Below are positions 1 to 25,060 of a DNA stretch of 25,060 bases, piece by piece. Numbering within the stretch: the stretch's first letter is position 1; the number at the start of each line of letters is the position of its first letter. A program made the translations under genes and the position numbers. Origin of the DNA: Candidatus Moraniibacteriota bacterium (GTDB lineage Bacteria > Patescibacteriota > Minisyncoccia > Moranbacterales > DUUL01); the NCBI GenBank assembly GCA_018399935.1, contig JAGYNP010000010.1:1-25060 (forward strand). Direction: 5' to 3'. Under the pieces are notes generated by a model. That model saw only the letters and a program-made list of their open reading frames with translations. It was not told the origin of the DNA and ran no database searches.

Positions 1-1
1 T

Positions 2-1249
2 TCTGATAGAATTTATCTTTCTGATGATAATGTATTAATTTCATCTGTTGAGTTAGGAATGGCTAATCAATACATTAGAGATTTAAGCAAAAATGTCAGA
101 AGAGGAATTAAATCAAAATTAGAAAAAGGAATTTGGCCAAGTGGCGCTCCAGTTGGTTATAAAAACGAGAATAAAGAAATTGTAATTGATAAAGAAAAAG
201 CAAAATATATTAAAAAAGCTTTTATTTTATATTCAAAAGGAGGGCATAGCCTAAAAGAACTAACTGATCTTTTGTTTGAAGAAGGTTTTAGGTCAAAAGG
301 TGGTGGAAGATATTATAAAAGTAGTATTTACAAGATCCTTACCAACACTTTTTATTATGGATTAATGTTAAATAAAGAAAATTATTATCAAGGAATCCAT
401 AAACCGATTATCCCTAAAGAGGTTTTTGATAAAGTTCAATTAGTTCTTCAAGGCAAAAGTCAAACCAGAAGAAAAAAACATTTTTTCACTTATCGAGGAT
501 TGTTGTATTGTGAAAAATGCGGTTGTCTTTTAACTGCTACTACCAAAAAGGGCTACAACTATTATTATTGCACCAATGGAAAAAGAAATTGTGATGAACA
601 CAAAAAATATTTAAGAGAAGAATTAATTGAAAAGATTTTAGCTAATTCTTTGAATAAATTAAAAATGAATTCTGAAATGATTGAAATTCTTTATCAATCA
701 GCTAAGGAAAAAATGGATTTAAATAGAAATTACAAAGAAGATATTAAAAAAACTCTCCTGAATCAATTAAAACAGGTTGATATCAAGCAAGAAAGACTTT
801 TAGAGGGTTACTGCTCAGAAATTATTTCCAAAGACGCCTACAAGCAAAAAGAACAACTTTTGCAAAAAGAAAAAGCGGAACTGAAACTTCAAATTGATAA
901 AATCAAGAATAAAACAATTAGAGATGGTGCTACTTTGGAACGGACAAAAAAACTCTTTTTAAAGGCTTGTTATGCGAAAAAAGAATTTTTACAAGCCCAA
1001 AAAGAAGGAAAAACAAAAACGCTCCAAATTTTACTTTGGAACGCTACTGTTCAAAATCGAGAATTGGCTACAGTTAGCTTCAAACCAGAATTCCAGTTGA
1101 TAGCTAATGAGCCAAATAAGACCAATTTTGAGATAATGCGGAGGCGAGAGGATTCGAACCCCTGGTCCGCGTTAACAGACTACGGTTTTCAAGACCGTTG
1201 CTTTCGACCGCTCAGCCACGCCTCCAATAATATTTTTTACGAACTTTAA
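2..1249 (+). CDS. Large serine recombinase/integrase (recombinase + Zn-ribbon + coiled-coil), 5'-truncated by the window edge
   Basis: Frame is open from base 2 (SDRIYLSDDNVLISSVELG-MANQYIRDLSKNVRRG), so the track start at 59 is internal. Motifs G.WPSGAPVGY, ILTNTFYYG, G.HKPII, TYRGLLYCEKCG and YYYC are typical of large serine recombinases. Confidence 0.9.
   Translation, partial: SDRIYLSDDNVLISSVELGMANQYIRDLSKNVRRGIKSKLEKGIWPSGAPVGYKNENKEIVIDKEKAKYIKKAFILYSKGGHSLKELTDLLFEEGFRSKGGGRYYKSSIYKILTNTFYYGLMLNKENYYQGIHKPIIPKEVFDKVQLVLQGKSQTRRKKHFFTYRGLLYCEKCGCLLTATTKKGYNYYYCTNGKRNCDEHKKYLREELIEKILANSLNKLKMNSEMIEILYQSAKEKMDLNRNYKEDIKKTLLNQLKQVDIKQERLLEGYCSEIISKDAYKQKEQLLQKEKAELKLQIDKIKNKTIRDGATLERTKKLFLKACYAKKEFLQAQKEGKTKTLQILLWNATVQNRELATVSFKPEFQLIANEPNKTNFEIMRRREDSNPWSALTDYGFQDRCFRPLSHASNNIFYEL
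1139..1225 (-). tRNA. tRNA-Ser(UGA), CCA not encoded
   Basis: Reverse complement folds: acceptor GGAGGCG/CGCCTCC, anticodon arm ACGGT-CTTGAAA-ACCGT, long variable arm, T loop TTCGAAT, discriminator G. Confidence 0.97.
1139..1225. mobile_element. Probable right junction (att site) of an element integrated at the tRNA-Ser 3' end; the element body lies left of the window
   Basis: The recombinase gene points into and overlaps the tRNA 3' end. The matching direct repeat is not visible in this window. Confidence 0.55.
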
Positions 1250-1341
1250 ATTAGTATAAATTCGTTACGAAATTTTAAAATCTTGTGAAATTTTACGATT
1301 CCTGCATCTATAAAAGAACTTCTAATCAAAAAGCTATAGTG

Positions 1342-1425
1342 TGCCTGGGGCGGGACTTGAACCCGCACAAGATAAATCTTAAGGGATTTTAAGTCCCTCG
1401 TGTCTACCAGTTCCACCACCCAGGC
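1342..1425 (-). tRNA. tRNA-Leu(UAA), CCA not encoded
   Basis: Acceptor GCCTGGG/CCCAGGC, anticodon arm AGGGA-CTTAAAA-TCCCT, variable arm, T arm GCGGG-TTCAAGT-CCCGC. Confidence 0.97.
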
Positions 1426-1588
1426 TATTTTGTTAAGGTTTCAATATCCGGAACACTTTTTTATCAAAATTAAAATAACTCACTCATTGTGCGATTAAGC
1501 ACATCTTGCTTGTCATTTTAATTTTTTCTCAAATTGTTCTCAATTATTTAAACATCGTCAGTCTATCAGAATTTCTAACGAATTTCTG

Positions 1589-1659
1589 AGGTCCGGAGCG
1601 GAATTGAACCGCTGTACAAGGTTTTGCAGACCTTTGCCTAACCACTCGGCCACCGGACC
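1589..1659 (-). tRNA. tRNA-Cys(GCA), CCA not encoded
   Basis: Acceptor GGTCCGG/CCGGACC, anticodon arm AAGGT-CTGCAAA-ACCTT, T arm AGCGG-TTCAATT-CCGCT, discriminator U. Confidence 0.97.
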
Positions 1660-1694
1660 AACCCCATAAAAGTAATTCCACTGTAACGATACTT

Positions 1695-1723
1695 ATAATA
1701 CCAATTAAAAACGATTAGGTCAA
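1695..1723 (-). promoter_or_regulatory. Sigma70-type promoter for the tRNA-Cys-Leu-Ser cluster
   Basis: Minus strand TTGACC (1723-1718), 17-nt spacer, TATTAT (1700-1695), about 35 nt upstream of tRNA-Cys. Confidence 0.7.
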
Positions 1724-1820
1724 TAAGTTTCTTAACATTTGATTTTTTAATTTTTTATTGGTAAAAATAATTTTTTAGTTTAAATATTTTCAGCGAATGC
1801 TTGTTGGAAAGAAATAAAAA

Positions 1821-1861
1821 TAAATCAGTATTTAAATACTGATTTAAATACTGATTTAAAT
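1821..1861. repeat. 26-bp perfect palindrome overlapping a 12-bp tandem repeat
   Basis: TAAATCAGTATTTAAATACTGATTTA (1821-1846) is self-complementary. TTTAAATACTGA occurs at 1831-1842 and 1843-1854, with a partial copy to 1861. Confidence 0.9.
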
Positions 1862-2671
1862 TTAAAGAAGAGTTTGGTCTTTGATGGTTTTTTTGAATTC
1901 AGTGTAGGAATTGATTAGGTAATAAGTTCCTAAAATATTCATATCATTGAGTCGAACTGCGGCCTGAAAACTGCGATTGGGATTTTCATCAATAATTAAA
2001 AGTTTTCCAGTCGGAATGTCTTTTCTGTCTTTTTCTAAATTTTCTAAGGGAATATTGATAGCATTATTAAAATGGTCTTTTTCAAAGTCATTTTTAATTC
2101 TAACATCTAGATAAATAAAACGTTCTCCCTGATTAAGGCGATTTCCTAAATTTGTTAATTCAATAGGATTAACTTTAGCTCTGTCTTCAGACGAAGTAAC
2201 GTCTCCATAAGAAATTAAATTATAACCAGAGTCTAAATAATTATATAAACCGCCTTGAAGGTAATTGACCTTAAAACCAACCTTTTTTAATTGGTCAGTA
2301 ATTTTTTTACCTTTATTACTTTCTTTTGTTTCAACTATTAATAAAGTTTTATCTTTTTCTAAACTAGGATGATCAGGGGTTAAATTTTCTAAAGGAATGT
2401 TGATAGATGATTCTATGTGATGATCACTAAAATTTTGATTATTTCGGATATCAATAATTAGAAATTCATTTATTCTAATGGCTTTAAAAATTTCTTGAGG
2501 TTTAGTGTAGGTTATGTCGTAATTCATTTCCTCGATTTTTTCTTCTTTAATTCTCAAGGTATCATTATCCTTAGAGTTTTTTCTAATAGTAAAAAATATA
2601 AGAATAACAAGTATTAGTAAAGCTATGGTTATAATTAAAGCTGTTAAAATAGAATAATTTTCTTTTTTCAT
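1862..2671 (-). CDS. Membrane-anchored tandem rhodanese-like domain protein
   Basis: N-terminal hydrophobic helix, then two rhodanese-fold repeats (IIDIR...HIESSINIP...LQGG; YLDVR...HFNNAINIP). Confidence 0.8.
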   Translation of the reverse strand: MKKENYSILTALIITIALLILVILIFFTIRKNSKDNDTLRIKEEKIEEMNYDITYTKPQEIFKAIRINEFLIIDIRNNQNFSDHHIESSINIPLENLTPDHPSLEKDKTLLIVETKESNKGKKITDQLKKVGFKVNYLQGGLYNYLDSGYNLISYGDVTSSEDRAKVNPIELTNLGNRLNQGERFIYLDVRIKNDFEKDHFNNAINIPLENLEKDRKDIPTGKLLIIDENPNRSFQAAVRLNDMNILGTYYLINSYTEFKKTIKDQTLL

Positions 2672-2893
2672 TTATTTTCTTTATTTTTTTATTTTAATAA
2701 GATTATTGTAAAATAGGAGACTGTTCTTGGTAATTCTTTTTATTATTAATTTTATTTAAGATTTGTTGTATATTTTCTAAATGATATGAAGCATTGATTC
2801 GGATTTTCTAGTTTTGGTTAAATTTTTTCAAACTTGTTTGTTTGGATTTTTTGTTAAAATTATAAAAAAGTGAATTTGGTGAGATAAACAAGA

Positions 2894-3853
2894 CTATGAT
2901 TGAAAATAACTTCCTAATAAATCTGGATAACCGTTTAAAAAATTTTCAATTGGGGTTTCCCTTTTTCCTTCCATTTTAATTTTTTTTAAAACAACTGATC
3001 CAGTTTTGGTTTTGACTAGGATTTTGTTTTTATCCTTATAGATTTTTCCTATTTTTTTATTTTCAAAAGCATTTTCTTTTTGCCAATCAATTTCAGTCAA
3101 AGTGATTTTTGTTAAATTTTTATTTCTGTTCCAAAAAGTGTAAATTTGAGGCCATTGATAATAAGCTCTAAATTTATTGTAAATATTTTCAGCTTGAGAA
3201 TTCCAGTTTATTTGCCCATCTTTCTTTTTGATAATTTTAGTAAAAGTAGCTTGTGAATTATTTTGAGGTTGAGGGGTGATTTTTTTATTTAAGTAACTAT
3301 CAAGAGTCTTGACTAAAATTTTATTAGTGATCTTGATTAATTTTCTTTCTAAAGTAGGCTGAGTATCATTGGGATTAATCGAGGTTTCTTCTTGATTAAT
3401 AATATCACCAGCATCTAATTTGGGATTGATTTTCATTATTGTTACACCAGTTTTTTTTAGTCCTTGTGATAAAGCGGTTTGAATTGGTGAGGCTCCTCTT
3501 AGTTTTGGTAAAAGAGAAGTGTGAATATTTATAAAACCATAAGGAACTTTTTCAATAAAATCAGCTGGAATTATCATTCCATATGAAGCTACGATAACTA
3601 AATTTGGTTTTATTTTTTTTATTTTATCTAAAGTTTTTTGATTTAATTTTTTAAACTGAGTCAATTTTAATTTTTCTTTTTTAGCTAAAATTTTAACGGC
3701 TGATGGTTGAGGTTCCTTTTTTCTTCCAGCTAGTTTATCGGGTTGAGTCACTACTAGATCAATTTTAATTTTTTGAGTTAGTAAATTATTGAGAATTTCT
3801 TTAGCAAAAAAAGAAGTTCCCATAAAAATAACTCGAGCATCTTTTAGTTTCAT
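2894..3853 (-). CDS. fmt: Methionyl-tRNA formyltransferase
   Basis: IFMGT, VVTQPD, VASYG, NIHTSLLPKLRGASPIQ, LDAGDI; adjacent to def. Confidence 0.96.
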   Translation of the reverse strand: MKLKDARVIFMGTSFFAKEILNNLLTQKIKIDLVVTQPDKLAGRKKEPQPSAVKILAKKEKLKLTQFKKLNQKTLDKIKKIKPNLVIVASYGMIIPADFIEKVPYGFINIHTSLLPKLRGASPIQTALSQGLKKTGVTIMKINPKLDAGDIINQEETSINPNDTQPTLERKLIKITNKILVKTLDSYLNKKITPQPQNNSQATFTKIIKKKDGQINWNSQAENIYNKFRAYYQWPQIYTFWNRNKNLTKITLTEIDWQKENAFENKKIGKIYKDKNKILVKTKTGSVVLKKIKMEGKRETPIENFLNGYPDLLGSYFQS

Positions 3854-3891
3854 ATTTTTAATTGTTATTAAGGGATAATAAAAATGATATT

Positions 3892-4335
3892 TTATCTATT
3901 TTCATTTACCCTATCAACGATTAATACTCCATTTAAGTGATCAATTTCGTGTTGAATAGCACGGGCCAAAAGTCCTCGGGCTCGTATGATTTGTTTTTTT
4001 CCATTTAAATCAGTAGCTTTTACTTTGACCCTTTTATGACGTTGAATATTTAAGAATTTATTAGGTATAGAAAGACATCCTTCTTCGGAGGGAATTTTTT
4101 CTTTGGATAGAGTTTTGATTTCCGGATTAATTAGAACAAAAAGTTCATTTTCAATTTCAATGATACAAATTCTTAAATTTTTTCCAATTTGAGGAGCAGC
4201 TAAACCTAAACCGTTGTTTGATCTAAGAGTTTGAATCATATCAAGAATAAGTTGTTTAATTTCAACACTAGTAGGGTCTTTAATTTCCTCAGAAATTTTT
4301 CTTAGAATTTCATTAGGGTATTCTACTATTTTCAT
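3892..4335 (-). CDS. def: Peptide deformylase
   Basis: All three motifs present: GLGLAAPQIG, EGCLS, QHEIDHLNG. Confidence 0.98.
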   Translation of the reverse strand: MKIVEYPNEILRKISEEIKDPTSVEIKQLILDMIQTLRSNNGLGLAAPQIGKNLRICIIEIENELFVLINPEIKTLSKEKIPSEEGCLSIPNKFLNIQRHKRVKVKATDLNGKKQIIRARGLLARAIQHEIDHLNGVLIVDRVNENR

Positions 4336-4353
4336 AAAATAAATTTTATCTTT

Positions 4354-6324
4354 TTAAAAAACATTTTCTGGATCAGGATCGATGCTCCAGGAAACGGAAA
4401 TTTTTCTTAATTTTTTCTCTAATTCTGGAATATTTTTTTTAAACTTAACTTTTATTAAAATATGTTTATTCCAAAAAATACCTTTTTTCTTAACAAAACT
4501 ATAGAAAGGTTGAAATATTTTTAAATCTTTTTCTTTAAAATATTCCTGTAGTTGATTATATACCTTATTAACTGTTTTTTCAACTTTTTCTTGATTGGTA
4601 TCTTTGAAAGTTAGTCGGTAAAGTTTATAGAAAGGCGGGTATTTCAAAGTTTGTCGATTTTCAAGTTCAGTTTTAGCGAAATTTTCCCAGTTCCATTTCT
4701 TTAAATTTTTCAGAATTGCTAAATTAGATTTGAAAGTTTGAACGTAAAAAATACCTTTTTGGTCGCTGTGAGGTCGATTAATTCGACCTCCAATTTGGAA
4801 AAATCCACCTAACCATCTTTCGTCAAATTTGTAGTCGGCTTTTCCAGTCCATCTTTGGGCATTTAAAACAGCGACTAAACCAACGTTGGGAAAATCAAAG
4901 CCTTTAGCGATAGTTTGATTGCCAATTAAAAAATTTATTTTATTTTTTTGGATATCTTTAAATAATTTTTTGCGAGTCTCATTTTTTTCAAAGTTACTTT
5001 TAGTTATTAGGGTAGTTTTACTTTTTGGAAATAACTTTTTAATTTCGGCGGTTACTGATTCGGTACCAAAGCCGATATTCTTTAATTTATAACTTTTGCA
5101 ATTTGGGCAATTACTTAAATTAGATATTTTGTAATTACAGTGAAGACATTGATATTGATCTTTGATATTTACTAAAGAAGTTCGACATCTAGGGCATTTT
5201 AGAGAAGTTTTACAATTTTCACAAAAGACTGCTTGACTTTTACCGTGGTAGGGCACTAAGATAATTGAAATTTTTTTATCTTGATAAGTTTTTTTTAAAT
5301 CTGTCATTAAATCTTTTGAAATTAAAATATCACCAGTTTTCTGGTAAGATTTTTCCCATAAATTTAAAATATTAATAGTTGGATTTAAAACTTTAATTTT
5401 CTTGGTTTTTAAAACAGGAATTTTTGAAAGTTTCCAATTATTTTTATTGTTTTTGGCTTCCCAATAATTTTTAATCGATGGAGTAGCTGACAAAAAAATA
5501 ATTTTAGCTTTGTGCTGTTGTGCCAACCAATATGCTACTTTTTCAACGTGATATTTTGGATTTTTGTCCCAATTTTTATGGGAAATATCTTGTTCTTCAT
5601 CAATAATAATGGTACCTAAATTTTTAAAAGGCATAAAACAGCCAGTTTTAGTAGTAATCAATATATCAATCTGACCAGATTTTAAATTTTTCCAAATACT
5701 AGAAATTTCAGAAGGCTTTAATTGAGAATGAAGTAGCTCAACTTTTTTTTTAAAGAATCTTTTTTTATAGCGATGAATTTCTTGGTAAGACAAAAAAATT
5801 TCAGGTAAGATGATTAAAGATTGTTGTTTTTTCTTTAAAGAGCTATCTACTAAATTCATAGCAATCTCAGTTTTTCCAGAAGAAGCTGGTCCAAAAATTA
5901 AGTGTTTTTTTGAAAAGTGAGTAGCTAATATTTTTTTAAGTATTTTAGTTTGGGAAGGAGTTAATTCTATTGGAAGATCTTTTTTATTTTTTTCAATTTT
6001 TAAGGGAGGAATTTTTTTGGTGATATTGAAAGTGAAAAATTTTAAAACTATTCCCAACGGAGTGAAATAATAGTCTGAAATTTTTTTAGCTAAATTGAGT
6101 TGATTATTGTTGATTAATTCAAGGGTTTTAATTGTTAATATTTTTCTAGTTCGGAAAATTGGTTTGGACTGTTTGTTAAAAACAATTCCTTTGATTTTTT
6201 TATTTCTAAAAGGAATTAAAACCAAAGAACCAAAAGGGATTTCTTTTGAATATTGATAGGTAAAAAATGGTTCTTTATTAATTGAAATTCGAGTCAAAGG
6301 AATTATTTGGTAGTAATGCTTCAT
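4354..6324 (-). CDS. priA: Primosomal protein N' (replication restart helicase)
   Basis: N-terminal FTY...G..V.IPF 3'-binding-like region, SGKTE, IIIDEE, SATPS, four CxxC pairs, GFGTE, IAKGFDFPNV, YPPF; conserved priA-def-fmt order. Confidence 0.93.
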   Translation of the reverse strand: MKHYYQIIPLTRISINKEPFFTYQYSKEIPFGSLVLIPFRNKKIKGIVFNKQSKPIFRTRKILTIKTLELINNNQLNLAKKISDYYFTPLGIVLKFFTFNITKKIPPLKIEKNKKDLPIELTPSQTKILKKILATHFSKKHLIFGPASSGKTEIAMNLVDSSLKKKQQSLIILPEIFLSYQEIHRYKKRFFKKKVELLHSQLKPSEISSIWKNLKSGQIDILITTKTGCFMPFKNLGTIIIDEEQDISHKNWDKNPKYHVEKVAYWLAQQHKAKIIFLSATPSIKNYWEAKNNKNNWKLSKIPVLKTKKIKVLNPTINILNLWEKSYQKTGDILISKDLMTDLKKTYQDKKISIILVPYHGKSQAVFCENCKTSLKCPRCRTSLVNIKDQYQCLHCNYKISNLSNCPNCKSYKLKNIGFGTESVTAEIKKLFPKSKTTLITKSNFEKNETRKKLFKDIQKNKINFLIGNQTIAKGFDFPNVGLVAVLNAQRWTGKADYKFDERWLGGFFQIGGRINRPHSDQKGIFYVQTFKSNLAILKNLKKWNWENFAKTELENRQTLKYPPFYKLYRLTFKDTNQEKVEKTVNKVYNQLQEYFKEKDLKIFQPFYSFVKKKGIFWNKHILIKVKFKKNIPELEKKLRKISVSWSIDPDPENVF

Positions 6325-6473
6325 ATTTAAAGACTTGATTAATTTTTTTTAATTTTATAAACAAATCTTAATTTCTAAATTTAAAATGTTTGATATAGTA
6401 GATTTAAAAAGTGAAATTTGTAATTTATCTATTTGCTAGCAAGTAAGTTTAAAAATTAAAAATTAAAGTTTTT

Positions 6474-7271
6474 TTATCTCCTTTTCCATCTTCCTATTAA
6501 ATATCCGCTTTCTAAAGGGGCTTCATAGGAAATATTAAAAAATTTGTGATGAGTTTTCTCGATTAAACCTAGAGCGATAATAATTGATTTTAAACCTAAT
6601 TCACCAGCTTCTTGGCAAAAATCAGGATTTAATTTAAGAATTTTTTCAGTTTGAGAGTTTTTTAATAATTTAATTAAAGTATGATCAAATTTTGCTCCAT
6701 AAGGAGAGTAGTTTTCTTTATAATTTTTAGAAAGACGTTGAGATAAATCACCGTTAACTATGAAAGCGATATTTTCTTCAGTTTCAGATAATATTTCTTT
6801 TAGTAATTTTCCTAATTTTAAATGGGTTTCATAATCTAAAGAAGTAAAGGTTACATTGATGATTTTAGGTCTTCTCTTAAATTTTTTAGTAAAAAATGTT
6901 AAAGGGACTAATGTTCCATAGTCGATTTCATTTTCTTGAATAGCTTCTATTGGAAAATTTTGATTTCGGAGTTCTTTCAAGATTTTTTTAGCTAGTTGAT
7001 AGTTGCTATTGTAATAATAATCTTCGTGGTCTTTAATACCGAATTTATTGAAATTGCCTTTTAAGTTTTTTTCAATATTTATAGTAAATTTATCATAACG
7101 TATTGGGCCTTTTGGGGAGATAAAAATAATTGTTTCAGGGTTAGAATTAGCTAATTCTTGAGCTAATTTTTCTAAACCAGAGACAGTTTTTTTAATTAAT
7201 AAATAATTTTTTTTATTTATCTCTGGAATTAAGGCTGGGGAAAATGGAGTTACTCCGATAAAATTTATCAT
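6474..7271 (-). CDS. LigB/MEMO1-like (class III extradiol dioxygenase fold, AmmeMemoRadiSam B-like) protein
   Basis: Motif scaffold P..P.LIPEI, IFISP.GP, D.GTLVPL, GDLS.RL, YSP.G.KFD, A.E.GL.S, SYEAP...GY. Confidence 0.8.
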   Translation of the reverse strand: MINFIGVTPFSPALIPEINKKNYLLIKKTVSGLEKLAQELANSNPETIIFISPKGPIRYDKFTINIEKNLKGNFNKFGIKDHEDYYYNSNYQLAKKILKELRNQNFPIEAIQENEIDYGTLVPLTFFTKKFKRRPKIINVTFTSLDYETHLKLGKLLKEILSETEENIAFIVNGDLSQRLSKNYKENYSPYGAKFDHTLIKLLKNSQTEKILKLNPDFCQEAGELGLKSIIIALGLIEKTHHKFFNISYEAPLESGYLIGRWKRR

Positions 7272-7448
7272 TTTTTAGTCTTAAAATATAATTTCCAGTA
7301 AGTTTATTCTAATTGAATAAGTTGAGTTACACAACATCAAGTATCAAATATTAAGCTAATGCTCTTCGGATATAAAATTTATTTATTTCCTGATTTTTTG
7401 AGTGTAAATGAGTGATAGTTTTTTATTTTATACTTAACATTTTTTCTC

Positions 7449-7477
7449 TTGACAGGGTTTTTTATAAAATTTATACT
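7449..7477 (+). promoter_or_regulatory. Sigma70 promoter of the nrdR-nrdD operon
   Basis: TTGACA (7449-7454), 17 nt, TATACT (7472-7477). Confidence 0.85.
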
Positions 7478-7499
7478 AGTAGAGTTGTTGGTTGTAAAT

Positions 7500-7515
7500 A
7501 TACAACATATAGTGT
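7500..7515. promoter_or_regulatory. NrdR box
   Basis: ATACAACATATAGTGT matches the NrdR consensus acaCwAtATaTwGtgt at 14/16 positions; it lies between the promoter and the nrdR start. Confidence 0.75.
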
Positions 7516-7549
7516 TTTTAAAACTTTTAGTTTAAAATAAAGAAAAAAA

Positions 7550-7996
7550 ATGAAATGTCCATTTTGTGGTAATCCAGAAACTAGAGTAGTGGATTCTAGA
7601 GATACCAATGAAAATAGAACAATCAGAAGAAGAAGAAAATGTGAGAAATGTAAGGCTCGGTTTTCTACTTATGAACATGTTGAGGTTTTAAATAAAGTTG
7701 TTATTAAAAGAGATGAAACGGAAGAGCCATATCAAAGAGAGAAAATGGAGGAGGGAATTAAAAGAGCTACTAATAAAAGAATTAAGGGCGATAATTTAAA
7801 GCAATTAATTGATGAAATAGAAATAGAAATTAATCGAAAAGGTGAATCAGAGATCAGTTCTAAAAAAATTGGGAAGGCTATTTTGGAAAAATTAAAAAAG
7901 AAAGATGAAGTGGCTTATTTGAGATTTGCTTCAGTTTTTAAATCGTTTGGAAGTGGAGAAAGGTTTATTAAAGAGTTTAAAAAAATCGGAAAATAA
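7550..7996 (+). CDS. nrdR: Transcriptional repressor NrdR
   Basis: MKCPFC...V.DSR...RRRRKCEKC..RFSTYE Zn ribbon, ATP-cone, and AYLRFASV motif. Confidence 0.98.
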   Translation: MKCPFCGNPETRVVDSRDTNENRTIRRRRKCEKCKARFSTYEHVEVLNKVVIKRDETEEPYQREKMEEGIKRATNKRIKGDNLKQLIDEIEIEINRKGESEISSKKIGKAILEKLKKKDEVAYLRFASVFKSFGSGERFIKEFKKIGK

Positions 7997-8144
7997 AAAA
8001 TGGAAGGTTGTTTTTTTAAATGTAATTTTGTTGTTAAAAGTACTATAACAACAAGGATGTTTAGAAAAATTTTGAATAAGGGTTTGTTCCGGAGCATTCC
8101 CAGGAAAACTACTTTCAAACATAGTTTTTTACTAAAAATTATAA

Positions 8145-8189
8145 TTTTATAGTAGAAAAGGTGTTAGTAAATAGTTTTCTACTATAAAA
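8145..8189. repeat. Perfect 15-bp inverted repeat upstream of nrdD
   Basis: TTTTATAGTAGAAAA (8145-8159) / TTTTCTACTATAAAA (8175-8189), 15-nt loop. Confidence 0.9.
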
Positions 8190-8212
8190 ATTAAACGGGG
8201 GATCTAAAAAAA

Positions 8213-10378
8213 ATGAAAAATCAAAAAAAGAAAAAAGATAATCAGCCAATAAAAAAGAAAAAGCAGACTAGAAAATTAATTGAAAAAATAATCAAACGTG
8301 ATGGTTCTATAGTCAATTTTGAAAAAAATAAAATTAAAGAAGCTGTTTATAAAGCATTTAGAGAGGTTGGAGAAGGAAGTTTAAAGGCAGCTGAAAAAGT
8401 TACTAAAAAAGCGGTTCAAATTTTAAATAAAAATACTAAAGCTGGATACATTCCTAATATTGAAGAAGTTCAGGATACTATTGAAAAAGTTTTAATGGTA
8501 TTAGATTTTGAAAAAACTGCTAAAGCCTATATTATTTATCGAGATAAACGTACTAAAATGAGAAGTACGGAAGAGTCTTTGGAAGATGCGGTGGATTTAG
8601 TCGATCAATATCTAGGTGAGATTGATTGGCAAGTCAAGGAGAATTCTAACATGGCTTATTCTTTGCAAGGTTTGAATAATTATATTTCCTCAATTGTTAG
8701 TGGTAAATATTGGGTGGAAAGAGTTTATCCAAAATCTATTAAAAAAGCTCATGAAGAAGGGGACTTGCATATTCATGATCTAGATAAAATAGCGGCTTAT
8801 TGTTGTGGTTGGGATCTACAAGATTTAATGACTCAGGGATTTACTGGTGTTTCAGGTAAAATTTCTTGTAAGCCAGCTAAACATTTAAGACCAGCTTTGG
8901 GTCAATTAGTAAATTTCTTTTATACGACACAGGGAGAAACGGCTGGTGCTCAGGCGGTAGCTAATTTTGATACTTTGTTGGCTCCTTTCGTAAGATATGA
9001 TGGATTGGATTATAAGGCTGTTAAACAGGCTATTCAAGAATTTGTTTTTAATTTAAATGTTCCAACTAGAGTCGGTTTTCAAACTCCTTTTACTAATATT
9101 ACTATGGATTTAAATTGTCCTAAGATGTTTAAAGATCAAAATGTGATTGTTGGTGGAAAAGCTCAAAAAGAAACTTATGGAGATTTTCAAGAGGAAATGA
9201 ATATGATTAATCAAGCTTTTGCGGAAGTTATGAGTGAAGGAGATGCAACTGGTAGAGTTTTTACTTTTCCAATTCCAACCTATAATATTACCAAGGATTT
9301 TAATTGGGATGATAAGAAATTGGACAAAGTTTGGCAAATGACTGCTAAATATGGAATTCCATATTTTGCTAATTTTGTTAATTCCGATATGGATCCAGAA
9401 GATGCTAGATCGATGTGTTGTCGTTTGAGATTAGATAATAGGGAATTGCACAAGAGAATGGGTGGTTTGTTCGGAGCAGCTCCTTTAACTGGATCAATTG
9501 GTGTGGTTACTATTAATTTACCAAGAATTGGTTATTTAGCTAAAAATAAAAAAGATTTTTTGAAGCGATTGGATAAATTAATGAAAGTAGCCAAAGAGAG
9601 TTTAGAGATTAAAAGAAAAAGTATTGAAAATTTTACTCAAGGAGGTCTTTATCCTTACTCTAAATTTTATTTAAAGGATATCTTCAAAAGAAGAGGCTCT
9701 TATTGGGGAAATCATTTTTCTACTATCGGAATAATTGGAATGAATGAATCTTTATTGAATTTAATAGGAAAAGATATTACTTCTAAAAAAGGAGTTAAAT
9801 TGGCAGAAGAAATTTTGGTGCATATAAGAGAACAAATGGTTGAATTTCAGAAAGAAACAGGTTCTTTGTACAATTTAGAAGCTACTCCAGCTGAGGGTAC
9901 TAGCTATCGATTAGCACTTAAAGATAAAAAAAGATTTCCTAAAATAATTTTTGCTAATCATGATTCCGATAAAAAGCAATCAGCTCCTTATTATACTAAT
10001 TCTTCTCAATTGCCAGTTGGTTTTTCTGAAGATGCTTATGAGGCAATGGACTTGCAAGATCAATTGCAAACTAAATATACTGGAGGCACGGTTTTTCATA
10101 CTTTTTTAGGTGAAAAAATTCAAGATATAGAAACAGTAAAATCTTTTGTGAGGAAAATAGCCAATGAATATGAAATGCCTTATTTTACTATCTCTCCAAC
10201 TTTTAGTATTTGTCCAATTCATGGTTATCTAAGTGGGGAACATAAGCAATGTCCAAAATGTTTAATTGAACAGTCTTGCGAAGTTTATTCTAGAGTAGTT
10301 GGTTATATTAGACCAGTACAACAATGGAATGTTGGCAAGACGGCAGAATTCGAAGATCGAAAAGAATTTAAAGTTTAA
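8213..10378 (+). CDS. nrdD: Anaerobic (class III) ribonucleoside-triphosphate reductase with N-terminal ATP-cone
   Basis: ATP-cone IIKRDGS.V.F...KI..A; HIHDL; YCCGW; RSMCCRL; YNLEATPAEG; YTGGTVFH; Zn site CPIH...CPKC; glycyl-radical motif YSRVVGY (Gly697). Confidence 0.98.
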   Translation: MKNQKKKKDNQPIKKKKQTRKLIEKIIKRDGSIVNFEKNKIKEAVYKAFREVGEGSLKAAEKVTKKAVQILNKNTKAGYIPNIEEVQDTIEKVLMVLDFEKTAKAYIIYRDKRTKMRSTEESLEDAVDLVDQYLGEIDWQVKENSNMAYSLQGLNNYISSIVSGKYWVERVYPKSIKKAHEEGDLHIHDLDKIAAYCCGWDLQDLMTQGFTGVSGKISCKPAKHLRPALGQLVNFFYTTQGETAGAQAVANFDTLLAPFVRYDGLDYKAVKQAIQEFVFNLNVPTRVGFQTPFTNITMDLNCPKMFKDQNVIVGGKAQKETYGDFQEEMNMINQAFAEVMSEGDATGRVFTFPIPTYNITKDFNWDDKKLDKVWQMTAKYGIPYFANFVNSDMDPEDARSMCCRLRLDNRELHKRMGGLFGAAPLTGSIGVVTINLPRIGYLAKNKKDFLKRLDKLMKVAKESLEIKRKSIENFTQGGLYPYSKFYLKDIFKRRGSYWGNHFSTIGIIGMNESLLNLIGKDITSKKGVKLAEEILVHIREQMVEFQKETGSLYNLEATPAEGTSYRLALKDKKRFPKIIFANHDSDKKQSAPYYTNSSQLPVGFSEDAYEAMDLQDQLQTKYTGGTVFHTFLGEKIQDIETVKSFVRKIANEYEMPYFTISPTFSICPIHGYLSGEHKQCPKCLIEQSCEVYSRVVGYIRPVQQWNVGKTAEFEDRKEFKV

Positions 10379-10447
10379 ACTACTGGAGGTAGTTTATAGA
10401 AAACTATAAAAGTCGAAAACTAAAAATTAAAATAAAAATTAAAATAA

Positions 10448-10496
10448 ACCCAGTTAGATAACATTTCAAGCTTCGCTTAAAATGTATCTAACGGGT
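10448..10496. other. Intercistronic hairpin between nrdD and the small glycyl-radical-domain gene
   Basis: ACCCAGTTAGATAACATTT / AAATGTATCTAACGGGT, about 17 bp with two single-base bulges. Confidence 0.7.
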
Positions 10497-10505
10497 CAAG
10501 TAAAA

Positions 10506-10748
10506 ATGAAAAAATCTATACCAAAAGGAGTAAAATGTGAAGATTGTGGGAAAGAAATAAAAGTTGGAGATGAGAATGTCGGATATTGGAAAGAAGAAAA
10601 TGTTTATAGGTGCGGAGAATGTACTCAAGCCTTTTTTAAAACGGAAGTCTATTCTAGGTCAGTTGGTTATATTCGTCCCGTCCAGCAATGGAACACTGGA
10701 AAGACAGCAGAATTTAAAGATAGAAAAATGTTTAAAGTTAGAGTATAA
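10506..10748 (+). CDS. Small stand-alone NrdD C-terminal glycyl-radical-domain protein with its own Zn ribbon (80 aa)
   Basis: CEDC-x21-CGEC, then EVYSRSVGYIRPVQQWNTGKTAEFKDRKMFKV, nearly identical in protein to the NrdD C-terminus. Start 10506 is preferred because ATG 10482 lies inside a hairpin. Confidence 0.85.
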   Translation: MKKSIPKGVKCEDCGKEIKVGDENVGYWKEENVYRCGECTQAFFKTEVYSRSVGYIRPVQQWNTGKTAEFKDRKMFKVRV

Positions 10749-10749
10749 A

Positions 10750-10850
10750 ATGGAAGTCTATTCTAGGTCAGTCGGTTATATTTATCCTGTTTAACAATGG
10801 AATATTGAAAAGTAACTGAGTTTAAAGATAGAGTAAATTTTGAGGTTTAG
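10750..10850 (+). pseudogene. Decayed third copy of the glycyl-radical motif region
   Basis: MEVYSRSVGYIYPV*QWNIEK, then a 1-nt deletion, then TEFKDRVNFEV*. Has an in-frame TAA at 10792-10794 and a frameshift near 10812. Confidence 0.8.
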
Positions 10851-10879
10851 TTAGATGGATGTTTATGAATTGAGTTTTT

Positions 10880-10913
10880 AAAACCCCGATACTTGTTTCA
10901 AGTCGGGGTTTTT
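10880..10913. terminator. Bidirectional intrinsic terminator
   Basis: AAAACCCCGA(TA)CTTG-TTT-CAAGTCGGGGTTTTT between the convergent nrd operon and the 10918 ORF. Confidence 0.88.
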
Positions 10914-10917
10914 GTGT

Positions 10918-11313
10918 CTATATTTCACAGTTAAATTTAGGTTGATTTAGAAATTTTATCACTCTTTTAGATAAGGACAATGAGAAACTTGTATAAAAAT
11001 GATCAAAAAAATTAACTTCTTGGTAAATATTTTTTATTGAAATTAAAAAAATTGTATAAAAAAGAAGAAATTCTTTCAAATCAAGATTAATTTTTCTATT
11101 TTCTTTGTCAATAACCACCAAATCAACTGAATTAAAAATTTTTTTGACTTCTTTAATTTTAATTGTTTTATTTTTTTTAATTAAATAGGGAGTAGAAAAA
11201 TTAATATCAAAAATATTATTATTAATAACAATTTTTCCAAAAAAATCTTCTTTTAATCCTATTCTATTTAAATTAATTTTAAAAAAAACTTCTTGAAATT
11301 CTGAATTTTTCAT
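10918..11313 (-). CDS. Hypothetical protein (131 aa)
   Basis: ORF with upstream AAGGA RBS-like site, ending at the terminator; no family recognised. Confidence 0.55.
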   Translation of the reverse strand: MKNSEFQEVFFKINLNRIGLKEDFFGKIVINNNIFDINFSTPYLIKKNKTIKIKEVKKIFNSVDLVVIDKENRKINLDLKEFLLFYTIFLISIKNIYQEVNFFDHFYTSFSLSLSKRVIKFLNQPKFNCEI

Positions 11314-11471
11314 AAAGAGCTTCCTTTATTGTTTTAAATAAAAAAAATGTACTTTACTATTATTAAAATAAATAAAAAAAATTAGTTTTCTAAAACTAAA
11401 CACAAGAAAACATACCAATAAATTTTCCCATTTACTTTTATTAATAAGTAGAAAGAAAAATTGTTTGGTTA

Positions 11472-12299
11472 TTATTGTTTTTGATTTAAATCAAAATTGT
11501 TTAAAATCAGATAAGCAATAAAGTTTACAAAAAAGAAAATGCAAGCTATTCCTATCATAAAAGTTATCAGTTCAGGAGTATTAAGCAGTTTTGAAATAAT
11601 TTGAATAAGGATAGTCATGGGTAGAATTGAAATAAGAAATAAGGATGAGCTTACATTTTTATTTGATTTTAATCCAAAATAAATGTAAGGAAAAAAACAA
11701 AAAGTTCCAATTAAACATAATAACATAATGATTAAAGTGTTCGAAAAAAATAAAAAATAAAATTTTGATAATGCTATCTTAGGAATTATTAATCCGAAAA
11801 GGATAATTTCCCAATATAGAATAATAAAGAAAAAGATTAAGTGCTTGTGGTTTTTTTCTTTATTTTTAATTTGATGAATTAAACTAATAGTAAACAAACA
11901 AAAAATAACGATAAATAATAAAATGGTTATTATCCAACTTATAACAGACGGTTTAAATAAAAATTTTTTCACTTTAGTACTCCAGGTAGCATTAGAGTAG
12001 TTAGCGAATAAACTATAAGTTTCATTGGTAATTTTAATTGGAAGACTCCATTTCAATTTTTTATGTTTTATTTTTTTGATAAGGATTTTTCTTTCATTTT
12101 CTTTAATTATCTTTAAAATCTTAGAGGAGTCTAGGTTTTTATTTAAAAGATAATTAGGAAGAGAATGGAAAGCTATTTGTTCGTAAATTATCAAACCTTT
12201 TTTCTTTGGGTTTATTTCTGTTTTAATATTCTTTCCAAAAACAGAATTAACAGATACTGAAAGTAGTATTATTATCAAAAAACCATAAATTTTTTTCAT
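11472..12299 (-). CDS. Hypothetical multi-pass membrane protein
   Basis: AAGGAG RBS, signal-peptide-like N-terminus, soluble region, then about 5 hydrophobic segments. Confidence 0.75.
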   Translation of the reverse strand: MKKIYGFLIIILLSVSVNSVFGKNIKTEINPKKKGLIIYEQIAFHSLPNYLLNKNLDSSKILKIIKENERKILIKKIKHKKLKWSLPIKITNETYSLFANYSNATWSTKVKKFLFKPSVISWIITILLFIVIFCLFTISLIHQIKNKEKNHKHLIFFFIILYWEIILFGLIIPKIALSKFYFLFFSNTLIIMLLCLIGTFCFFPYIYFGLKSNKNVSSSLFLISILPMTILIQIISKLLNTPELITFMIGIACIFFFVNFIAYLILNNFDLNQKQ

Positions 12300-12611
12300 T
12301 TATGCATTCTCCTTTTCTTATGTGAATTTTCAAGTTACTTCTTTTGAAAAATTAAATTTAGCATATTAATAGGGTTTCGTCTATAATAAAAAACTATTTT
12401 AAACTTTATTTTAAATGTGTTAAAATGCTTTTAAGGGTCGTTTAATTAGAAAAATTGCATATCTATTAAAATATTTAAAGTTGAAATTCGAAGATTATTT
12501 TTAGTTTTCACTAGTTTTTTTGTCTGTTGGCAGGCAATATTTGAAATTTAAAAGTTTTATTTGGATGTGAGGTATTAAACAGTTTTTTGGGTAAAGTTTA
12601 CTCTAGGTTTG

Positions 12612-12706
12612 TTGTTTGTAAATAGTTCCATGGGGATTTTTTTCAAACAATAAATTAATTAAGGATTGGTTTTGATTTTAAAAGCAGTCCCTTAAAAATT
12701 AATTTA
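12612..12706 (+). promoter_or_regulatory. Two stem-loops in the rnc leader (candidate autoregulatory RNase III site)
   Basis: Hairpin 12612-12650 (TTGTTTG/CAAACAA with inner pairing) and a roughly 22-bp interrupted hairpin at 12651-12706 ending 5 nt before the ATG. Confidence 0.5.
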
Positions 12707-12711
12707 TATTT

Positions 12712-13407
12712 ATGGAAAAACAAAGATTGAAGGAGTTGGCTAAGAGTCTCAATTTGTCTTTTAATGATTTTAAATATCTACAGGAGGCATTGACTCATCG
12801 GTCTTATTTAAATGAAAATCGGCAATATCAATTGTCTCATAATGAAAGATTAGAATTTTTGGGTGATGCAGTTTTAGAACTTTCAGTAACTAGGTATCTT
12901 TTTGAAAATTTTGAAAATCCTGAAGGAGATTTGACTAGTTGGAGAGCTTCATTGGTTAATGGTGAGATGTTGGCTATAATAGCTAAAGAGATTAAACTAG
13001 ATGATTTTTTATTGATGTCTAGAGGTGAGAAGAAGGACACTGGCAAAGCTAGAAATTATATTTTAGCCAATGCCATGGAAGCTTTGATTGGGGCTATCTA
13101 TTTGGATCAAGGTTTCAAAAAAGCTGATGAGTTTATTAATAAATATATTGTAGTTAAATTGCCTAAAATTCTTAAGAATAAAAGTTATTTAGATCCCAAG
13201 AGTTATTTTCAAGAAAAAGCTCAAGAAATTGTTCAGATTACTCCTCATTATGAATTAGTTAAAGAATGGGGACCGGATCATGATAAGAATTTTCGAGTAG
13301 CGGTTTTTTTGAAAGAGAAAAAAGTAGCCGAAGGTGAGGGTGAGTCAAAACAAGAAGCTCAGAGGAATGCGGCGGAGAAGGGGTTAGAAGCAAAAGGGTG
13401 GAAATAA
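12712..13407 (+). CDS. rnc: Ribonuclease III
   Basis: ALTHRSY, NERLEFLGDAVL signature, EALIGAIYLD, and C-terminal dsRBD (DPKS..QE, GPDH.K.F, G.G.SKQEAQ..AA). Confidence 0.99.
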   Translation: MEKQRLKELAKSLNLSFNDFKYLQEALTHRSYLNENRQYQLSHNERLEFLGDAVLELSVTRYLFENFENPEGDLTSWRASLVNGEMLAIIAKEIKLDDFLLMSRGEKKDTGKARNYILANAMEALIGAIYLDQGFKKADEFINKYIVVKLPKILKNKSYLDPKSYFQEKAQEIVQITPHYELVKEWGPDHDKNFRVAVFLKEKKVAEGEGESKQEAQRNAAEKGLEAKGWK

Positions 13408-13524
13408 TATTGAGAAAGATTCTCATATTGGGGTATTTCTTTATTTGGAATTGATATTGATTATAATTCTTATTTTTGCCATTTGCTTGTTGTATTATCT
13501 AAGAGGTCTCGCTTAGTTGAATTG

Positions 13525-13545
13525 AACTTTTAACTTTTAACTTTT
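13525..13545. repeat. AACTTTT x3 tandem heptamer
   Basis: Three exact copies immediately upstream of the smc start. Confidence 0.85.
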
Positions 13546-13557
13546 GAATTAACTTTA

Positions 13558-15792
13558 GTGTTTTTACAAAAAATCGAAATTAGCGGGTTTAAATCCTTTG
13601 CTAAAAAAACAATTTTAGACTTTTCTGGAAAAGGTGACTCCAAAAACGGAGTCACTTGTGTGGTGGGACCAAATGGTAGTGGTAAGTCTAATGTTTCAGA
13701 TGCTTTACGTTGGGTGATTGGAGAAAAATCGATTAAAAATCTTCGAGGAAATAAAAAAGAAGATGTTATCTTTGCGGGTTCTTCTTCTAAAGCCAAGCTG
13801 GGATGTGCACAGGTCTCAGTTTTTTTTGATAATTCCAATAAACAATTTGATATAGACTATAATCAGGTTGTTATAACTAGAAAAGTTTATCGAGATGGCG
13901 AAAATAATTACTTGATAAATAATAGCAAAGTTAAATTGTTTGATTTAATTAGTCTTCTTTCTCAGGCTGGAATTGGTCATGGAAATTACACTATTGTTAA
14001 TCAGGGGATGACTGATAAAATTTTACTTTCCAGTCCTTTAGAGAGGATGAGTTTTTTAGAGGATGCGGCTGGAGTAAAGGATATTCAGTTAAAGAAAATC
14101 AAAAGTTTGCGAAGAATGAAAAAAACTAAAGAAAATATTAAGAAGATTGAGTCTTTAATGAGGGAAATAGAACCAGAATTGAGAGTTTTGAAAATTCAAG
14201 CTCGAAAAATAGAAAAAAGCCAAAAAATTCGAAAAAAATTATTTGAAAAAAGAAAAGAATATTTTGCGGTCAAATTAAATGGTATTGAAAAAAGTCAGAA
14301 AAAAAATGATTTGGAATTGAAAAAAATTGAAAATCAAATATTAATTAATCAAGAATTGATTAATAAATTGCAATTTGATTTAGAAAAAACTAGCAACGAT
14401 TGTATTAACAAACAAAATAAAAAGATTGAAGAAATTGAAAAAGAAAAAAGGGATTTGGAAAATAATAGATATGAGCTAGAGCGGATTGGTTTTAAAAAAG
14501 AAATTGAGTTGAAATCTTTAGTAGAGAAAATCAAAGAATTAGACAAAGAAGAAGTTGTTTTAGTGGATAGAACTTATATTTTATCTAAATTGGAAAGTTT
14601 TAAAGAAGAGTTAAGTAAATTAGAAGGAAAACCAGTTGGTAAGAAAATAATTTCAAGAATCAGAAATCTTTTAGTGGAAATTCAGGCAGGAAAAACAGTC
14701 AAAAAGAAAGCTGGCAAGGAGGTTGATGCTAAAAAGAAGGTTTTGAGAAAAGATTTAGAAAAATTAAAAAAAGAGGCTGAAGTCAATGCTGATGAAATAG
14801 GAAATTGTAAAAAATTAATTATTAAAAAAAATCAACAAATTCAAAAAATTAATCAAGAAAACAGAAAAAAACAGGAGTCTCATTTGGAAATAAAAGACAA
14901 GATTAGAAGAGAACAATTTGAAATTGAAAAAGCTGATAAATATAAAAAGCATTTAAAATTAGAGCAAAACAAATTAAAACAAGGGCAGAAGGATATTCTA
15001 GAAGATATTAAAAATAATTTTAATGGAAAAATTGATGATCTCCGGAAAATTTTTAGTAACAAAAATTTGGATGATTTGAAAATGGAAATTGAGAAATTCA
15101 ATTGGCAATTGGAGCAGGTCAAAGAGATTGATAATTCAGTTGTTGAGGAATCTCGGGAACTTCAGGAAAAGTATGATTTTTTGAAAAAAGAATCAAAAGA
15201 TTTAAAATTAACCTTAAGAGAATTGGAGGAAATAATAATTGAAATGGAAAAAACTATTAAAATTAAAATGAAAAAAGCTTTTCAAGCTATAGGTAAAGAA
15301 TTTTCTGATTATTTTAAACTAATGTTTCAAGGAGGTTCAGCTGAACTAGAAAGAATCAAAATTAATTCACTAGTTGGCGAGAATAAAAATATTTTTGAAG
15401 ATGACGATTTAGATAAGGAAAATGAGAAAGAATTCAATTATGGTTTGGAAATAAAAGTTAATCCACCAGGTAAAAAAATTAATAATTTGAACATGCTATC
15501 CGGAGGAGAAAGAACTTTAACTTCAATTGCCTTATTATTTGCTTTGATTTCTTATAATCCACCACCTTTTGCTTTTTTAGATGAAATTGAAGCCAATTTA
15601 GACGAATCAAATGCTAATAAGTTTAGTCGGATCTTAAAAAAGCTCTCTAATAAAACTCAATTTATTTTGGCTACCCATAGCCGGGAAGTGATGAGAATTG
15701 CTGATATTCTTTATGGAATTACAATGGATAAAGATAGTTATTCAAAAGTTTTTTCAGTTAGATTGGAACAAGTAAAACAAGGGTGGGTATAA
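13558..15792 (+). CDS. smc: SMC-family ATPase, short (744 aa), no recognisable hinge
   Basis: GTG start; L..IEISGFKSF, Walker A GPNGSGKSN, Q-loop VNQG, coiled coils, PPGKK, signature LSGGE, Walker B LDEIEANLD; rnc-smc synteny. Confidence 0.9.
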   Translation: MFLQKIEISGFKSFAKKTILDFSGKGDSKNGVTCVVGPNGSGKSNVSDALRWVIGEKSIKNLRGNKKEDVIFAGSSSKAKLGCAQVSVFFDNSNKQFDIDYNQVVITRKVYRDGENNYLINNSKVKLFDLISLLSQAGIGHGNYTIVNQGMTDKILLSSPLERMSFLEDAAGVKDIQLKKIKSLRRMKKTKENIKKIESLMREIEPELRVLKIQARKIEKSQKIRKKLFEKRKEYFAVKLNGIEKSQKKNDLELKKIENQILINQELINKLQFDLEKTSNDCINKQNKKIEEIEKEKRDLENNRYELERIGFKKEIELKSLVEKIKELDKEEVVLVDRTYILSKLESFKEELSKLEGKPVGKKIISRIRNLLVEIQAGKTVKKKAGKEVDAKKKVLRKDLEKLKKEAEVNADEIGNCKKLIIKKNQQIQKINQENRKKQESHLEIKDKIRREQFEIEKADKYKKHLKLEQNKLKQGQKDILEDIKNNFNGKIDDLRKIFSNKNLDDLKMEIEKFNWQLEQVKEIDNSVVEESRELQEKYDFLKKESKDLKLTLRELEEIIIEMEKTIKIKMKKAFQAIGKEFSDYFKLMFQGGSAELERIKINSLVGENKNIFEDDDLDKENEKEFNYGLEIKVNPPGKKINNLNMLSGGERTLTSIALLFALISYNPPPFAFLDEIEANLDESNANKFSRILKKLSNKTQFILATHSREVMRIADILYGITMDKDSYSKVFSVRLEQVKQGWV

Positions 15793-15881
15793 GGAAAAAA
15801 TATTTTTGTGATTTAAACAGTTAACACTCAATTATTGATTATTAAATGGGTGCTGAATATTAAATGTTAAATTTGAATATT

Positions 15882-16565
15882 ATGAAATTTTATATAGTTG
15901 CTACTCCAATTGGTAATTTGGAAGACATTACCTATCGGGCAGTCAAAATTTTAAAATCAGCTGATTTTATTTTATGCGAAGACACCAGAAAAACTAAAGT
16001 GTTGTTGGATAAATATAAAATAAAAAAGTCCCTGAAAGCTTATCATCAGCAAACCCACCCTAATCAAATCCAGAAAATTTTGAGTCAAATGAGCGAGGTT
16101 GAGCAAGTAGCCTTGGTGACTGATGCTGGAACTCCAGGGATTTCTGATCCAGGAAATATTTTAGTAGAAAAGGCTTTGAAATTTTTTGGTGATAAAATAA
16201 AAATTATTCCAATTCCTGGGGTTAACGCAGTGAGTACTTTGATTTCTGTTGCGGGAATCAACACCACTAAGTTTACTTTTCTGGGTTTTCCTCCTAACAA
16301 AAAAGGCCGGGAAAAATTTTTTCGAGAAGTTTTAGTATATAATCATCCAGTTTTATATTATGAATCCCCTTATCGATTAATGAAAAATCTAACTCTTATT
16401 GAAGAATTACAAGAAGAACTAGGAGTTTCTAAAGAGATTGTTTTGGGAAGAGAATTAACTAAAATGTTTGAAGAAATTGTTCGTGGAGAATTTGGAGAAG
16501 TTAAAAAATATTATGAAGAAAATAAGAGCAAAGTTAAAGGAGAGATAGTAGTGTTAATTTATTAA
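15882..16565 (+). CDS. rsmI: 16S rRNA (cytidine-1402-2'-O)-methyltransferase
   Basis: YIVATPIGNLEDIT.RA, CEDTR, DAGTPGISDPG, IPG, YESPYR, RELTK.FEE, KGEIV. Start 15882 preferred over 15864. Confidence 0.97.
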   Translation: MKFYIVATPIGNLEDITYRAVKILKSADFILCEDTRKTKVLLDKYKIKKSLKAYHQQTHPNQIQKILSQMSEVEQVALVTDAGTPGISDPGNILVEKALKFFGDKIKIIPIPGVNAVSTLISVAGINTTKFTFLGFPPNKKGREKFFREVLVYNHPVLYYESPYRLMKNLTLIEELQEELGVSKEIVLGRELTKMFEEIVRGEFGEVKKYYEENKSKVKGEIVVLIY

Positions 16566-16711
16566 CACAATAACCAAAATCAAATGCCCAATTTCAGGTG
16601 CAGTGATAGTGGTTGAAAGCATATCTAGAAAAATTTTGATTTGAAAAATGAGGTTAATTGTGCAATAATGTAAACGGAGGTATTTTCTTTGAAAATAATA
16701 AGGGGGGTTTT

Positions 16712-16891
16712 ATGACTGAAGAAGATGGAATAATTGAAAGAAAAATTAATTGGCAGGTGTTTTGGGAGGATCTTATGTGGTTGTCAAAAGAAAAAGAGTC
16801 TGAATTTAGGGAAGCTTTCCAAATAAATAGGTGTTCTCTTCGGATCCCTTTTGGTCCAGTGGATGGTAGCGGAAATTGGGCTAATGAATAA
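16712..16891 (+). CDS. Possible small hypothetical protein (59 aa)
   Basis: AAGGGGGG RBS-like run before ATG 16712; no family recognised. Confidence 0.35.
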   Translation: MTEEDGIIERKINWQVFWEDLMWLSKEKESEFREAFQINRCSLRIPFGPVDGSGNWANE

Positions 16892-17097
16892 AAATTATTG
16901 GGTTTTTAACACAATTTTTTAAAAGAAGTGTTTTGTAGAAGAATTAGAAAAATTAAAGAAAAAAACAAGGAGACAGGTGAAAGTTATTGGAAACTAAAGT
17001 TATATTACTTCCCGCAACTTTGAAAAATATTAGAGTTGCATGAGAAAATTTCAATTAAAATAAATCTTTGAAGATTGATAATCTTATCATTTAAATA

Positions 17098-17125
17098 AAA
17101 AAGAGAAGTATTAGCTTCTCTTTTT
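17098..17125. terminator. Bidirectional intrinsic terminator
   Basis: AAAAAGAGAAG-TATTAG-CTTCTCTTTTT, about 35 nt downstream of the miaB stop. Confidence 0.85.
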
Positions 17126-17159
17126 CTTAATTCTTAAATCATAATTTTTCGTTCTAGAT

Positions 17160-18287
17160 CTAAAAATATTTTCTAAGAATTTTTTCTCTTTTCTTTTTTT
17201 CTTCCAAACTTACATCATTTTCAAGTTTAAAAGAGGTGGTGCCAGGGCGAGGGGAATATTTATTGATATAGGCTTTGAAAAATGAAATTAACTTGAAAAC
17301 TTTAACAGTTTCTTGAAAATCTTTTTCGGTTTCTCCAGGGAAACCAACAATTACATCAGTAGAAAATTTAATTTTCGGAATTTTTTTCTGAGTTTTTTTA
17401 ATTAAATTTAAATAATGTTTTTGAGTGTAGAGGCGGTTCATGGCTTTAAGTATTTTGTCACTTCCAGATTGTATTGGAAGATGAATTTCTCGAGAAATAT
17501 TTTTATTATTAGCGATAACCTCAATTAGTTTATCGGAATAGTCTTTAGGGTGAGAAGTTAAAAAGTTAAATTTAATTGAAGGAAATTTTTTAGCAAGAGT
17601 GTCCAATAAATTTGGAAAGGTTATTTTTTTATCATTAAACGAGTTGACATTTTGACCTAACAAAGTAATTTTTTGATATTTTTTATTTGAGAGATATTGA
17701 ACTTCATTCAAAATATCCTTAAAAGATCTGGACCATTCTCGACCTCGAGCATAAGGAACGATACAATATGAACAAAAATTATTACAACCAGTCATAATAG
17801 GAACTAAGGCCGAGGTCTTTTTCTCATATTTAGGTTTAATTTTAAGGTAGTTGTTTCTTTTATAATTCTTTGATATATAAGAATGATCTGTTGAGGTTAT
17901 ATAAGTATCTTTATAATTATTTGTTTTATTGTTATTCGATAATTTTAATTTTTTGTTTTTTTTTAGAAAGTCTAAAATTTGAGGAAAATTTTCAATTGAA
18001 ACAAAAAGATCAACTTTTTTTTCTAATTTTTGTCTAAAATTTTTGCGATAAACTAAACAACCAGTAACTATAATGGCTTTCTCAGGATTTTTTTTGAAAA
18101 CATTATGGATTTGGCCATAAACTCTGTCTTCAGCTGTTTGTCGAATTCCGCAAGTATTGAAAATTATTAAATTAGCCTGTTTTATTTTAGACGTTGATTT
18201 GAAATTATTTTTTTCGATAAAAGTTGCTATTCGTTCTGAATCAGAAAAGTTCATTTGGCAACCGAAAGTACGGATAAAATAGTTCAT
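17160..18287 (-). CDS. miaB: MiaB-type tRNA methylthiotransferase (radical SAM), lacking the C-terminal TRAM domain
   Basis: TFGCQMN.SDSE, NTCGIR..AE.R, TGC (UPF0004 cluster Cys), GCNNFCSYC, LLGQNVNS, SHP, HLPIQSGS, VGFPGET, YSPRPGT. Confidence 0.9.
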   Translation of the reverse strand: MNYFIRTFGCQMNFSDSERIATFIEKNNFKSTSKIKQANLIIFNTCGIRQTAEDRVYGQIHNVFKKNPEKAIIVTGCLVYRKNFRQKLEKKVDLFVSIENFPQILDFLKKNKKLKLSNNNKTNNYKDTYITSTDHSYISKNYKRNNYLKIKPKYEKKTSALVPIMTGCNNFCSYCIVPYARGREWSRSFKDILNEVQYLSNKKYQKITLLGQNVNSFNDKKITFPNLLDTLAKKFPSIKFNFLTSHPKDYSDKLIEVIANNKNISREIHLPIQSGSDKILKAMNRLYTQKHYLNLIKKTQKKIPKIKFSTDVIVGFPGETEKDFQETVKVFKLISFFKAYINKYSPRPGTTSFKLENDVSLEEKKKREKILRKYF

Positions 18288-18527
18288 ATTTTTATTGTAA
18301 ATAAGAATAAGATGTAAAATATAAATTAATTAATTTAAAAAGGATATAAAAAAATAAGAACACGAAAAAGGGATAAACCTTAATATTTAGATTAAAAATC
18401 TCAAAATTCAAAAGTCAAAGGTTTTTGTGTTTTTAATTTCCCTGTTGGTAGGCAGATTTAAATATTTTGATTTTTGATCTGTATATTTAGTGGAAACTTT
18501 ATTTATATCTTGCTATTTCTAAAAGAA

Positions 18528-20288
18528 TTATTTTTTTAGTTTAATTTCATTTTCAATTAATTCTAAGAATTCATCAATTTTTATAATTTTTTGTTCTTTA
18601 TTATTTCTTTTTCTAATTGTTACTAAATTATCTTTCTCTTCTTTTTTTCCTGCAATTAAAATATAAGGAATTTTTAATTTAGTTGATTCAGCAATTCTTT
18701 TTCCGAGTGAATCATCAGAATTAAATAATTTAACTCGGTAATCTTGTTTTTTTAGTTTGGCAAAAACTTTTTTGGAATACTTATCAAATTTTTCAGATAC
18801 TGGTAGAATTCCGATTTGAATTGGAGCAATCCAAAGAGGGAAGTTTCCAGCGTAATATTCAATTAAGAAAGCAAAAAATCTTTCAAAAGATCCAATCAAA
18901 GCTCGATGAATTACAAAAGGGCGTTCTTTCTCTCCATCTTTATTGATGAAATTTAAATCAAATCTTTTTGGTAAGTTGAAATCTATTTGAATAGTTGAAA
19001 TTGAATCTTCTTTTCCAAATACATTAATGGCCTGAACATCGATTTTAGGTCCATAAAAAGCAGCCTCACCTTTTTCTTCGTAGAAATCAACTTTTGATTC
19101 TTCGAGAACTTCTCGCATAATATTTTCAGTTTTTTCCCAATCCTTTTTCTTTCCAACATATTTTTCTTTTTCATTATCCGAGAGGGAAAGTCGGAATTTG
19201 TAGTTTTTGAATCCGAGATCTTTGTAGAATTTTAAAAGCATTTCTAAGACTTCAATAAATTCAGTTTTGAGTTGATCCGAAGTACAAAAAATATGGGCAT
19301 CATTTTGAGTAAAACCTCTGACTCTTTGAAGTCCATGAAGTTCGCCGGATTTTTCATATCGATAAACTGTCCCAAATTCTCCCATTTTAATAGGCATTTC
19401 ACGATAGCTTTTTGGTTTCAGTTTGTATACCAGCATTGTAGCAGGGCAGTTCATTGGTTTTAAGTAAAAGATTTCATTATCAATTTTCATTGGGGAATAC
19501 ATAGATTTATTGTAAAATCCAAGATGGCCAGAAGTTTCAAATAACTTTTTCTTGTTGATATGGGGAGTTAAAATATGTTCATATCCGTAGCTTCTTTCCA
19601 TTTTTAACATATAATCTTCTAAAACTCTTCTCATTGCATAACCTTTTGGTAACCAAACTGGAAGACCCTGTCCAATTTCTGAAATATTGGCAAAAAGTTC
19701 TAATTTTTTTCCAATTATTTGATGATTTCTTTTTTTAGCTTCTTCTAAGTTAAATAAATATTTTTTTAAATTTTTTTTATTATTAAAAACCGTTCCATAA
19801 ATTCTTTGAAGCATTGGATTTTTTTCATTTCCTTTCCAATATGCTCCAGAAATAGAAATTAATTTAAAAGCTTGAGCATCTACTTCACCGGTTGATTCGA
19901 GATGTGGGCCGCTGCAAAGATCAATAAAATTTCCTGATTTATAAACCAGAACTTTTTTCTTTCCTTCTTTTATTAAGTCTTCAATAAGTTCTATTTTATA
20001 AGTTTGGTTTAGTTTTCTAAATTTTTCTAAAGCTTTTTCGGTGGAAATAGCTTTTTTTTCAAAAGGAAAGTTGGCTTTAATAATTTTTTTCATTTCTTTT
20101 TCTAACAAAGCTAAATCTTCTGGAATTAAAGTTCTAGGAAGTTCAAAGTCATAATAAAAACCATCGTCAGTAGCCGGACCAATAGCGAACTTAGCTTCTG
20201 GAAAAAAATTTAAAACTGCTGTTGCTAAAATATGAGCAGTACTGTGACGAAGAATATTAATCTTCTCAATTTTCTTATCATTTTGCAT
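18528..20288 (-). CDS. thrS: Threonyl-tRNA synthetase (no N-terminal TGS domain)
   Basis: RHSTAH and DLCSGPH editing motifs, KPMNCP, RYEKSGELHGL.RVRGFTQNDAH, FYGPKID, STIQ.DF, IHRA..GS.ERF, anticodon-binding domain. Confidence 0.99.
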   Translation of the reverse strand: MQNDKKIEKINILRHSTAHILATAVLNFFPEAKFAIGPATDDGFYYDFELPRTLIPEDLALLEKEMKKIIKANFPFEKKAISTEKALEKFRKLNQTYKIELIEDLIKEGKKKVLVYKSGNFIDLCSGPHLESTGEVDAQAFKLISISGAYWKGNEKNPMLQRIYGTVFNNKKNLKKYLFNLEEAKKRNHQIIGKKLELFANISEIGQGLPVWLPKGYAMRRVLEDYMLKMERSYGYEHILTPHINKKKLFETSGHLGFYNKSMYSPMKIDNEIFYLKPMNCPATMLVYKLKPKSYREMPIKMGEFGTVYRYEKSGELHGLQRVRGFTQNDAHIFCTSDQLKTEFIEVLEMLLKFYKDLGFKNYKFRLSLSDNEKEKYVGKKKDWEKTENIMREVLEESKVDFYEEKGEAAFYGPKIDVQAINVFGKEDSISTIQIDFNLPKRFDLNFINKDGEKERPFVIHRALIGSFERFFAFLIEYYAGNFPLWIAPIQIGILPVSEKFDKYSKKVFAKLKKQDYRVKLFNSDDSLGKRIAESTKLKIPYILIAGKKEEKDNLVTIRKRNNKEQKIIKIDEFLELIENEIKLKK

Positions 20289-20352
20289 AGAATCAAATTA
20301 AATAATTAAAAAATAGTATATTATTAAAATTAAATTATCAAATTAGTTTTTT

Positions 20353-20424
20353 AAAACAAAAACCCCATCTTAAAAATAATTCAAAGTAAATTTAAACAAT
20401 GAATAATTTCTAAGACGAGGTTTT
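20353..20424 (-). terminator. Attenuator terminator of the thrS leader
   Basis: Minus strand AAAACCUCGUCUUAGAAAUUAUUC ... GAAUUAUUUUUAAGAUGGGGUUUU followed by UGUUUU; its 5' arm contains the antiterminator 3' strand. Confidence 0.8.
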
Positions 20425-20646
20425 AAATAGTAATTTTTCCGAATTTTTTTATTTGTTCTATCTGTCAGAGTGGAAAAATAATATTTATAAATAATTTTTT
20501 TATCCCGCGGTTCCACTTAGATTTCTCCTTTATTTTAATAGAAAATTTTGGAGACAACTTTCTTATTAATAACTTAGTCAAGAATTTATCTTGAATTTCA
20601 TTTTTGAAATATATGTTTGGTGGACATATCAATCGTTATAAGAACT
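20353..20646 (-). ncRNA. T-box riboswitch (Thr) upstream of thrS
   Basis: T-box bulge UGGAACC (20515-20509) flanked by CUAAG and GCGGG, which pair with CUCGU-CUUAG (20419-20410). Stem III UCUCC/GGAGA. 5' hairpin AUAUGU-CCACCAA-ACAUAU with Thr codon ACC (20621-20619). Mutually exclusive terminator downstream. Confidence 0.82.
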
Positions 20647-20652
20647 AATAAT

Positions 20653-20680
20653 ATTATAAAACTAATTAAATAGTTGTCAA
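20653..20680 (-). promoter_or_regulatory. Sigma70 promoter for the thrS leader
   Basis: TTGACA (20680-20675), 16 nt, TATAAT (20658-20653); predicted TSS about 20646, just before Stem I. Confidence 0.85.
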
Positions 20681-20696
20681 GAGTCTCTTTTTTTTG

Positions 20697-20725
20697 TTGA
20701 CTTTTTTATTTATTGGGTATATATT
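20697..20725 (+). promoter_or_regulatory. Divergent sigma70 promoter for the DUF5320 gene
   Basis: TTGACT (20697-20702), 17 nt, TATATT (20720-20725). Confidence 0.65.
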
Positions 20726-20777
20726 CAAAATAATAATAATTAAATTTTTATATGAAAAAAGAAGGGAGGTGTTATTT

Positions 20778-21011
20778 ATGCCAAGAAGAGATCAGACGGG
20801 TCCAGAAGGAATGGGACCAATGACAGGTAGAGGTTTAGGTCGTTGTGCTGGTAGAGGTTCTTCTCAAAAAAGGAGCGGTTTTTTTGGAAGGAATAGGAGA
20901 GTTTTAGATTCAACAGATGAAGAAAGAAAGAAAATTTTAGAAAAAGAAGTTGAATCTAAAAGAGAGGAATTAGAAGAGTTGAATAGAGAATTATCTGACA
21001 TTGATAAATAA
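20778..21011 (+). CDS. DUF5320-family small protein (77 aa)
   Basis: MPRRDQTGPEGMGPMTGRGLGRC N-terminus, Gly/Arg linker, C-terminal coiled coil; strong GGAGGTG RBS fixes the start at 20778. Confidence 0.85.
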   Translation: MPRRDQTGPEGMGPMTGRGLGRCAGRGSSQKRSGFFGRNRRVLDSTDEERKKILEKEVESKREELEELNRELSDIDK

Positions 21012-21023
21012 TGTTAATAAAAT

Positions 21024-21057
21024 CAAAAAACTACTCTGTTTTTTGGGTAGTTTTTTG
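21024..21057. terminator. Intrinsic terminator-like hairpin
   Basis: CAAAAAACTAC ... GTAGTTTTTTG, 11-bp arms. Confidence 0.7.
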
Positions 21058-21082
21058 TCTTAATAATTAGAAATTAAAAAAA

Positions 21083-21358
21083 ATGTCAAGGCCGAGATTA
21101 AAAAGAAGATTGAGATTTAAGCCATCTGTTTGTTATTATAAGCCACGGGGTATTCCTTTGTGTCAACTAAAAGAAGTTAATATTAGTAGAGAAGAATTAG
21201 AAGCAATTAAATTAAAAGATTATGATAATTTAAGTCAAGAACAAGCAGCTTTGGAAATGAAAGTTTCTCAAAGTACTTTTCAAAGAATTTTATATTTAGC
21301 CAGAGTTAAGATTGCGGAGGGTATTGTAGAAGGAAGAGCTTTTAGAATTGAAAAATAA
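21083..21358 (+). CDS. DUF134 (UPF0251) predicted DNA-binding protein
   Basis: MSRPR..R, YYKPRG, EELEAIKL.DY..L.QE.AA..M.VSQSTF.RIL..AR.KIAE..VEG. Confidence 0.9.
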   Translation: MSRPRLKRRLRFKPSVCYYKPRGIPLCQLKEVNISREELEAIKLKDYDNLSQEQAALEMKVSQSTFQRILYLARVKIAEGIVEGRAFRIEK

Positions 21359-21375
21359 AAAAGGTTTTAAATAGA

Positions 21376-24300
21376 TTACAAAACATTAACATTTTCTTTG
21401 TTAATAATTTTTTCAAATTTCTTGATTAAATTTTTGCTATATTTAATTTTTATAGGTAATTCTAATTTTTTACTTCCTCCTTCAGTTGTCAGAAATATTT
21501 TACTGTCGCCTTTTTCGGAGTCTTTGATTAATTGATAAATTAAGTTTAAGTTTTTTTGAGCATTTGTTTTAATTAAGTGAAGGGTTATATTTTTTATTTT
21601 TTCAACATTGGCTTGATTACTATTGCTGTTATTACTGCTATTGTTGTTAAATCCATTATTAAATCCACCTATACTAAAATTAGTTTTTTTACCTTCTTTT
21701 CTAAATTTTTTTAGTTCTTCATTATCAACTGGATTGACTTCTTCGCAAAGTAGTTTGTATTCACCGTCTTTATCGGAGAGTTTGCCTTTGATTAAAACTA
21801 TTTTTTCTTCTTGCCATATTTCTGGATTTTCTTCTAATGTTTTAGGGAAAACTAAAACTTCCATTTTTCCTATTCCATCTTCTATTGTGTTAAACATCAT
21901 TAATTTGTTTCTACGGGTATAAATTTTATGAATTTTAGTTATTATTCCTCCTAAAACTATACTTTGGTTAATTAAACCACTGTGAAGATTTCGAATAGGA
22001 GTAGCATGAGCAGAAAAATAATCTTGATAGTTTCTAAGAGGATGATCAGAAACATATAATCCTAGTAATTCTTTTTCCCAGGATAATAATATTCTATCAG
22101 AAGCTGGTTTAACTTCAGTAAAAGTTATTTTTGGGGTTTCTGTTTGACTTTGATTGTTTTCATTAGTTAGACCAAAAAGAGAAGTTTGACCAGAGGCTAC
22201 TGTTTTGTGGTATTGTTTAGCATAGCCTAAAAGTAATTCTACATTTTCTAATAATTTATTTCTTTCTATTAAATTTCCAAGTGCTCCAGATTTTCCAAGT
22301 GCCTCTAATGATTTTTTGTTCATATCTCTGGATTCAATTCTTTCAATAAAGTCAATTATATCTTTATAGTGGCCATTTTTCTTTCTTTCTTTAATGATTT
22401 CGTTTGCAATTTTACTTCCGACTCCTTTAATAGCTTCTAATCCAAATCTAATTTTTGGTAAAGTTTCTGTTTTTGAATTAGCTCGTTTTTTAATTTTTTC
22501 TATTTCTTCAAGATTGTTTGTTATCACTGCAAATTCGTGCAAACTTTCATTAACATCAGGTGGTAAAACCTCAATTCCCATTTGTCGAGCTTCTTCAATT
22601 TCAATAGCAATTCTATCAGTATCATCTTTATCGGAGTTTAAAAGAGCTGCCATAAATTGAGTTGGATAATGAGCTTTTAAAAAAGCTGTTTGATAACCAA
22701 TTAAAGCATAGCAAGCAGCATGACTACGATTAAAACCATAGCCAGCAAAAGGTTCAATGAATGAAAAAACTTTTTCAGCTAAAGTTCTGTTAATTTTGTT
22801 TTTAACGCATCCTTCAATAAATTTCTTTTTTTGTTCTTGGATCATTTCGTGAATTTTTTTACCCATAGCTTTCCGTAAAATATCTGCTTCTCCAGGGGTA
22901 AAACCAGCTAATTCACGAGCAATTTGCATTACTTGTTCTTGGTAAACGGCTACTCCATAAGTATTTTTTAAAATTGGTTTAAGCTTTGGGTGAAGGTATT
23001 CAATTCTTTTCGTACCATGTTTACCACCAATAAAATCGGGAATCCATTCCATTGGTCCTGGTCTGTATAAAGCTACTATTGCAATAATATCCTCAAAGAC
23101 AGTTGGTTTTAATAATTTTAAATATCTTTTCATTCCCGATGACTCTAACTGAAAAACTCCTGTTGTATCACCACGTTGAAGAAGTTTGAAGGTTTTCTTA
23201 TCTTTTATTGATAAATTATCTATATCAATTATATCTCCAGTGGTTTTTTTAATTATCTTTAAAGCATTTTGAATAATGGTTAGATTTTTTAATCCTAAAA
23301 AATCCATTTTAACCAAACCAATTTTTTCAATATAAGAAGATTTAGAAGAAGCGTTGTATTGTGTTACTACTCCTTGATCTTCTTTTCCAACCATATATTG
23401 TAAGGGAGTATATTCAACTACTGGTTCGGGTGTTATTACTACTCCACAGGCATGAACTGAGGCGTGACGAGCTACGCCTTCCAATTTCAAAGCAGCATCT
23501 AAAATAGTTTTAGCATCGTCATTTTTTTGATACTCATTTTTTAGTTCGGTTGATTTTTCTAAGGCATCAGGAAGTTTAGTAAAATCAGGGACCATTTTTG
23601 ATAATTTATCACAATAAGCATATTCAAAGCCTAAAACTCTTCCAGCGTCTCGAATGGCTGCTTTAGCTGCCATAGTTCCAAAGGTAATAATTTGAGCTAC
23701 ATGATCACGACCAAATTTATTTCGAACATATTCCAAAACATCATCTCGTCGATCATCTGGAAAATCTAAATCGATATCAGGTAAAGATATTCTGTCTGGA
23801 TTTAAAAATCTTTCAAATAATAAATTGAACTCAATTGGATCTAGATTAGTAATTCTAGTTAAATAGGCAATAATACTTCCAGCAGCACTTCCTCGACCTG
23901 GTCCAACAATAATCCCATTATCTTTAGCCCAAGCAACGAAATCTTGAACAATTAAAAAATAACCAGCAAACCCCATTTTTTCGATTACACTTAGTTCATA
24001 TTTCAGTCTTTTTCTATGAACTTCGTTAATGTTTTTACCATAACGTTCTTTTAAGCCTTTTTCACAAAGTTTTTTTAAATAAGTTTGAGGAGTGTGATTT
24101 TCAGGAACTTCATAATTTGGTAATTTATGATTATCAAATTCGATTTCGACTTTACAACGATCGGCAATTTTTTGAGTATTTTCTAGTGCTTCGGGTATAT
24201 CACTGAAGGCTTCATACATTTCTTCTTTACTTCTTAAATGAAGTGGAAATTCTTTCATCGAAAACCTGTTTGTGTCAGTTACTTTTTTGCCAGTTTGAAG

Positions 24301-24975
24301 ACACATTAAAATATCTTGAACAGCTCCATCGTCTTTATTGACATAGTGAACATCTGCTGTGGCTACTAATGGAATGTTAGTTTTTTTAGCTATCTTTTTT
24401 AATCCTTTATTGGCTAAAACTTGTTTTTCAAGTTGAGGAAGATGCTGAAGTTCTAAGAAGTAATTATTTTTGCCTAAAATACTTTGGTATTCCAAGGCTT
24501 TTTTTTCAGCTTCTTTTATTTTATTGTTAATAACTAATTGTGATATTTCTCCTTGAACACATCCACTACAACCAATTAAACCTTTGGAATATTTTTTTAG
24601 TATTTTTAAATCAATTCGTGGTTTATAATAGAAACCCTTTAAATGAGCTTCAGTTGTCAATTTCATTAAATTTTGATAGCCTTGATTATTTTCTGCTAGT
24701 AAAATTAAATGAAAACGATCTTCATCAACTCGGGGTTTCTTATTCTCAAGACCATTAGGTGCAACATAAAACTCGCAACCAATAATTGGTTTTATTCCAG
24801 CTTTTTTGGCTTTTAAATAAAATTCAATTACTCCATACATTGTTCCATGATCAGTAATGGCTAAAGAATTCATTTTGTATTCTTTAGCTTTTTCTAAAAG
24901 ATCGTCAATTTTTCCTAGTCCATCTAATAAGCTATAGTGAGTATGAACATGTAAATGAGTGAATTTTTTATCCAC
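21376..24975 (-). CDS. dnaE: DNA polymerase III alpha subunit
   Basis: PHP domain (HLHVHTHYSLLDG, AITDHG), GPGRGSAAGS, FERFLNPDR, PDIDLDF, KMDFLGL, GVFQLES, YGFNRSHA, OB fold, C-terminal domain; no intein-sized insertion. Confidence 0.99.
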   Translation of the reverse strand: MDKKFTHLHVHTHYSLLDGLGKIDDLLEKAKEYKMNSLAITDHGTMYGVIEFYLKAKKAGIKPIIGCEFYVAPNGLENKKPRVDEDRFHLILLAENNQGYQNLMKLTTEAHLKGFYYKPRIDLKILKKYSKGLIGCSGCVQGEISQLVINNKIKEAEKKALEYQSILGKNNYFLELQHLPQLEKQVLANKGLKKIAKKTNIPLVATADVHYVNKDDGAVQDILMCLQTGKKVTDTNRFSMKEFPLHLRSKEEMYEAFSDIPEALENTQKIADRCKVEIEFDNHKLPNYEVPENHTPQTYLKKLCEKGLKERYGKNINEVHRKRLKYELSVIEKMGFAGYFLIVQDFVAWAKDNGIIVGPGRGSAAGSIIAYLTRITNLDPIEFNLLFERFLNPDRISLPDIDLDFPDDRRDDVLEYVRNKFGRDHVAQIITFGTMAAKAAIRDAGRVLGFEYAYCDKLSKMVPDFTKLPDALEKSTELKNEYQKNDDAKTILDAALKLEGVARHASVHACGVVITPEPVVEYTPLQYMVGKEDQGVVTQYNASSKSSYIEKIGLVKMDFLGLKNLTIIQNALKIIKKTTGDIIDIDNLSIKDKKTFKLLQRGDTTGVFQLESSGMKRYLKLLKPTVFEDIIAIVALYRPGPMEWIPDFIGGKHGTKRIEYLHPKLKPILKNTYGVAVYQEQVMQIARELAGFTPGEADILRKAMGKKIHEMIQEQKKKFIEGCVKNKINRTLAEKVFSFIEPFAGYGFNRSHAACYALIGYQTAFLKAHYPTQFMAALLNSDKDDTDRIAIEIEEARQMGIEVLPPDVNESLHEFAVITNNLEEIEKIKKRANSKTETLPKIRFGLEAIKGVGSKIANEIIKERKKNGHYKDIIDFIERIESRDMNKKSLEALGKSGALGNLIERNKLLENVELLLGYAKQYHKTVASGQTSLFGLTNENNQSQTETPKITFTEVKPASDRILLSWEKELLGLYVSDHPLRNYQDYFSAHATPIRNLHSGLINQSIVLGGIITKIHKIYTRRNKLMMFNTIEDGIGKMEVLVFPKTLEENPEIWQEEKIVLIKGKLSDKDGEYKLLCEEVNPVDNEELKKFRKEGKKTNFSIGGFNNGFNNNSSNNSNSNQANVEKIKNITLHLIKTNAQKNLNLIYQLIKDSEKGDSKIFLTTEGGSKKLELPIKIKYSKNLIKKFEKIINKENVNVL

Positions 24976-25060
24976 GATATTTAAAATTATTTTTTAAATT
25001 TATGAAAAATATTTTATAATTCTTATAAAATAATATCATTAAAAGTAATCATTGTAAAAG

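Follow-up and report, generated by a model that had tools for sequence, protein, structure and literature searches.

Organization of the nrdD locus

The window, by which we mean the whole stretch of 25,060 nucleotides analyzed here, belongs to a Candidatus Moraniibacteriota bacterium with a small genome, and its features of interest are collected in Table 1. It contains an intact gene for a class III ribonucleotide reductase (RNR), nrdD, preceded by nrdR and followed by a small gene that encodes a stand-alone NrdD-type glycyl-radical module. The nrdD product covers the NRDD profile from end to end in a Pfam search (positions 1-562 of 562) and scores 1075 bits against NF006126; no other RNR was found in the source genome, which is 74% complete. 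An NrdG2-type activase is present in this genome and is encoded elsewhere.

Table 1. Features of the nrdD locus, with positions given in the window.
Feature	Position	Strand	Description
Promoter-like site and NrdR-box-like palindrome, 5' of nrdR	7449..7515	+	Consensus matches only
nrdR	7550..7996	+	148 aa; NrdR zinc ribbon and ATP-cone
nrdD, intact class III RNR	8213..10378	+	721 aa; ATP-cone and full NRDD domain
Built-in glycyl-radical domain of NrdD	10211..10375	+	Zn site C667-x2-H670...C680-x2-C683; Gly loop EVYSRVVG697YIRPV; Gly codon 10301-10303
Short AT-rich hairpin, immediately 3' of the nrdD stop codon	10376..10396	+	Without T-run; unlike the terminator consensus
Palindromic hairpin element, just 5' of the small gene	10446..10497	+	One copy of a genome-wide repeat
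Small gene, stand-alone NrdD-type glycyl-radical module	10506..10748	+	80 aa
Zinc ribbon of the small protein	10536..10622	+	C11-x2-C14-x21-C36-x2-C39; 4/4 Cys invariant in 21 orthologues
Gly loop and tail of the small protein	10644..10739	+	EVYSRSVG54YIRPVQQWNTGK...; Gly codon 10665-10667
Third tandem copy of the tail, decayed	10746..10852	+	Two in-frame stops, 1-nt indel

The promoter-like site upstream of nrdR (TTGACA-17-TATACT, 7449-7477) is followed by the NrdR-box-like palindrome (7500-7515), a single match with two mismatches where 0.41 would be expected by chance. A search with the box consensus found no NrdR box upstream of the small gene, and the nrdD/small-gene interval contains no terminator-like site. 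The promoter-like site that overlaps the palindromic element (TAGATA-17-TAAAAT, 10455-10483) is weak, promoter-like sites being barely in excess of a shuffled background (24 versus 16).

A stand-alone glycyl-radical module

The ATG at 10506 is the start conserved among orthologues (MTKSIPK...); an alternative ATG further upstream, at 10482, lacks such conservation. As the sequence-only reading had noticed, the product of this gene repeats the last 32 residues of NrdD, 28 of which are identical to residues 47-78 of the small protein, and in a direct-repeat search the segments 10280-10375 and 10644-10739 are 79% identical at the nucleotide level. Its remark that the differences are mainly synonymous holds as a rate (pS 0.62 versus pN 0.117 over 30 codons of the two tails), the counts being 11.7 synonymous and 8.3 non-synonymous differences. 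It was also right in denying that this is a split gene, for NrdD is complete here.

The small protein matches the Pfam family NRDD (PF13597) with an E-value of 1.5e-11 and a score of 44.1 bits (cut-off 26.2), and the match is confined to profile positions 511-562 of 562, that is, to the C-terminal end. It misses the equivalog cut-offs of both TIGR02487 (38 bits versus 326) and NF006126 (36 versus 548) and is a domain-only protein without the catalytic barrel, so the source annotation of this small ORF as an 'anaerobic ribonucleoside-triphosphate reductase' is misleading. It nonetheless has all the elements of the glycyl-radical domain of NrdD, namely a predicted zinc site and the Gly loop, and the 14 residues separating C39 from the radical Gly agree with the spacing of about 13-15 expected for an NrdD-type domain. 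The zinc ribbon had been proposed to be the protein's own and distinct. A C-x2-C-x21-C-x2-C motif is indeed present and differs from the CPIH...CPKC site of NrdD, but its separateness is less secure, since profile-profile alignment places the ribbon on that site with an 11-residue insert; the C-terminal module may have been copied whole and then have diverged. Weak Pfam matches of the ribbon to DUF6510 and DUF7479 lie below their cut-offs and were set aside.

An assembly artefact is ruled out for the nrdD/small-gene pair by orthologues and by independent contigs: X2, a contig obtained in another study, reproduces the passage from the end of nrdD into the small gene (10312-10535) with two differences, and X3, from a salt-lake run, reproduces the beginning of the small gene (10454-10607) with none. 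The third, decayed copy of the tail shares 84% identity over 67 nt with the tail of the small gene and, among the loci examined, occurs in the source genome only. None of the contigs aligned to the region spans its junction with the small gene (10743-10782) independently, and this copy may be an assembly artefact. The tail repeat, of 108-109 nt, was overlooked by Tandem Repeats Finder and detected by the direct-repeat search. A sub-threshold Rfam match to RsmY at 10828-10912 (18 bits versus 57) was taken as chance, and a search of RNA runs found none that contains the stretch.

Family, orthologues and selection

At a threshold of E<=1e-10, a profile search retrieved 842 cluster representatives; every one of the best 150 matches is 42-159 aa long. 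Judged by its homologues, the small gene is thus a real gene of a large family without a name. Its orthologues encode proteins of 78-93 aa with about 70% identity and share the synteny priA-ligB-nrdR-nrdD-small-rnc-smc. The four Cys and the motif E-x-YSR-x-VGYIRP-xx-QW-xx-GK-xx-E-xx-DR are invariant in 21 orthologues; the Gly, Tyr and Arg of the R-x-x-G-Y loop are among these residues and also occur in all 150 of the best family matches.

The presence of both an intact NrdD and the small gene, as in the source genome, will be called the dual state. In the genus of the source genome, a comparison of the four genomes in this state, with synonymous sites near saturation, gives a pN/pS of 0.21-0.42 for the zinc-ribbon half of the small protein (Fisher p <= 3e-4) and 0.05-0.17 for the tail of NrdD itself. 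By these ratios both copies are under purifying selection, which bears out what had been claimed for the small protein. The zinc-ribbon half has no close paralogue to be corrected from, and hence conversion from nrdD cannot easily maintain it. The tails, on the other hand, are also closer to each other at synonymous sites within genomes (pS 0.57) than across genomes (0.88), so part of their conservation reflects gene conversion rather than selection. Of all copies in the genus, the small protein of the source genome departs furthest from the tail residues that are otherwise conserved (Ser at Gly-2; Thr in WNTGK), and these unusual substitutions, together with the adjoining decayed third copy, could be read as a flux of duplication and decay. 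Duplication of the nrdD 3' end is the probable origin of the small gene, which continues to exchange its tail with nrdD.

Fused, dual and truncated states among relatives

Comparison of 57 loci from relatives of the same order (those named being Moranbacteria and Patescibacteria) reveals three arrangements. An intact NrdD without the small gene is found in 18 loci, and the dual state in 15, spread over six families. In the remaining 24, NrdD ends before the radical Gly, just past the CPKC zinc site, and in all 24 a small Gly-loop ORF adjoins it; there is no truncated NrdD among the 18 loci lacking the small ORF. The truncated NrdDs derive from intact ones, since relics of the tail, among them CEVYSQIVS*, CEIYSRVL* and KVFSQV, persist. 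On a tree of NrdD bodies, the most parsimonious history of tail loss, leading to the truncated-plus-module state, requires about seven changes, at least three of which are forced by well-supported branches, and there are 14 state changes in all; in the genus of the source genome alone, the tail of NrdD has been lost in three of seven loci. Ten genomes of the truncated type, 90-100% complete, contain no class I or class II RNR. NrdG2 was found in 54 of 61 genomes, and several families (f3, f5, f6, f9 and f10) show the gene order nrdD-small-nrdG.

The sequence-only reading had regarded a confinement of homologues to truncated NrdDs as a finding that would speak against a repair role. They are not so confined. 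Besides the 15 loci of the same order, an intact NrdD with the module occurs in 13 named MAGs (Moranbacteria, Minisyncoccales and Paceibacterota), and in three genomes the two genes are unlinked: they lie 45 kb apart on a Saccharibacteria chromosome and on separate contigs in one Smithellaceae and one Parcubacteria MAG. The dual state is nevertheless uncommon: when the phylum was sampled evenly, it turned up in 2 of the 90 genomes that had a Gly-loop match. In two genera, sister genomes have an intact NrdD and no module (G011 versus G019, and G059 versus G035), and the module must hence be dispensable in some lineages.

The constant association of truncated NrdDs with a small Gly-loop ORF, often in genomes where no other RNR was found, argues that the small protein can supply the glycyl radical in trans. 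That the module can replace the built-in tail is thus indicated indirectly by the natural truncations of relatives, and it has been modelled here. A complex of NrdD(120-689) with the small protein scores 0.85 and the best control 0.00; 51 of 78 solved complexes attain that mark, versus 2 of 108 mismatched pairs. As the tail of the module shares 87% identity with the removed piece, the model may do no more than reproduce the single-chain NrdD fold already solved. The modelled interface comprises residues 41, 43-57 (including Gly54) and 63-80 of the small protein. Judging from its genomic distribution, the family serves a two-gene NrdD as its obligate radical subunit at least as often as it is a back-up. 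The source genome, where NrdD is intact, falls outside the definition of such a split class III RNR.

Discussion

Oxygen destroys glycyl-radical enzymes at the radical glycine, and the sole remedy known to us is GrcA/YfiD, which serves pyruvate formate-lyase (PFL). In that system the small protein receives the radical from the activase and takes the place of the damaged loop (PMC13450708), and a June 2026 review considers spare parts to be known only for formate-lyases, those for other enzymes being 'yet to be determined' (PMC13450708). The module described here resembles GrcA/YfiD of E. coli and Y06I of phage T4, both autonomous glycyl-radical cofactors of PFL, in being a free copy of its parent's C-terminal glycyl-radical domain. 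Like GrcA/YfiD and Y06I, it coexists with an intact parent, both here and in 14 other loci of the order as well as in the three unlinked cases, and some members of its family are likewise unlinked to the parent gene or lie in phage-like gene arrays. It differs from GrcA/YfiD in origin, for it matches Pfam NRDD instead of Gly_radical (PF01228), a family with no match in the small protein or anywhere in the source genome (74% complete). By this measure it is an analogue of GrcA/YfiD and not a member of that group. Where YfiD has a disordered N-terminus, the small protein has a four-Cys zinc ribbon; the parent of GrcA/YfiD is PFL, whereas that of the module is NrdD. Moreover, the module is the only radical loop in many genomes, a situation in which GrcA is not known.

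The body, ATP-cone, zinc site, Gly loop and NrdG2-type activase of the single-chain class III RNRs (NrdD and NrdG of phage T4, E. coli and T. maritima) are all present here too, with an additional glycyl-radical domain as a separate protein; in the truncated relatives, by contrast, the built-in domain is missing and the enzyme consists of two polypeptides. A separate polypeptide also carries the C-terminal, zinc-finger-containing part of the class II RNR NrdJa/NrdJb of Pseudomonas aeruginosa (PMC9669993). Both are thus RNRs with a C-terminal zinc-containing part on its own polypeptide, but the part separated in class II is concerned with reduction and oligomerisation instead of the radical. 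We know of no fused-plus-free redundant state described for NrdJa/NrdJb.

Our preferred reading, to which we assign a probability of roughly 0.55, is that the small gene encodes a free-standing class III RNR glycyl-radical domain acting in trans and, in the source genome, where NrdD keeps its own loop, a second carrier, cheap and replaceable, that could re-arm NrdD. The NrdG2-type activase would install the radical on Gly54, whose loop would then dock in the NrdD barrel in place of NrdD's tail and pass the radical to the active-site cysteine. The module could in this way re-arm NrdD bodies whose tail has been cleaved by oxygen or was never activated, much as GrcA/YfiD does for PFL. This use as a spare part is one of two genomic uses in the family, and it is the one we infer for the source genome. 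More tentatively, and at somewhat less than even odds, the module may be the preferred substrate of the activase, a diffusible and disposable radical cofactor for which the built-in tail is the back-up, with phages bringing their own module; if so, only about 80 residues would have to be remade after exposure to oxygen. A role as cofactor of another glycyl-radical enzyme was rejected, there being no PFL-like or Gly_radical match in the source genome at its 74% completeness.

A module that works in trans might also bring no benefit of its own here and represent a passing stage between fused and two-gene NrdD, created by tandem duplication of the nrdD 3' end and resolved later by loss of the NrdD tail or, alternatively, of the small gene. 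Both outcomes recur in close relatives, as the 14 state changes and the tail losses within the genus attest, while gene conversion keeps the tails alike and both the decayed third copy and the unusual substitutions of the source genome's small protein suggest that duplication and decay are ongoing. We consider this less likely all the same, given purifying selection on both copies, zinc-ribbon half included, across lineages saturated at synonymous sites, and the occurrence of the dual state in six families of the order and in other orders; the unlinked cases, in turn, are not explained by a transient tandem duplicate. The decayed third copy, directly adjoining, also lends some color to the notion that the small gene is itself a non-functional remnant, a partial nrdD duplicate in the course of decay. 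This is very improbable and already contradicted by the selection tests: the frame is open with a conserved start, orthologues are some 70% identical with pN far below pS, and the four zinc-binding Cys are invariant in what is a large family.

The sequence-only reading had offered an activase decoy or a regulator as its alternative. In such a role the small protein would compete for NrdG or plug the NrdD barrel without catalysis, tuning or silencing the enzyme. The zinc site and Gly loop are elements that the activase would recognise, and binding to the NrdD body is predicted by the model. Yet the radical Gly and the entire loop are invariant, and in 24 related loci, often in genomes without another RNR, the module provides the only Gly loop, which must there support catalysis rather than block it; the alternative thus found no support and appears improbable.

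Neither a spare part for NrdD nor a split class III RNR is described in the literature searched, which lacked most subscription journals. If the module is indeed the preferred, diffusible radical cofactor considered above, it would be the first protein of the spare-part or radical-carrier type to serve a glycyl-radical enzyme other than PFL. This locus and its relatives provide a concrete candidate spare part for an anaerobic RNR, the best yet outside PFL. No supply of DNA precursors other than anaerobic RNR was found in these genomes, and the arrangement suggests a cheap way in which strict anaerobes with tiny genomes might survive pulses of oxygen. On a more practical note, many automatic annotations mislead by naming such small ORFs 'anaerobic ribonucleoside-triphosphate reductase', and the truncated NrdDs that accompany them may be mistaken for pseudogenes.

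The small gene and its family

The ORF that follows nrdD is a real gene, and it belongs to a seemingly undescribed family of stand-alone glycyl-radical modules of the NrdD type. The last 32 residues of NrdD recur as residues 47-78 of the small protein, with 28 of 32 identical and the radical glycine included (G697 in NrdD, G54 in the small protein), while residues 11-39 form a distinct zinc ribbon (C-x2-C-x21-C-x2-C), confirming both the repeated tail after an intact nrdD and the separate ribbon described in the sequence-only reading. The start at 10506 is equivalent in all orthologues (MTKSIPK...), and conservation does not extend to the ATG further upstream at 10482; hence the protein comprises 80 residues. 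Its Pfam NRDD match covers the last 52 profile positions only (E 1.5e-11, above cut-off), and it scores far under the equivalog cut-offs for full-length NrdD.

Features of the nrdR-nrdD region in the window
Feature	Position	Strand	Remarks
Promoter-like site and NrdR-box-like palindrome	7449-7515		TTGACA-17-TATACT, then ATACAACATATAGTGT; upstream of nrdR
nrdR	7550-7996		
nrdD, intact	8213-10378		721 aa; ATP-cone and complete NRDD profile; NF006126, 1075 bits
Palindromic element	10446-10497		about 50 nt; strong hairpin, z -6.2
Small gene	10506-10748	+	80 aa; 127-nt spacer after nrdD
Third copy of the nrdD tail, decayed	10746-10852		immediately 3' of the small gene; two in-frame stops and an indel
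131-aa ORF	10918-11313	-	no Pfam match; convergent with the small gene

Seven database proteins of 78-93 aa, sharing the synteny priA-ligB-nrdR-nrdD-small-rnc-smc, are 67-71% identical to the small protein across its whole length, and an alignment of 21 same-order orthologues leaves invariant the four cysteines and E-x-YSR-x-VGYIRP-xx-QW-xx-GK-xx-E-xx-DR. Searching 1.84 billion cluster representatives with a profile returned 4345 matches at E<=1e-3, of which 842 reach E<=1e-10; the 150 top matches measure 42-159 aa, and every one of them carries the Gly motif, with a CxxC...CxxC ribbon in 107. Source annotations of family members read 'anaerobic ribonucleoside-triphosphate reductase' or 'hypothetical protein', and neither Pfam nor NCBIfam holds a family-specific model. 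In profile-profile alignment the module's second CxxC falls on the CPKC of NrdD, in global mode its first CxxC falls on CPIH with an 11-residue insert, and the glycine lies 13-14 residues past the second Cys pair in module and NrdD alike. On these grounds the module plausibly arose long ago by duplication of the whole NrdD C-terminal domain, and its ribbon has since diverged.

Several families within the order have modules with C-x(1-3)-C at the extreme C-terminus (L015, L020, L028, L043, L045, L049, L053, L056 and L058; endings ACASC, TCSC, ACSSC, ICC, GCC), and the NrdD partners have Lys-rich ends; the small protein in the window has no such Cys motif. By analogy with class I/II RNRs, these ends could be redox-active tails.

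Split class III reductases in related genomes

The 3' end of nrdD and the ORF behind it were read at 57 loci, from 55 same-order genomes (named relatives being Candidatus Moranbacteria/Moraniibacteriota, of the Parcubacteria group) and two metagenome contigs. Intact NrdD stands alone at 18 loci; at 15 it is paired with a zinc-ribbon module, which is the state of the window. A truncated NrdD, ending shortly past the CPKC zinc site and thus devoid of the radical Gly, accompanies the zinc-ribbon module at 19 loci and a shorter Gly-loop ORF without ribbon at five, and none of the 57 loci has a truncated NrdD without a small ORF. The truncations within the window's genus differ (...CEIYSRVL* in one, ...CEVYS[EQ]IVS* in two), and the start of the lost tail is still visible in them, indicating derivation from intact genes. 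On the NrdD-body tree the truncated-plus-module state requires seven changes, at least three of them forced by well-supported branches. Truncated bodies are as well conserved as intact ones, ten truncated-type genomes that are 90-100% complete contain no class I or II RNR, and an NrdG2-type activase occurs in 54 of 61 genomes, with the order nrdD-small-nrdG in several families; in the window's genome NrdG lies on another contig (TIGR02495, 1.2e-63).

The simplest reading of the split states is that the small protein would supply the glycyl radical loop in trans, and the strong support from comparative genomics makes it highly probable that the module can act in this way. Across three runs the predicted complex of NrdD(120-689) with the small protein scored 0.85 (best control 0.00). 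Of 78 solved complexes 51 attain that mark, as do 2 of 108 mismatched pairs. Since the module tail is nearly identical to the native tail that was taken off, and structures of single-chain NrdD have been solved, this result denotes likeness and is not proof of binding. On the side of the small protein the modelled interface involves residues 41, 43-57 and 63-80, with the ribbon itself outside its confident part; on the NrdD side it involves barrel strands that include the zinc-site region.

The ribbonless loci (L060-L064; G032, G043, G046, G057, G060) represent a second kind of split, in which the ORF after the truncated nrdD encodes 65-71 aa, including a Gly loop of divergent sequence, EVWTRVMGY[FH]RPV. 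Across an even phylum sample of 301 genomes, 90 gave a Gly-loop match, about 55 of them with the loop in a 43-123-aa frame.

The role of the module beside an intact NrdD

The closest functional parallel is GrcA/YfiD (and T4 Y06I), the spare part of pyruvate formate-lyase, although the small protein lacks the Gly_radical domain and is therefore not a member of that family. A June 2026 review (PMC13450708) names formate-lyases as the sole glycyl-radical enzymes with identified spare parts and treats the existence of any others as a matter still to be settled. In the literature searched, which leaves most subscription journals outside its coverage, neither a split class III RNR nor a spare part for NrdD was described, the only split RNR described being class II NrdJa/b.

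In this genome the best-supported role of the module is that of a back-up or spare part, a reading to which we assign a probability of roughly 0.55. The tails of nrdD and the small gene are 79% identical in DNA, with pS 0.62 and pN 0.117 over 30 codons. Among the four dual-state genomes of the window's genus, which are nearly saturated at synonymous sites (pS 0.5-0.9), pN/pS is 0.21-0.42 in the half of the small gene that encodes the zinc ribbon (p <= 3e-4) and 0.05-0.17 in NrdD's own tail, which argues that both copies are maintained and bears out the purifying selection earlier claimed for the small protein. On the other hand, the module is absent from sister genomes of two genera, and just 2 of the 90 Gly-loop genomes show the dual state, both of which speak against a strong benefit; that the module is merely redundant here is a lesser, still appreciable possibility.

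The dual state occurs also beyond tandem genes. It was found in 13 named MAGs (Moranbacteria, Minisyncoccales, Paceibacterota); intact NrdD and module lie 45 kb apart in a complete Saccharibacteria chromosome, and on different contigs in one Smithellaceae and one Parcubacteria MAG. Distant family members also occur apart from nrdD (L073/L074, L077/L078, L075/L076): two sit within phage-like arrays of small overlapping genes (RusA, RNase H-like protein, large polyvalent protein), and in one case the ORF overlaps a gene for a Fur-family regulator at the latter's 3' end, which may connect it with metal or peroxide stress.

Recombination and neighbouring features

The two tails are more alike within than across genomes (non-synonymous difference 0.057 vs 0.143, synonymous 0.57 vs 0.88; permutation p < 1e-4 for each), showing that gene conversion exchanges sequence between them. 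The third, decayed copy, 84% identical to the small-gene tail over 67 nt and found in no other locus examined, fits the same recombination-prone picture. The small protein ends in ...FKVRV, most same-genus orthologues in ...FKV; its two additional codons and its stop fall at the third-copy junction (10739-10755; TAAAATGGAAGTC vs TAAAACGGAAGTC), and hence the 3' end seems to have been remodelled by tandem duplication. One contig of a separate study spans the nrdD end and small-gene start; no independent contig bridges the third-copy junction.

The near-consensus promoter and palindrome preceding nrdR suggest that nrdR-nrdD(-small) may be an autoregulated unit. The 131-aa ORF is a conserved neighbour of the small gene: L013 has a similar ORF (ending ...KPKFDCKI...) in the same place, and L001, L003 and L004 have ORFs of 130-145 aa there. 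The palindromic element is reminiscent of REP- or MITE-like intergenic repeats, with at least 14 copies in the 641-kb genome (also on its contigs C20, C21, C24, C40, C18 and others), often just upstream of start codons and sometimes in tandem; contigs from a sediment run that is unrelated cover the same stretch very deeply.

Follow-up and report, generated by a model that had tools for sequence, protein, structure and literature searches.

An Unannotated T-box Variant With an Apical Threonine Codon and a Predicted Terminator Precedes thrS in a Candidatus Moraniibacteriota Bacterium and Its Relatives

Introduction

Transcriptional T-box riboswitches are said to need a long Stem I, which binds the tRNA elbow, for fast tRNA capture (PMC7583486). 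In the canonical class I leaders (RF00230; B. subtilis thrS, glyQS) this Stem I is ~80–100 nt long. It has a K-turn, carries its specifier in an internal loop with an S-turn, and contacts the tRNA elbow by stacking of an AG bulge and a distal loop. Ultrashort Stems I have been described in the ileS leaders of Actinobacteria, which act on translation and for which Stem II and the IIA/B pseudoknot are essential (PMC7583486, PMC11297988). Current models pair a long Stem I with transcriptional control, and a short Stem I with translational control and reliance on Stem II and IIA/B. The short-Stem-I model of TBDB is applied solely to Actinobacteria and to class I matches with a truncated Stem I (PMC7778990). 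Insertions in helix A2 of the antiterminator do occur in working T-boxes, an example being staphylococcal stem Sa (PMC9177973, PMC7583486).

Here we analyze a thrS leader from Candidatus Moraniibacteriota bacterium, located in a 25,060-nt stretch of DNA (GCA_018399935.1 JAGYNP010000010.1:1-25060), hereafter the window. A sequence-only reading of this DNA had proposed a threonine T-box with an ultrashort Stem I, an apical specifier and a coupled terminator in a probable CPR genome, and had pointed out that a long Stem I is normal in transcriptional T-boxes. Full-text literature searches for T-boxes together with CPR, Patescibacteria or Parcubacteria found no description of such a leader, and searches for transcriptional T-boxes with a short Stem I or an apical specifier returned known systems only; transcriptional predictions among the actinobacterial ultrashort ileS leaders are not excluded.

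Results

A structured leader follows a consensus promoter upstream of thrS

The features of the leader, its promoter and the gene under its control are listed in Table 1, together with two sister leaders from the same genome. The promoter predicted directly before the leader proved to match the TTGACA/TATAAT consensus at 12/12 positions, and was the top site of the region in a promoter scan. Transcription is predicted to start at ~A20646. A TTGACA box also lies upstream of the thrS leaders of relatives, at a comparable distance. The fold of the whole leader was far more stable than that of shuffled sequences (z = −5.0) and this, together with compensatory changes in 92 distinct leaders (see below), places its structure far beyond chance. 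All the elements listed by the sequence-only reading were found on the minus strand where it had put them, but it had overlooked the closing helix P1 and the 84-nt insert.

Table 1. Positions of the thrS leader elements, the associated promoter and gene, and the sister leaders of the same genome. Positions without a contig prefix are those of the window.
Feature	Position	Strand	Sequence and remarks
T-box leader	20646-20353	−	upstream of thrS
Sigma-70-type promoter	20653..20680	−	TTGACA 20680-20675, 16-nt spacer, TATAAT 20658-20653
P1 closing helix, 5' strand	20635..20639	−	AUAAC; partner 20573-20569
Junction strand	20630..20634	−	G-AUUG; UUG invariant (alignments A1, A2)
Specifier hairpin (ultrashort Stem I)	20611..20629	−	6 bp AUAUGU/ACAUAU, 7-nt apical loop CCACCAA
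Stem I strands	20629-20624, 20616-20611	−	AUAUGU, ACAUAU
Stem I loop	20623-20617	−	CCACCAA
Thr codon	20621-20619	−	ACC, purine next; in apical loop
P2 accessory hairpin	20595..20610	−	AUUUCA-AAAA-UGAAAU
P3 accessory hairpin	20578..20594	−	UCAAGA-UAAAU-UCUUGA; adjoins CUAA
Junction strand	20574..20577	−	CUAA; invariant
P1 closing helix, 3' strand	20569..20573	−	GUUAU; partner 20639-20635
Linker before Stem III	20564-20555	−	AAGAAAGUUG; purine-rich
Stem III	20524..20554	−	UCUCC, 21-nt loop, GGAGA
T-box core	20504..20520	−	A1 5' strand CUAAG, 7-nt bulge UGGAACC (20515-20509), A2 5' strand GCGGG
Insert in A2 (antiterminator) loop	20420..20503	−	84 nt, A/U-rich; specific to the window's genome
Antiterminator 3' strand	20410..20419	−	CUCGU (with GCGGG), CUUAG (with CUAAG); also within terminator 5' arm
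Intrinsic terminator	20353..20424	−	hairpin 20424-20359, arms ACCUCGUCUUAG... and ...UUAAGAUGGGGU; U-tract UUUUUGUUUU 20362-20353
thrS, threonyl-tRNA synthetase	18528..20288	−	586 aa, gene under control; Pfam tRNA_SAD, tRNA-synt_2b, HGTP_anticodon
Own-genome ileS-type leader	C68:9016-9189 = L001:1501-1674	+	K-turn, 4-bp hairpin, loop CUAUCU (AUC), UGGU, terminator
Own-genome glyS leader	C16:14200-14345 = L002:1501-1646	+	hairpin GAAGA-GAUGGUAAA-UCUUC (GGU in loop), UGGA, terminator

Other features of the window were recorded alongside. Two small ORFs, DUF5320 and DUF134, run divergently from the thrS promoter (20694-21358, plus strand). The DUF5320 ORF is listed from 20694 and has an ATG at 20779 preceded by an AGGGAGG box, whilst that of DUF134 (21083-21358, plus strand) has a sigma-70 region-4-like fold; a promoter-like site matching at 10/12 positions lies by these ORFs at 20697-20725 (plus strand). 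Upstream of them is the gene for DNA polymerase III alpha (DnaE; 21376-24975, minus strand). A MiaB-like radical-SAM methylthiotransferase (UPF0004 and Radical_SAM; 17160-18287, minus strand) is encoded 3' of thrS, and a cluster of three tRNAs, Ser(UGA), Leu(UAA) and Cys(GCA), occupies 1138-1659 (minus strand).

The codon hairpin belongs to a junction closed by a covarying helix

The long Stem I of class I leaders is absent, as had been proposed from the sequence: the codon hairpin measures only 19 nt and is followed by nothing longer than the short accessory hairpins. P1 joins the GAUUG and CUAA strands and encloses the specifier hairpin, P2 and P3, forming a four-way junction. P2, the small AUUUCA/UGAAAU side hairpin already seen in the initial reading, is kept in same-genus leaders and is variable or missing elsewhere. 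P3 had been called a Stem II-like hairpin; a UCAAGA/UCUUGA hairpin does exist there, but it is no Stem II homolog, being instead an arm of the junction closed by P1. Across the leaders, one inner hairpin lies between the specifier hairpin and CUAA in 43 cases and two in 49, and this inner segment folds at −0.245 kcal/mol per nt, compared with −0.11 for shuffles.

The base of the hairpin lacks the UGA...GA clamp of a K-turn, its conserved flanks GAUUG and CUAA being joined by P1. The F-box (CCGUWA) of the IIA/B pseudoknot is also absent from the window leader, whilst an S-turn cannot be judged by sequence alone. With its free positions filled in, the loop reads CUACCAA in 61 of the 92 distinct leaders, CCACCAA in 17 and UUACCAA in 5, and by its letters this 7-mer is anticodon-loop-like.

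Homologous leaders are linked to thrS and covary

ThrRS was located in 60 relatives, and the upstream DNA was read for the 30 best of these loci. A UGGAACC core lay upstream of thrS in 22/30, always with UGGA, and the longer form AGUGGAACCRCG was found in 19/30. ACC stands in the loop of a short hairpin in every one of the 22 core-bearing leaders, which were found via ThrRS without using ACC. In an alignment of 17 leaders that were not selected by pattern (alignment A1), UUG and CUAA were invariant in 17/17.

We then scanned one genome per prokaryote species with a composite pattern of the invariant strands, in which ACC, UGGA, AUUG and CUAA were fixed. Matches were obtained in at least 120 species. 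Among the 80 matches listed, ThrRS was directly downstream in 76/76 testable loci; the remaining four could not be tested, as the record ends within 175 nt of the match. Informative record titles among the matches listed are nearly all Patescibacteria/CPR, which upholds the suspicion that the window comes from a CPR genome. As the pattern fixed these four strings, the 80-locus set shows the thrS link and the covariation but not the conservation of those letters, which rests on the ThrRS-found leaders (22 for ACC and UGGA; the 17 of alignment A1 for UUG and CUAA). The exact composite pattern was found in none of 400 evenly sampled genomes of the phylum, the window's own genome aside, so that the exact junction architecture appears lineage-restricted; looser variants, such as thrS leaders of the K-turn type, would escape this search.

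In 92 distinct leaders the 6-bp specifier stem was 96.6% paired, compared with 52.9 ± 1.8% when the 3' strands were permuted, and the first 4 bp of P1 were 92.9% paired (51.6 ± 2.3% permuted). An independent pair counter applied to a MAFFT alignment gave a covariation score of 1.02, against 0.24 ± 0.015 for shuffles, with 0/500 reaching 1.02, and only 0.06–0.17 when the partners were slid. Both sides had changed in 12/12 pairs, including 6/6 of P1. The proposal that ACC is displayed in a 7-nt apical loop of an ultrashort Stem I was thus sustained, with the codon invariant and the stem covarying.

Two observations concern individual matches. Several TPA metagenome bins (L088, L089, L104, L109, L122, L147 and others) carry a CPR-type thrS leader and a ThrRS 39–46% identical to that of the window, and are titled Gammaproteobacteria, Bdellovibrionales, Acidimicrobiaceae or Nanoarchaeia; these labels are probably wrong. 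At L034 (G013:C8:31424, minus strand), a junction leader of the thrS type, with a long insert within it, lies ~3.2 kb upstream of thrS, and a 342-aa membrane-like ORF separates the two.

Antiterminator and terminator are mutually exclusive

Stem III was confirmed as had been read: a hairpin stands at this position in 92/92 leaders, with differing sequences and a mean dG of −8.8 versus −4.3 for shuffles, and the position agrees with the Rfam consensus Stem III as aligned for sister leaders. At 20518-20504, AAGUGGAACCGCGGG is the conserved T-box sequence, with its 7-nt UGGNACC bulge inside the antiterminator helix, as T-boxes require. Helices A1 and A2 together form 10/10 pairs in the window, and 9–10/10 in 94/97 leaders.

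The terminator has 12/12 arm pairs, a dG of −25.2 kcal/mol and the tail UUUUGUUU. Terminators with a U-rich tail are general among the leaders (median dG −29 kcal/mol); 74/96 meet strict criteria, and most of the others fail on the fixed frame alone. A simple terminator scanner with a loop limit of 8 nt reported no terminator at the leader, because the terminator loop is 16 nt. The view that a UGGAACC antiterminator overlaps a long terminator held up, since the 3' strand of the antiterminator lies inside the 5' arm of the terminator. The two structures exclude each other through this shared strand, a U-tract follows, and the alternation is conserved. The minimum free energy structure, which contains the terminator, was predicted at −43.9 kcal/mol, and the structure with the antiterminator enforced at −22.6; a terminator favored by ~21 kcal/mol is expected of a switch that is off unless tRNA stabilizes the antiterminator.

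If control were instead translational, as in actinobacterial ileS, the long hairpin would be a sequestrator, and the ultrashort-Stem-I T-boxes characterized in reviews are indeed all translational (PMC7583486, PMC11297988). Sequestration of the Shine-Dalgarno sequence is, however, not seen in this leader: 65 nt separate the hairpin, with its terminal UUUUUGUUUU, from the ATG, and the start region is left uncovered. Most of 96 leaders have a U-rich tail after the hairpin, and thrS lies anywhere from ~75 to ~640 nt away from the T-box core. We regard translational control as highly improbable.

The antiterminator loop of the window carries an unusually long insert

A2 loops in 97 leaders measure 3 to 84 nt, about half of them ≤9 nt; this range excludes L130, whose 297-nt assignment is unreliable, with no terminator arm found. 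The insert of the window is the longest reliably assigned, the same position holding 7 nt in the same-genus genomes G003 and G001, and it has no significant fold of its own. A mobile or repeated element was ruled out, as the insert is single copy in the genome. One string within it, UUCCAC (20471-20476, minus strand), is the complement of GUGGAA in the core (20516-20511), so that masking of UGGA is conceivable. This pairing was spotted by eye only, appears in no predicted fold and is not conserved, and was treated as chance.

The insert might have no effect on the switch, or it might hinder formation of the antiterminator in the window's genome. That it postpones transcription of the terminator, and so leaves more time to capture tRNA, is speculation. 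On a more severe reading the T-box would be a crippled one, in which the 84 nt block tRNA-dependent antitermination and thrS is expressed by leaky termination or from another promoter. The record length of the insert, its lack of significant structure and the 21 kcal/mol by which the enforced antiterminator is less stable than the terminator state are all compatible with such a loss. The switching partners are nevertheless intact (antiterminator 10/10, terminator 12/12), thrS is presumably essential, and the best further promoter candidate between the terminator and the thrS ATG matches at only 9/12 positions. Inserts of 43–62 nt are also tolerated in leaders of other species, and A2 insertions are known from working T-boxes (PMC9177973, PMC7583486). 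We consider a crippled T-box unlikely.

The loop codon tracks the gene and the bulge tracks the tRNA

For comparison of loop triplets, all other T-box cores of the window's family were retrieved. The triplets in relatives follow the gene: ACC for thrS, AUC for ileS, GGN for glyS and UGC for cysK. The expectation that, across CPR leaders, the loop codon would track the amino acid was thereby met. The ileS leaders, which precede a type-2-like IleRS, have UGGU and a K-turn-clamped 4-bp hairpin, whose 6-nt loop reads NNAUCN in 15/16, the codon having been left unspecified in the search. Leaders of glyS have UGGA, and their loops contain GGC, GGU or GGA, in which the third position varies and Gly is retained, and those of cysteine synthase have UGGA and the loop AAGCGUGCG with UGC. 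A generic test, for any hairpin loop with a cognate codon and a purine, failed to separate the gene groups (Ile codons occurred in 11/13 glyS leaders), because A/U-rich loops are common. A K-turn-anchored test was effective for ileS but too strict for the mismatch-bearing stems of glyS, the loops of which were read by eye.

The UGGA bulge had been suggested to fit a tRNA ending in U73-CCA, and this is the case for the window's own tRNA-Thr(CGU), which has U73, and for the tRNA-Thr species of the same-genus genome G001. In G001, U73 is found in tRNA-Thr(GGU), Thr(UGU), Gly(GCC) and Cys(GCA) and A73 in tRNA-Ile(GAU), exactly as predicted by the UGGN bulges (UGGA/U73, UGGU/A73). A tRNA-Thr(GGU) with U73, which had been named as a further check, is therefore present in the genus; in the window's own assembly, which is 74% complete, only tRNA-Thr(CGU) was found.

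In E. coli, autoregulation by ThrRS through an anticodon-arm mimic is established. The ACC hairpin could likewise be a protein operator, a tRNA-like anticodon arm bound by ThrRS, with the true specifier elsewhere or absent; the CUACCAA loop has the size of an anticodon loop and a U33/A37-like pattern. We rejected such mimicry because the loop carries the Thr codon and not a Thr anticodon (NGU). Sister loops moreover carry the codon that fits the gene under control (AUC, GGN, UGC), even for cysK, which encodes no synthetase, and in every case the hairpin comes with a T-box core in which UGGN follows the discriminator base. The operator retains hardly any likelihood, and the hairpin is read here as a T-box specifier.

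Sister leaders and comparison with known classes

The Rfam T-box model RF00230 had been suggested as a check and did not recognize the leader: there was no match in the window at the gathering threshold, nor at E ≤ 10 on 561 nt, and at the gathering threshold (93 bits) 0/18 homologous thrS loci were matched. We take this silence as a limit of sensitivity and not as evidence against a T-box.

The two sister leaders of the same genome also score below threshold. The ileS-type leader (68.6 bits, below the 93-bit threshold) has Stem II and IIA/B with an F-box; in the Rfam alignment its K-turn is aligned and 76 Stem I positions are replaced by the 6-nt loop CUAUCU. It precedes a class I synthetase gene of the I/L/M/V family, resembling type-2 IleRS. 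The glyS leader (45 bits) lacks Stem II and precedes GlyRS. A likeness of ACGAU...CCACCA in the thrS leader to actinobacterial ileS had been pointed out. This carries only so far, as there is no K-turn here and the conserved strand is GAUUG; it is the own-genome ileS leader, and not the thrS leader, that closely corresponds to the actinobacterial ultrashort type, though with a terminator.

The thrS junction leader resembles the CPR ileS, glyS and cysK leaders (own genome C68, C16; L035–L079) in its short hairpin, apical codon, terminator, T-box core and lineage. Those leaders keep the K-turn flanks UGA...GGAG, in place of which the thrS type has the GAUUG/CUAA junction. Stem II and the IIA/B F-box are also retained in the ileS and cysK leaders: a string resembling the F-box was present in 15/15 and 6/6 of them, respectively, but in only 6/92 thrS leaders (chance level), the window leader having none. 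More distant thrS leaders (G045, G007, G023, G058) have a 4-bp hairpin that is clamped by a K-turn and whose loop reads NCUAACCAA, and there are thus at least two minimal thrS designs.

Some sister leaders showed further variation. UGC leaders of the form CAAGG-AAGCGUGCG-CCUUG, with UGGA, precede a CysK-like cysteine synthase gene in L050, L061, L063, L067 and L069, and a UGC-type leader precedes a different small membrane-like ORF in L044. In genus g13 (L060, L066, L070) an ileS-type leader (AUC, UGGU) is followed immediately not by ileS but by a conserved 137-aa ORF (MTDYTVLAKFRNK...) of unknown function. The ileS leader of L043 (G006:C10) has UGGC in place of UGGU. Its specifier loop holds an additional small hairpin (GGAG-CCCAUUUGGGGG-AUCA-CUCC), and it looks like an intermediate form of Stem I.

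With canonical class I leaders, including B. subtilis thrS and glyQS, the thrS leader has in common Stem III, the UGGN bulge (here of the UGGA type, pairing with U73), the alternation of antiterminator and terminator, and the control of an aminoacyl-tRNA synthetase gene. In place of the parts of class I Stem I it has a junction of ~70 nt. With the actinobacterial ultrashort ileS leaders (Mycobacterium, Nocardia) it shares a codon in the apical loop of a short hairpin, followed by a purine (PMC7583486, PMC11297988), the lack of AG bulge, distal loop and elbow platform, a canonical discriminator domain and tolerance of A2 insertions. The latter leaders are Ile-specific and translational, with a sequestered Shine-Dalgarno sequence, a K-turn and dependence on a Stem II S-turn and the IIA/B pseudoknot. 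The thrS leader, unlike them, is Thr-specific, has an intrinsic terminator, lacks K-turn flanks and F-box, and carries its hairpin on a P1-closed junction.

Discussion

The leader upstream of thrS is a real, conserved and unannotated T-box variant. We observed its elements, their covariation, the link to thrS, the match of codon to gene and of bulge to discriminator base, and the mutually exclusive helices. Covariation, codon tracking, the U73 fit and the conserved alternation support the initial proposal of a threonine T-box with an ultrashort Stem I, an apical specifier and a coupled terminator in a CPR bacterium. Our preferred reading, to which we assign a probability of roughly 0.85, is that it is a transcription-attenuating T-box riboswitch sensing uncharged tRNA-Thr(GGU).

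Its function as an attenuator is inferred in the absence of experimental or RNA data; among sequencing data we found no RNA run with this locus, but only one freshwater-sediment DNA study. On the proposed mechanism, the RNA would start ~6 nt before P1, and P1, the specifier hairpin, P2 and P3 would fold into the four-way junction, presenting ACC in its 7-nt loop for pairing with the GGU anticodon. After Stem III, the UGGA bulge would pair with U73-CCA, the end left free when tRNA-Thr is uncharged. This pairing is envisaged to stabilize the weak antiterminator (CUAAG/CUUAG, GCGGG/CUCGU), allowing RNA polymerase to read into thrS. With charged tRNA, or with none, the far more stable terminator would form and transcription would stop at the U-tract. 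Binding of tRNA, sensing of its charge, termination in vivo, and compensation by the junction for missing elbow and Stem II contacts are inferences only.

Without a long Stem I, Stem II and IIA/B, a leader might be too slow in binding tRNA unless it makes contacts that are not yet known. The GAUUG/CUAA junction, with its P1 helix, anticodon-loop-like specifier hairpin and either one or two accessory hairpins, may be a self-contained new tRNA-decoding module that replaces both the elbow-binding Stem I platform and Stem II with IIA/B; in the window, the 84-nt insert may also buy time. We hold the odds of this proposal to be even. If it is true, co-transcriptional switching would be achieved by contacts with the anticodon and the acceptor end plus as yet unknown contacts of the junction.

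The current model does not provide for a conserved and widespread leader that lacks all these parts but is coupled to a terminator. Should this leader work in the way read here, it would reduce the known minimum for co-transcriptional sensing of tRNA to a decoding domain of ~70 nt, and would offer a compact part for engineering. It would also reveal a blind spot of annotation, as Rfam and TBDB-style pipelines would miss the class. For the organisms themselves, it would mean that CPR bacteria, with their tiny genomes poor in regulators, retain feedback from tRNA charging on several synthetase genes.
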